Shown: positions 1 to 62,729, counted from the first letter of the whole stretch. The stretch: 62,729 nucleotides of DNA, filler included, from Callorhinchus milii (GCF_018977255.1; 4 parts of 4 records of this genome joined end to end with filler, not necessarily neighbours in it), one strand, 5' to 3'. A program made the numbers and translations. The notes: generated by a model not told the origin, from the sequence alone.

Positions 1-135
1 CTGTGGGACATTGTTGTGTGCAATTCCCTGCCGCGTTTCGCCCACAAAAATGCAGTTAATTAAGTTTACAGTACATTCTGTCCAGCGCCTTGTGACGTCC
101 TACCGACGTGAAAGGCGCTATACAAATGTAATCGT
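1..135 (+). mobile_element. 3' part of the abundant tRNA-headed SINE
   Basis: Matches the ctgtgggacattgctgtgcgcaattggctgccgcgtt...gtgaaaagcgctata core repeated many times in the window. Confidence 0.75.
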
Positions 136-619
136 GTTGTTTTGTTGTTGTTCTACCATTTCCACGCATCGCAAAGCACTTCAGAGAATACACTGTAACG
201 TAAATTGTCTGTTCCATTGTAGGCAAAATGCGGAAGGCAAATGCGCACTGCAGTGTCCCACAAACAGTCATGGATTGAGCTGCCAATTTTTAAAAATGAT
301 TATCATCTCCGGAAAAGCCACCTACCAGTTGACTAACAACCGGGCTCCTGCTTCCTGGTTGGTAAATGGATGTATCATGTGAAGCAACTTGAGACATATG
401 GAAGACAAGAAAATTGCTGTATCAAATACAAGTAGTATTTCTATTATTATATATTACATAGAATGAAAGAAAGAAATTGATCGGAAAATCTCACTTGGTC
501 TTTTTGTTTTAAACAATGGGTTTAGCCAATGATTGTCAATAGGTTTGACTTATTTAGGCTAAGTAAATGCACGTTATCCTATTACTGTGATGGGCATTTC
601 TCTCTCTCCCTCTCTCCAG

Positions 620-1527
620 CTAACCTGGTGTCGATTATAATCCTGTGTCGAGGGCAGTGCGGACTGTCTAAATGTATCTCTCGCTATCTGGTGGCCATGA
701 CCATAGCAGATCTGTGTGTGATAATCACATCAGCGATTTTCTATCGAGTAATTTTTCCTTATTTCCCAAATTCATTCGTGTCGATCACTCCAGTTTTTGG
801 GCTCCTTATGGTCCTGGCTGGTACTACAACCTCAATCTCTGTTTGGTTAACTGTGGCTTTCAACTTTGACCGGTATGTGGCCATTTGCTGTCAAAATCTG
901 AAAACAAAGTACTGCTCACTAAAAAATTCTGGTACAGTGATAGCGGTATTGATTGTGCTTTTCGCTGTGATAAATATTCCCTGGGGTTTTATGGTTGAAC
1001 CGCAGTACATAATTGATAATATACCGTGGGGATGCGTACCAAAATCAAGTTATTACACTTCTCTCAGTTGGGCAGCATTTGACACGCTTAGTTACATTTT
1101 AACACCAATTCTCCCATTCGTTATGATTTTGCTGCTCAACGCCCTGACGGTCAGGCACATATTGGTGGTCAGTAGAGCCCGCAATAGATTGCGAGGAGAC
1201 AGCCATAGGGAGAAAAATCGAGGTGCTGTTGACAGTGATCCGGAGATGAAGAACCGAAGAAAATCTATCGTTTTACTCTTTGCTGTTTCCAGCAGTTTTA
1301 TATTATTATGGATGACGTATATTCTATGTTTCTTGTATTGGAGGATTTCCGAAACATATTCCTTCACAGGCTCATTGTTTATCACATTTCACTCTGGTTA
1401 CATGCTGCAGCTTTTGAGTTCCTGCACAAACACATGCGTTTATGCGGTTACCCAGACGAAATTCAGGGAGGAGCTCAGCAAAGTGGTAATTTTTCCTTTC
1501 TTTCTAATTGTTAGATTATTTAATTAG
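620..1527 (+). CDS. Class A GPCR, GPR139-like (cartilaginous-fish expanded family); main coding exon, first exon (N-terminus/most of TM1) not located
   Basis: Open frame (track ORF 529-1527) with hydrophobic helices, ANLVSIIILCRGQCGLSKCISRYLVAM, DRY motif (FDRYVAICC), TM7 SSCTNTCVYAVTQTKFR. Pyrimidine tract plus AG at 618-619 suggests the real exon starts at 620; the ORF's first 30 residues are probably intronic. Confidence 0.8.
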
Positions 1528-1759
1528 CCAAAGTTGTTTGCGAATCTGATAACCAGTTCGATGAACAGAAATCTAGAAATTGCCACACATATCCACGTTT
1601 GGGTCAGAGATAGAGGAAACCTCCCTCCAAACTGACCGTCGAAACTTACAGGTCAAGGATGGAGATAAAGTAAATTTTGCTGTTCACCGTCCGTCCACCA
1701 TCTGGTGTAAGAGTGTTTAGGAGTGATTTTGTAATTCGGTTAATACAATATGTTGGCGA

Positions 1760-2490
1760 GTGTCAATCTTTCTCTTCATGTGTATTTTGTGATTGTGTAC
1801 AACTTCATGTTTGTGTTTCTCTTTCACTGTGTGTGTTTGTTTTGTGTGTTTTAGTACATATGTGCCATTGTGTTTTGTGTTTGTTTGTGTATGCAGGTCA
1901 GTGTATGTGCGCGTGTACGTGTGCACGCATATGTGTTTACGTGTTTTTGTGTGTTTTAGTATGTATATGACAATGTGTATGTGTGTGTGAGTGTGTGTAG
2001 ATCAATGTATGTGCGTGTGCCTTCGTATGTGTGTGTGTATTTGGGTCTGTGATTTATATGTTTCAAGATGTACCTGTGAATGTGTGCGTGACCGTGCGTA
2101 GATCAGTGCGTGTGAGTGTGTGCAGATCAGTTTGTTTACAAAAACTCAGACTCACAAACTCACAAAGACAAGTGTTTACCTGCATGTGTAGGATTGCGTG
2201 TTTGTGCGTGTTTTATTGTCTTTGTGAGTTTGTGAGTCTGAGTTTTTGTATACTTGAGTATGTATATGTCAAAGGGTGCTTGCACGTCTGCTGATAAGTG
2301 TGTGTGCAGTTCAATGTATGTGAATGTGCGTGCGTATGTGTGTAGTGAGTGGGTATAACTCTGATTGAGGAAGTCAATGGGTGTGTTTGCATGTGTGTAC
2401 GTGTGCATGTCAGTATTGTGTTTCTGTGTGTTTTAGTAGGTATGCGTGTGGGGGGTCACTGTGTGAGAGAATCTGCGCGCGTGTGTTTGG
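1760..2490. repeat. Degenerate (TG)n-rich low-complexity tract
   Basis: Alternating TG/GT runs; produces the Cys/Val-rich and His/Thr-rich spurious ORFs. Confidence 0.85.
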
Positions 2491-3994
2491 GTGTGCTGGA
2501 TCCGGGAGCAGTCGCCGTTCTCTCTCTCATACCGCACTTGCTTCCCTACCAGCAATGGTGGTACCATCCTTATCTGCGAGAGTTCATCTTTCTCTCTCTA
2601 CCTCAAACACCTCATACTCAAACCAAACCCCAACACCCCCACCCCACAACGCCCAACGCCAAGATACGTGCCAGATCAAAGAATCTGTACAACTAAATGT
2701 TAAAAAGAGTAAAAACGTGAAATAATATTTTCATTCTCTACATCTGAGTCTCTGACTATTTACTCAAAAAATGCGAGCGCATCACAGAAGCAAATCAAAT
2801 CTGCTGGTGGTGGTGCATAGTCGACGACGCCGTCGTTCAGATGATTAGTTAAACGCAGTTCCCATATTCCTGTTAGGTGGAAGTTAAAGAGCCCAATGCG
2901 AGATTGGAGAAGAAAAGGGAATTTCTCTCTCCGAGTGACCCAGAAAACAACCCTCCGGGTAAATCTGTAGTTCACCCGGTTTGGTAGACATCTGGCTGGT
3001 GGGATAGCCAGCGGATCACCTGGTCATCTGCGTAAGTGACCAGTTCTTCTGGTTAGTGACTGGCCAGGTGACATAGATGGCTGGTGACCGGGTAGGGGAG
3101 CAGCTTTTCTGCCGTTTTCTGAGCCGGAATCAGCCACGAATGGCATAATCGTCGCATGCCTCATCTCAGCTCAGTCATCGACAATCGTGTAGTCGGCACA
3201 GACCCGTACCTCAAGCGACACGACCCTATGCGTTATTCTCACTTGGCGACTATGTGTTTCTGAGTCACAACCCTTGATTCCCGTCAACGGCTTTGGTGTA
3301 TTACATCGTCGCTAACGCCTGACAATCCGCCACATGGAAACGAGGCCTATCTTAGATTAATGGTTAGCGTTAGAATGCAAATGGATAATGGATAGACTTG
3401 AAAGTGAGAGGAGGAGGTTGGCCTGGAAAGAGAGAACGAGTGTGTTTCTATCAGAATAAAAAGATTTGGTATTACCTTGAAATAGAGAGCGTGTGAGGAT
3501 TGGAGTGAGATACATGTCGGTGTTAGGGTAGGGATAACAGATTGAGACCAGCACGACAGCCCTCGCATATAACAGCCGTCGCATAATGTTGCACAATTTT
3601 TTTCTTGATAGTGTCCGTAAACATAAGCTATTTCCAGTTATTCTGTATTTTATTCATGTATTCTACTAATTACATGTAACATAGATTCAAATAAATGCAT
3701 GTGTCTCTAATAATAAATATCGCTAAACTGGAGGAAATATATATATTTCTTGCTGTTTACTTCACTACCCAAACCTCTATAAAAATGCTGTAGAGTACAG
3801 ATATGTGTTAGCTCTTTACAACGAAGTCAACATATTTCCACACATGTGCAGAATGGCTCACTTCCCTCTGCCCTGAACCCCATGTTTCTGACTATCAGCC
3901 ACGAGTGCCCCTGAAGTTACAGGGACTGAAGCTGCTCACAGTGACTGACGTTACACTGGAGCTCACAGTGCAAAGCGCTGCCGTTCCTTCTCCA

Positions 3995-4385
3995 GCTCAG
4001 TCCAGTCATGTCACCATTACAATACAGTAATGTCACCATTACATTCCAGTCATGTTACCATTAAAATCCAGTCATCTCACCATTACAGTCCAGTCATGTC
4101 ACCATTACAGTCCAGTCTTGTCACCATTACATTTACGTCATGTCAAAATTACTGTCCAATCATGTCACCATTTCAGTCCAGTCATGTCATCATGATAGTC
4201 AATTCATGTCACCATGAGAGTCCAGTTATATCACCATTACATTAAGGTGCTGCCACCATCACACTCCAGTCATGTCACCATTACATTCCAATCAAGGCAC
4301 TGTTACAGTCCATTCATATCACATTAAATTCCAATGATGTCACCATTGCAGCCCAGCCCAGTCGTGTCACTATTACATTCCTGTG
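3995..4385. repeat. ~21-bp minisatellite (tccagtcatgtcaccattaca-like units)
   Basis: Repeated degenerate cagtcatgtcaccattac units, head to tail, no unique spacers. Confidence 0.8.
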
Positions 4386-5379
4386 ATGATTACAGCCTGC
4401 AATGTGCTCCCGTTGCTCAGGGTGGCGCTATTAGTGTGTGTGTTTGGATGTGTCTCTGTGTGTCAGAAACTGTAATGCGCTCCCAGTGCTGAAGATATCG
4501 CTGTTTGTGAGTGTTTTAGCGTGTGTGTGTGTGTTTGTGCTAGAGGATTGAATGTGCCCCCAGAGCTGAGGGTGGAGCTGTTTGTGTGTGTTTGTCTGTG
4601 TTTGTATGTGTGTGTGTTTGCATGTGTGTGTGTGTATGTTTATATTTCAGAGCCTTTAAAGTGCCCCACTCGGATTTATCAAGTAGGTAATGTGTTACGT
4701 CAGTCAGTGAGCCCTGAAACAGATGGTTACAGACACAAACGACAGCATCAACAACTTCTAGGGACTTCCGTGCAGAGTAACCTCCGAAAATCTGGGAATG
4801 GTCGGTCGTCTGATCTGATCAATCAGACCAGAACAATCAAGACTGAGGGACGACGTGATGAAAGTAACTCAAATGATCGAGTGTTTTGATATAGCAAATA
4901 TAGAGAAATGACTCCTGCTGTAAATCAGTGACTAAATGATTGGAGCGCTCTGAAACGCTACGCCGTGTGGAGAGCGCCATATATATCCAAGTTGTTGTTG
5001 CTGTGACTGTGTTAATATAGATAGCTAACAAAATGAGCAAATGTCGATGTCAGCAGATTATTTTTCGGTTACGGTGTCGTTGGGATAGGGAATGACCTTT
5101 ACGGAGCAGTGATTGTGCAAGAATTCATGTAGAAGTCAAAGAAGAGCCGGAGTCATAGCTAAAAGGGAGACAAATTATAGGGCAATTAAACGCGATCTAA
5201 AGCGTTGCACTTCAAAAAGCATACAGTGCAGCAATTTTCTATGCTGTACATGTCTTTGGTTTTATGATCAAGAGCATAATATGCACTCCAATTTATTATT
5301 ATCTCATATGTTGTTTCAACCAATGCAGGTTTTTTTAAAAATTTCTGTTTGCGCACCTGTGATACACAATATTCCCACG

Positions 5380-7595
5380 CAGAATATAATAATCTTTATA
5401 TTTACCAGCGCCTTTCATGTCCGGAAGATATTTTAACCGTTTCACATGATTTACTGCAGAATTTAGTGACTGTAATTTCCAGGCGAATAACCCGTAGCAA
5501 TGAAGTGTCTTTCACATGGTTGCGGTTAAGCCTCTGACACAGAGATTGTGTGTACACATATCAAATGCAAATATTATTATTATTATTATTATTTTGAACT
5601 CCTACAATCCCGGTTGATAATTTCACACAGCGCTCGGCCTCGACTGCGTTGTGAGGTTGCAATCATTCAGATGAGCATTACTTGGAGGCTTATCGGCAAG
5701 TTGAGGTGGAAGTTAAAAATCTCATGGTATTATTCGAAATAAGGAGGTCGATTTTTCCGGTATTCTGGCCAATAATCCTCCTTTGGGAAGCCCCAACAAA
5801 GTGATAAGATAGTGTCTGCAGTGCAAGCATTACTATCGTTCAAGATAAAATAATAATATTAGTAATAAGAAGAATGATAATAATACTACTACTAATAATA
5901 AATTGGTCACTTCAATCCCGGACTGTTTATCGGACACTGCTTTACGCATTTGTCACCCACAATTTACAACAGAATATACAATCAATTCACTTTACAATAT
6001 ATTCTGTGAATCGCGTTCATATGTCGTTTAGACGTGATCAGACGCTAAATAGATGCAAGCATTAATATTAAGGTAACATAGTATTGTAAACTGGGAATTG
6101 TTGGCTTGAATATCCTGAGATATTCACTTTTGTATCAAAGTAGATTTATGGGATCTTTAATATCCAGAGAAACGGAGAGACCAAATCTCTTAGAATACAG
6201 GCGTGCAGTGTATTGCCGTGTCGGCCTGGAGTTGATCAGTTCCACGTGCAAATATGGGGCTTGAATCACCGGCATTCACGCCAGATTGATGCATACGTTT
6301 AGTAGTATAATCTGAATTTGAAGTCTCAATGTGTGGAATGAGCCAAATGAGCCATTTCGATAGACAAAGTTAAGCGTAACCTCAGCATTGAGACAGATAG
6401 AATAAAACAATTTACTTATTTCCCAAACTTTTGGTATGAAAATTCTTAGACTTGAAAGTTATAATGTTTCCAGAATAATTTGGCTTCTTATTAATAGTCT
6501 CTAAAATATATTTTCAAAGAGCGTTTAGAGACCGTCAATTTTATTAAACGAAAAAGATGCTGTTCGGCAGATACACTTGTTAATCATGTAGCTGCTAATT
6601 TTCAAAAAAGCTTCCATGATAAAAAGTGCAAATTGTTATTTTCTCTGGTGTTAATTCACCTGCAATGTGTTTCAAACATTTGTTTTAATTCTCAAACATA
6701 CAAATTGTGTGGCAAGACTACGCTTACAGAAACGTTAAATATGCAAGATATTTTAGTTAAACATTAACTTGTAGAAGATGCAACCTTTGTAGCATATATA
6801 TTCTGGTAATTGCCAATGATCCGTTGTCAGCTAAGGTAACTGCTGTGGTATGAAATATTCACTGATAATTAAAAACAGTTTCTATTTCCGTTGGAGGATT
6901 ATATCTGATACCCTGGCAATTATTTTATTTATACAGTAATAACTCATGGATGGAAATACTCTGTGTTGTTTGGCGTAATATTTTTAACCTCTTTCTAGCA
7001 GAAGGTTTCGGGTTAGATTCACGTTTTATCCCCATTTAAATTAGAATCAGAAAAGGCAGGTGTTTCCTGCAGATCAGAAAATGAGTTCGTTTCAGATGAC
7101 TTCGGATCATCACGTGGCGATTATCAATGATTTCTTGTAAATATTGTTTGAACTGCAGTGACCTGGAGCAGCAGGATTCAGTCCTGTATTTCTTGATGTT
7201 AATTTGCCTCAAAGTTATCAATTGTATGTACATTTGCTTTATTATAATTTGGCTTGGGTTCTGGAGGCCGGCAGATGTGTACAGTGGCCTCAATAGTCCT
7301 GAACTGACTCCAAGTTGGAAAACTTGGCAACAAACTATAGGATGTGACTCAAGCCTTTGTGGTACTCTCGATGATTTCTCTTCCTGAGAGAAGTCGGTCC
7401 TCAGTATTCCCTTCCCTGCTTTTGACAAATCAGCCAACCTGCATGCCTCATTGTCAGGACGAGATGAGCAAACTGCTCAACGAAGGCAATTGAGATACAT
7501 TCAATTGACATCTTGTTAACCCTGCAGGGCAAATCAATAAAGTGTAGGATAGTTCTAACCGACCAAAAAGCAGGGATCTAGCCAGTCAATGCATA
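5380..7595 (-). repeat. Segmental paralogue of the IgM cluster 3' flank (homologous to 33890-35620 and, inverted, to ~54290-56550)
   Basis: Shared anchors by eye, e.g. gcaggtgtttcctgcagat, atcacgtg, tgcaaattgttatt, gatttactgcaga and an orthologous old Deu-domain SINE. Confidence 0.7.
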
Positions 7596-9187
7596 CAACA
7601 ACAAGACAACAACAACAAGATTCCATTTATAGAGCGCCTTTCACGTCAGGAGGACGTCCCAAGGCGCTGCACAGTTGGGTCATGACCCGAGCAGGGGGGA
7701 AATGGTCAGGGTGAGGGGAGGGAAGGGAGGGAGAGAGGAGGGGGAAATGGTCAGGGTGAGGGGAGGGAAGGGAGGGAGCGAGGAGGAGGAAGAGAGTCGA
7801 GAGGGGAGCTGAAGGCACGGTCAAAGAGAAAGGTTTTGAGACCGGCCTTGAAGGAGGAAAGGGAGGAAGCAAGGCGAAGGCACTGGGGGATGGAGTTCCA
7901 GAGCCTGGGGCTGAGAGGCTGAAGGCCCGACCACCGATAGTAGGGCGGTTGGGGCGGGGGACGTGGAGCAGACCGGAGCCAGAGGAACGGAGGGTACGGG
8001 CAGGTAGGTAGGGGGATAGTAGGTTGGAGAGGTAGGAGGGAGCAAGGCCGTGAATGGCCTTGTAGGTGAGGATGAGGATCTTGAAATCAATCCTCTGGGG
8101 GATGGGGAGCCAGTGGAGGCGAGCGAGGGTGGGAGTGATGTGATCGCGAAGCCTGGTGCGGGACAGTACACGAGCTGCAGAGTTCTGAATGACCTGCAGT
8201 GTGGAGGGAGGTGGCGGGAAGGCCGGCGAGGAGAGAGTTCCCATAGTCCAGCCTTGAGGTGACAAAGGCGTGAACCAGGGTTTCAGCAGCGTGAGGGGTG
8301 AGGTAGTGCCGTAATCTGGCGATATTCCGGAGGTGATGGAAGGCGGTGCCAGTTGTGGTGCGGATGTGAGGGAGAAAGGACAGCTCAGGGTCGAACAAAA
8401 CGCCGAGGTTCCTGACTGGCTTTGAGAGGTGGAGAGTGCAGCCTTGGATGCTGATGGTGTCAGCGCCTGAGGTGCGGAGGCGCTGACGTGAGCCAATCAG
8501 GAGGGCCTCGGTTTTTTGCACGTTGAGCTGAAGAAAGTTGTCTCTCGTCCAGGACTCGATGTCGGACAGGCAGGCTGTCAGGACATCGGTGGTCGTGGAG
8601 TTGAGAGTAGAGGAGGAAAGTTAGAGTTGGGCATACATGTGGAAGTTAACCCCATGTTTGCGGATGATGTCACCAAGGGGGAGCATATAAAGGGTGAAGA
8701 GGAGGGGACCGAGGACAGAGCCCTGAGGGACACCACATGAGACAGTACGGGGGGTGGAGGAGAAGCCATTCGTTGAGACGAAGTGAAGACGGTGGGAAAG
8801 GTAAGAGCTAAACCATTCAAGGACAGTGCCTTGAAGGTTGAGGTGGGAGGACAAGCGGTGGAGTAGGATAGCGTGGTCGACCGTATCGAATGCTGCCGAT
8901 AGGTCGAGGAGGACGAGGAGACAGAGGGAGCCCTGGTCACAGATGGTCAGGATATAATTGGTGACCTTGACCAGGGCAGTTTGTGTGCTATGAGCAGCAC
9001 GGAAACCTGACTGAAGGGGTTCGAAAAGAGAATGGGTGGAGAGGAAAGAGCGCAGTTGGGAGGCGACAACTCTTTCCAAGACCTTGGAGAGAAAGGGGAG
9101 GTTGGAGATGGGCCGGTAGCTTGATAGCTGCGACGCATCAAGGGAGGGTTTTTTCAGGGTGGGCGTGATGATGGCAGTTTCATACAT
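7595..9187 (-). mobile_element. 5'-truncated L2-clade LINE (RT C-terminal half, frameshifted)
   Basis: Minus-strand ORFs contain [71 protein letters not shown]; (TTG)n tail at ~7595-7620. Confidence 0.9.
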
Positions 9188-9403
9188 TTTAGAGCCAGTA
9201 CTTACACGTACACACGACCCTCCTCACGCATTCCTCCACCCCACTCCACAGCCCCATCGCACCCTACTCCACTCACCATCACCACCATCACACACCCACC
9301 CCCAAGTCTAACCGGAGCCCACTGAATTATGTTGTAAATATTTGTCCCCTAAACAGTGTGCTGATTCCTGTTCCTTTCAGTGCAAGAATGTTCGTCAACC
9401 AGA

Positions 9404-9407
<4 letters not shown>

Positions 9408-9472
<65 letters not shown>

Positions 9473-9520
9473 TCTCTCTCGCTCTCTCTCTCGCGCTCTC
9501 TGTTTCTCACACACACTCAC
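9408..9520. repeat. (TC)n microsatellite
   Basis: Long pure TC run. Confidence 0.95.
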
Positions 9521-9949
9521 AGATTCACACTGGAAAAGCATAATACGTAATATATATCAGTTCCTATGGCAGTATCAAATTTTCTTAAATGTCCCTTCCC
9601 ATTGAGGGAATGAGCCTCGTGGATCTATGTACTGTCGCTTGTCTAAGCCTTTTACATTGGACACTCAGTATTGAACAGTTGCAGCCTGAACAACATGTGT
9701 GCATCTTCACGGTGCTTTCTGAGGATTTGGACCTAAACTGATTCAGGATGTCGCCCCAAATCTTGTTTGTCTTCTCAGCGGCCATATCATGGCATGGTCT
9801 GTGCTGTGTGGCATCTTAGAGACCTTCTCTTGTGACAGAATTCCTTTCTTCCGAGATTTCCATAACATATTGCAAATGTTCTTCGATTTACAGACTGAAG
9901 GCCTGAACATAACGATCTTGAATTAAAGGAAGAACCGTTTTGGACAGGA

Positions 9950-10080
9950 CAATTGGCTGACGCGTTTGCCCACAAATGTACAGTCAATCCACTTTACAGT
10001 GTGTTCTGTGAAGCGCTTTGGGACGTCCTCCAGACGTGAAAAGCGCTATATCAAATGCAAGGATTATTATTATTATTATT
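9950..10080 (+). mobile_element. SINE 3' part with (TAT)n tail
   Basis: Core plus atcaaatgcaaggattattattatt tail. Confidence 0.8.
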
Positions 10081-10615
10081 GTTGTGTGAACTCTAGTGAC
10101 ACATTGCGTTGAGCCCCATTTGGATATTTCACTGCGAACAATACACAAGCGAACTTTGATTCCCAGGTTTATTAATCTTTACAATATGAGGAAATCTGTT
10201 CCCGATTCTCACCCCCGAATCAGGGGATGACCGCACAGGCTGTGTTTCTGATCTACTGCTTATCGGGAGCTCTGACATCTCTCACATGTTCACGATTAAT
10301 TTGTGTCAATGCGGGCAGATATACATATAAACAGCGAGTGACAGCTTCCAACGTATGTGTTTGATGCTGAGTGGTTTTCAGTCGGTGGGAATTGGAAATC
10401 AATACGGAAAATATCACGCAGTGCTTCAGGGAGCCATGTTCATCTTTCTAGTAAATAGTCCCATCACGGACTGATAGTCATATTAAGAAGAGCAATCTGT
10501 GTTCAGATGAGCCCGAACGTGATAATATTCATGGACAGTCATTGTTTAACTTGACCGCATAAGAAATCCAGGATATTGGCTGCTTTTGTGTTTCTAAGTT
10601 ACATTCCTTTTCTAG

Positions 10616-10927
10616 AATGCGCGGATCCCTCTGGCGGTTTCAAGATCTACTTCCTGCCACCTTCCGCGCGACAGGTTTTGATGGATTCCTCTGTAACGCT
10701 GACATGTGTAGTGGCTAATGCACCACCTGACGTCAACGTGACTTGGACACAAGGAAATACATACTTACAGTCTGAAAATGGGAAACCTTCTGTCACTGAG
10801 CCTCAGGAAGTGATCAGTAAATTAAAAATTTCTACACTAGATTGGAACAGTGGTAAAGAATACTTCTGTGTTGCAAGCCACGATGATATGCCGAAGCCCA
10901 TTCGAGAAAGGACATTTAAGAAGAAAG
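10616..10927 (+). CDS. IGHM: IgM heavy chain Cmu3 exon (cluster B), open frame
   Basis: ttttctag acceptor, phase 1-1, 312 bp, g|gtgagg donor; C1-set motifs VTLTCVV, VTW, DWNSGKEYFCVASH. Confidence 0.85.
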
Positions 10928-11391
10928 GTGAGGAACCTAGTTTTAGAAGAAAACATATTTATGTGTTAATTGTAATTCCAGAATACAGACAACAGAAAGA
11001 ATTGTGAAAACAATTGTAGACTCTCTGTCTGTAGATTTGACCCCTCTTAGAAATGTCAGGCAAAATATATAGATGCAGGTTGATATACACAGACACATAA
11101 TTAATATGCACAATAATCTAATTATTACACCTGTAGGATATTTAATCATGTACTGTGAGAGATAAGTTACCCACATCTAAACCACTGTTCAATGCGTGCA
11201 AATGGTAATTTCCTGTGGAGAGATTTCAGTCACCATTGGTGCTCCGAGTCACACCCAAAATTACAAATCAATAAGCACAGAATGAACAGAAAAACACTTT
11301 ATTTTCAACTTATTCTGCAGTCTCTTGTGCTCCAAGGTTTTCTCCGATTGACACACTTCAGAGTATTGATTTCTTTGTATTCTTCCCACAG

Positions 11392-11783
11392 TTGGTTACA
11401 TGGAACAACCTTCGGTGTATCTCCTCCTGCCCTCGGCAGAGGAATTGTCTGCTCAGCAGTATGTCACGCTCAGCTGCCTGGTGAAGGACTTCGCTCCCAA
11501 AGAGATCTTTGTGCAATGGACTGTCGATGACCAGGTGATTGATGGCAGGAGCTACAGGAACACTGATGTGATGGCAGACAGTACAGATCACAATTACACC
11601 ATGTACAGCATGTTATCTATTGCAGCCGAAGATTGGAACAGAGGAATCTCCTACTCCTGTGTGGTCGGACACGAATCTTTCCCACTGAAGACACTGACCA
11701 GATCCGTTATTAAATACAGCGATAAACCGAGTTTTGTAAACATTTCCCTTGTCCTGATGGACACCCTGAATGCCTGTCAATGA
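11392..11783 (+). CDS. IGHM: IgM Cmu4 plus secretory tailpiece (cluster B), open frame
   Basis: ttcccacag acceptor; PSVYLLLPSAEE, LSCLVKDFAPKEIFVQW, YSCVVGHE, tail KPSFVNISLVLMDTLNACQ* with sequon and penultimate Cys typical of chondrichthyan IgM. Internal membrane donor reads G|AT at 11722-11723. Confidence 0.9.
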
Positions 11784-11871
11784 GAGGCTCTCAATACAGT
11801 TTTCCTATTCTCGAATCCACCAGCCTCATAACCGTTGCATTACCTGTTTGGTTTCATGAAAAAGTAACTCA

Positions 11872-11877
11872 AATAAA
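11872..11877 (+). terminator. Polyadenylation signal, secretory transcript (cluster B)
   Basis: AATAAA 89 bp after the stop; same context as 49137. Confidence 0.65.
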
Positions 11878-12379
11878 GATTATTGTTTTATTGTGAGTCA
11901 ACTACAGAAAGGATGATTTACAACTGATTCCACAGACAATTTCCATAGTAACGAGAGATACATTCATTTTTTGAGGGGATGTTAGCATCAAGTTTATTGA
12001 ACAGCAGGTTGGCTTGGAAACTCTTAAGCATGTTGATGGGTTATCATATGTGTCAGATACCCGGTTCACCCAAAAAAGTTAATCGCCCAAATTATTCTAC
12101 ATTAATTGCTACATTCCAATCACCAACTGGATTTTATTTGCAGTTTGATTCAGAATTGCATAGGGTAGCTACAGCTCTTGCCTTCAAAGATATTTTCAAT
12201 TCCCCCAGTAGCATCTCATGCCACATGCAACAGCACCTCGGATGTAAATTACGACCTTTGTTTAACACATTTCCCTTAAAAGTAAATAATTCTTATACCG
12301 AAACACATCAAGGTACAGGAAAATATTCACTAAAGCACAAGCTTAGTAATATTTGTACATTGTAAACAAAGTAATCATT

Positions 12380-13210
12380 CAAACTTATACTCATACATCC
12401 CACCATTTCCAACAAGGCCCCCACACACTCACACATCCATCCAAGTTCACAAAGATACCCACCCACACACGCACACATATACGCACACACACAGAGACTG
12501 ACACAGACATAGACACACACAAACTCACATCTACCCAGGACCGCATACACACTCACCCATATATTCGCATCCACCGAGGATCACACAGACTCACACATCC
12601 AACCAGGCTCACAGTGACTCACACATACTCACACGCAAACATTTCCGCACACACCTTTACCGGGGCCAATCGATAATCACACTGACATCCATTAAGGCCC
12701 ACACACACTGACACACATCCATTTCCATCCAGGCCCACAAACACTCACACGTACCCAGGCCCCCACACACATTCACACACTCACGCACCCATATTTACAA
12801 TTAATTACAAGGACAAGTCCAAACATTCACATCCACCAAGGCCTCCACACATTCATAAACATGCAATTCTATCCACTCCCAAACACAGATTCTCACATAC
12901 AAAATTCCATCCAGGCCCAAAGACACTCACTCAAACCCACATACACTCACACACACACACATCCACCCAGGTGTCCACACAACTATATACACGCAGGAAC
13001 ACAAGCACATACACACACGCAAACACACCTACACACGTATACTCACATCCATCAAGGAACACACACATACACTCACACTCACCCAGGCCCTCACGTTTGC
13101 ACACACCCATAATAACCAAGACCCACACAAACACATTCGCATCCATCAAGGCCCGCACACATTCACATCCCATCTCTTCCACCTAGGCCCACACATGCTC
13201 ACATTCACCC
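12380..13210. repeat. CA-rich degenerate tandem tract in the Cmu4-TM1 intron
   Basis: acccaggcccacacacactcac-like units; counterparts at 41430-41770 (inverted) and 49700-49880. Confidence 0.75.
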
Positions 13211-14382
13211 AGGCGGACGCGCTCTGGATGAATGCAACAAATAATGCTCATTCCATTTAATTGAATTACAATGACATTTTTGCAGGTTCCTCTCCTGCTT
13301 TACTAAAATAATACCGATTTTGTAATAGAAAGGATGCTATTGATAAAAATATTGATGATGGCGTAAAAGTGGAGAGGGACACAATCAGGAATAACGTGGG
13401 CAATTCTATAAAATTACAGATCCTTCAGCGGAGTTGGACGAACAGTGTAATTACAGTACAGTACTGAGAACCAGAAAATATTTCTGTTATAAGTGGAGAG
13501 TAGAAAACTTGACGTACAGGTCGATGGGAGCAAATATGAAAAGGTCATAAAATGGGCACTGTGTTTTTCCCATAAGCAATCGAATATCTATCAAATATAA
13601 AGTTAGCAGGATTTTGGGAGGAGTACAGGTGCAGTTCTGGGCATTTTATTGAACAAAATACATAAGAGCAGCTGAGAGGATTTTGGGCAGTTTCACATAT
13701 GGGCAGTAAAGATGATGGCCGTGATTGTCGTTAAAGTGATGAGGATCAGCTTCAAACATTTTGGTTGATCTAAAAAAACACAGAAGCTAAATCAGAAAGG
13801 GAAGATAAGCAAATTTTTCAAATTTATTAAACTTTGGAAAGACAGATACAGTGAAAGGCGATTGTATGCATACATGTGGAATAAAACATCCACGGAAATC
13901 ATTGTAAAATATAAAGGCAGAGTCGATTTTTATTTCGAGATCTTTTTAGAATAGAAGATTCTTCACCTCAGTATTATAATGTAACGGAATTTCAAACGAT
14001 ATTTGAATAGTGACGATGTGAACTTGCAATAGAACAAAGAGAAAGGTGGAATTGGAGGATAGGAGCAGATCTGTCCCTTTACTAATAGCAGAGTCTCAAT
14101 TGAAGCATTTCCTTCCTTCTGTATCTCCACAAATTTAACTTCCCCAAAGTGTTCCCCGAATGTCTCTGGATTCTATAATTGAGAGGAACAGACAATACAA
14201 TCATGTTTTGCTTTATTTCTATTCAAATTAAAAGTTTGGAAGAAAATACATGTGGTTCAGTGCAGTCTACAGAGGAATTAACTCGGAATCTCAATTAACA
14301 TTAATAATCTAACAGGAAAAATAAGACATGTCACAGCTTTCTATCCTCCCTGAAGATATTTCCCCTTTGTTTATCCTCACAG

Positions 14383-14984
14383 ATTTCCCAAACGAGATCA
14401 CGCTTGAAAGTTTTCAAGTTGTTCAATGTGACAACCTCTGGCCTACTGCTTCCACTTTCATCATCCTCTTCTTTTAAGCAAGAAAGCTTCTAAGCCTACA
14501 ACAATTGCAGACAGTTCTCCTGTTTTCAGTCTATTTCAAAATAAAAATTATTGGTCTTGGCTATGAAACCGGCTGCCACTGGATTTGGTCATGTTATTCC
14601 TTCTCTCCAAGCCCACTGCATCCATGTCTGCAGTCTCTCTTCCAAACCATGTCTGCAGTCTGTCTATGATTACAGTGGTGAGACATCACCTTGTTGACGA
14701 GTATCAACAAGATAATAATAATCCCTCCAAAAAAACCAAAAAACAATAATAAAAAAAAATTCGTCATTTTCAATCTACGACTGTTTGTGGGACATTGCTG
14801 TGCGCAATTGGCTGCCGCGTTCGCCCACAAATATACAGTCAATTCACTTTACAGTGTGTTCTGTGAAGCGCTTTGGGACGTCCTCCCGACGTGAAAAGCG
14901 CTATATCAAATGCAAGGATTATTATTATTATTATTATTATTATTCCTCAATATTTTCTACAGCGCCACTGTCACTCTAATGAAG
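14383..14984 (+). pseudogene. IGHM: IgM TM1 exon of cluster B, split by a ~470-bp insertion
   Basis: [30 protein letters not shown] then in-frame TAA at 14475-14477; the exon resumes at 14943 ([14 protein letters not shown]|gtaagg). Confidence 0.85.
14703..14942 (+). mobile_element. SINE 3' half inside TM1
   Basis: Close to the window consensus, long (TAT)n tail ending at 14942. Confidence 0.85.
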
Positions 14985-15423
14985 GTAAGGAGTGTAATTG
15001 CGTTGACGCTATGATGTGGTGTGACAGCTGCTGTTAAATATTTGTTCCATGGGAACCCTAATAGTCATGATCATGGCAACCACTCTGCTGGGAATCTCAA
15101 TGTATACCTACAGTCCAAGATCCCTGTGACCAGGATGTGTGTAGGGTGATCAAAATATCCGATCATACTTACACACCTATGGTACCTGAGATATGCTCAC
15201 CCGTTATAGAAAAAGGCAAAGGGCAAGGATTATTTAGCGACTTTGTGATCCCTGTGTGCATTGTGGACAGTATAAAGGCTTTATGCCTTTGTTAGTCCCC
15301 AGCATTCACACAAAATCAGTTGGACTCGTGTGTGTGTTTGTGTGTGTATCTGTGTGGATACATAGGAATAAAAAATGAACACAAGTTTAAATATCATTAT
15401 CCATTAAAGATTTTGCTTTCCAG

Positions 15424-15432
15424 ATAAAATGA
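15424..15432 (+). CDS. IGHM: IgM TM2 exon (IK*), cluster B; polyA signal at 15813-15818
   Basis: ttttgctttccag|ATA AAA TGA; homologous to VK* at 38971 and IN* at 51796. Confidence 0.7.
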   Translation: MK

Positions 15433-17360
15433 TTTTTTTAAGATCAGCTTCACCGATGTGTAGCATCCGTTGTGTTTAACAACTATGCCTCGTGACAGAT
15501 GATTTGATGTCAACTTTCACTCATCGTAGAAATCCGCACAAATTAAACTTTTTTATGCAACGATATGCATTTTAGAAGCCTTTCTTATTGTCAATTTGTG
15601 TTACAATGTGCCTGTGGTAATAATAAATACTAATTGTACCTTCACGCCTCTCTGATGTTCTTTGTTTGCTGATTACCGTTTCTGTGGTTTAGTGAAACAG
15701 AAAGCAGTGCCTATGGTGCTCTGTCCTTTGATTTTAATCTGTCGCTAATTTTTTGTACCTGTTTCGGTTTCATAATATATCCAGATTCTGTATATTTTTT
15801 GCCTCACGCATCAATAAAAATGTTAAAATTCATTGAGCTGTTTGATTTCTCTGTTTCCTGTTCCCTTTGTGTCAATTGTGCCTCACCGCTGCTTTCCAAA
15901 TTATTCAGATTCCCAGTAACTCAGCATTAAACAAAAGCTGTAAAATTAAACGTCTACCTTCAAGTTGCAGCTTTGCTGAGAACAAAAAAAGGCAACGATA
16001 TTTCCGCTTGAGTTGGTTCTTCTCTCCAATAACCAGCAGCTTTTTCTGTTCCACATTCATCAGCCCCTCAACCAAATACAGCTTCAGAAAGACGGCTATT
16101 CTAATAAAGTAACATGCAGCTCTGTGTTAGAGTATTTATAGCACCATGTATTAGCACATTCAGTTTTATACATTGACAGAGCTTTATCTCCTGCCTGTGC
16201 TGAGCTGGACATTCTGAGCCGGGCAGCACTTCAAAGGGAGACAATAAAGCCCAAATTCCTGCTGTGGGCAGTTGAGCTGCTACGTTGGCCTTGACTCGTC
16301 TTCACATGTCCTGTTGACTTGAGAGTGACGAAACCAAACACAATGGTTAATATCATTGTTATTGATAAGAACATAAACCTCACAGTCTGCAAGGTTTAGC
16401 ATTTTGGGCCGAATGGTTCTAAATTTGATCTGTCTCCTTTTAGCTTCTGAAGCGTGAATATATATATATATATGTGTGTGTGTGCAATATCCCCTTATGA
16501 TGATTCCTATTATGATTTGTCATTGAGCCTGGTCTCCGCTTTTGACATTTTTACAGTGGTCACTGACTTTCTCAGGGAGATCCCTCCATCAGCCTGAATT
16601 CGCAATCCGTGTGTCTCCAGCTTCTGAAGTGTTCGCTAGCTCCAGTACCAAGACAACCTCAGCCTGGCTTGAGTCTGATAACACATGATAGCGATATGTT
16701 GAACACAATTTTCCTGGAGAAGGAGGTATATTAAACATCTTGCAGGCAGAGCAGTTTTCCAAATGTAACCATTTTATTATTGTCACGATAATTTGTAGAA
16801 TACAATCTGGAAGACATAGAATTCAATAAAGGTGTGAGCACAACGAGGAGAAAATATTTGCCACCACTTGAAAGCAGTTACAAATGTGACAGTGCATTAT
16901 TGTTTTAACAGCTTTTCATTCACACTGCACACAGTACACTGACTTTCAGCTTTTCAATTCCGAGATGATTTTGCTGTAGTAACGAAATCTCCGTGTTTGA
17001 CATTTTACACTGTACAGTTCATGCTGAGGGATATGAACGTTCATTAAAAGTGGTCACTTGTTCGACACAAACAGTGAAGTTGGGAGAAGGTTTATCAGCA
17101 CACATAACACTTCCTCGTTCCGAGACAGAGGCTTTTGGACACAAACTGATGGCAGAACTTGAAACTAATGGAATATGCGTTTGTGAAGTACACTGCAATG
17201 CTGTGCTAGGGATGTGCTGTTTTGTTGGAGATTTGATGCTTCGGTCCTTCTGCCTTGTGAGTAAATCCTTGAAGCAGTTTTACGTGTCCTCTAGACGTAA
17301 AAGCTGCTTGCGATACCTAAGGTTTAATCAATACAAAATTGCATTTGTATAGCAGCTTTC

Positions 17361-18178
17361 AGTTCTGTAGCTCAATGGTTAGTGCACTCGCCTTCCAAAC
17401 GAGAACATGGGTTAAATTCCAGGCAGGACGAAACCTTGGGCAAGTTTCCGAATTCCACACGCCTAATAATAATCCCTCGAAAACAAAATAAAATAAATTG
17501 TTCATTTTCAATCCACGAATATTTGTGGAAATTGTGCGCAGTTGCTTGCCGCGTTTCGCCCACAACTTTACAGTCAATTAACTTTACAGCATACTACAAC
17601 AACAAAAAAATTTCATTCATTGAGCGCCTTTCACGTCGGGAGGACATCCCAAGACGCTGGACAGTTGGGTCAGGAGCCGAGCAGGGGGGAAATGGTCAGG
17701 GTGAGGGGAGGGAAGGGAGGGAGCGAGGATGGTGTAGAGAGTCGAGAGCGGAGCTGAAGGCTCGGTCAAAGAGAAATATCTTGAGACCGGCTTTGAAGGA
17801 GGAAAGGGAGGAGGCAAAACGAAGGCAGTGGGGGATAGAGTTCCGGAGCCTCGGGGCTGAGATGCTGAAGGCCCGACCACCGATGGTAGGACGGTTGGGG
17901 CGGGGGATATGGGGCAAAATGGAGCCAGAAGAACGGAGGGTACGGGTAGCTAAGAAGGGGGATAGTAGGTCGGAGAGATAGGAGGGAGTGAGGCTGTGAA
18001 TGGCCTTGTAGGTGAGGACGAGGATCTAGAATTCGAACATCTGGGGGATGGGAAGCCAGTGGAGGCGAGCGAGGATGGGAGTGATGTTCACATATTCACA
18101 AATTCTGTGAACCGCTTTGAGACATCTGGAAGATGTGAAAAGCGCTGTATCAAATGCAAGCATTATTATTATCATTAT
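17361..18178 (+). mobile_element. Full-length SINE interrupted by a nested L2 fragment
   Basis: tRNA-like A box (tagctcaatggt) and degraded B box; body stops at ~17595 and resumes at ~18095 with the tail. Confidence 0.75.
17597..18088 (-). mobile_element. L2 3' fragment nested in the SINE
   Basis: ITPILARLHWLPIPQ, RPTIGGRAFS; same 3' UTR as 7620-7800. Confidence 0.85.
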
Positions 18179-19365
18179 TGTTTCAAGTCGGTAAGCCGTC
18201 CCAATGCCCAATTATTACTGAAATTGTCTGTATTAAGCAGATAGAAAGACATATGTACATCTTTCATATTTTAATTTAATGATTGATTCCCCGTACAGAA
18301 ACTAATAATAATTAATTTGCCGGTTTATCTATTTCAATGTTTTGAAGTAAATGAACAGATCAAAAATTAAAATTGTCGCCATTTCACATTAACACACAAA
18401 ATCATTGTATGGAATTACATTTGGTCTGAACTTTCTGTGTCAATTTTGCCGCGGTTTTTTGAAAGAGTGTTTGCGTGTCTCCCACGTGAAACATTTCCGA
18501 GCTCTCTCCCATTATTCACTCAATTTTCTTTCATTTTTGCCAAGTTCAGCTCTGTTGTTTTGTTTTCTAGTTCTTTTTTATCTAGCTCTCCAGCCTCTGC
18601 CGCCAAATCTATCAAACAACCGTGAACCATTAGTGCAGAAATGTAGTGTTAAGCTGTCTTAGTTTATATTGCTATATGAAAGCAGAGCATTTACTTTATC
18701 CTGAGTTCAGTACTTTTAACGTCCCCAGTTTTTATCGGCTTCTAATCTGAACTGATCTAATGTAACAGCTCTGTTGGAACATAACAGTTGCTTTATGATA
18801 GAAGACCAGGGCTCATCCGGTTCACCTTCCAAAAACCTTCACAGTGACTTTCACCTGTCATGTCCTCAAATATTTACTGTCTCCCAAGATATTATTTCCT
18901 GAAACAAATCTATCCCATTTGCTTATGAAACAATCTGCACTTTCTGCTTTCATCGTCTCCCGAGGAAGCCTGCATTCTGCTCGCTCACTGAAATAGTGTT
19001 TCCAAAGGTTTGTTTTGAAGTTCATTTGCAGGCAATGTTCTCTGTTTTGCACAGCACACAATACGCCTCCTACCATTACCATTACTGAGAATGAGCCCTA
19101 CAGGGAAGGAATCTCAAATCACTCACGTTTTACAGTTTTGTGTGATTTTTTGCGAATCAAGAAGTTGGAAACTGTTAAACTGCCATATATTTAAAGTCAG
19201 TCTTCGATAAGATCCTTGTATCAAGTACAGCTAACTGGCGGCAGAATTTCTACTGATATCAAATATTTGCCAGGTACAGCAAATTTCAAAATGTTACATA
19301 AATAAAGTAAATCTCACCCATGGTGTAATTCGGCCCATGAACCCTTTCCATATCAAGGTGATTTA

Positions 19366-19465
19366 NNNNNNNNNNNNNNNNNNNNNNNNNNNNNNNNNNN
19401 NNNNNNNNNTTAATTAATTAANNNNNNNNNNNNNNNNNNNNNNNNNNNNNNNNNNNNNNNNNNNN
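19366..19465. other. Assembly gap with artificial TTAATTAATTAA linker
   Basis: N44 + TTAATTAATTAA (stops in all six frames) + N44, identical format at all three gaps. Confidence 0.95.
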
Positions 19466-19872
19466 CAATGTCTGCACAACACTGGCTGCCAAAATTCACT
19501 GAAATGGCCTATTCCCCTGTGACATGACATCGAGTCTATCTAATACTTTCTTCATAGCCACAGAAACAGAAAACAAATCTCTCCAACAGCTCAGTTTGTA
19601 ACAAGAGGATATCTGTGAACCGTCACATCGCCAGTCTCCAATCGCAGTCCTTCCCGCCTCAAACAGCACAGTGTCACTTACCAACTGAAATCCCAGAATA
19701 TTACAGCACCAATAAGCAGATCATTCGCCCATCAAACCACGACTCACTGTGTAGGTTTAACATGAGAAGAAATCCATTTGAAGCTTTTCCTTTAATCTTC
19801 GCTCCAGACACAGCATTGACACCATGACTGTCAGGCAGTTTAGGGTGGGAGGGGCCGCCTTTCCTCCCCTTG

Positions 19873-19911
19873 TGTATTTGTAGGAGTTCAGCCCCGTTTC
19901 CTCTCACTGTG
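19873..19911 (-). other. V(D)J recombination signal, 23-bp spacer, 3' of VH-C
   Basis: CACAGTG + agaggaaacggggctgaactcct (23) + ACAAATACA. Confidence 0.9.
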
Positions 19912-20223
19912 ACCCTCTCGCACAGTAATAGATGGCGGTGTCGTCCACTCTCGGGCTTTTGATGATCAAATCGAAGATGTTATTGGAATTCTCTTTGATG
20001 ACAGTGACACGGTCTTCAATCCCAGGCGCGAAAGCATTGTAGGAACTAGTTGGGCTGTAATAATGGAGGAGCCATTCCAGCCCCTTCCCGGGAACCTGCC
20101 GGACCCAGCTCATGCTGTAGCTGCCGAGATTAAACCCACTGGTTTTACAGGTCAGTCTCAGGGGATGGCCAGGTTTCCCGGTTAGAGACGGCGGCTGTGT
20201 CAGCACCACCTCGGCCTGGACAC
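19912..20223 (-). CDS. IGHV: Conventional VH exon (cluster C), unrearranged, open frame
   Basis: [49 protein letters not shown]...DTAIYYCAR; both Cys, W36 and the V37/G44/L45/W47 light-chain interface are intact; ttctttacag acceptor. Confidence 0.92.
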
Positions 20224-20339
20224 CTGTAAAGAATAAATGACCGAAGATTAATGACTGTGAAACCTCCCGTCTCTGTGACATTGCAGAGAGAATAAGACCG
20301 ACACAGGAAGAGTGAGACTGTCAGAATAATAGCACTCAC

Positions 20340-20385
20340 GGGAGAAGACAGCCAGCAGCAGACTGAGAGAAATCAGGGACCTCAT
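20340..20385 (-). CDS. IGHV: VH leader exon (MRSLISLSLLLAVFS, phase 1)
   Basis: ATG at 20385, 46 nt, C|gtgagt donor, 116-bp intron; joins in frame to [10 protein letters not shown]. Confidence 0.88.
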
Positions 20386-20475
20386 GTTTCTGGGCACTTG
20401 TCAGAACTGAGACTGGAGCCGAATAACCGAGGGCCAAAGAGCTGCCGGACAGATGGCCTCAGTCCCCAGTGACCG

Positions 20476-20550
20476 CTATATAACGGGGCAGTGGGGCAGG
20501 GGGTGGAGAACCCACCAATAGCTGCAGGACTGAGGGGAGTCACGTGTCAC
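20476..20550 (-). promoter_or_regulatory. Probable VH promoter: TATA-like, CCAAT, E-box/CRE-like element
   Basis: TTATATAG at 20483-20476 (~90 bp upstream of ATG), CCAAT 20515-20519, gtgacacgtgac around CACGTG 20541-20546; no ATGCAAAT octamer nearby. Confidence 0.55.
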
Positions 20551-23520
20551 ATTCCCTCTGACCTGCACACAGCAATAACTGTACCTTTACATTCTGCCTT
20601 TACAGCAAATTAATATTAATATAAGTCTCAATAGTATTAGCCCTCGCGCTGACCCTGAAGCATCGCAAATTCCTTCCTTCAATGTTTCTGAGTGTGTGTG
20701 TGTTTGCAGTGTGTGTGGAGGAGGCGGGAAATTCAAAACAAATCTGCGTTCACACTTATTTCAGTGAGCGACTGTAAAGGGGGGAGAGATGATGAAGCTG
20801 AAAGTATCGATTCTTGTAAAAAAATTAATAAGTTAGGTTACTTTTTGGAAATAATATTGTGCAATACAACATATTGTTTAGACACGACATGACCATGCGA
20901 CTGCCAGGGTGGTGGAAGGCGAACCAGGTGGACCTTGGTTTCTTTTCGTCCTGCAATTCTGATGTTCTTACTTTCATATATTTATAATTATTATTATAAT
21001 AATCCTTGCATTTGACATAACAACTTATCATGTCATTGAAACATCTCAAGCCACTTTACAGAATACATTATAATGTGTAGTAACCGTGTATTTTTGGGGT
21101 CAAAAAATAATATTGTGCCTTAGTTAAAACATTCATTATTTTCTATGGTTTTGCAATGTTCTGATCTAATGTAAATAATTGTCCCGATTCTTGTCTTCCA
21201 ATCCTGATTCCATGTCCCACGTGGGCATCAAGATAGAATAGTAATAATCCTTGTATTTGATAGAGCACCTGTTCACATCTTCAAGACGTCTCAAAACATT
21301 TCACAGAATATATGGCTCATGATTTCAAACCAGGCATGAAATGTCCTCTTACGGTGAGAAGCCAGAGAGCGAGTGCTGCTGGTGGAATGGGAGCCCAGTG
21401 TAATGTCAGAGCAATCACACTCTTTCAGGACAAGAGGTGAAGAAAACTGGAAAGAAATAAAACAAAGCTTCGATCAGAAATGGTTTCAGTGCCACTTTGC
21501 CACAGCTCCAGTATCGCGGCAGCTTTCAGTAACTGCGAGGGAGAGTGTAACAGGGATTCTCATCAGACACCGTGTGTTGTGCTCCCGGACTCTGCTGATG
21601 CTCCAATTATCTCCGGGATTATTGCTGGTAAAACAACTAAACATCCTTTACCTTATACAATTACTGTCATAGGATATTCCAAGCCGCCTGACCCGGGAGA
21701 GTGGACTTGGATTAATGTCTGGGAATATCAGTCAGTGTTGTGATCTCAGAGTCCCAACATGAACACACCACCTGGTCTGGGAGTAAATCTCTGTGTTTGT
21801 GCTTTGTTGTTTGAGGAGTTTGCACCTTTCTGGTGTGTAATTCTCTGTGGCCCATTGCACAGTCACACAAGTAACGTTGATCAGTAGGAAAGTCCCAGCA
21901 TTAGATCTGATCAAAGCGCACAGGCTGTAGGGTATAACATTCACTGACTCCGATATTCTGATCAATACAATCAGAAACCAACAGATAATTCCCAGTGAAA
22001 AGCTTCTGTTTGACATTGAAATCCTGAACTGAAACAATCGGCTCAGTGAGACGTGAGGAGCCACTGATTCCTGAATTCTCCTTTGGGCACTGGATCTGGA
22101 ACCTGTACAAGGTCTACAAGTGCTGCGATCTTACAGCAAACCTGTCAGAGCACAACATAAATCTCAAACATCGGGAAATAATCATTGTAACGGCTGAAAA
22201 ACAGCAGAACACAGAACAGCTCCGTTTGTGGCCACTTCACAAAATACTTTGGCTTTGATAGAATGTGAAGTAAAATATAATAAAGTTATCTTTTTAAAAT
22301 CAATTTATCAATGATTGTTATTCCAGACACATTTTCATGAAAAGAACAAGGTGTTTATTTGCTGAATTTGAGGACAATCTTGGTGATCAGTCTCTCGGTG
22401 ATGTGTAGGGAAGAAGTGCCATATTTGACATATTTTGAAAACGGCCAAATAAGGTAATCAGTATACTCAGTATATAATAGTGTTTCCTGTTACATTTAGG
22501 GAAAGGCCAAGGCCGCTGGAGCCGCAATGGCTTCTGTGGCAATTCTCTCTCAGTCCATTTCTCAGCTTTGTCTCCATGTACCTTCATGTCCTGACTTATT
22601 AAATATCAGTTCTTCCCTCTTCCCAACGGCCCAAATAACTGTGTCTATGGCCTCATTAGGCTGTTCATTCCTCATGTTCACACAGTCTCAATGTGAAAAC
22701 CGCACCAAGTGTTGGAGTACCTGAACAGTGGACAGTTAATATTGTGCAGTGCATCGCTGGTGTAATGTGGCACAGATATACAGCCTAATCACCCAGAGAA
22801 TAATATGCAGTGCCTCTTACACTCAGCTTGTGATATCACTTCTTATTGCCCGGTTGCCTTTGTCAACACATTTTCTGCATCGTTTGTAGTATTCTTACAT
22901 ACACAATAATTAAGAGGCGCTGACTTTACTCAGCAAACAATAGAAATGATGGAGAGTTCTCTGTCTTTATATTTCTATATTGTTTGGGGTTTATTTTTGT
23001 TATTTGCTATTCAAGACTTCGAGTTTACAGGAAACGATTGTATGTGGATGTGATGGAATAGTTCATGTTGCAGAACAGCTCATGAGCAAAATGCTAAACA
23101 AGTTACTGCTTTTTATATCTAAAGTCTTCTTTCTTGAAAGACGCTTCACACAGAATGATTCACGTCGCCTTCAAGGGGGGTAGAAACTCAGAGCACAACT
23201 GTCAGGAAGCAGCTGTGATTGTGTGCAGTCAGTCAGTGAGCAGCTTCCTGCTCTCACACCGTGGGGCCCACAGCCGGACCTTTCATACATTATTCCCCTT
23301 CACACCAACAGCAACAACAGCTGTTGGGTCACCTCAAGTGGCTGTGATTGGTAAATCAGAGATGGCAGAATATAGTATATTAATACATAAAATTTGTTTT
23401 ATTTGGCAGTTTCTTTCATATCTGGAGAACATTTCTAAACACTTTGGATACTTTGCTTCGAATTCTAGTGAAGTCTGCGTCAAGTAACTTCTTTCAAGCA
23501 CTTACCTCAGTTCCTTCTGC

Positions 23521-23834
23521 GATTAATCCTTGCATTTGATGTAGCGCTTTTCACGTCGGGAGGACGTCCCAAAGCGCTTCACAAAACACACTGTAAAGTG
23601 AATTGACTGTATATTTGTGGGTGAACGCGGCAGCCAATTGCGCACAGCAATGTCCCACAAACAGTCGTAGATTGAAAATGACCAATTTATTATTATTTTT
23701 GGTTTGGAGGGATTATTATTAGGCTCTGTGTGGAGTAAGGAAACTTGCCCAAGGTTTCGCCCTCTGCCTGGAATTGAACTCAGGTCTCTCACTTGCAAAG
23801 CGAGTGGTCTAACCACTGAGCTACAGGACTCCAC
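23521..23834 (-). mobile_element. Full-length (~315 bp) tRNA-headed SINE, near consensus
   Basis: A box tagctcagtggt, B box gagttcaattcc, central body, 3' end resembling DeuSINE/L2-type tails. Confidence 0.85.
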
Positions 23835-24439
23835 GATTTCCTTCATCCACAGTGACCGGCTGCTCCATTTGCTCAGTGACAATTGCGTGTTTCACATCCC
23901 ACTGCTCTATCTGCCCCACCATTACCATTAAACTCTTTGGAACTCACAGGCCTTTCATGGCTTGTTTTCTACCTCATTGAATAACGAGCTGTACCCGTTG
24001 CAGCTTCACTTGCAACCAAACGATCCAATATGGAATGTAGATTCACCCACAGACAGACATTTCATCTTTATTACTTTTTGTGGGAGGACTCCAGTGGGAG
24101 GACACCATTTGGGAGGACTCAGTGTTATAAAAATGTAATGTTGTTGCTGTCACCGCAACTTAGCTTCGTCTGTGTTCTTTATTTTGTTCCTGCCGCTTGC
24201 CTATGCTAAGAATGCCACAGCGCCACGGTGTGGCCACCAGGTGTAACTGCAGTGTGTCCGTAATGCACAGTCCCACGGCGCCACTTTGACTCGGTGACCA
24301 CGAGGTGTAACTAGAGCAATCACACAAAACTGTAAATAAATCATGAATGATAAGAGATACACAAAAACAAATCTGCCCATGTCACTCCCAGGGGCAATAA
24401 CTTTCTGGTACGGTATAAATCATGAATCTATGTCAATCA

Positions 24440-24840
24440 GTTATTATAATCTTTGCATTTGATATAGCGCTTTTCACATTTTCTATACGTCTCAAAGCGC
24501 TCAGTAGATTATGCTGCAAAGTGAATTGACTAAATATTTGTGGGCGAAACGCAGCAGCCAATTCTGCACTTCAGTGTCCCACAAACAGTTGTGGATTGAA
24601 AATGACCAATTTATTATTGTTTTTGGAGGGATTATTATGATTAGGCGTGTTTATTATAGTCATGACAATTTCACCCCTTTTAGCAGGCTGGAGCAGAAAC
24701 CATCTCTGTCTTCTTGTTGGAAAGATGTCCCAGTGCGCTGGATAATCAGGATTAATAATAATCCTTGCATTTGATATAGCGGTTTTGGACTCGAGCTTCA
24801 CAGAACATACTGTAAAGTGAATTGACTGTATATTTGTGGG
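24440..24840 (-). mobile_element. Two degraded SINE fragments
   Basis: Reverse-complement core/tail at ~24440-24650 and ~24750-24840. Confidence 0.65.
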
Positions 24841-25430
24841 CAAATGCGGGAATTGGGGTCAAAAGGGAAGGAGGGCAGTGGGTGTGGCCTTGGAAGAGTG
24901 GTCAAAGGAATGATCGAAGAGGAAGGTCTTCAGACGTGTCTTGAAGGAGGCAAAAGAGGGGGTGTGTTTGAGGGAATGCGGGATAGAGTTCCAGACTGTG
25001 GGGCAGAGATGCTGAATGCCCAGTCACCAATGGTGAAGCAGGAATAAGGGGGACCTGAAGCAAACTGGTGTCCGCCGAGCGGAGGGAGCTACAGCCTGAT
25101 ATGGGGTTATGATGTTGGAGAGGTAGGGGGGGAGGAAGACCGTGGACAACCTTGAAGGTGAGAACTTGGGTTTTGTACTTGGTTGTCCAAGAACGGGGAT
25201 TCAGTGAATCCGGGCAACAATGGGTGTGATAAGTTCCCGGAGCCTGGAGCGGGAGAGAATAAGTTGCATTATTCCGGATAACCTGCATCTTGTGGAAGAA
25301 AGAGTTGGGAAGTCCAGAGAGCAGGCAGTTGGCGTAGTCAAACAGGTGCTCAATGAGATGACTCCATTCCCCCAGTAACTGGTCTGTCCTTCCAGGTCCG
25401 GCCGATGAGCTGTGCTGTGCTGTGAAAAGG
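24840..25430 (-). mobile_element. Old degraded L2 fragment
   Basis: Remnants LFDYANCLLSGLP, ITPIVARIH, LRSADTSLLQVP. Confidence 0.65.
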
Positions 25431-25939
25431 GAATTGGATATACAGACATGAAAAGGAAAATTCTGCACTGCTATGGGGACAGAGCCTAACAGTGTGACCA
25501 GTTGAATTGCTTCTTCAAAGAGCTCGATGGGCTGAATGGCCTCTTTCTGTGCTGTAAGTTTCTGTGGTTCTACTATATAATTAAATAGGTGTCTTCCCTC
25601 TTCCTTTAAAAAAACGTTCGCATCTATTTCAAACGTTTCACAATGAAGAATGAAGCAAAACATTTACTCAATTATTATGTGATCTCACAGCTTTATCTTT
25701 GTTTAATTGATGAAACTTGTGCTCCCGCCCTCTGTCACTGGTTGAATTTATAAAATAAGATGCATAAATATTATCTTCTGTAAAATCTAATTGTTTTCCA
25801 ATCAGGTGCTGAGTTTTTGCTTTACCTGCGTTTGCTGCTTTCTCCCATTCTCTCATCCTTTGCAGAATCATAGTAATTTTTGAGCAATATTGAGAGGAAA
25901 CAATTAATTTTATCAATGCTGACTTCATATGTCATGTCA

Positions 25940-26330
25940 GACTGGATTACCTGTAATCTCTCCTGTTCAGCTTCGTAATCCACCACCTTCATTACTTTGG
26001 TGTCGTCTGCAGAATTTTGCCGCTGTGCTTGTGACTCCCGGTTCCATATCATTTATACAAACATTAAACAAAAGAGGTCCCAAAACAAATCCTTGTGGAA
26101 ATGAACTGGTAACACTTTCCCCGACTGACGACATACTCTGTACCACCGCCCTCGAGGTTCTTGCTATCACCAGTCATGTGTCCATTCCAATGTACTGCCA
26201 CTGATTTCCGCTTTCTTTACTGTCAGTACCGCCTCTCACGTGGAACAGTATCAAAGGCTTTACTGAAATTCAGATATACAACATCCCCAGCGTTGCCCTT
26301 ATCAATCTCACTTGTCACACCGTCAAAGAC
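25940..26330 (-). mobile_element. Degraded CR1-clade RT fragment
   Basis: PQGFVLGPLLFNVCINDM...AKF; upstream VVYLNFSKAFDTVP. Confidence 0.7.
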
Positions 26331-26379
26331 AACAAGTCAATTGGAGGGTTTCGGGGGGGAGCGGCTTTTCTCCCAGGTT

Positions 26380-26620
26380 TTGTTTGAACCCACCGCCCCC
26401 TTTTTTACGCCACTGTCACCTCTTTAACCATCAACTCATCATCCTCTCCTTTGCCTTCTTTCTTGTCTTATCTGTGTTCCTTGTCCTGCCGCCCCCTCTC
26501 AACTTGTCCTTCAGAGCCTCTCCCTCCCAACATGGCCCAGTTCTGACGAAGGGTCGTGGACCCCAAACGCGGACTCCCTTTCCTTTCTCCATAGCCGCTG
26601 CCTGACCTGCTGAGCTTTCC
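26380..26620 (+). mobile_element. Penelope-like 3' tail/pLTR relic with degenerate hammerhead motif
   Basis: ctgacgaagggtcgtggaccccaaacgcggact followed by ctccatagccgctgcctgacctgctgag, resembling a common shark repeat end (recognised from memory). Confidence 0.5.
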
Positions 26621-26739
26621 CGCTCTCTCTCTCTCTGTCGTTGTGCCCCTCACTATTACTGTGTGTGAGTGTGTAAATGACAGTCTCACTATTGCTATTC
26701 AGTGTGTGTGGCGGTACAGTGTCACTGACCATCACTGAC

Positions 26740-27110
26740 CGCTCCTTTCGCGCTGACCATCACTGAGTGACGCTGTGCGTCTCCCGCTTTAAAAGCCTCG
26801 GAGTGGGGGGGGGTCGGTCCGACGGCCGTCACGCATGCGCTTTGGCTCCTCACCCCTGGTCCCGCTCGAGCATCCGCCCGCACGCCTGTGCACTCCCCCC
26901 TTTCTCCAACAGTCACTTTCACCGCGCGCCTCCCGCCCCGCCCCCGCCTCGCCATTGGTTGGTTTGACCCCTCGCGCACGCGCACCTCTCGCCTCCACTC
27001 GCGCTGCTCCTGTCTCGGGAGGTGACCGTTGGTCTCCGCTCCGCGCGCGCAGCACTTTCCCGCCCATTGTGTCGACGGGACGACGTCCGCCTTCACTCCG
27101 ACCCCATAAC
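26740..27110. promoter_or_regulatory. CpG island with promoter-type motifs
   Basis: High CpG; GC boxes ccgccccgcccccgcc, attgg, tttcccgccc (E2F-like), cgcatgcgc (NRF1-like). Confidence 0.5.
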
Positions 27111-27199
27111 TGGTGATGAGTTACTGTGATCGGCGCTATTCTACACACTGTGTGTTATTGTATATTATTATATGGCATTGACCGTCACTGAGCCGCACC

Positions 27200-27510
27200 G
27201 CCACCCCTCTCTCTCTCCTCTCACTCTCCCCCCTTCCCCTCAGCCTCTCCCACACTCACTCACTCCTCCCTCCACCAACCGCCACATTTCTCTCTATCTC
27301 TCTCTCCCCCTCACCTTCTCTCACACTCTATCTCTCCATCCCCTCTCTCTCTCTCTCTCTCTCCCTCAACCCTTCCCCCCTTCACGACGCTCTTTCTCTC
27401 ATTCCCTCTGCCTTTCCCCTCTCCCTCCATCACCCCTCTGCCTTTCTCTCTCTCTCTCTTATTCCGTCCCTCTGTCTCTCTCCCCCTTCCTCTCCCTCTC
27501 CCCCTCAATC
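27200..27510. repeat. CT-rich low-complexity tract
   Basis: Polypyrimidine/TC repeats. Confidence 0.85.
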
Positions 27511-27922
27511 CACGACAGTTTGCGGTCACTGCTGTACACAATTGGCTGCCGCGTTGCCTCAGGAAATATAGTCAGTTTAGAGTTTGAGTTGTATTCTGTG
27601 AAGCGTTTTCAGTGTCTCAATGATGTGATCAGGAACTGTTACCAAATGCAGGAAATATTGTTGTTAATAATAATAGTAGACGGGCAAAGAAGCGGAGATG
27701 CAAAGAGCTACTGTCTCGCTTCTCGCAACAACAGCAGATTGTATTTCAAGTCGGGAGGCCATCCCAAGGCTCTGGACAGTCGAGTTCTGTCCTTTGGGAG
27801 CAACGATTATTCCCAATCAGCTTCTGTTAATCATGGAAACCGAAGCCCATATGTGCTCAGGATGGTCAAAGCAGTACATGAAGCGAGAAATTGGCCAAGC
27901 ATTGGGAGGCTTGACCAACAGT

Positions 27923-28217
27923 CGCTGAGAGCACTCGCTTTGCAAGTGAGAGACCTGAGTTCAATTCCAGGCAGAGGGCGAAACCTTGGGCAAGTTTCCT
28001 TTCTCCACACAGAGCCTCATAATTATCCCTCCNAAAAAACTAAACAATAATAAATTGGTCATTTTCAATCTACAACTGTTTGTGGGACATTGCTGTGCAC
28101 AATTGGCTGCCGCGTTCGCCCACAAATATACAGTCAATTCACTTTCCAGTGTGTTCTGTGAAGCCATTTTGGACGTCCTCCCGACGTGAAGAGCGCTATA
28201 TCAAATGCAAGGATTAA
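27923..28217 (+). mobile_element. Nearly full-length SINE
   Basis: B box, body and tail match the consensus. Confidence 0.85.
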
Positions 28218-28399
28218 CAGTGTTTCAATGGCAGCTGTACAATTTCCCTGTTGATCTCAGCAGTAAACCCAATTCATATTCTGGAGTTCCTTTGCCCTGT
28301 GTGTTCCCAGAGTGCACCAAATGTGGGCGACACAGTGAAGGGGACCTTGATATGGCTCCTCTTTGCGCTTCAGGGAAGAAAGCCACCAATGTCAATTAA

Positions 28400-29140
28400 T
28401 ATCAGTGGTTCCCATACACAGTTGTTTGAAGGTGGCAGGACAGGTTGCTATAGCTGCTAAATAAAAAGCATATGGGATACTTGGCTTGATCAATAGAGGC
28501 ATTGAGGTCAAAGGCAAGGAAGTTCTGGTAAAGGTTTATGTCACTGTTTAGGCCTCAGCTGTAGTATTGTGTCCAATTCTGGGCCCCACACTTCAGGAAG
28601 GATGTCAAGGCCTTGGAAATGGTGCAGAGGAGATTTACTGGAATGGGACCATGGATGAGGGACTTTACTTATGTGGTGAGACGACATCAACTGGGATTGT
28701 TCTCACTGGAGCAGAGAAGGTTAAGGGGCCATTTAATAGAGGTGTTCAAAATTCTGAGAGGTTTTGCTAAATGACAGAGGGAGAAACTATTTCCTGTGGC
28801 AGGTGGATGGGTAACCAGAGGATATACATTCAGGATAATTGGAGAAACAACCAGAGGGGAGATGAGAATACATTGTTTTTACATAGAGAGTTGTTATTGT
28901 CTGGAATACACAGCCTGAAAGTGTGGTGGAAACAGATTCAATAAGCACTTCCTAATGCAAATTGGATAGAAACTTGAAAAAGTAAAATTCGCTATGAGGA
29001 CAGGGTAGTGAGTGGTTTAGCTATTCGTATTAGGGAGTGAGTGGGGGAGTGGGACTGATGGATCGCTCTTCCATTGAGGCAGTACAGACATGATGGGCCC
29101 AATGGTCTGCTTGTGTGCTGTAATAATCTATGATTTTATG
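28400..29140 (+). mobile_element. Old CR1 3' fragment
   Basis: Degenerate [28 protein letters not shown]. Confidence 0.7.
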
Positions 29141-32100
29141 TTTCTGCAATATCTGTAACTTTGATAGAACATAAAACAATTCCATTATCATTAGTATTTA
29201 ATTCAAGTTAAAGAAATCGCCATCTTTCAACCAAATGTGAGTGCATTTTCTAATGTAAGCGCTGAGTGGCGCTGCAGGACCAATGTTGAACCTTGAACGC
29301 TTTCAGTTCTTTTACTTTTTGGGCACAATTGTGAATTGTGAGTTTCTTGAGCAGCGGCTTCAAATGCCTTTGGATTTCATAAATTTTGAAGAGAATATTA
29401 ACGAGAAGATGTTGCTGCTTCTGGGCACCGACCAGATGAGCTATTGACAAGCGAGGGCTGCAATCCAACAATGAAAGTTATTTATGCATTTGGATATTTC
29501 AAGTTCATCTGCTGCTCGATAGATCTGTGTATCAACCAAACAACCCAACCACCTATACATCAATGGTCAGTCCGTCCAGCCATCCATCCATTCATCTGTC
29601 AGTCCACCCAGACACTGATCCATCGATTCATAACAACATACAAACAACTGAACCCAACCGTTTGCCCATTTCCTCTTCGACCCAACCTGTCCAGCCATCC
29701 AGTCTGTCCATCCGAACTTTGAGCCATTGTGACCCAGGAAGTCTGTATTCAGAATACAACAACAGCAACTTGCACTTATATAGCGCCCTACACGCAGGGT
29801 AGTGTCTCAGAGGGGTTAACAGTGGCGGAGTGATGTAGAATCAAGTCTATCCATCTGTCTGTCCAATGGCCCATCTTTCCTTTCAACTAAACAACAAATT
29901 TGATGAGTCACCAGGACCAGATGGGTTTCACCCACGGTTGCTGTGGGAGATACGGGTTCAAATGGCGGAGGCTTTGGCCATTATATTTCAATCATCATTG
30001 GATACAGCAGTGGTGCCAAGAGACTGGAGAGTGGCTAATGTTACCCTACTCTACAAAAATGGGCAGAAAGACAAGCCCGGAAATTACAGGCCAGTCAGCC
30101 TAACTTCGGTAATGGGAAAGCTACTGGAGACCGTAATCCGGGACAAAATAAATCTCTACTTAGAGGAACACGAGGTAATTATAGACCCCCAACATGGATT
30201 TGTTAAAGGCAAATCTTGCCTAACAAATCTAATAGAATTTTTTGAAGAGGTGACTGCGAGGGTTGATGAGGGAAATGCGGTGGACATTATTTACATGGAT
30301 TTAAAAAAGGCTTTTTCACAGTACCGCATAAGAGGTTTATAAAAAAACTGGAGGCTCACGGTATTAAGGGGACAGTAGCCATTTGGATTAGGAACTGTCT
30401 GAGTGACAGACTGCAGAGGGTGGTGGTTAATGGGTGTTCCTCGCAATTGAAGGAGGTGACCCCAGGGATCAGTATTGGGACCACTGCTCTTTCTAATACA
30501 TATTAATGATCTGGACTTGGGCATAGAGAGCACTATTTCCAAGTTTGCAGATGATACCAAGTTAGGTCGGGTAGTAAATAGTGAAGAAGATTGTGACGCA
30601 CTGCAGGCAGACATACACAGAATGGTGGAATGGGCTGACATGTGGCAGATGGATTTCAATGTAGATAAGTGCGAGGTGATACACTTTGGGAGGAAAAATG
30701 ATAGGAGGCAATATAGGCTTGGGAGCTCAATCTGAAAGGGGGTGAACGTACAGAGAGATCTGGGCGTTCAAGTAAGCGATTCATTGAAGGTGGCAGAGCA
30801 GATAGACAGGGCAGTAAAAAGGGCATTTGGTGTACTGAGCTTCATTAGTAGGGGCATAGAGTATAAGAGTAGGAGGTTATGCTTAATCTGTACAAAACAC
30901 TGGTTAGGCCTCAGCTGGAGTACTGCGTCCAGTTCTGGGCACCTTACCTCAGGAAGGATATTAAGGCACTGGAAAAGGTGCAGAGGAGATTCACGAGAAT
31001 GATACCAGGAATGGGGAAGCTTAGCTATGAGGACAGCCTGGAAAACTTAGGACTTTTCCCATGAGAGCAGAGAAGGTTACGCGGGGACCTGATAGAGGTC
31101 TTCAAGATCATGAAAGGTTTCGACAGGCGAGATAAGGAAAAGCTGTTTCCGCTGGTAGGTGTGTCTGTGACTCGTGGTCACAGTCTTACGATATCTACCA
31201 AAAGAAGCAGAGAGGACGTTAGAAGAAATTTTTTCACTCAGCGAGTTGTTCGGATTTGGAATGATCTGCCCGAAAGGGCAGTGAAGTCCGATTCGATAAC
31301 AGCTTTTAAGAGAGAACTGGATAGGTATCTGGGGAAGACGGGTTTGCAGGGTTATGGAGAGAAAGCTGGTGAGTGGGGTTAATAAAAGTCAGTTGCTCTG
31401 TCAAAGAGCCGCACAGACTCGATGGGCCGAATGGCCTCCTTCTGTGCTGTAACATTCTATGATTCTATGATTCAAAATCCTGAGAGGTTTTGCTAAATGA
31501 CAGAGGGAGAAACTATTTGCTGTGGCAGGTGGATGGGTAACCAGAGGATATACATTCAGGATAATTGGAAAAACGACCAGAGGGGAGATGGGAATACATT
31601 GTATTGAGAGTTCTTATTGTCTGGAATACACAGCCTGAAAGTGTGGTGGAAACAGATTCAATAAGCACTTTCTTAAGCGAATTGGATAGAAACTTCAAAA
31701 GGAAAATTGGATCGATCTTCCATTGAGCCCATACAGACATGATGGGCCAAATGGTCTGCTTGTGTGCTGTAATAATCTACGATTTTATGTTTCTACAATA
31801 TCTGTAATTTTGATAGAACATAAAACTATTCAATTATCATTAGTATTTAATTCAAGTTAAAGAAATCGCTGTCTTTCAACCAAATGTGAGTGCATTTTCT
31901 AATGTAAGCGCTGAGTGGCGCTGCAGGACCAATGTTGAACCTTCAACGCTTTCAGTGCTTTTAATCTTTGGGCACAATTGTGAATTGTGAGTTTCTTGAG
32001 CAGCGGCTTCAAATGGCTTTGGATTTCATCAATTTTGAAGGGAATATATCCATCAATGGTCCATCCATTCATCTGTCAGTCCACCCAGACACTGATCCAT

Positions 32101-32370
32101 CGATCCATAACAACATACAAACAACTGAACCCAACCGTTTGCCCATTTCCTCCTCAACCCAACCTGTCCAGCCATCCAGTCTGTCCATCCGAACTTTGAG
32201 GCATTGTGACCCAGGAAGTCTTCAGAATACAACAACAACAACTTGCACTTATATTGCGCCCTACACGCAGGGTAGTGTCTCAGAGGGGTTAACAGTGGCG
32301 GAGTGATGTAGAATCAAGTCTATCCATCTGTCTGTCCAATGGCCCATCTTTCCTTTAAACTAAACAACAA
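28745..32370. repeat. Direct duplication flanking the CR1: copy 1 28745-29897, copy 2 31471-32370 (with internal deletions)
   Basis: ttcaaaat[t/c]ctgagaggttttgctaaatgacagagggagaaac starts both copies; aactaaacaacaa ends both. Confidence 0.85.
29898..31473 (+). mobile_element. 5'-truncated CR1 LINE (RT to 3' end, several frameshifts)
   Basis: [73 protein letters not shown]; 3' tail ttctatgattctatgattc. Confidence 0.9.
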
Positions 32371-33045
32371 GTGGACATCACAAGGAGACAATCGATCTGA
32401 CGCGTAACAATCTGTGAGATCAGATACGTTTAATCTGTGAGTCCATTTTGTTTTAAAATGTACAAAGCTCCTGTGGACAATTAAGGTTACACTGAAGATG
32501 TCACGTGTTCAATAAATATGTATTAATCAATGGAATAATTGCCAATTGATGCTCCAGATTGTTTAAATGGGATTTGTCTTCTCAAATGTCACTGCCGTTT
32601 GCTGCAGCCAATGAGAGAAAGCTTTGCCTGTGATCACTGTGACTGGTGACGCTCTCTAACGCTTCCACTAACACGATTTTCATCTGCAGATCAACAGCAA
32701 AGCCTTCACTGCCCACAGAGCACAGGCTCCGCAGATAGCACACCCTGACAGATGATGTGTGTCACTTATTGTCACTGCACTTTGAGCCGTGGTGCCCTGG
32801 GAAGTCTGTATTCAGATACAACAACAACAGCAGCAATAACAACTTGCAGTTTTATAGCGCCCTCAACGCAGGGGGGTGTCTCAGAGCTCTTAACAGTTGC
32901 GGAGTAATGTAGAATCAATTTTAATCTTTCCACAACAAGACCAGCTTCACGCTATTTGAAAACACTTGTAATAAAATAACATTGGTTACACTGTTAGTTG
33001 AGTGAAACAGAGAAACAACAAATATTAAGATATTTTCCGTATTAA

Positions 33046-33364
33046 GATAATAATAATAATAATCCTTGCATTTGATATAGCGCTTTTCACATCTTCTGAA
33101 CGTCTTAAAGAGCTTCACAAAATATACTGTAAAGTGAATTGATTGAATATTTGTGGGCGAAACTCGGCAGCCAATTGCACACAGCAGTGTCCCACAATAG
33201 TCGTGGATTGAAATTACCTTTATTGTTATTTATTTTTCTTCAGGTATTATTATCTCACGTGTGGAGCAAGGAAACTTGCCCACATTTTTTGCTCTGTCAG
33301 TAATCGGACCCAGGTCTCCTGCTTGTGAGGCTGGTACTCTAAACACTGAGATACAGGACTCCAC
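33046..33364 (-). mobile_element. Full-length SINE
   Basis: Head gtggagtcctgtatctcagtg, core and (TAT)n tail. Confidence 0.8.
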
Positions 33365-33969
33365 AATGACTCCACATTAATGGTGGAAATCTAATCAAAA
33401 ATGGCTGAGAGATGGCCTGATAGAGGACTTTAAATTATCTGAATTATTGACAGAGCTGATTTAGAGAATGTATTGCTACTGTTTGGTAAATAGGTGACTG
33501 AAGGATATGAATTTAAGATTTTTAGCCAATGAGCAAATGGAGATGTTAGTTTATTTTTATTGCACAGAGTGGTTTGGATATGGAGTGGGCTGACCGGCTC
33601 AGGTGTTGTGATAAAAATCCACATTAGTTTTGAAAAGAGCCAGAAACAAAGCTAAACTGGAGTCAACTATCGGTGTACATGAACAGAGCGAGTGAACGGG
33701 ATACAAAGGTTTGCAATTGAAAGAACCAACAGACACAGAATAAACCAAGTTACCTTTTCTATATTGTAAACTTCTTTGGTTCTCTGATTGAGGGGAAAAT
33801 GGACACTCTCAATTATTGTTCTCTCAGATGTTGTTTCACTGGTGTAGGTTTTAAATGTTATGTTTTAACACCTGTAATACACAGAGAATATAATAGTCTT
33901 TACATTTTATACAGCGCCTTTCATGTCAGGAGAATATTTTCATCACTGCACATGATTTCCAGCAGAGTT

Positions 33970-34400
33970 TAGTGCCTGTATTTGGCAGCACTTTTGCCTC
34001 TGATTCAAAGGTTGTGTGTACATGACCCACATCGGCATTTTAAACTCATACAGTGCTGCGTTGTGAGGGGTGCAATCCTTCAGATGAGACATTAAACGGA
34101 GGTTTGTCTGTCTGTTCAGGTCGATGTTAAAGATCCCAGGGCACTATTCGACACGAGAAGGGAGTGTCTCCCTGTATCCTGGCCAACAATCCCCATTTGA
34201 GAAATGTCCTTTTTTTTTAAACAGAGGAATGTGTTCGATAACATCCACAGAAACAGACGACCAAATCTCCTCCAATACAGCTCAGCCCCTGCACTGCAAT
34301 GCCGAGAGTTCCTGAGCTCCACACACAGACACAGGGCTTGAACCCACGGCCTTCTGACTGACAGGCGAGAGTGCTGCCAACTGAGCCGAGTTAATACACA
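33970..34400. mobile_element. Two old Deu-domain-type SINE pieces in opposite orientation
   Basis: Plus: cagatgagacattaaacggagg...aagatcccagggcactattcg. Minus: tRNA-like head ggctcagttggcagcactctcgcc...gggttcaagccc. Confidence 0.55.
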
Positions 34401-35807
34401 TAGTTCAGCGCTCAGACACAATACAAACAATTTACTTGTTTCCAAACACTTTATATAAACACTTAGACACAAAAGCTGCTTTATTTCCTGAATAGTTTTG
34501 GTTTCACAGTCACAGTCTCTAAAATACATTTCCAAAGATCAATTATACTCAATAAAAAAGGTTTCTGTTCTGCCATCACACGTGTTCCTCATATTGCTGT
34601 TAGATTGTAATAAGGCGGCCATAATAACAACTGCAAATTGTTATTCCCTCTGATGCTAATTTACATGTTATAGGTTTCCAATATTTGTTTTATTTTTGTG
34701 ATATACAGTTTGGGTGGAGGGATTATAGTTACAGAAACATGAAATAACCGAGAAACCAAGAAGTTTTAAGCTCTGTAACATGTTTATCTGGTGTTTGTCA
34801 TTGGTTTGTTGCCGGATAATATTAATGCTGTAGTGTGAAGTATTCCCCAATAGTTACAAATGCCGATTAACAGTTTTTGTAACCTCTGCAGAACAATATC
34901 TGAGACTTTAATTTGACAATTATTTTATTTCCACAGACAGAAGCCATGTGTGGAGGACGCTCTGTGTTGTTCGGTGGAACATTTTGAACCAGTTTCTAGC
35001 AGATGGCTTTCAGGTCAGTTTTACATTAGGAGGAAATCGCTCTAATTTAGTGTCAGAAAGTGCAGGTGTTTCCTGCAGATAAGGAACTGACTCTTTCTCA
35101 GATCATCACGTGCCAATGTCAATGATTTCTTGTAAGTGTTGTTTGACCTGGGGCAGCAGGTTTCAGTAAAAGGGTTAATTTAAATTAATTTTTTCTCCAA
35201 GTTATCAATTGTGATTTGTACTTTAATTTGACTATCCATATGGAGTACAGGGGCGGTGTGTGTGTGTTGTGGTGGGAAGGGGATGGGGGAGTGTTGGGGG
35301 TTTAGGTTTCTCATTGGAAATGAATTCACTCCTCGGTGGAACGGTTGGCAACAAAATGTGGAACTGAGTCAATCCTCTGCGGCAATCCTCGATAATCGGG
35401 TTCCTGAGCCACGTGGGTTAGGATGTAATCCAGGTCCTGCTGTTGGCAAACCAGCCTGTCTGCCTGCCCGATTGGCAGGACCAGTGGGCAAAGCAGTCAC
35501 AGTGGGCATTGGAGATTCATCCCATTTAAGTCCTGTTAACCCTGCAGGTCAAAGCACTAACACAGAGGATAATTCTAACTGGTCAAGTCGCAGGAAACTT
35601 GCCAGACAGTGCGTGCAATCGCAAGATTTCAAATTTAACTTATTAAACCCCAGCAGTTACACTTCCAAAGCCTAACGAACCAGCGTCTGAAATGCACCTG
35701 AATTAGGTGGGATAGGTCTGCTCCTCCTGGAAGAGATTAACACATTCCATTCGAGACATTAAGGGTTTCCTGAAGAACAGTTGTAGTTAAACTGTTCCCT
35801 AAACAGA

Positions 35808-36240
35808 CAACAACAACAACAAGATTCCATTTATAAAGCGCCTTTCATGTCAGGAGGACGTCCCAAGGCGCTGCACAGTTGGGTCATGACCCGAGCAGGG
35901 GGAAATGGTCAGGGTGAGGGGAGGGAAGGGAGGGAGCGAGGAGGGTGGTAATGGTCAGGGTGAGGGGAGGGAAGGGAGGGAACGAGGAGGGGAAAGAGAG
36001 TCGAGAGGGGAGCTGAAGCCTCGGTCAAAGAGAAAGGTTTTGAGACCGGCCTTGAAGGAGGAGAGGGAGGAAGCGGCGAAGGCACTGGGGGATGGAGTTC
36101 CAGAGCCTCGGGGCTGAGAGGCTGAAGGCCCGACCACCGATGGTAGGGCGATTGGGGCGGGGGATGTGGAGAAGACCGGAGCCGGAGGAACGGAGGGTAC
36201 GGGCAGGTAGGTAGGGTGATAGTAGGTTGGAGAGATGAAT
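35808..36240 (-). mobile_element. L2 3' fragment
   Basis: LSNLLSPYLPARTLRSSGSGLLHIPRPNRPTIGGRAFS; same UTR and tail as 7595. Confidence 0.85.
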
Positions 36241-38970
36241 GGAGAGTTTTGTCTCCTGTGCAAATTCTTCCTTAACCGACCCCTCTCTCACGTACACATA
36301 GACACACGTACATCAACAACAACAGCAATAACAAGATTACATTTGTATAGCGCCTTTCATGTCTGGAGTGCGTTCCAAGGCGCTGGACAGTGTACAGCAT
36401 TTCAGACCCGAGCTGGGGTCAGGGAGGGGTGGGGGGGGAGAAGGGAAGGGAGGGGAAGGGGGGATGACTGATGAGGAGGGTTTTGAGGTGGGTCTGAAAG
36501 GAGGCTAAGGAGGGGGTGAGGCGGAGTGATTGGGGGATGGAATTTCAAAGGTTGGGGGCAGTGTGATATATATGTATGATTTTGTATGCACAATAAATCT
36601 TCTTAAATGTTCGTCAAGGAACGTGATTCTTTCTGGGGGAATGTATCAAAGAAGTGATAAGGAGTTATATGGAACGCAAAGAATATTATTGTTTAAATAA
36701 TCTCAGAACGTTTTAAGATTAAAAAATTTTGGGAATCAGAACCATCTCTATCGTGATTCAGAGCTTTGGGACGTCCTCCCAGTATGAAAGTCGCTTTACC
36801 AATGTAATTTGTTGTTCTTGTCACCAGTTTGCTATAGTTGATGCAAGACATTTATGCAAAATGTACTTTAAATTTATGGCTGTATTTTACAATTTGCCAA
36901 GTTCGGGACACAGTAAAATTCTGCATTGAACAGTAAAGTGTGACACAAGCGAAATTCCTTCCCTGTTGTGCTGATTCTCAGAGAGGGTAACGGTAGGAAC
37001 CAAAACACCTGTACAGAGTGTCGGCTAAACAGAGGACATGGCCTGCATTTGAAATTCAAAACAAATCTGCGTAAATACTAATTCAGTGAGCGAGAGGCAA
37101 ACGTATGGAACAGACTCCCTCGGGAGATGGTTGAAACATAACCTGTTGATTCTTTCAAAAGCAAATTAGATGGATGTATTTTAGGAAATAATATTGTGGG
37201 ATACAGTATATAGTGTGAGACCTGACATGTGCATGTGACTGCCAGGATGGTGGAGGGCAAACTGGACAGACCATAATCTTCTTTCGACTAACAATTCTTA
37301 TGTTCATATGTTCAAACTGATCTGTTGCAGATCAGCTCAGATTAAAAGCGGATGTAACTAAGGATAAAAAATGCTTAAAAATACTGAATGCAATATAAAT
37401 CAAGGCTTGATCTTTGGTCTTAGCAGAATTGTAAAGGTAAATGTTACACAACATTTCCCCACTAAGCACCTGCTTCGGGTGCAGGGTTCCATATACCTCA
37501 ATAGAATTGGCTGTGAACTGGGTTAAAAGGGTATATGGCGGAGAGCGGGGAAATGCTTACTATTCGAGAGATGTAAATATTAATTTTAGAAAAAATAACA
37601 GCCGACAATGGACGCAAAATATGTGCTTCTGTGCAGGGAGTTTCTGTGGAATGGCGACAATATTAATTCTGGATCTGTTCATTTTCTTTAAAATATTGAA
37701 ATAGGTGAAATGGCAAACGGATTATTGCACGTGTCTGTCTGTCTCTCTAATGTTGAAACTAACATACGAAAGATGTACTTATTGATTTTCTGTTTGCTGA
37801 AAGTCGACCATCTCAGTAGTAATCCTGAGGTTTGTTATGGAGCTTTTCACATCAAGGAGATGAGTCAAAGCATTTCAAGAGTTTACTAAGAAGGGAAAAG
37901 GACCGAAGAACCAAACCCATAAAAACACAGGACAACCTGAGCAGAGCATTGGAGTGTATTTCACAAACATCAACTCCATTATTGTCAAATGCCGATGTGG
38001 ATTTGAGCCAAAAACCTCTGTCTCAAGTGGTTGCACATGTTGTTTGCTGCCACGTCAGCAAGACGTCCCAAAGCCTTTCACAGTTTAAACTGTGAAGAGG
38101 AGTCTGGGCCAACACAGCAGCCCAACTGCCCACAGCTGGGATTTGGGCTTCATGGCCTCCCACTGTGGTGCTGCTCAGATTGTCAGCTCAGCACAGGCAG
38201 GAGATGAAGCTCTCTGCATATATCAAACACATTGCACACTCACATTGTGCTATAAATACTATAACACAGAGCTGCGTGTTACTATATTAGAATAGCCATG
38301 TGTCTGAAGCTGTATCTGGGTGTGGGGCTGATCATTGGGGGATGGAAGCAGCTGCTGGTCACTGGAGCGGAGAAGCAATTCAAGTACAAAGATTGTCGCC
38401 CATGAATTGTTCCAGCAAAACCCGAACTGAAGTCGGACAGTTCATTCAACAGCTTTTGTTTAATGCTGAGCTTCTGTGAATCTGAACAATTTGGAAATCA
38501 GAAGTCAAGGCGGCATTGACACAAAGGGAACAGGAAAGACACAGATCAAACAGCTCACTAACTTTTATCATTTATTGATACTTCGGGCAAACAAATAGAG
38601 AGAATCTGTAGGCATTATGGAATAGGACCGGATCACAAATACACATCTTCAGAATGAAATAAAAGGACAAAATATAACAGCCTCTGTCTTTCTGTATCAT
38701 TACACCACACAATCAGTAAACAGCAAATAAAGAATATCAGAGAGGCGCTCAGTACATGAAATAACAACATTATGTATTATTAACAAAAGGCACATTGTAA
38801 CATAGACTAACAATAAGAAAAGTCACTAAAATTCATGTAGTTGCACAATACAATGTTGACTTCCCATGAATGGTTCATTGGGTGAAACAAGACATCACAT
38901 ACTCTGTCACAGGAAATTGAAGATAAACACAAACAGATGAGGAACATCGGTGAAGCTGATGGTAATAAAC

Positions 38971-38979
38971 TCATTTTAC
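38971..38979 (-). CDS. IGHM: IgM TM2 exon (VK*), cluster D; polyA signal at 38576-38571
   Basis: ttttattttccag|GTA AAA TGA on the minus strand. Confidence 0.8.
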   Translation of the reverse strand, partial: VK

Positions 38980-39462
38980 CTGGAAAATAAAAGTAAAGAT
39001 ATGATGAATAATTTCAGCCTGGGAGGAGATTTAGTATTCCAGATTGTGTTTATTTGTGTATATGAATGTCCACACATCCCCCCCACCACCCACAAACACA
39101 CACAATCCCAACTGATACTGTGTCAGTGGGTATTGGTCTGTCATTGCCTTATACAGGCAGAAGCCCTTCGCTTTCAAGTGTCCACAATATACTGAAAGAT
39201 CCACAAGATCAGTAAATGAGCCTCGCTCCTTGCCTGTGGCTATACCAGGTGAGCATATGTCAGGTGTGATAGGGTGTGTAATGGTGAGAGGATATGTCCA
39301 TCACCCTCACACAGCTTGGTCACACGGATCCTGTCCTGTGGGGACAGGGGGTGTTTCCCAGCACAGTGGCTGCAATGAGCTTCACCATCAGTTCCCGTGG
39401 AAGAATTATTTACCGGCAGCTGTTACATCAGATCATAGTGTCAATGAATTTCCTCTCCCCAC

Positions 39463-39596
39463 CTTAAATAGAGTGACCGTGGCACTGTAGAAAATACTCA
39501 GGAAGAAGAGGATGATGAAGGTGGAAGCTGTCGGCCAGAGGTTGTCATGTTCATCTTGTTGAAAACCTTCCAGCATCGTCTCGGTTGGGATCACCT
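39463..39596 (-). CDS. IGHM: IgM TM1 exon, cluster D, intact; upstream C exons lie in or beyond the gap at 41930
   Basis: [45 protein letters not shown]|gt, a canonical antigen-receptor TM motif. 41880-41929 matches sequence ~210 bp after the Cmu4 stop of cluster B. Confidence 0.88.
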
Positions 39597-40039
39597 CTGT
39601 GAGGATGAAAATGAAGAAATATATTCAGAGGGGATTGAAACCTGAGACTTTTCTTTTCTCTTTTGATTATTAATGTATATAAAGTTTCCCAGTTGATCGT
39701 GGGCTCCCTCCCTCTACTGAACTACACAGAACCTCCTGCCAAACCTTCAAAACTTTTAATTTTCAGAGAGATGTAAAAGTAATTGATTTTATTGTTTGTT
39801 TATTTCTTCCCAAAAATATTGAATCCAGAGAAGAATTTTGGAAACACATCGAGAAAATTAAAGTTGTGTAATTATAAAAAGTGGAATTCCTCCCATTGAG
39901 AGTCTTCTGGTAGAAAATGGCCAAATCTACTCCAATGCTCCAATTCCACCTTTCTGCTATTCTTTTCCATGTTCACACTGTGACTATTCAAAAAAAATTC
40001 AAATTCCTTTACATTACGGTATTGTGATCAACAATCCTA

Positions 40040-40370
40040 TATTCTAAAAGATCTGCTGTGCGCAGTTGGATGCCGCATTAAGTCCACAAAATACACAATT
40101 AATTCACTTAAAGTACATTCTGTGAAGCGCTTCGAGGCATCTCGGAGATAATAATAATAATAATAATTATTGCATTTGATATAGCGCTTTTCACGTCGGG
40201 AGGATGTCCCAAAGCGCTTCACAGAACACACTGTAAAGTGAATTGACTGTATATTTGTGGGCGAACCCGGCAGCTAATTGCGCACAGCAATGTCCCACAA
40301 ACAGTCGTAGATTGAAAATGACCAATTTATTATTGTTTTTTGTTTTGGAGGGATTATTATTAGGCGTGTG
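40040..40370 (-). mobile_element. SINE with an extra tandem 3' piece
   Basis: Reverse-complement core/tail seen twice. Confidence 0.7.
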
Positions 40371-41929
40371 ATGTAATAAGCTGCGATATCAAATGGAAGG
40401 ATTACTGGCAGTAGAAGTACTGTGTATCTCTAAATAAATACTGTGTATCTCTAAATAAATCTGCCTTTATATTTTTCAGTGACATTCTTGGGTGTTTTAT
40501 ACTGTTGTATGGATACAATTGTCTTTCACTAATTCAGTCTTTCAAAATCTTCATACATTTGAAAACGTGTATTTAGAGACTTCCCTTTTTTTTCCTTTCG
40601 CTTTTTATGAGAACAGCCACAGTGTTTGAAGCTAATCCTCATCACTGTAACGCCAATCACAGAGATCATCCGTGTGATCTTTGTGAAACTTCCCTAAACC
40701 CACTCAGTGGCTCTTATGTCCTTTGTATAACAGTGTCCAGAACTGCGCGCAGTGCCCCACCCACAATCCTGCGAACTTTATATAGAATTGGCAATCAATT
40801 TCTGCTCTGAAAAACACTGAATCCATTTTTATGGTCTTTTGATATTGAATCCCATCGATTTATACTCCAAGTTTTCTTCATTCCACTTATATTAGAATTA
40901 TTTTTCTGTAATACGTTTAGTGATTATTTTTCCTGAATATACTTTCAAAAAACTGCTGTGTCAATATTGAACTTCATTTCCACCTTTCTGCCAACTCAGC
41001 CGAACGCTCTGTAACTTTATGCCATTCCCCATGTTATTCCTGACTGTGTCCTTTACCATATTATGTCATCATCAATATTTTTATCAATGGCACTGTGCCT
41101 ATTTCAAAATGGTTAATATTGCTGTAAAGCAATAGAGGAACCGACACAAACGTCAGGTTACATCAGCTGAAGGGATTGATAACCACCTTTGCTGCATGTG
41201 GCCATGTGAGACTGATTGGGGAAGGGATCAGACACTGACACTCACTGTCAAGGTGATGTTTCCTATCTTAGAGAACAAAAACAGGTATCATATTCTCAAA
41301 AACCTGCAGATTCACCTCAAGGAAAATGGTGACATTGAGATGTATTTGTTACAGCAATGCATAAAAGGGGAGAAGCCAGTTTCCTGACAGTGTGGGTGTC
41401 CTACTTGGTGAAGTGTCACAGCAATGCAGTTTTGTGTGAGTGTACGTGAGTGCGCATGGACCGGGTGGATGTGTGTGTGTGTGAGTGTGTGCTCCTGGGT
41501 GGGCCGAGATGGATGTGGGTGTTTGTCAATGTGTATCGGTCTGGGTGGGTATGAGTGTGTGTGAGTTGATTGTGGTTCTGTGTTGTGTGAGTGTGTGTCA
41601 GTGTGTGTGGGCCTGTGTTGTGTGAGTGTGTGTCAGTGTGTGTGGGCCTGGGTCGGTCTGGTTGTGTGTGGGGGCCTCAGTGGATGAGATTGTATGTGTG
41701 TCTATGTGGGCGTGGGTGGATGTGAGTGTGTGTGAGTGTGTGTGGATGTGAATGTGAATGAGTGTTTGTTTTTCAACCAACGAGAATGGCTCAGTGGGTG
41801 TATTTGTGAACATGTTGCTGTACCGCGATCTGTGTCTGTCCTTCAGCAGTATTTAGTTTAACAAAAACAAGTGGAAATCCATCCCTATGCTTAAGAATAT
41901 CCAAACCAAACTGACTGTTCTACTAACTT

Positions 41930-42029
41930 NNNNNNNNNNNNNNNNNNNNNNNNNNNNNNNNNNNNNNNNNNNNTTAATTAATTAANNNNNNNNNNNNNNN
42001 NNNNNNNNNNNNNNNNNNNNNNNNNNNNN
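41930..42029. other. Assembly gap with artificial linker
   Basis: N44-TTAATTAATTAA-N44. Confidence 0.95.
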
Positions 42030-42309
42030 CAGCCGCCGTATCTAACCGGGAAAACCGGCCAGGCCCTGAGACTGACCTGTGAATCCAGCGGGTTTAATCT
42101 CAGCATAGCACACATGTCCTGGTACCGGCAGCTTCCCGGGAAGCAGCAGGAAAATCTGCTCCAGTATGAAGGCTCATCCATCAAGTCATTCGGGTCCGGG
42201 TTTGAAAACCGTGTCATTGTCATCAGAGAAGATTCCCAAAGCATCTTCGATCTGATCATCAAATGCCCGACAGTGCACGACACCTCCACCTATTACTGTG
42301 AAATTAAGA
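42030..42309 (+). CDS. IGHV: Atypical VH exon (cluster E); 5' end and leader lost in the gap
   Basis: QPPYLTGKTGQALRLTCESSGFNLSIAHMSWYRQLPGKQQENLLQYEGSSIKSFGSGFENRVIVIREDSQSIFDLIIKCPTVHDTSTYYCEIK, open frame, canonical Cys/Trp/Cys present. Confidence 0.9.
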
Positions 42310-42348
42310 CACAGTGAGAGGAAACGGGGCTGAACTCCTACAAATACA
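42310..42348 (+). other. 23-RSS of VH-E
   Basis: CACAGTG + 23 + ACAAATACA, identical over 39 bp to 19873-19911. Confidence 0.9.
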
Positions 42349-42758
42349 CAAGGGCAGGAAAGGCAGCCCCTCCCACCCTAAACTGACTGAGGGCAAACAT
42401 GGTGTCAATGCTGTTTTGGGCCAAAATTTAAAGGAAAAGCTGAAGTTGCATTTACTATCAGACTGAACCCACACATTGAATCGGTGTTGATTGGGGCGCA
42501 AGACCTGGTTATCTGTGCTGTAATATTCTGTGATTTCAGACGGTCAGTGACACTGTGCTGTTGAGGCGGGAAGAACTGCGATTGGAGACTGATTACATGA
42601 CGGTTTAAAAACATCACCAAGTCACAAGCTGTTGGAAATAATTACATTCTGTTTCTGTGGATGTGAGGAAACTATGAGACAGATTCTGCGTCACGTCAGA
42701 GGAGAATAGTCACTTTCAGTGAATTTCGGCAGCCGATATTGTGCAGATATTGGGGATC

Positions 42759-42835
42759 AGTATTTGTATTGGGCTGTATCACTGTGTAAAGACAAGACAC
42801 AATGCTGCATTCAACCACCTCCTCATACAAAAACT
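42759..42835 (+). other. Diversity segment D1 (42787-42797, taaagacaaga), 12-RSS 5' and 22-RSS 3'
   Basis: agtatttgt-12-cactgtg | D | cacaatg-22-acaaaaact; the 12/22 D1 pattern matches shark IgM clusters. Confidence 0.88.
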
Positions 42836-43147
42836 CCTGCCACAGAGACTGCTGACTCCATTCATCATACAACATCCACAGCACCGATGTAAACGGCCCT
42901 GAAAATGGATAATTCTCAGAAATAACCTGCTGTTTAACAGACAAATTCCGGTTAATTTTGATTACAGGATGTTACTCAACGAGATTTACGTCTGTGGATC
43001 TGCTCGGACATTAAACGAAATTCTCTGGAAAACATAAGAATTTATTCTGACCGAAACATCTCAGGAGCCATCAAAGTATTCTCTGAACTGAGGTCCAGCA
43101 GTTGCCAGAAATTCAGGTTCAATATATGTTAGTTCATCCTGTGCAGG

Positions 43148-43213
43148 AGTTTTTGTCATGTTGTGTATCACTGTGACAAACGCCGCACGGCATTAACAGT
43201 CAATACAAAAACC
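43148..43213 (+). other. Diversity segment D2 (43176-43185, acaaacgccg), 12/12 RSS
   Basis: agtttttgt-12-cactgtg | D | cacggca-12-acaaaaacc. Confidence 0.88.
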
Positions 43214-43548
43214 CCTCAACACCAAACCAGCTAATCTCTTTCACTGCTCGCTTGTGTGGGTCCCACTGAATATTTGAGGAATTGGCATTTATAAAATGGT
43301 GTCTATTGTTGAGGATTTTATTACGATAATAGACACAACTCATTATATTTGTTCTTCAATCTGTTCTTGGCAAGAAAATGTGTTTGAGGTGAGCACTGCG
43401 AACTGGCAGAAAAGCAAATCATTCAACAGGTAAACACAGAGACAAGCAATTGTTTTCAGAACATTACAGAATTATATTGTGCGCTTCATTTGGTTTGGGG
43501 AAGCCAACATTTACTAATATTGTATTTGTGTGCCTTGCCCGCACCGTG

Positions 43549-43625
43549 GGTTGTTGCAGTGGGCAGCACACTGACTGCAGCACAGTGACAAAAGTACCAC
43601 GGCATTAACTATCAATGCAAAAACC
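43549..43625 (+). other. Diversity segment D3 (43588-43597, acaaaagtac), 23-RSS 5' and 12-RSS 3'
   Basis: ggttgttgc-23-cacagtg | D | cacggca-12-gcaaaaacc; 5' RSS nearly identical to the J RSS, 3' RSS nearly identical to that of D2. Confidence 0.8.
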
Positions 43626-44001
43626 CTCCAACCCCAAACCAGCTACTCTCTCGCTCTGTTCGCTTTTGTGTGTCCCACTGAATATGCGGAGCATTGGTGT
43701 TCGTAAAATGGTGCCGACCGCTGAGCAAATTGCCCGATTTAATAGATATAAAATATTACATTTCACCTTCAATCTGTTGGTGACAATAAAACGTGTTTGA
43801 CATGAACACTGCAAACTGGCAAAGATACAAACACTTAACAGGTAAACACGGAGCCAAGCGATTGTTTTCAGAACATTACAGAAATATATTGGGTATTGTA
43901 TTTGGTTTGGGAGAGCCAATATTTACAGTAATGTTGTGTTTGTGTGTCCTGCCCGCACAGCAGGTTGTTGCAGTGGGCAGCACACTGACTGTAGCACAGT
44001 G

Positions 44002-44040
44002 ACTACAAGGGTCAAGGCACCGTGTTGACTGTGACGGATG
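44002..44040 (+). CDS. IGHJ: JH segment (YKGQGTVLTVTD), 23-RSS at 43963-44001
   Basis: ggttgttgc-23-cacagtg, GQG-T-x-L-T-V-T motif, phase-1 donor g|gtaaga; Trp of WGxG replaced by Lys (aag 44007-44009). Confidence 0.88.
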
Positions 44041-46220
44041 GTAAGAAGCTGATCCTATCTCACTCACTTGTCTGAATTGTCTCTGTGTATATTTGTTTTG
44101 TTCACTTTAACACCTTTTTAATGTAATGATCTCTGCATGGACGGGCTACCTCACCCTTTGATACACGCTAAAGATTTTTAGCTGTCATTGCTTTCCACAC
44201 AACTCTTCTTTATGTATTATTCTCTAAATGTTTAGTTTATTGTTTGTGATATTTTTAGTGATTTGTGAATATCCAGCTGAAATTATAGTGATGGACATTC
44301 TGCAATGTTTGTTCGCGGTGACTGGCGACTGCTGTTTTTCGGGGATAATGTCGCCGGCAATTGTATAAAAGTGTTTCAAACTATGCCCAAATTTTGGAAA
44401 TCAGGACCCGAATGTCGCAGGATGAGTGACGGTAAGGTTATCTAATCGATTCCCACATGTATTTCAATCCGTTGTTTAATATAAGGAGCGTGGCTGAGGG
44501 TTAAAGATGTTCATCTGGGAGGAGGTGAGTGTGAGAGTAAAGCGGGTTGACACTGCTGGGATGTGACTGACAATGCCTCAACTCAAATCTGCACGAATGT
44601 TACAGAAATATTAGTGAATATTTTTATTTTAAGTAATAATACCATGAACGTGTTGCTCACAGTTTCTTTTCCTCAGCTGCCCATGCACCAGCCACGATAA
44701 TATGCAGCTCCTCTTTGATCTCATGCTTCATTTTAATTGATATTGCCAGCGGTTGGTTTAAACTGACTTCGATTCCTCACAGTGTACAGAGGTCGGTGTT
44801 GATCTACAATCATCAGCTTCCTGCTTTACACTAACTATCTTGCAGAAAAAACACAGATTTATTCATCAAACATATGTTCAAGTTTCAAGAGCAGACTGCA
44901 TTGTGAGGGATCCAGTTATTAATGACATGTATAACAAAAATCGAAACTGGTCACTGACATCAAACTAATGATATCATAGTTGATCATCACAAACTTCAGA
45001 CTTGGCAAAGATGAGGGTGAAAGGAAGACATTTCTCATTTTACTGTAATCACATGCTTTAGTTATTCTGTGTAACTGTTCATCTGCAAATATGAGTTTCC
45101 TGTTTTACATGAACTGATCAGCAGAAAAATTGCTAAAATTGTTGTTTTTCAGTAAACAAATGGTAAACTCTGAATAAGACGCTGCAATGAATCAGATACA
45201 TTTGTTTATGAGATGATTAACACACAGCGGTATTGATCACTGACATGAAGCTAATGATACCAGAACTGACCAGCTAAACTCCAGACTCAGCAGAGATGAT
45301 GGTGAAAGGAATTAGTTTCTGATTCGACTGTAAATACATGATTTGGTTATTCTGTGTAACTGTTTGAGCTGCAGGGAATTGTGACCGTGAGTTACTTTGC
45401 ACAATGTACAATGCATCGTGTGTGATGTGGATGGAGAGTGTGTGAGCTGCTGTGCGGTTACTGACAGCTTCAGGCTGAGGGAAAGTGAACATGGAGTAAC
45501 CTGTGGGTTACTGGATGGAAACACTGTGTGTTTGAGATGTGAGGGTTCAGGCTGTGACTGTGTGTGAGAACGGCGTTGAACAGTGTAATAGCAAACGGCT
45601 GAACCCGGACATCTCACTGTGGGGAGAGCGGTTGGGAGCTCGGTTCATGCTTAACCCTCAGATCGAGTAGTAGGAAAGAGCAAAGTGAAGGTTTGTTTTA
45701 TAAATATCTTCCCAGAGGCCGAGACATGCAAAGATGCTTTGTTTGTGAGGAGTCCGAGTTTTGGTAATGTGCAAAATCCCGCAGATTTGTAAATATTTGT
45801 TAAATTCAGATTGATTTCTAAAAAGAGGTTTCCCGAATTCTTAAGTAGAACTGGAATCCAAATTTAAAGTAAGTTTTACATTATTAGAAACTTCCGCGCC
45901 ATCTTAAAGTAAAGACATAATGATCTCCAAGTGTTTATTATCAGTTGAGGATTCGGATCTCAGAAGTGAATAATGTCTCTATTTGTATAATCAGTTAATT
46001 TTATTTATTGATAGCTTACAACTCGGTGACAGCAGGGGCTGGAAACAGACCCACAGACACCAGCACTGCTTGTTTTATATATTTATATCACCTGCCTCTG
46101 TCTGTCAGCCTGTGTGGCATGAATGCAGCGTGACCACAGGACATTTAACTGTCACCACATGAATCTAACACAATTCAGGGTAATACAGACTGTGAAGCAA
46201 AGCAGAATGTTATCCATTCT

Positions 46221-46605
46221 GTGGAGTCCTGCAGCTCCGGGTTCAGAGCACTCGCCTCGCAAGAGAGACAACCTGTGTTTGATTCCCGGGTAGTGTGAAA
46301 TGTCAGGAAGGTCTCCTTACTCCACACTTACAACAACAATTCGGTTTGCCTTACAGTAAGTAGCAACAAACCTGTTAGTCAATCAACAGATTGCTTCCCC
46401 GGAGGTATTAGTCTCTTCAATATATTAAAAATAAATGTGTCACTGAATGCACGACTGTTTGCGGAAAACTGCTGTACGCATTCGGATGCCGCATTTCGCC
46501 CACAAAAATACAGTGAATTCAATTTAGAGTGTATTCTTTGAAGCACTTTGAGACGTCTCGAAGACGTGATATGTCGCTATACCAAATGCAAGGAATATTC
46601 TATTT
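46221..46605 (+). mobile_element. Degraded full-length SINE in the J-C intron (second SINE 3' piece at ~46880-47010)
   Basis: Head gtggagtcctgcagctcc, core and tail. Confidence 0.75.
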
Positions 46606-47860
46606 ATTGTTTCAAATGTGAATGTAATATTGCTTTGCCCGATAGGCATGCAGCGTCACTGACATCAAACGCCGGACAGCGGCTTCTGCCTTTATTTCAC
46701 CATTTCACAGCTGATTGCGACAAAAATAACCATAGATATGTTGGGTATTTCCGTGTCCTGGGCACAACACTGATTGCAGTCCTTCATTCCTCATGTAAAC
46801 ACTGAACCTAACCATTTTAATCGTTCTCTAGTTTTGTAGATTACAAAATTAAGAGGGATCAAAATTCTTCAACAGTCAATCAAATATTTTTCGCACAGAC
46901 AATATACACTGATTTCACTTCACATTGTTTTCTGTGAAGCGCATTGAAATATCTCAAAGACTTGATAAGACGCTATTTCCAATGCAAGTGATATTATTCT
47001 TATCAATATTTAATGTACTATTTTAACAACACACATCGGCTGTCTGGTGGCCATTGACTGTGTCGATTCTGTCATCAATCTGAGCAGAGTAACTTGTTTT
47101 AATACATATCAGAGCCACAAAGAAATATGTTTGAAATCTTCTGACGATTGCATCAAAATTTAAGATTACCCAAATGTCTTAGTAACCTTGAAACAAAAAT
47201 ATTTTAGGAAATGAAACAGACGATTAGGAAATTGATGCAACAGTTTAGTTTCAGCGGCTTTTCTAAAAACTGCATACATACATACATACATACATACACA
47301 CATGAACACACACACATACAAACAGAGAACCTGCTTGGCCTGACAATGCTACCTTCATTTGTGTAGTGCCCCTTTTTGGTGTTTCAATGAAAGCAATACA
47401 CATGCGAGCTTTGACCCCAAGTTTATTGAACTGAGCAACATGAAGAAATCGGGCCGCAATCTACAGCCTTTTATCCGCAGAGCTATACCACACACTTCCT
47501 CAACAATTACTTCCACTTTGTTTCCTGGACACAAAGAGTGAATTTGGGTTAATCCGAGAAGGTATACAGTTAAACGCACAGTTACAAGTCATCCAATACA
47601 CGTGTTTATTCCTGAGTGGTATTCAGTCAGATGGAATTGAAACTCAACAGGTGCAATATCACGCAGTCCTTCAGGAAGTCTTGTTCAGTATTCCAGTAAA
47701 TTATTCCAACACCAAATGATGAGCATATTCGGAATCAGCAATCTGTGTTCAGCTCACCCACAATGTGAGAATATTCATGGACAGTATTGTTTAACTGACC
47801 GAATATGAAATCCTGGATATTGGTTGTTAATCCAGTTTCATGTATGTTTTCCTTTTCTAG

Positions 47861-48172
47861 AATGTGAGCAACCCACTGGGGGTGTGAAGGTCTCTTTCCT
47901 GCCACCCTCGCAGCAACAGGTTTTAATGGAGTCCACTGTAACGCTGACATGTGTCGTGGCCAATGCACCACTTGACGTCAACGTGACTTGGACACAAGGA
48001 AAGACACATTTACAGTCTGGATATGGGAAACCGTCTGCCACTGAGCCTCAGGAAGTGATCAGTAAATTAAACGTTTCTACACAGGACTGGAAGAGTGGGA
48101 AAGAATTCTTCTGCCTTGCCAATCATGAAGATATTCCAACTCCCATCGGAGAAAAGACATTTAAGAGGAAAG
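47861..48172 (+). CDS. IGHM: IgM Cmu3 exon (cluster E), intact
   Basis: ttttctag acceptor, ECEQPTGG...VTLTCVV...W...FCLANH...KRK, g|gtgagt donor, 312 bp. Confidence 0.88.
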
Positions 48173-48662
48173 GTGAGTAGCCATATTTCAGGAAATAAAT
48201 GATTTATTTGTTTATTGTAATTTCAGATTTCAGTCAACAGAAACAACTGGGAATACAATGATCAGCTCTCTGTTTGCTTCTTTTTCTGTTTGTCTTTCGA
48301 TAGATTTATAACCTCTCACAAAGGTCGGACAACAATTTATAGATAAAACTTGTTAAGTACATTCACTCACATGAATTATATCAACAAGAATCTAACCATC
48401 ATCTGGAGGATGTTTACACATGTTCTCAGGGAGCAGAGTTACCATATCTGAACCGCTGGTCACTGGGTGCATATAATAAAGTCCTGTCGGGGATTTCAAC
48501 CCACACCAATGTTCCTAGTCACACAAACAATTACAAACCACTGAGCACAGATTGAACAGAGACACAAACATTATTCTCAGCTTGTTCTGCAAGATCTGAT
48601 GCTTCAAAATATTCTATGATTGACACCATCATTGTATTGATCTGATTGCATTCTTCCCACAG

Positions 48663-49054
48663 TTATGTACACAAAACAACCTTCAGTGTATCTGCTCCTC
48701 CCCTCGGCAGAAGAAATGGCTGCTCAGCAGTTTGTCACCTTGACCTGCCTGGTGAAGGACTTCGCTCCCAAAGAGATCTTTGTGCAGTGGACTGTGAATG
48801 ACCAGTTGATTGATGCCAACAAGTACAGAAACACCGAGGTGATGGCAGACAGTGAAGATCTCAACTACTCCATGTACAGCATGTTAACCCTCTCAGTCGA
48901 TGAGTGGAACAGAAGACCCTCATACTCATGTGTGGTGGGCCACGAAACGTTCCCACTGAAGACCCTGACCAGAACCGTAAATAAATCCAGCGGTAAACCG
49001 AGTTTTGTAAACCTTGCACTTGTCCTGATGGACACCGTGAATCCGTGTCACTGA
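48663..49054 (+). CDS. IGHM: IgM Cmu4 plus secretory tail (cluster E), intact; membrane donor G|GTAAAC at 48993
   Basis: QPSVYLLLPSAEE...YSCVVGHE...SSGKPSFVNLALVLMDTVNPCH*; AATAAA at 49137-49142. Confidence 0.92.
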
Positions 49055-51100
49055 GTGTCTCTCAATACCATCTTGCTTGTCCTTTTGTGCACCCACCTTC
49101 TTGCCATTGCATTGTCAGTTTTCAACAATTAAATCAAATAAAGATCATTGTTTTATTGATGTATCAGGTACTTCGGATTGAATTAAAATTAATTACACAG
49201 ATATTTTCCAGCGTGAGGACTGATCCATTTTTTTTGGAAGCAATGCCAATATCAAGTTATTACCGCAGTCATTTTGGTGGTTACAATTAAGCGTGATGAT
49301 ATGTTTCCACATGTGTCATACACCGGGCTGACCACCACCCCACCCCAGACCCCTACGACTCCACCACCCACACACAACCCCCGAAAATATAAGTTGACAA
49401 TAAAGTCCCACTAATTCAACATCACTGGTTATAATCCAATCTCAAAACGAATTTTATTTGCAGTTTGTTTTATAATTGCACAGCACAGCTACACCTTTTC
49501 CCTTGCAGGATATTTTCTCTATCACTGAAAAGCATCGCATTCTACACGAAACAACATCTCAGATGTAAACTATGGCCTTTTTTGGTAAATTACCTATAAC
49601 AATGATACTTGTTCCACAGAAAAGATTTGGATAAGGTTACATATTCACTTGAACACTCGCTTAGCCACGCTTCTACATTGTAAATAAATACACTCATTCA
49701 CAATCTGCACACACGCTCAATCCACCCAAGTCCACATTTGCACTCATACACACAGACATTCGCACACTCATTCACTACCATGTCTACCCAGGCCCACACA
49801 AACTCACACACAACACTTCCACCCAGTCCCCACGCACTTAACTACATTCACACCAACCCAGGCCCTCACACACTTGATGGCCCTCAGGGATGAACCCTGT
49901 TCACTTATACCTCAATCTGTTTAGTTGATTTACACAAATGTTTTTGCTGGTTGTTCTATTGCTTTACAACAATATCAGCCATTTCGAAATAGAAATGGTG
50001 CCATTTATAAAAACGTTGATGATGAAAGAGTAGGGGACGCTGACAAATTCAGGAATAACCTGGGGAATTGCGTAATGTAACAGACATTTTAACTGAGTTT
50101 CCAGAGAGGTGGAAATGTAGTTCAATGTTGAGACACCAGTTTGTTGAAGTGTATTTATAGTAAAATAATCACTGCAGGAATAGCAGCAAAATAATTCTGT
50201 TATAAGTGGAATGGCAAAAAACTTGGAAACACGTCGATTGGAAAACGTATCGGAAGATCACTGAAACAGATTCTGTGATTTTCGCAAAGTTAATCGACTG
50301 TCAATGACATTTCAAGTTAACGGGATTGTGAGTGGATCACTACATGTGGTTCTGGACAATTTATCACACAAAGGACATAAGAGCTGCTGAGAGGGTTTTG
50401 GGCAGTTACACAAAGACCATGAAAATAATGCCTGTGATTGGCGCTGCAGCGAACAGCTACAAATATTGTTGCTGTACTTCTAAAAACACAAAGTAAAAGA
50501 AAAATTGAAGAGAGTCGTACCAAAGCATTTAAATCCATGAAGTCTTCAAAGACTGAAGCAACGAAAGAGGATTGTATCCATACAAACGGGATAAAACATG
50601 CAGGAAAGCCACTGTAACATATGAAGGATTAGTCAGTTCCTAAATTCAGATTTTTTAGAATATATTATGCTTTATCTCTAAACCATTATGTGAAGAAATT
50701 TAAAATGGAATTTGGACAGTCACTGTGTGAACGTACAATATAGGCAGAAAGGAGGAATTGGATGATTGGGGACGATATGTCCATTTTCTAACAGCGGAAT
50801 CTCAATGGTAGTATTTCCATCCTTCTGTTATTCCACGAATTTTAATTTCCCAAAATGTTCCCCCAGTTCTTTTTTGGATTCATTAGTTGTGAGCAAGAAA
50901 AAATAAAACCAAGATTCCTTTACTTCTGTTAAAACTAAACATTTAGAAAGAATTGATCGAAGGGAACGTGCAGTTTATTAAAGTGAGGGAGCCCGTGATC
51001 AACTGGGAAAATGCATAAAATTAACAAAAATTCGTTGAAAGCAGAAAGGCCTCAGGTTTGAATCCCATCTAAAGATATTTCCTTTTTTTTATCCTAACAG

Positions 51101-51231
51101 ATTTCCCAAACGAGATGATGCTGAAAGGTTTTCAAGAAGTACCAAGTGACAACCTGTGGCCTACTGCTTCCACCTTCATCATCCTCTTCTTCCTGAGTAT
51201 TATGTACAGCGCAGCCGTCACTCTAATTAAG
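51101..51231 (+). CDS. IGHM: IgM TM1 exon (cluster E), intact
   Basis: [44 protein letters not shown]|gt; phase matches the Cmu4 internal donor. Confidence 0.88.
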
Positions 51232-51795
51232 GTGATGAGAATAAATTATTTGACGCCATGATATGATGTAGCAGCTGATGTTGAATATTTGTTCCATAGG
51301 AACCCTCATTGTCATTCTCATTGCCACCACTTTGCTGAGAACTTTCCCTCTCTTTTTAGGCCAAGTTCCTTGTTACTGGGCTGTGTGAAGGTGATGAGAA
51401 TATCCTCTCCATTACAAACCCTATCGCACCTGAGATATGCTCACCTGGTATAGACTAGGCAAGGGCTAATGGTTCTTTACAGATTATGTACCTCTGTCTG
51501 TACATTGTGGACAATTTAAAGCATCATGAAATCGTTCTGTCTGCCACAGTTCCCAGCAAGCAACTAAAAATTAAAAGACAATCAGTTGGATTCGTGTATG
51601 TGTGACTGTGTGTGTGTGTGTTTGTTTATTTGTATTTGTTTTTGTGTATTTATTCTTGTTAGTGTGTTAGTGTCTGTGTTGATATATATATAAATATATA
51701 TATATATATACATATAGAACATTAAACATATGCCTGAACATGAATTCTCTATCTCGGCTGAAATCATTCATTATATATTTGCTTTTATTTTCCAG

Positions 51796-51804
51796 ATAAA
51801 TTGA
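51796..51804 (+). CDS. IGHM: IgM TM2 exon (IN*), cluster E; polyA signal at 52189-52194
   Basis: ttttattttccag|ATA AAT TGA at the position homologous to VK*/IK*. Confidence 0.72.
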   Translation: MN

Positions 51805-54800
51805 GTTTCTTCAGATCATATTCATCGATGTGTCTCGTCCGTCTGTGTTTAACAACGGTGTCTTGAGACTGATTATGTGCTGTCTTTTTTCCCCCATTAT
51901 AGAAATCAGCTGAAAATAAACAATGTGTTGTGCAACTATGTGAATTTTAGTACCTTTTCTTATCTTTAGTTTATTTTACAATATGCCTTTTGGAAACAAT
52001 AACTAATAATGTTACCATCACGGCTCTCTGATAGTCTTCATTTGCTGTTTAATTTTTTTGTGATGTAACGATACCGAAAGACAGTGACTGAGGTATCTAT
52101 GCTTTGATATTAATTTGATGCTCTATATATGTATTCACTCCTGTTTCTTAATGTCTGCAGATTCTCTATATTGTTACCGTGATATATCAATAAAGATGTG
52201 ACGGCTGATTGAGCTGTTTGATATTTTTATTTCCTGTTCCTTTTGTGTCAATTTTGCCTTTGCTCCTGATTTCCAAATTCGACAGATTCCAGTAAGTCAG
52301 CATTAAACAAAAGCTGTTAAATGTAATGTCCTACTTCAGATATAGCTTTGCTATAAAATTGTTCCACTTGAGTTATTCTTTGCTCCAGTGACCAGCAGCT
52401 GCTTCCGTCCCCAATGATCTGCCCCACACCCAGATACAGCTTCAGACACGTGGCTATTCTAATAGAATAACATGCATTTATGTGTTAGAGTATTTATGGA
52501 ACAATGCGCGTGTTCAATCTGTTTTATGCATTGACATAGTTTTATCTCCTGCCTCTGCTGAGCTGCACAATTTGAACCGAGCAGCTTCATGGGAAAAAAA
52601 TAAGTTGACAGATCAATAACAAAATACTCACAATTGCACAGTAAGGAGGAAATTCCCTGCACAAAAGTACATTTGTTCTGACCATTCTGTGACAACTTCT
52701 GCCGTTTGTTTCATCTACATTAGTATTCACGTATCTTACATGTAAATAATTTTCCAGCTCTATCAAAACATACATCATTTTTTTTGTACCATGTGCTGTT
52801 TTGACCTCTCGTCATCCAACCTCTGCATTTCCAGCCAACCCTATTAATGATTTGGGGATTAACCGTGCAGAAATGTGGTGCAATATTGACCTTGATTATC
52901 CTGCTAACTAAAAAGCACATTCCTTACTGTATCCTGTGTTCACTACGTTTAACATCCTCAGTTATATCTGCTTTCAACCTGATCTGATCCAATCCAACAG
53001 CTTAGTTGGAACATAAGAATGGTGTTACAATATAAGACCAGAGCCCGTCCAGTTCACCTTCCACTATCCTCATAGTGAAATTCACTTGTCATGGCCCCAA
53101 ATCTTTACCGTCCCCCAAGTTATAATTTCCTGAATTAGGTCTATCCCACATGCTTTTGAAATCATCTACAATTTCTGCGTTCACCGTCTCCAGAGCAATC
53201 CTGTTCTATACATTTACTGTCCTCCAAGATTATTTCCTGAAACAAATCTATCTTGTTTGCTTTTGAAAGAATCAAACCTTTCTGCTTTCACCGTCTCCGG
53301 AAGAATCCTGTTCCATACATTTATTGCTCACTCACTGAAATAGTGTGTACAGAGCTTTGCTTTGACGTTTAATTGCAGGAAATGTCCTCTGTTTTGACCA
53401 AAACACTGTAGGCCTCTTACCATTACCGTACTTGTGAATGATCCCTGTAGGTAAGGAATCACACTTGTATAAATCTTGACACTTTTATGCAGAATTTTTT
53501 GTATCCAGCAATTGGAAGTTGTTAATTACTGCCAAAATAAAGTCAGTATTGTGTTTGTACTGATTTCAAAGACTTGCCAAATTCTGCAAATTTCAAAATG
53601 TTACATGAATAAAGTATATTTAGACTCTGGTGGAATTCAGCCCATGAACACTTTCCATATCAAGTAGAATCGTCCTGTCCAAAACAATCCTTCATTTACT
53701 TCACAATTTTTCCATTCAGCTATCAATCCAAGGATGTTTGCGTCTTGCAATGGAAATATAGGAAGGAAATTATTCTGCAACAAGAGAAGGATGTTCATTT
53801 CTATAATCTTAAAGCAGCACAGACCATGCCATGCTATGGCCTGAGAAAGCAAATAGGATGTTGTGCAACATGCTTAACCAGTTGAGGCTCAAATCCTCGG
53901 AAAACGTCATGAAGCTGCACAGACATTGTTCAGACTGATTGTCCAAATGAAAGAGCCTGGACAAGATACTGCACAGAGAACAGCGAGGCTTATTTCCTCA
54001 GTGAGGTTGATGTTCTATGAGGAACAATTAATAAACTGGAGCGTATATTCATATGAAATTGTAATATATGATGATGTATGTATGTGAGTGTGTGTGTTTG
54101 TGTCCAAGAGAGAGAGGTAGAGAAAAAGAGAAATAGGGGGAGAGAGTGAAGGGAGAGAGAAATAAAGAGAGAAAGGGATAGAGAGGGAAGGAGGCTGGTT
54201 GGGGAATAATTTGCACTAAACAAAGCTGCAGGAATCAGGACTCTATTTAGGGGACAGTTTAATAGCAATATTTTTTTCAGGAAACAAGCAACATTGGAAA
54301 CTCTTGTTGCAGGAATGGAATTTATCTGCAAGTGCATGTAATGTCTGGCCAGTTTCCTATGTCCTGACCAATTAGAATTATCCTGTCAGTTATTGCTTTG
54401 GCCTACAGTGTTAGCATGACCCAAATTAAACACATTTCAAATGCCACCTTAAACAGTTTGCCACTCTGGTCCTTCGAATGAGGCAGTCAGGTTGACTGGT
54501 TTGTCAACAACACGGCGTGAAATATTAAGGACTCACTTGGCTCAGGAACACAATGATCGAGATCACTACAAAGGCTTTGTTCAATTCCCATATTTTATGC
54601 CAAGTGTCCCACCCTGGAATCAGTTAAGCTCCAGTGAGACCCGTTTCCTCCTCTCACCCCTTCCCCTCCGCACCGCACACCACTTCTGGCCACAATAACC
54701 AAAGGCAGAATAGAATACAACGAATATATCCACAATGTATAAACTTGAGTAAAATCAAATTTAACAATCGCTCAGGTTTGGAGGTAACTAACTTTAATGA

Positions 54801-56274
54801 ACACTTTACTGAATCCATCAAGCAACATTTGAAGAAAAACATGACATTGGTCACGTGATGTTCTGAGAGTGAATCAGTTTCTTATCTGCAGGAAACACCT
54901 GCACTTTCTCAAACTAAATTAGAGCAGCTTCATCTCAATATAAACCTAACCTTAAACCAGCTGCCAGAAACTAGTTAAAAATATTACAAAAAACAACACA
55001 GTGTCTTTTCCATACACGCCTCATGCCAGTGGAAATCAAATAATTCTATCAGAAATTGTTCTGCAGGGGATATAAAGCTGTTGAACTTTATTTGTATCTG
55101 TTGGAGAATACTTCACAAGACAGCTTTAATATTGTCTGGCAGCAAATTAATGACAAATGCGTATCTTACAAAGCTTAACATCTTCCAGAAAGTGAATGTT
55201 TGGAAAGACATTCCTTGATTATTTAATGTTTATATAATTATAACCTCTCCACGCAAACTTTATATTTCAGAAGGAAAAAAAAGTTCGAAACCTACTGTTG
55301 ACTAGCGTACAATAATTCGCACCACAAAGAATAACAATATACAGAAGGTATTATGGCAGCATTAATTATCGAAAATTAATAGCTAAACAAGGAACGTGTG
55401 TGAACGTGTTAGTTTCTTTCAGTGAGTGAAACAGAAACGCTCCAATGATCTTTGGACATGTGTTTTAGGGAATATTATTTTGAAATCAATAGTATATAGG
55501 AAATATTGTAACTTTCATGTCTTAGGAAGTTGACGTAAGATGTTTTTTATTCTGTCTGTCCGAATGCTGATGTTAACCTGCAGTGTGTCCATTAATTAGG
55601 ATCATTTCGCTCAATCCCCACCTTGAGACTTTGAACGCAGAGTGTACCATTAAACATATGCAGTAACCTGGCTCTGTTGTCTGCACTCTGGCCTGTCAGT
55701 CAGAAGGCCGTGGGTTCAAGCCCCATGTCTGCATGTGAAACTGATGAATTCCAGGCCGACACTGTAATACAGTGCAGGGGGTGAACTACATTGTTGGAGA
55801 TTTTCTCTCACTTCTTATTTACTTTATAGATGTCCCATACCCCTGTTTTCATAAAGAGAGAATAGCTCAAACTAATCGGACAAAAATCACCACTGTACAC
55901 GTTAACATTAAATTACTAATAAAAATAATCCTTGCATTCGATACAACGTGTTAAATTCGTCTGTAAGTGCTTCAGACAATATAATGTGAAGTAAATTGAC
56001 TTTTGAATTTGTGGGAGAATGTGGCGGTCAATTGCACCCAGCAATGTTCCACCAAAAGACAAGCAGTGGAATGACCAATTTCTTCTTATTAATATTACTT
56101 TATATTGCACCATAATAATATCAGCATTTCAGACGCCGTTTTTTCGTGCTTTTGAGCATTCTCAGAGTAGGATTGTGGCCAGGACAAGGGAGAACCTCCC
56201 GTTTTAGTTCACATAGTGCCCTGAATTCTTTAACCTCCATTTACACAGACAGACAAACCTCGGTTTAATATCCC

Positions 56275-56915
56275 ACCGGAAAGATTGCAGCCTCACTATG
56301 CGGCACCACCCGAGCACTGTGTTGCATTATCAGCCGGGACTACATGAGATCAAAATGTCAATGTTGACACACAATCTCTTGTCAGAGGCGAAACTATTGC
56401 CATGTGAAACAGACTGATAAACATTTCGTGGCTGCGTTTCATTCACCTGCATCATGCAGTCACTAAACTCTGCAGTAAATCATTTTAAGCGATTAAGATA
56501 TCTTCAAGCCAGGAAATACGCTGTATAAAATGTAAAAATTATTATACTCGATTTGGCGACGCTGTGTATTAAATAATATATATAATAATAATAATTATTA
56601 TTATTACCGGAAAGATTGCAGCCTCACTATGCGGCACCACCCGAGCACTGTGTTGCATTATCAGCCGGGACTTCATGAGTCAAAATGTCAATGTGGACAC
56701 ACAATCTCTTGTCAGAGGCGAAACTATTGCCATGTGAAACAGACTGATAAACATTTCATGGCTGCGTTTCATTCACCTGCATCATACAGTCACTAAACTC
56801 TGCAGTAAATCATTTTAAGCGATTAAGATATCTTCAAGCCAGAAAATACGCTGTATAAAATGTAAAGATCACTATACACGATATGGCGAAGCTGTGTATT
56901 AAATAATATATACAG
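56275..56915. repeat. Recent 331-bp tandem duplication
   Basis: accggaaagattgcagcctcac starts at 56275 and 56606; very few differences. Confidence 0.9.
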
Positions 56916-57639
56916 TAATAATAATCCTTTCGTATAGCGCTTTTCACGTCATCTCGACGTCTCAAATAGTCTGTGAAGTGAATTGACAGGATACTAGAGG
57001 GCGAAATGCGCAGCCAATTGCGCACAGCAGTGTCCAGCAAACAGTCGTGGTTTGAAGAGAACAACTATATCTTGTTTTATTTTGCAGAGGGAATATTATC
57101 AGGCGTGTGGTGTAAGGAAACTTACCCCCACGACACCCACCCCGCAAAAAGTATTCAAACTGAAACTGAATAACCAACATCAGTTGAAACAACAGTTGAG
57201 AGCAATAATACAGTGTCTATCAGTCCATTGATTATAGAAAATAAGACGTTTGGAGTAAAAAAGTGACAATTTGCTCCATTGAATGTCTGCTGGCTACTTG
57301 AAGGACAATCCTTTTCAGCCAATATACTTGCCCTACATTTGATGCCCTTTCAGATATGTCTCTGGATATCTTGTGAAAATGTATATGGTTGTGTCACAAA
57401 CATTACTCCTGTCAGGCATTCCACAGCGAAATATCTAAGTTAAGGCCTTTAGTCAATGATTTGAACGATCGTGAAAATAGTTTATCTATATTAAAAACTC
57501 TCGATCTCTATCAAGCTGCCCGCCCACGTCATACGCCCCCCACCCAACCACCCGCCCACCAATAATTCAGACGATTTTTACAAGACCATACCTTATTCTT
57601 TACTTATCAGATATCCCGTCACTCCCAGATTATCTGTTT

Positions 57640-57940
57640 ATTATTTGTAGAGCGCTCACTTCTCAAGGAAGCCTTGTGGGTTCGATTCCCGGCAGGGCGA
57701 AACTTTGGACAAGTTTCCCGACTCCACGAATCTAACATTAATCCCTCAAGAGAAAAGTAAGAATAATAAATAGGTCATTTCAAACGAGAACTGTGTTTGA
57801 CACACTGCAATAGACTGCCTCCATTTGCCCACAAACGTACAGCTTAATTTATATCGTAGAATACTTTGTGAAGCACTTTGTGACATCCAGAAGATGTGAA
57901 AAGCACCATATAATATACATGGATTATTAATATTAATTAT
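57640..57940 (+). mobile_element. Degraded full-length SINE
   Basis: B box ggttcgattccc, degraded core and tail. Confidence 0.65.
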
Positions 57941-57960
57941 TATTTTAATGTGGAAACGTT

Positions 57961-58060
57961 NNNNNNNNNNNNNNNNNNNNNNNNNNNNNNNNNNNNNNNN
58001 NNNNTTAATTAATTAANNNNNNNNNNNNNNNNNNNNNNNNNNNNNNNNNNNNNNNNNNNN
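57961..58060. other. Assembly gap with artificial linker
   Basis: N44-TTAATTAATTAA-N44. Confidence 0.95.
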
Positions 58061-58107
58061 GCCTCCCACACCTCCCCCCACACCAACCCCTCGGGCTCTG
58101 TATTCAC

Positions 58108-58197
58108 CTTATTATGTAACTCCTGTCTCCTCGTCGCCTGGTCCCGGGTCTCCCGCTCCTCCCCTCCCGGCGCTGCCCGTGTCTCCGCCGCCTCCAT
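58108..58197 (-). CDS. Candidate first coding exon of an unidentified gene (MEAAETRAAPGGEERETRDQATRRQELHNK) in a CpG island
   Basis: gtgATGG start context, 30 codons, AAG|gtgaat donor, CpG-rich surroundings 58100-58690. Confidence 0.4.
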
Positions 58198-58272
58198 CAC
58201 ACCGACCAGTCGCCGCCGGTCCCCATGTGCGTCCAGTGTCGCCCACACGCACAGCGCCCCCAGGCCCCCGGA

Positions 58273-58445
58273 GGGCCGCATTACACCGCCCACAGCAGCT
58301 CCACAGCGCCCCCCAGCGCAGGGCCGCCGCATTACACCGCCCACAGCAGCTCCACAGCGCCCCCCAGCGCAGGGCCGCCGCATTACACCGCCCACAGCAG
58401 CTCCACAGCGCCCCCCAGCGCAGGGCCGCCGCATTACACCGCCCC
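58273..58445. repeat. 51-bp GC-rich tandem repeat, ~3.3 copies
   Basis: gggccgccgcattacaccgcccacagcagctccacagcgccccccagcgca repeated with period 51. Confidence 0.9.
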
Positions 58446-58804
58446 ACACAACGCCACTCAATGCGCTTCGGGGGAATGTCACCCCTCTGCACAGAATAAT
58501 GCAGACAGAGGGCACCGAGTGTTCGACTCACTTCGCTTTGGCCACCGTTGTCCTCAGTTACCCAGTCACCCCCCACCGCGGGGCGGTCCGCGGCTGTATA
58601 TTCCCGCCCCTCACTGTGGAGGAAGATGGCCTCGTTTCTCATCTCCTCATCCACTTCACTTGCGCTCCACAAACTACAGCGTCAAGTGGCGGCACAAATG
58701 GGGGGTGGGGTGGGGTGGGGTGGGGGTGTGATCCTGAGGCCTCCTACTCTTCGTTTTTTTCTATGTTAGATATTTCCAGCCGGAGAACGTGACCACTATC
58801 GTTT

Positions 58805-59590
58805 AACAACAACGAAATGACACTTGTCTGGCGCCTTTCACATCGGGAGGACATCCCAAGGCGCTGGACAAGCTGGACCTGAGCTGGGGGTGGGGGTCGG
58901 GGTCGGGGAGGGTGGAGAGCAGAGGGGGACTGAGACGGGTCTTGGAGGAGGCAGGGGGAGGGGGCGAGGCAGAGGGACCGCGGGATGGCGTTCCAGAGGG
59001 TGGGGGTAGAGGGGCTGAAGGCCCACCCGCCGATGGTGGGGCGGGCGAGGTGGGTGACCCGTGAAGCAGGCTGGAGCCGGCTGAGCCGAGGGAACGGGCC
59101 GGATGGTATGGGGTTAGGAGGTCGCAGAGGTAGGGAGGAGCAAGGCCATGGAGGGAAAGGACACGGGCTGCGGAGTTCTGGATGATCTGCAGCCTATGGA
59201 GGGAGGGGTTGGGGAGGCCGACATGCAGGGAGTTTGCACAGTCGAGCCTGGATGTAATGAATGGCGTATGAGGGTTTTGGTGGCCTGTGGTGTGAGACAG
59301 AGGTGGAACTAGGCGACGTTGCGGAGGTGGGGGAAGGCAGAACGGGTCATGGCGCAGATGTGGGATAGGAAGGACAGTTCAAACAAGACGCCAAGGTTCC
59401 GGACTGGCTCAGTGAGGTGGAGTGTGCATCCTTGGATGGTGATGCTGTCAGCGCCTGAGGCGTCTGCCAGACACTGCCAGACACCGAGGGTGGAGGAAGA
59501 GAGGTGGAGTTGGATGTCACCAAGAGGGAGCATGTAGATGTTGAAGAGGAGGGACCAAGGACAGAGCCCTGAGAAACACCACATGAGACG
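58805..59590 (-). mobile_element. Degraded L2 fragment
   Basis: [36 protein letters not shown]; L2-type 3' end. Confidence 0.7.
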
Positions 59591-59609
59591 GCAGCATTAA
59601 GTAGCCATT

Positions 59610-59884
59610 ATTCCAGGCAGAGGGCGAAACCTTGGGCAAGTTTCCTTACTCCACACAGAGCCTAATAATAATCCCTTCAAAAAAAACAAAAAAAAAACAA
59701 TAATAAATTGGTCATTTTCAATCCACGACTGTTTGTGGGACATTGCTGTGCGCAATTGGCTGCCGCGTTCGCCCACAAATATACAGTCAATTCACTTTAC
59801 AGTGTGTTCTGTAAAGCGCTTTGGGACGTCCTCCTGACGTAAAAAGCGCTATATCAAATGCAAGGATTATTATTATTATTATTA
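59610..59884 (+). mobile_element. Young 5'-truncated SINE
   Basis: Near-consensus body and (TAT)n tail. Confidence 0.85.
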
Positions 59885-62729
59885 TCAACGAAATAATTTC
59901 TTCAGTCGGGGAAAACATTCTGAAAAGTTACAAATGTTTTACAAACAGTGTAAAGTGTAAAAAGAAGCATTATTATCGAAGACGTGATACGGCGCTATAA
60001 TCAAGAGCAAGGATTACTATTATTATTATTATTAATTCTTTTATTTCAAATGAGCAACATGTTGATTAGAATCTCAAATCAAACTGATAATTTAACTGAC
60101 TTAAGAAAACTTCTTAAGCTGGGCAAGACTCATCGCACATAAATCTACAGAATCATAGAAATTTAAGAGTGCAGAATGAAGCCATTCAACTCATCGAGTC
60201 TGGATCAACTCTCAGAGCATTCCACTGCTCTGCTCTATTCCCGGTTCCCTGTCTACGTCCTCTTTGAAATGCACAATGGACTCTGGCTCTTGTACCTTAT
60301 TTGGTAGGACATTCCACATCCCAATAAATGAGTTCTCCTTACCCTCTTCCTTGTGACAATCTTGTATCTATGTCCTCTTGTCACTGATTCCCCTGTAAAA
60401 TCCAACAGTACAGTACTTAACAGATTCCAAAACACTCCAAACAGTATGTTGTAGGGATCCCTTGGGATAGAGATCATTGTCTATATTATATGCAAATAAA
60501 ATAAATGTTTAACATTTAACCTTTTCAAGCATTTTTTCAAACAACAACCTATTTTCATTTGGGCGTCGGAAGATAATTCATACCACATGTAAACAAATGA
60601 ATAGACACACTTGGAAATGTGCCTCGACAAAGATAGACATATCATGACATGTTTTTTGAGTGTATTGTTTCAATAACAGATTACACAGTTGAAAGTCGGA
60701 CAACACAAGAGGCCTCGCTTTTAGGTTAACCACAAGACTCAGAAAAAAAAACATTCCTTGCATTTGATTTCTACATTTAGTTTAACTTTAAGGTTTATAG
60801 ATATTCTGTTGGCTGCATTGATCATTTGGGACCTTGAGCACATTTTAGGATTACTCAGATTCTACCTTGTAAACAAACAGGATAAAGGATTTTAAGAGAG
60901 TTGGCAACATTATTTTGCCTGTGCATGTGTAGGATTACTAGGGTAAAAGACTGGGCATTGTATGGACTTTAAAGGATAACTCCAGAGTTAGAAACTATTT
61001 TTATTTACCCCAGATGTGAATACATCATAAAAAATAGCATTATGAACAGCTGTAGATAGTTGCTATTATTTCTTTTTATCAAGGTAAGTTTTGTACTTGG
61101 ATCGGAAAGGTTAATGTTTGACATTAAAGCATGTATTGCCAACACTAGTACAGTTTTTATCAAAGGGGCTTTTGTTCCTGGCCATCTAACCTCATACACT
61201 TTTTAAATATTTTCTGTCTGTCTCAGCATTTTTGAAACCCTGGAGACCTCCTGTTTCTACCACAAGCAGCTCCTGCAATGGTTTGATGGATAAACTTGAT
61301 TGACCCCTTCTGAATTCAGCCATTCAGCAGTTTAGATCGGAACACCAAACTACAGTAGTCAGATTACCACTTTATGTTGATTTTAAGTTTCTTTTAGCAC
61401 ACAACAANTTTTTTAGGTATTTTCCTTTAAACGGTCTTTTGAAAAGCAAACCATTTGAGCAGAACACTTTTGCAAACATATGCTGGACAATGTATCCATA
61501 AAATCCAGTTTCATTTAACATTTCCGCCACAAGTTCTCTTTTTTGCATCAGGCTTGTTTAAACTGGAAAAACATCATACAAATTCTATTAACATATTGAG
61601 GCACTGTATAGGTATTATTCAGTAAAATTCACTTTTTATGCTTCCGAGCTTTAATGACTTTAGTTTGCAGAACCTTAACAGCCGGCCCTGCTTTCCTGCA
61701 TTCTAACAATATGTTACTTTTTTTTTCTTTCTTGCACTTCAACCAATTTGCCCTTTTTAAAACGCATAGAAATTATCAGCAAAGGTTTAGAAGATTTTTT
61801 TTAAAATCAGTTTTTTAAGCAAAAGGTCCCTAGCTGCTAAGATTACCCTGAAGTCTCATGATTCTACAATCCTAAAGCACTCCCTGTAGTGTGCCTCCCA
61901 TTGCTGTGTCCCATAGGCAGTGGAGGTGATGCTTTGTACTTTATGTGTCATAGGTACAGGACTTAATTAAAACTTAAAGCTTTGCCAATCCAGAACTAAT
62001 GTATTAAATAAGGAATGCGACGCCTGAGAAGTTCTGTAAGTAAAAAAAAACTTAAAATATCTCATGGCTTGAAAAGGATTATCTCCTGTGAAGTTTAAGA
62101 TACATTAACTAATTCTTTGCAAGCTTTCTGGATGGGCAGTGGTGATGGGGAGGACAACTTTAAGTCCAATGCATATTTCTCCTGGAGTAACATTTTTTTT
62201 AAACTCATCAAACAGAACAAAGCCTGAACAATATCAATCGCAAAATCCAATTGTGATTTAAGACAAGAGGAAAATTGTGAAGGATATGAGAGAATCAGAA
62301 TGGGAAAGTGAAATTGGAGTTGAATAGATCAGATTGTATTTATTACTTGTTAGGAAACTATTGCTTTCTCCTATATTGTTGGATAACTGTAGAGATATTT
62401 ATGTTATGTCTAAAGTAACCCATGTGTAAATAAAACCAAAAAAACAAGCTCTTTGTGCTTGAACAGCACACACCACCATCATATTGTCACAGTTTAATCC
62501 ACCAGATGGGGCAATTGTTTAATCAGACCACGAAAATACTAGAAATACAGTGTATGTTATGTTAATGTAAGAGGTAGTTGGAACCAAAGATGAAACATTG
62601 CATAAGCAAGGAATGCAATAGACAAGATGGTTTTCTAACCTATGCTTCTTGGCATCACAATGTTTAAATATTGTAATGGTGGGTCATTTATAAGCACTAG
62701 AATGGTTTCTATGTATTTTTTTTCGAGAG

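Follow-up and report, generated by a model that had tools for sequence, protein, structure and literature searches.

The window analysed, 62,729 nt of DNA from Callorhinchus milii (elephant fish, a chimaera) made up of four parts joined with filler, contained an immunoglobulin heavy-chain cluster in a 15.9-kb piece with 0 N bases. The edge of this piece truncated the V exon at its 5' end, so that about five FR1 codons, the leader and the promoter fell outside. The features, numbered from the first letter of the window, were as follows.

42030-51804, plus strand: Ig heavy-chain cluster V-D1-D2-D3-J-Cmu3-Cmu4/sec-TM1-TM2, germline and unrearranged
42030..42309, plus strand: VH exon, 5'-truncated; its translation starts in FR1 (QPPYL) and ends YYCEIK
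42310..42348, plus strand: V 3' recombination signal sequence (RSS), heptamer CACAGTG, 23-bp spacer, nonamer ACAAATACA
42759..42835, plus strand: D1 with its signals; 5' signal with nonamer AGTATTTGT, 12-bp spacer, CACTGTG
42787-42797, plus strand: D1 coding segment, TAAAGACAAGA
within 42759..42835, plus strand: D1 3' signal, CACAATG, 22-bp spacer, ACAAAAACT
43148..43213, plus strand: D2 with its signals; 5' signal with nonamer AGTTTTTGT, 12-bp spacer, CACTGTG
43176-43185, plus strand: D2 coding segment, ACAAACGCCG
within 43148..43213, plus strand: D2 3' signal, CACGGCA, 12-bp spacer, ACAAAAACC
43176..44001, plus strand: tandem duplication, two copies of a ~412-bp unit (D2-to-D3 and D3-to-J), by alignment and repeat families
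43549..43625, plus strand: D3 with its signals; 5' signal with nonamer GGTTGTTGC, 23-bp spacer, CACAGTG
43588-43597, plus strand: D3 coding segment, ACAAAAGTAC
within 43549..43625, plus strand: D3 3' signal, CACGGCA, 12-bp spacer, GCAAAAACC
43963..44040, plus strand: J with its 5' RSS, GGTTGTTGC, 23-bp spacer, CACAGTG
44002-44040, plus strand: J coding segment, (D)YKGQGTVLTVTD; splice donor G/GTAAGA
44041..47860, plus strand: J-to-C intron of 3.8 kb, with SINE-like and dispersed repeats and a (CATA)n microsatellite
47861..48172, plus strand: Cmu3-like exon, 104 codons, phase 1 at both ends
48663..49054, plus strand: Cmu4 and secretory tailpiece GKPSFVNLALVLMDTVNPCH; stop codon 49052-49054
after 48992, plus strand: cryptic TM donor in the Cmu4 exon, G/GTAAAC
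49137..49142, plus strand: AATAAA, 83 nt past the secretory stop
51101..51231, plus strand: TM1 exon, 44 residues; transmembrane motif matching shark membrane IgM chains
51796..51804, plus strand: TM2 exon, Ile, Asn and stop
51915..51920, plus strand: AATAAA, 111 nt past the membrane-form stop

On translation, all reading frames were open for the secreted and membrane forms alike; the introns were GT/AG throughout, with eight of the eight splice sites canonical, and phase 1 was used at the J, Cmu3, Cmu4 and cryptic TM junctions. Each element listed in an earlier note on this DNA was present in this form on the plus strand, and the compatible RSSs that it had claimed were found to satisfy the 12/23 rule.

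The V exon encoded a V-set domain (Pfam, 2.6e-13) whose top PDB matches were VH domains and nanobodies. Its FR2 was WYRQLPGKQQENLL; in the FR2 alignment the camelid hallmark positions 37, 44, 45 and 47 were occupied by Y, Q, Q and N, all hydrophilic, where conventional VH, holocephalan as well as human, has V, G, L and W. The interface residues Q39 and Y91 were retained, and FR3 possessed an additional, unpaired Cys (IKCP, codon 42264-42266). UniProt A0A4W3GHW0 of C. milii was the same as the cluster V from the FR1 motif LTC onward, with a different N-terminus, and the UniProt entry P0055, a paralogue or allele with 98% identity, carried a normal leader. In a tree built from C. milii V sequences only, three hydrophilic-FR2 subfamilies formed one clade (SH-aLRT 97) away from conventional VH; the sister subfamilies had R45, and gene models joined one subfamily of the clade (WKRQ..KQRENF) to Cmu2-Cmu3-Cmu4 without Cmu1.

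The D segments were very short (10-11 nt), the heptamers 3' of D2 and D3 were poor (CACGGCA), and J encoded Lys at the usual Trp103 position. A relaxed scan of the piece found eight RSS sites, compared with 0.34 expected from shuffles, and six of the eight flanked V, D and J. The alignment indicates that D3 arose by the ~412-bp tandem duplication. Between the signals the two copies shared 76% identity, whereas 25 of 28 positions were identical in the 12-RSS and 38 of 39 in the 23-RSS; this conservation of the blocks inside an otherwise 76%-identical duplication argues for constraint on the recombination signals.

No Ig constant exon and no recognisable remnant of one was detected in the J-to-C intron by tblastn and profile search. 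Over the 15.9-kb piece, tblastn queries taken from the Cmu1 and Cmu2 domains of C. milii and Hydrolagus scored no more than 22 bits, and a six-frame profile search that tolerated stops found neither domain, as exon or as pseudo-exon, on either strand. The Cmu3-like exon opened with ECEQPTGG, including a hinge-like Cys, aligned to human Cmu3, and shared 63.6% identity with Cmu3 of conventional C. milii IgM versus about 22% with Cmu2. The C region aligned to human mu residues 221-453 (1.5e-48), covering Cmu3, Cmu4 and the tailpiece. The constant region restricted to Cmu3 and Cmu4 proposed earlier was borne out, as was the joint alteration of FR2 (Y37/Q44/Q45/N47), J (Trp103 to Lys) and Cmu1 (exon not detected in the piece). 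Identity of Cmu3 and Cmu4 to C. milii IgM was 74-82%; at the protein level the C region of this subfamily was about 20% diverged from every other C. milii IgM, with the Ig core residues all kept. The glycosylation site of the tailpiece, retained by all other IgM compared, was lost. In sharks, too, TM2 codes for just two residues (VK or IE). An AlphaFold2 model (mean pLDDT 77) had three folded Ig domains and a flexible ECEQP linker, and the model of the C part superposed on human IgM-Fc with a TM of 0.86 and an rmsd of 2.4 over 210 residues.

Besides this cluster, C. milii has at least three paralogues that show these features, all copies compared coming from one genome; P0003, P0005 and P0060 represent three distinct Cmu4 domains, 96-98% identical to that of the cluster and all ending in the tail NLALVLMDTV. 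All sequence-level tests run fit, and support, a cluster that derives from IgM and is built to work without a light chain, and the best reading, which we consider probable, is a germline C. milii cluster for a light-chain-free V-Cmu3-Cmu4 chain. RAG would connect V with J in B-lineage cells by making two to four joins; by the 12/23 rule D2 would be obligatory and D1 and D3 optional, and CDR3 would be built from short A-rich D segments encoding Lys, Thr, Asp, Gln and Arg. Splicing would then link the rearranged exon straight to Cmu3, with GQGTVLTVTDECEQPTGGVK as the predicted junction peptide. A chain without Cmu1 would have neither the light-chain docking domain nor the domain retained by BiP, and could thus leave the cell alone. 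Two V-Cmu3-Cmu4 chains, each of about 355 residues, would dimerise via Cmu4 and the Cys in the ECEQP stretch that opens Cmu3, polymers may form through the tailpiece Cys, and the TM exons would yield a form serving as B-cell receptor, in which the motif is the one usual for association with Ig-alpha/beta. The homodimeric or polymeric state, the light-chain independence and the expression of this chain are what we infer from the gene structure.

Alternatively, the cluster may be silent or decaying, a further deletion having taken Cmu2 from a heavy-chain-only IgM cluster that is neither rearranged nor expressed as protein, with frames that are open because copies duplicated recently or exchanged sequence by gene conversion, not because of selection. 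No transcript, rearranged cDNA or protein of the cluster was found, the protein database searches giving germline gene models alone, and the close identity of the Cmu4 copies means that they could be young; the lost tailpiece sequon, the odd FR3 Cys, the short, Lys-rich D segments, the two weak heptamers and the Ensembl/UniProt models of two paralogous loci, in which J is joined to Cmu4 and Cmu3 is skipped, point in the same direction. However, no damage is seen in any exon frame, in the eight splice sites, in the two poly(A) signals or in the TM motif; the RSS blocks are much more conserved than the sequence around them in an old duplication, the Ig core has persisted through about 20% divergence of the C region, and paralogous V genes of the subfamily differ mainly in CDR1. 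We regard a silent cluster as unlikely. An assembly artefact, in which Cmu2, and perhaps a substitute for Cmu1, was collapsed out from between J and Cmu3 by repeats among similar Ig clusters, is distinctly improbable. The IgM clusters of C. milii are numerous and nearly identical, which makes them difficult for assemblers, and the J-C intron carries dispersed repeats, but the piece is free of N, the independent P0003 gene model reads through the same intron sequence immediately upstream of Cmu3, models of two other paralogues also lead from J into a C exon farther downstream without passing through Cmu1 or Cmu2, and the V and J changes suit a chain without Cmu1. That the chain is expressed but not autonomous, its V domain alone pairing with a light chain, another V-bearing chain or a surrogate partner, or its V segment serving mainly for trans-rearrangement with TCR loci as some shark VH do, is very improbable: TCR-linked VH genes are recorded in shark and elephant shark (PMC12227049), and Q39 and Y91 are kept, but five interface positions are hydrophilic together (Y37, Q44, Q45, N47 and K103), a heavy-light disulfide has no Cmu1 to carry it, and the cluster owns its D, J, C, secretory and TM exons.

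Light-chain-free antibodies, the source of single-domain binders for research and medicine, have to our knowledge only a handful of origins: the camelid antibodies, the IgNAR of sharks and the IgM derivatives of chimaeras. If the reading as a V-Cmu3-Cmu4 chain is true, elephant fish would possess a graded series of light-chain-free IgM, with Cmu2-Cmu3-Cmu4 and Cmu3-Cmu4 subfamilies, standing beside the ratfish form with four C domains. Such an antibody heavy chain, cut down to V and the two IgM domains that form the Fc, would be the smallest of its kind in nature; it would converge on camelid IgG2/3 in its V interface and in its layout of V, linker and two Fc domains, while Lys103, the FR3 Cys, three Lys-rich D segments with D2 obligatory and the glycan-less tailpiece would be its own traits. 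It would show that, some 400 million years away from camels, the same three-part solution was reached again with IgM as the scaffold (an FR2 turned hydrophilic, Trp103 lost, and the domain on which the light chain docks removed), and would offer a clean system for asking what Cmu2 and the tailpiece glycan do in IgM assembly and how a private D set shapes a single-domain repertoire. The sequence features described in the earlier note hold, but heavy-chain-only IgM genes of C. milii were already the topic of a 2022 paper (Anumukonda et al. 2022 Eur J Immunol 52:247). The very short two-domain version may be undescribed so far; that the chain is both expressed and undescribed is a tentative proposition, and if that paper covers the subtype, the value of the cluster is that of a well-annotated example.

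Among known systems, camelid VHH has the same four FR2 positions hydrophilic, Y37 and Q44 being also used by camelids; this hallmark resemblance is convergence, not descent. Like camelid IgG2/IgG3, the predicted chain has no CH1; its V is followed by a short linker with a Cys and then by two Fc domains, of which Cmu3 corresponds to gamma CH2 and Cmu4 to gamma CH3 in alignment. Unlike the camelid chains, the cluster is mu, not gamma, has a tailpiece with Cys and an independent origin, and has its own D and J, private and unshared with conventional VH. Camelid heavy-chain IgG genes keep the CH1 exon and skip it at splicing, whereas this exon is physically missing from the cluster; a gamma type with CH1 skipped through a donor-site mutation was ruled out on these grounds. 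As in IgNAR, the product would be light-chain-free, with a Cys-bearing secretory tail and TM exons. An IgNAR cluster is private and holds a single V, three D and a single J (PMC8692893, PMC6260137), and the three D of the present cluster would likewise allow up to four joins and CDR3-centred diversity. IgNAR identity was nevertheless ruled out, the V being a full VH and the C region two mu domains, unlike IgNAR with its non-VH V lacking CDR2 and its five non-mu C domains; no IgNAR was found in elephant shark (PMC1845163).

Nurse shark IgM1gj (P0034) has also lost Cmu2, its protein passing from the preceding domain directly into Cmu3, but unlike the cluster it has a conventional FR2 (WVRQIQGQGLEWL) and retains Cmu1. 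Its VDJ is reportedly germline-joined and its chain is said, after Rumfelt et al. in 2001, to pair with light chains. The IgM1gj type was ruled out, V, D and J being separate in the cluster with an RSS on each, and Cmu1 not being detected in the piece. Conventional C. milii IgM (P0001, P0002) shares the leader (seen in P0055), V framework family, splice phases and TM design, and is 74-80% identical to the cluster in Cmu3 and Cmu4, but has Cmu1 and Cmu2, the tail FVNISLVLMDTVNACQ and a different FR2. Cartilaginous-fish clusters usually have two D segments (PMC1845163).

The closest systems are the holocephalan genes. IgM-derived heavy-chain-only genes were described in spotted ratfish (Rast et al. 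1998 Immunogenetics 47:234), and heavy-chain-only IgM genes in elephant fish and ratfish in the 2022 paper, both as cited in PMC3149040, PMC12227049 and PMC11659936. The cluster comes from the same animal group, and from the same species as the 2022 work, and shares with these genes an autonomous IgM-type organisation without Cmu1 between J and C, a mu-type C region with mu tailpiece and TM exons, and a V of the hydrophilic-FR2 lineage (two other C. milii subfamilies, one clade). In the ratfish gene, according to PMC3149040, a second Cmu2-like exon replaces Cmu1 to give four C domains, in agreement with the earlier note; the C. milii cluster has no Cmu2-like exon and therefore differs from the ratfish architecture. 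It differs from the WKRQ..KQRENF subfamily in having Cmu3-Cmu4 only, and from its holocephalan relatives in Lys for Trp103, three D, the FR3 Cys and the absence of the tailpiece sequon, some of which may already be found in Anumukonda et al. 2022. By its gene content and sequence, the cluster is a member of the known holocephalan family of IgM-derived heavy-chain-only antibodies, distinctive within it for the loss of Cmu2 besides Cmu1.

The Callorhinchus milii record NW_024706061.1 (42030-57960), in which no N was counted, contained a single Ig heavy-chain cluster on the plus strand. The V exon was followed by three D segments, all short, and a single J, and then by a 3.8-kb intron before the constant exons. 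The features located were as follows.

Piece edge (42030) to 42309, plus strand: VH exon, translated as QPPYLTGKTGQALRLTCESSGFNLSIAHMSWYRQLPGKQQENLLQYEGSSIKSFGSGFENRVIVIREDSQSIFDLIIKCPTVHDTSTYYCEIK
47861-48172, plus strand: first constant exon (Cmu3-like), open frame, phase 1
48663-49054, plus strand: second constant exon (Cmu4), open frame, phase 1
49137, plus strand: AATAAA 3′ of the secretory stop
51101-51231, plus strand: TM1 exon, open membrane frame
51796-51804, plus strand: TM2 exon, open membrane frame
51915, plus strand: AATAAA 3′ of the membrane-form stop

All eight splice sites of the cluster were GT/AG, and each element of the layout described in the earlier note (V, three D, J, Cmu3, Cmu4, TM1 and TM2, with open frames) was recovered. 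Phase 1 was shared by J, both constant exons and a cryptic membrane donor inside Cmu4; after splicing, the reading frames of both the secreted and the membrane forms were open, the predicted junction peptide being GQGTVLTVTDECEQPTGGVK. The piece edge cuts the V exon, so that some five FR1 codons fall outside along with the leader and promoter, and the lack of an Ig octamer across the piece is expected because the V promoter lies beyond it. A normal leader, MRSLISLSVLLAVFSRVQA, was present in P0055, a UniProt protein whose V is 98% identical to that of the window. Scans of the piece for tRNA and Rfam families gave no RNA gene, and tblastn and profile searches of 52000-57960, 3′ of TM2, gave no further Ig exon, placing any next cluster at a distance of more than 6 kb. 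Dispersed repeats were observed at 46230-46300, 55660-55730 and 57645-57705, and also at 46440-46600, 46925-46990, 56925-57050 and 57860-57920; copies lay within the J-C intron and further 3′, in either orientation, including the inverted pairs I1 and I3. The tRNA-like heads (GGTTCGATTCCCGG-type box) on some copies suggest that they are SINEs, none of which was called by ARAGORN or Rfam. At 56275-56925, 3′ of the cluster, a 330-bp unit was present as two tandem copies with 95% identity and no coding signal.

The recombination signals were arranged as V-23 / 12-D1-22 / 12-D2-12 / 23-D3-12 / 23-J, and spacers of 22 bp have been recorded for shark RSS (PMC8692893). A relaxed scan of the 15.9 kb detected eight heptamer-spacer-nonamer sites versus 0.34 in shuffles, six of the eight being signals of this layout; the signals 3′ of D2 and D3, with a weak heptamer (CACGGCA) and perfect or near-perfect nonamers, fell below the scan threshold. 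Under the 12/23 rule, V would join D1 or D2, D1 only D2, D2 either D3 or J, and D3 would join J, so that D2 would be obligatory, D1 and D3 optional, and two to four joins would be possible. The D segments were 10-11 nt and A-rich, with frames encoding KDK/KTR, TNA/QTP/KR and TKV/QKY/KS and one stop in D1 frame 1; these residues are unlike the Gly/Tyr/Ser-rich CDR3 of the conventional C. milii IgM cDNAs (P0001 and P0002). Whereas a cartilaginous-fish cluster usually has two D segments (PMC1845163), this one has three, and by sequence comparison D3 arose through tandem duplication of a D2-to-J stretch of about 412 bp. Identity of the duplicate units was 76% between signals, rising to 25/28 for the 12-RSS and 38/39 for the 23-RSS; since 38/39 at the background rate has a probability of about 4e-4 (our own binomial estimate), this was taken as a sign that both signals are under constraint. 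An extra RSS-like site with a 12-bp spacer, in the 5′ orientation (TGTATTTGT, spacer, CACCGTG), abuts the D3 23-RSS nonamer at 43521-43548, and a weaker copy (TGTGTTTGT, 12-bp spacer, CACAGCA) occupies the equivalent place before J at 43935-43962; the extra site may be left over from an older signal, or may serve the D1 22-spacer signal as a cryptic target.

The closest protein matches were all from C. milii, and the window V was identical to UniProt A0A4W3GHW0 from "LTC" in FR1 onward. Three C. milii paralogues (P0003, P0005/6 and P0058/60) had distinct Cmu4 sequences 96-98% identical to that of the window and a common tail, FVNLALVLMDTV, indicating that the subtype has four or more copies; P0005/6 and P0058/60, whose models include V and J, also had the window-type FR2, the extra Cys in FR3 and a J lacking Trp. 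Large protein searches aimed at rearranged cDNA or at a junction of J with Cmu3 yielded germline gene models only. This leaves some room for a silent or decaying cluster, as does the omission of Cmu3 from the gene models of two paralogues. However, no element of the window cluster was broken and its recombination signals were conserved, so silence or decay is considered unlikely. In all five models concerned (P0005, P0006, P0030, P0058 and P0060), Cmu4 comes next after J (or V); this omission of Cmu3 could reflect gaps in the assembly, loci that have no Cmu3 exon, or genuine skipping of the exon. The "KTHDY" present in the same five models was rejected as a germline-joined VDJ and attributed to gene modelling across germline DNA, because it corresponds to a splice from a GT in the V heptamer to an AG in the J heptamer.

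The two constant exons together aligned over their full length with human mu residues 221-453 (Cmu3, Cmu4 and tailpiece), and the first shared 63.6% identity with Cmu3 of conventional C. milii IgM versus about 22% with its Cmu2. When Cmu1 and Cmu2 of C. milii and Hydrolagus were sought by tblastn in the whole piece and in the intron alone, the best matches were 22 bits or less, and holocephalan and shark Cmu1/Cmu2 profiles run on six frames with stops tolerated matched only the two constant exons. Both results sustain the proposal of an IgM-derived two-domain constant region. A tblastn match of P0007, a C. milii gene model with a hydrophilic FR2, from 47605 into Cmu3 was considered as a Cmu2 remnant and read instead as over-extension of Cmu3, because the targeted tblastn and profile searches found nothing there; minus-strand matches to Cmu1 and Cmu2 at about 45311-45490 (22 bits or less) were put down to chance because their segment order was wrong for an Ig domain. 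Removal of Cmu1/Cmu2 by assembly collapse is improbable, given that independent gene models likewise lack both exons and that a paralogue has the same intron sequence 5′ of Cmu3.

An AlphaFold2 model of V-J-Cmu3-Cmu4 (mean pLDDT 77) folded into three Ig domains, with low confidence for the ECEQP linker and disorder in the tail, and its last two domains superposed on human IgM-Fc (7qdo_A) with a TM of 0.86 and an rmsd of 2.4 over 210 residues. Cmu3 starts with ECEQPTGG, which is specific to the subfamily, the Cys position being common to other C. milii clusters (EC(D/E/M)xP or CPDCP), and the TM exon keeps the antigen-receptor motif of shark membrane IgM. The tail of the window subtype is FVNLALVLMDTVNPCH. 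At 49010-49018 in the tailpiece, FVNLA was found in the window and the three paralogous tails, versus FVNIS or FVNVS in all other IgM compared; the N-glycosylation sequon is lost and the penultimate Cys was retained. In mammals, the tailpiece glycan influences IgM polymer size. All four copies carry NLA where other tails have the NIS/NVS glycan site, so their polymer state may differ.

The window V exon matched the Pfam V-set model, and its closest solved structures were VH domains and nanobodies rather than the V domains of light chains or TCR. Numbered by alignment to human and camelid VH, its FR2 reads W36-Y37-R-Q39-L-P-G-K-Q44-Q45-E-N47-L, versus V37, G44, L45 and W47 in conventional C. 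milii and Hydrolagus VH; the sites altered are the four camelid VHH hallmark positions 37, 44, 45 and 47, and Y37 and Q44 are residues that camelids also use. The J, (D)YKGQGTVLTVTD, has Lys at the Trp103 position (core YKGQG), and a paralogue has Val there (DYVGRG). Thus, the three joint changes named previously, in the FR2 interface, J Trp103 and Cmu1, are all real. Two further C. milii V subfamilies have a hydrophilic FR2: that of P0057/64, with WFRQLPGKQRE(K/N)LL, and the P0007 group, with WKRQFPGKQRENFL, whose gene models run from J (DYWGQG) to Cmu2-Cmu3-Cmu4 with no Cmu1. In a maximum-likelihood tree the three subfamilies grouped as a single clade (SH-aLRT 97) that excluded the conventional VH of C. 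milii and Hydrolagus, and for Cmu4 the window subfamily formed its own clade (99); window Cmu3 and Cmu4 were each about 20% diverged in protein from every other C. milii copy. That the chain is expressed and still depends on a partner fits poorly with five interface changes and a missing Cmu1, and is given hardly any weight.

At 42264-42266 (FR3, Kabat about 82b), Cys replaces the conventional Ser (IKSP to IKCP). It is present in the window and WFRQ (P0057/64) subfamilies and absent from the WKRQ (P0007) subfamily. The germline CDR1, CDR2, D segments and J encode no partner for it; it might pair with the hinge-like Cys opening Cmu3 (47863-47865) or with a junctional Cys. An N-glycosylation sequon, NLS, lies in CDR1 at 42096-42104; in one paralogue the sequon is NIT, shifted by two residues, and in another it is missing.

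In the mechanism proposed for a light-chain-free heavy chain, RAG would join V-(D1)-D2-(D3)-J and the VDJ exon would be spliced onto Cmu3, giving a predicted chain of about 355 residues with five N-glycosylation sequons. In the absence of Cmu1 there would be neither a disulfide partner for a light chain nor a domain held by BiP pending its arrival (see also PMC12227049). The hydrophilic interface would keep the lone V soluble, a dimer would be formed by Cmu4 and the Cys of ECEQP, and the tailpiece Cys may permit polymers.

Holocephalan heavy-chain-only IgM is a known kind, known in C. milii too, since such genes have already been treated in ratfish, in reviews and by Anumukonda et al. 2022. 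PMC3149040 describes a ratfish IgM cluster whose loss of CH1 accompanied a duplication of CH2 and predicts a light-chain-free dimer, in agreement with the cluster mentioned in the earlier note as lacking a typical CH1 and having a second CH2-like exon. The term "holocephalin IgM HCAbs" is used in reviews (PMC11659936), and Anumukonda et al. 2022 is cited in PMC12227049 as a paper on such genes in fish and their CDR3 repertoire; IgNAR was not found in elephant shark (PMC1845163). Among the descriptions compared, the window cluster may be distinguished by the additional loss of Cmu2, and further by Lys103, its set of three D segments, the extra Cys in FR3 and the loss of the tailpiece sequon, any of which Anumukonda et al. 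2022 may already cover. Nurse shark IgM1gj (P0034) lost Cmu2 alone and retained Cmu1, whereas the window cluster has neither. The observation is confirmed, and the sequence comparisons support placing this cluster in the known heavy-chain-only IgM family of chimaeras, with a constant region that is reduced further.

What the first reader, a model, noticed from the sequence alone, without database searches (positions are those of the whole stretch)
43176..44001. Birth of a third D segment by tandem duplication of the D2-J interval (chimeric 23/12 D)
Seen: 43176-43587 and 43588-44001 are diverged tandem copies (periods 412 and 414 bp, roughly 80-85% alike by eye). The junction places the J-type 23-RSS in front of a D2-like core with the D2-type 12-RSS, with microhomology cac[t/a]gtgac. 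The result obeys the 12/23 rule: V23-12D1-22, 12D2-12, 23D3-12, 23J, so D3 is optional but usable. Known: typical shark IgM clusters have two D, IgNAR has three. Inference: a convergent route to longer and more diverse CDR3 in a single-domain receptor, with the mechanism still readable in the DNA.
Basis: partly seen in the sequence, partly recalled or inferred. Interest (0 to 1): 0.75.

Follow-up and report, generated by a model that had tools for sequence, protein, structure and literature searches.

The report
Duplicated third D segment, chimaera antibody
In an elephant-shark gene cluster for a light-chain-free, IgM-derived antibody, an old 412-bp tandem duplication whose ends sit exactly on recombination signals has made an extra, optional D segment with mirror-image signals; this probably lengthens the binding loop, though its use was not tested here and the antibody class is already published.

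Summary
43176-43587 and 43588-44001 are tandem copies, 325 of 411 aligned bases identical (79.1%, K2P 0.25, z = 36 against shuffles).

The piece is one Callorhinchus milii cluster-type Ig heavy-chain gene: V, D1, D2, D3, J, two IgM-like C exons (Cmu3- and Cmu4-like with tailpiece) and two TM exons. There is no CH1 or CH2 exon, and the V carries VHH-like changes at the light-chain interface. It therefore belongs to the published holocephalan IgM-type heavy-chain-only antibodies.

This fuses a copy of the J 23-RSS exactly to a copy of the D2 core plus its 12-RSS.

By the 12/23 rule D3 can be reached only from D2 and is optional. It would add about 10 nt to CDR3.

The copies are 21% diverged, so this is not a haplotype artefact and not a recent birth. 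Close paralogous clusters should share it.

D3 use in transcripts could not be tested. Whether RAG (a trans hybrid joint) or microhomology-based unequal exchange made the duplication is unresolved. The key 2022 paper on these genes could not be read, so prior description of D3 is likely but unverified.

The parts
42030..42309 (+). V exon, cut at the piece edge (leader and first residues missing). VH-type V-set domain with VHH-like FR2 (WYRQLPGKQQENLL).
   Evidence: Translation. Pfam V-set, E = 2e-12. Best PDB matches are VH3-type VH and VHH domains. The last 81 residues are identical to C. milii A0A4W3GHW0.
42310..42348 (+). V 23-RSS: CACAGTG, 23-nt spacer, ACAAATACA
42759..42835 (+). D1 with 5' 12-RSS (42759-42786), core TAAAGACAAGA (42787-42797) and 3' 22-RSS (42798-42835)
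43148..43213 (+). D2 with 5' 12-RSS (43148-43175), core ACAAACGCCG (43176-43185) and 3' 12-RSS CACGGCA-12-ACAAAAACC (43186-43213)
43176..43587 (+). Duplication copy A (412 bp): D2 core, D2 3' 12-RSS, intervening DNA and a J-type 23-RSS
43549..43625 (+). D3 with 5' 23-RSS GGTTGTTGC-23-CACAGTG (43549-43587), core ACAAAAGTAC (43588-43597) and 3' 12-RSS CACGGCA-12-GCAAAAACC (43598-43625)
   Evidence: The 23-RSS is 38/39 identical to the J RSS and the 12-RSS is 25/28 identical to the D2 3' RSS.
43588..44001 (+). Duplication copy B (414 bp): D3 core, D3 3' 12-RSS, intervening DNA and the J 23-RSS
43963..44040 (+). J 23-RSS (43963-44001) and J coding (44002-44040, YKGQGTVLTVTD), followed by a GT donor
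47861..48172 (+). First C exon, Cmu3-like, beginning ECEQPTGG
   Evidence: Pfam C1-set. Aligns to human mu constant residues 221 onward. 97% identical to C. milii A0A4W3GLZ0.
48663..49054 (+). Second C exon, Cmu4-like, with secretory tailpiece ...GKPSFVNLALVLMDTVNPCH and stop codon. Cryptic G|GTAAA donor after 48992 for the membrane form.
51101..51231 (+). TM1 exon (predicted by eye): ...[27 protein letters not shown]
   Evidence: Sequence read; splice strings located
51796..51804 (+). TM2 micro-exon (predicted): ATA AAT TGA

Best explanation
The piece is one cluster-type heavy-chain gene of the elephant shark's IgM-derived heavy-chain-only antibody: V, D1, D2, D3, J, Cmu3-like exon, Cmu4-like exon, TM exons.

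Origin. An ancestral V-D1-D2-J cluster with the usual shark RSS pattern (23 | 12/22 | 12/12 | 23) underwent an unequal exchange. The two breakpoints lay at the heptamer/coding borders of the D2 5' RSS and the J RSS, which share CAC[T/A]GTGAC. The result is a 412-bp tandem duplication of [D2 core, D2 3' 12-RSS, spacer DNA, J 23-RSS]. The junction is a new D segment, D3, carrying the J-type 23-RSS on its 5' side and the D2-type 12-RSS on its 3' side. This part is shown by the sequence.

Agent of the exchange (inferred). It was either microhomology-based unequal exchange or slippage, which I weakly favour at about 55%, or a RAG-made hybrid joint in trans between sister chromatids or homologues in a germ cell, at about 40%.

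How it works (inferred from the 12/23 rule). The D3 5' 23-RSS can pair only with the D2 3' 12-RSS. The D3 3' 12-RSS pairs with the J 23-RSS. D2 can still join J directly and delete D3. The cluster can therefore make V-D1-D2-J or V-D1-D2-D3-J, and also the versions that skip D1. D3 would never occur without D2. It adds up to 10 nt, about 3 codons, of hydrophilic sequence (TKV, QKY or KS in the three frames) plus one more junction. This lengthens and diversifies the CDR3 of a V domain that has no light chain.
For: - Duplication: 79.1% identity over 411 bp, z = 36, spacing 412-414.
- Boundaries confined to the 9-bp heptamer+2 string, with non-homologous flanks (6/21 and 5/20 matches).
- Eight RSS with the stated spacers and orientations.
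- The D3 5' RSS differs from the J RSS at 1 of 39 positions. The D3 3' RSS has the same heptamer as the D2 3' RSS and a nonamer matching the consensus at 8/9. If D2 and J work, D3 should too.
- RSS columns are better conserved than the rest: 63/67 against 256/334, Fisher p = 7e-4. Under a stricter model in which only the D3 copies drift, the 23-RSS gives p = 0.03 and all RSS columns give p = 0.06.
- D3 has no stop codon in any forward frame.
- Locus identity: V-set and C1-set domains, VH-type V, Cmu3-Cmu4-tailpiece match, no Ig exon in the 3.8-kb J-C intron, C. milii proteins 97-100% identical.
- Germline RAG activity and a documented germline hybrid joint that swapped RSS in a shark IgH cluster (PMC2193153, PMC2193156).
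Against: - No rearranged sequence was available, so D3 use is unproven.
- The 3' heptamer of D3, shared with D2, is weak: CACGGCA, 4/7 to consensus.
- An untrimmed V-D1-D2-D3-J join is out of frame, whereas V-D1-D2-J is in frame. Junctional trimming makes this a weak point.
- RSS conservation is only borderline under the strict model and could reflect gene conversion. The 31-bp identical run in the 23-RSS has p of about 0.06 by my estimate.
- Nothing in the sequence separates the RAG route from the microhomology route.
Confidence: 0.72

Rival explanations
1. The duplication is real, but D3 is a passenger. It is rarely or never incorporated, or is mostly deleted by direct D2-J joining, and does not shape the repertoire.
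For: The 3' heptamer CACGGCA is weak. No expression data could be obtained. Conservation of the D3 12-RSS alone does not differ from one-lineage drift (3 mismatches in 28, p = 0.51).
Against: The D3 23-RSS has kept 38/39 identity to the J RSS while neighbouring DNA fell to 77% (p = 0.03 under the strict model). The same weak heptamer serves D2, which every product of the cluster needs. The unit has been retained over K of about 0.29.
Confidence: 0.18
2. The cluster had three D segments from the start, for example by shared ancestry with three-D IgNAR clusters. On this view the similarity of the two intervals is due to later gene conversion rather than to a duplication that created D3.
For: Three-D clusters exist in cartilaginous fish (PMC5192425, PMC8692893). 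The RSS blocks are more alike than the rest of the unit.
Against: Homology runs through the whole 412-bp unit at a fairly even 55-90% per window, and ends exactly at the heptamer borders. The D1 unit shows no comparable similarity (z = 2.8). V and C are VH/IgM-type and not NAR/IgW-type. A 23/12 D is exactly what the duplication predicts.
Confidence: 0.05
3. Assembly artefact: two haplotypes or two paralogous clusters were stitched in tandem.
For: None beyond the general risk in repeated Ig loci.
Against: The copies differ at 21% of sites with four indel columns, far above allelic divergence. The junction joins the end of one unit to the start of the next with only 9 bp in common, which overlap-based assembly would not create. 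The piece contains no N.
Confidence: 0.02

Closest known systems
Holocephalan IgM-derived heavy-chain-only antibody genes: ratfish COS5 (Rast et al. 1998) and ratfish/elephant-fish HCAb genes (Anumukonda et al. 2022, Eur J Immunol 52:247). Cited in PMC3149040, PMC2150980, PMC11659936 and PMC12227049.
   Same: Chimaera species, cluster-type gene, IgM-type constant region without CH1, and a VH with hydrophilic changes at the light-chain interface. [quoted passage not shown]
   Different: COS5, as described in PMC3149040, lost CH1 and duplicated CH2. This cluster has only the Cmu3- and Cmu4-like exons. I could not read the 2022 paper, so I do not know whether D3, its 23/12 RSS or its origin by duplication are described there.
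Standard shark/skate IgM heavy-chain cluster V-D1-D2-J-C
   Same: About 400-bp spacing between segments and the RSS pattern V-23, 12-D1-22, 12-D2-12, 23-J. The pattern is recalled from horned-shark work; the cluster layout is given in PMC2193153 and PMC1845163.
   Different: This cluster has an extra D3 with 5' 23-RSS and 3' 12-RSS between D2 and J, A-rich hydrophilic D cores, and no CH1 or CH2.
IgNAR clusters (one V, three D, one J, up to four rearrangements)
   Same: A light-chain-free antibody whose CDR3 is built from three D segments (PMC5192425, PMC4279169, PMC8692893).
   Different: The V type (NAR/TCR-like) and C type (IgW-like, five domains) are unrelated. Elephant shark lacks IgNAR (PMC4279169). 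The resemblance is therefore convergent and not by descent.
Germline RAG products in cartilaginous-fish Ig clusters: germline-joined genes, and the horned-shark cluster whose D1-D2 intervening DNA was inverted by a hybrid joint that swapped 12- and 23-RSS
   Same: An RSS is found attached to another segment's coding end, exactly at the heptamer border, in the germline (PMC2193153, PMC2193156).
   Different: The known case is an inversion in cis. This one would need a hybrid joint in trans to give a tandem duplication, and it has a RAG-free alternative.
Camelid VHH heavy-chain antibodies
   Same: VH-derived single domain with changes at positions 37, 44, 45 and 47, no CH1 in the protein, and a longer CDR3.
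   Different: Camelids skip CH1 by a splice-site mutation in IgG genes of a translocon locus. Long CDR3 there does not come from an added germline D with its own RSS arrangement.

Membership tests
Cartilaginous-fish cluster-type IgH gene | One V, several D and one J within about 2 kb, followed by one set of C exons | tested here: met
   V ends at 42309; D1 42787, D2 43176, D3 43588, J 44002; C exons at 47861 and 48663; TM exons at 51101 and 51796
Cartilaginous-fish cluster-type IgH gene | RSS with CAC heptamers, A-rich nonamers and 12- or 22/23-bp spacers, allowing ordered joining | tested here: met
   Eight RSS in the correct orientation; 16 hits against 3.5 expected in shuffles
Holocephalan IgM-type heavy-chain-only antibody | IgM-type constant region with secretory tailpiece | tested here: met
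   Residues 8-234 of the C region align to human mu 221-453, E = 3e-50; the tailpiece ends NPCH
Holocephalan IgM-type heavy-chain-only antibody | No CH1 exon | tested here: met
   No open frame of 45 aa or more in the J-C intron looks like an Ig domain by eye, and the eight longest (58-91 aa) give no Pfam Ig hit. The piece contains no N.
Holocephalan IgM-type heavy-chain-only antibody | VH-type V with hydrophilic substitutions at the VL interface | tested here: met
   Alignment to VH3 domains shows WYRQ..KQQENL against WVRQ..KGLEWV. J has KGQG in place of WGQG.
Holocephalan IgM-type heavy-chain-only antibody | Comes from a chimaera | tested here: met
   C. milii UniProt entries are 97-100% identical to the V and C regions
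Holocephalan IgM-type heavy-chain-only antibody | Protein secreted without light chains | not testable with these tools
   Needs serum or cell biochemistry
Functional D gene segment (for D3) | Short coding core flanked on both sides by RSS that are 12/23-compatible with its neighbours | tested here: met
   23-RSS | 10 bp | 12-RSS. The partners are the D2 3' 12-RSS and the J 23-RSS.
Functional D gene segment (for D3) | Found in rearranged, expressed CDR3s | not testable with these tools
   No rearranged C. milii sequence of this family in the protein databases searched, and no contigs on record
IgNAR | NAR-type V and IgW-like five-domain C region | tested here: not met
   V matches VH domains and C matches Cmu3-Cmu4; only two C exons
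Germline RAG hybrid-joint product | Complete RSS heptamer fused to the intact coding end of a 12/23-compatible partner | tested here: inconclusive
   The junction CACAGTG|ACAAA fits, and the D2 5' 12-RSS and J 23-RSS are compatible. The same junction follows from exchange within the 9-bp microhomology. There are no P or N nucleotides to tell the two apart.

The most novel reading that the evidence does not exclude
D3 is a fossil of RAG acting in the germline in trans. RAG cut at the D2 5' 12-RSS on one chromatid and at the J 23-RSS on the other, and a hybrid joint fused the J signal end to the D2 coding end. On this reading the recombinase built a new D segment with mirror-image (23/12) signals in one step. 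That would be a direct example of RAG-driven birth of D segments, as proposed by Lewis and Wu (PMC2193153), in a light-chain-free antibody that then benefited from a longer CDR3.
Probability: 0.3. Interest if true: 0.7.

Novelty: new member of a known kind. Interest (0 to 1): 0.42.

Why it matters
If D3 is used, two unrelated light-chain-free antibodies of cartilaginous fish, IgNAR and the chimaera IgM-type HCAb, have each arrived at a three-D cluster. That would support the idea that single-domain binding sites need more CDR3 length and diversity.

The duplication also shows how RSS themselves can serve as breakpoints that create new gene segments and new spacer arrangements. This holds whether the route was RAG or plain microhomology.

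In practice it gives exact D3 and RSS coordinates, and it gives clear predictions for repertoire analysis of chimaera single-domain antibodies: D3 never without D2, and a two-mode CDR3 length distribution.

Tried and rejected
- Tandem Repeats Finder at default parameters did not report the 412-bp repeat, because it is too diverged. MAFFT and the repeat finder did.
- Looked for rearranged or paralogous sequences. Two large protein searches returned only Ensembl/UniProt C. milii gene models and no cDNA with a CDR3. Exact-protein contig look-ups for the window's C exon, P0033 and P0020 found nothing. So neither D3 usage nor clusters with or without D3 could be examined.
- P0020 and P0021 looked like a germline-joined VDJ (…CQIKTHDYVGRG…). 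They are explained instead by a gene model that splices the V heptamer (CA|GTGAGA) to the J heptamer (CACAG|TG). The same sites in this window give …EIKTHDYKGQG.
- The key paper (Anumukonda et al. 2022) is not in the library under its PMC id, DOI or PMID. Ten literature searches gave only secondary mentions.
- An earlier D1-to-D2 duplication is not detectable (z = 2.8). Only the RSS resemble each other (families D9 and D11).
- Haplotype or assembly artefact was rejected on 21% divergence and the non-homologous junction.
- A hidden CH1 or CH2 exon was rejected.
- Rfam and tRNA scans of the piece were empty.
- No information-content RSS model was available. I used consensus matching with shuffles instead.

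Full report
**1. What the piece is**

Positions 42030-57960 contain no N and hold one cluster-type immunoglobulin heavy-chain gene on the + strand.
- The V exon is cut by the piece edge. It translates to QPPYLTGKTGQALRLTCESSGFNLSIAHMSWYRQLPGKQQENLLQY…TYYCEIKT and is a V-set domain.
- Its best solved relatives are human VH3 and camelid VHH domains, not NAR or TCR V domains.
- In those alignments the light-chain-interface positions read Y37, Q44, Q45 and N47, where VH has V, G, L and W.
- The J segment reads YKGQGTVLTVTD, with K where VH has the conserved W.

Downstream of J there are only two constant exons, 47861-48172 and 48663-49054.
- Together they align to human mu residues 221-453, that is Cmu3, Cmu4 and the tailpiece (E = 3e-50).
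- The second exon ends in a secretory tail, …GKPSFVNLALVLMDTVNPCH.
- It contains the usual internal G|GTAAA donor for the membrane exons, which I place at 51101-51231 and 51796-51804.
- None of the open frames of 45 aa or more in the 3.8-kb J-C intron looks like an Ig domain by eye, and the eight longest (58-91 aa) give no Pfam Ig hit. There is therefore no CH1 or CH2 exon.

The species is Callorhinchus milii.
- The last 81 residues of V are identical to A0A4W3GHW0.
- The C region is 97% identical to A0A4W3GLZ0.
- Other C. milii V entries are 98%, about 92% and 78% identical, so this is a small gene family.

**2. What is already known**
- A chimaera IgM cluster that lost CH1 (ratfish COS5) was long ago proposed to encode a light-chain-free dimer (PMC3149040, PMC2150980).
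- 'Holocephalin IgM HCAbs' are now cited as a fact (PMC11659936).
[quoted passage not shown] 74 of PMC12227049). The library does not hold it.
- Elephant shark has about ten IgM genes and no IgNAR (PMC4279169).

The receptor class is therefore known. Whether its D segments have been described in the way reported here, I could not check.

**3. The observation**

The two intervals 43176-43587 and 43588-44001 are tandem copies.
- They are 325/411 identical (79.1%), with four gap columns, 53 transitions, 33 transversions and K2P 0.25.
- The alignment score is 36 standard deviations above shuffles.
- Tandem Repeats Finder missed the repeat because of the divergence. The repeat finder found five collinear blocks with spacing 412-414.

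The unit cannot be re-phased by more than a few bases.
- To the left of copy A, the spacer and nonamer of the D2 5' RSS match the corresponding bases before D3 at only 6/21.
- To the right of copy B, J coding matches the D3 core and beyond at 5/20.
- The only shared string is CAC[T/A]GTGAC.

**4. The recombination signals**

A consensus scan finds all eight expected RSS, in the right order and orientation within 1.7 kb. It required CAC, at least 4/7 heptamer matches, at least 7/9 nonamer matches and spacers of 11-13 or 22-24 nt. It gives 16 hits in the piece against 3.5 +/- 2.1 in shuffles.

| Segment | 5' RSS | Core | 3' RSS |
|---|---|---|---|
| V | – | – | 23 |
| D1 | 12 | TAAAGACAAGA | 22 |
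| D2 | 12 | ACAAACGCCG | 12 |
| D3 | 23 | ACAAAAGTAC | 12 |
| J | 23 | – | – |

- The D3 5' RSS (GGTTGTTGC-23-CACAGTG) differs from the J RSS at one spacer base.
- The D3 3' RSS (CACGGCA-12-GCAAAAACC) shares the D2 3' heptamer, including its weakness (4/7 to consensus).
- It differs from the D2 3' RSS by one nonamer base and two spacer bases.

**5. What happened**

The simplest history starts from a normal shark-type V-D1-D2-J cluster.
- The block [D2 core, D2 3' 12-RSS, about 335 bp of intervening DNA, J 23-RSS] was duplicated in tandem.
- The breakpoints lay at the heptamer/coding borders of the D2 5' RSS and the J RSS.
- The junction automatically puts a J-type 23-RSS in front of a D2-type core and 12-RSS.
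- The first five bases of the D2 and D3 cores are still the same (ACAAA), so the junction shows no loss or addition.

The D1 unit has no comparable similarity to the D2 unit (z = 2.8). This is therefore a specific D2-J event and not a general periodicity of the cluster.

**6. Which mechanism**

Two routes give the same product.

(a) Exchange or slippage within the 8/9-bp microhomology.

(b) RAG cleavage at the D2 5' 12-RSS and the J 23-RSS on different chromatids, followed by a hybrid joint of the J signal end to the D2 coding end.
- This pair of RSS obeys the 12/23 rule.
- The two RSS point the same way. In cis this would delete D2 and circularise exactly the new junction. In trans it gives the duplication.
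- Germline RAG activity is well documented in cartilaginous fish. A germline hybrid joint that swapped 12- and 23-RSS in a horned-shark IgH cluster is regarded as near certain (PMC2193153, PMC2193156).

The D3 heptamer carries the J-type A at position 4. The exchange point therefore lies in GTGAC or at the heptamer border, which fits both routes. I found nothing in the sequence that separates them. I weakly favour the RAG-free route (about 55:40) because trans hybrid joints should be rare.

**7. Age**
- Outside the RSS and the core, the copies are 76.6% identical (K2P 0.29).
- With assumed neutral rates of 0.5-2e-9 per site per year this means roughly 70-290 My. The rates are my assumption, so this is inference.
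- The divergence rules out a haplotype artefact.
- It also means the event is much older than the split of the 96-98% identical paralogous V and C genes seen in UniProt. Those clusters should carry D3 too.
- 'Birth' is thus right as a description of origin, but it was not recent and is probably not private to this cluster.

**8. Does D3 work?**

This is inference only.

By the 12/23 rule:
- The D3 5' 23-RSS can join only the D2 3' 12-RSS. V-23 and D1-22 are excluded.
- The D3 3' 12-RSS joins the J 23-RSS.
- D2 can still join J directly.

The allowed products are therefore V-(D1)-D2-J and V-(D1)-D2-D3-J.

If the three possible first events (D2-D3, D3-J, D2-J) were equally likely, D3 would be kept in about two thirds of cases. 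This is a rough guess.

Other properties of D3:
- It is open in all three forward frames (TKV, QKY, KS).
- Like D1 and D2, it encodes hydrophilic, often basic residues.
- Untrimmed, the stretch between the Cys codon and the J lysine codon (AAG, at the position of the usual VH Trp103) grows from 36 to 46 nt.

Evidence for constraint:
- RSS columns are 63/67 identical against 256/334 elsewhere (Fisher p = 7e-4).
- The J RSS and the D2 3' RSS are constrained anyway. The fair null therefore lets only the D3 copies drift.
- Under that null the 23-RSS gives p = 0.03, the 12-RSS gives p = 0.51 and both together give p = 0.06.
- This is suggestive, not decisive, and gene conversion would look the same.

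**9. What could not be done**
- No rearranged C. milii sequence and no second cluster could be retrieved with the tools.
- The 2022 paper could not be read.

**10. Verdict**
- The structural interpretation is well supported: D3 was made by tandem duplication of the D2-to-J-RSS interval, with chimeric 23/12 signals.
- The functional claim is plausible and fits the title of the published work on these genes, but it is untested here.
- The setting, a chimaera IgM-type heavy-chain-only antibody cluster, is already known.
- A careful published analysis of these clusters probably lists their D segments, so I rate novelty modestly.
- The most interesting open reading is that RAG itself made the duplication.

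Noticed in passing
43521-43548 (counterpart 43935-43962): An extra 12-RSS-like element in 5' orientation (TGTATTTGT-12-CACCGTG) directly abuts the nonamer of the D3 23-RSS. The copy in front of J has CACAGCA and lacks the CAC on the cutting side. It scores as well as some real RSS, but the scan threshold gives about 3.5 chance hits per 16 kb.
   Followed up: partly
42313/42314 (V heptamer), 43999/44000 (J heptamer), 43585/43586 (D3 heptamer): The RSS heptamers double as splice-like sites: CA|GTGAGA as donor and CACAG|TG as acceptor. UniProt C. milii models A0A4W3GAN3 and A0A4W3GC99 (…CQIKTHDYVGRG…) look like exactly this V-to-J splice in a paralogue. The same splice in this window gives …EIKTHDYKGQG. 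It could be an annotation artefact or a real sterile transcript.
   Followed up: partly
48993-49054: The secretory tailpiece reads SFVNLALVLMDTVNPCH. N-L-A is not an N-glycosylation sequon. C. milii paralogues with an additional C domain have N-I-S at this place. The penultimate Cys is kept.
   Followed up: no
47861-47870: The first C exon starts ECEQPTGG. The Cys right after J is a candidate inter-chain disulphide in a molecule that has no CH1 or CH2.
   Followed up: no
43416-43475 and 43829-43887: This is the best-conserved non-RSS block of the duplicated unit (about 87% against 77% background). It contains the strings CAG|GTAAAC and TTGTTTTCAG|, which resemble splice sites. The conservation is not clearly above chance.
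   Followed up: no
56275-56925: A 330-bp tandem duplication at 95% identity in the intergenic DNA after the TM exons. It is much younger than the D2/D3 duplication.
   Followed up: no
44797-45364 and 53122-53326: Further diverged tandem pairs: a roughly 280-bp pair in the J-C intron (74-82% identical) and a 107-bp pair (78% identical). The locus seems prone to small tandem duplications.
   Followed up: no
46450-46600, 46930-46990, 56930-57050, 57860-57920: Dispersed repeat copies sharing a GAAGC.CTTTG.GAC…GTGA…GC.CTATA… core, some of them inverted relative to each other (I2 and I4). Nearby are tRNA-tail-like strings (GGTTCGATTCCCGG at about 57680). They are probably SINE fragments. There are no Rfam or tRNA hits.
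   Followed up: partly
P0035 (C. milii A0A4W3GAQ7), not in the window: A second V family, 78% identical, with an even more VHH-like FR2 (WFRQLPGKQREKLL). The species therefore has at least two single-domain-type V families.
   Followed up: no
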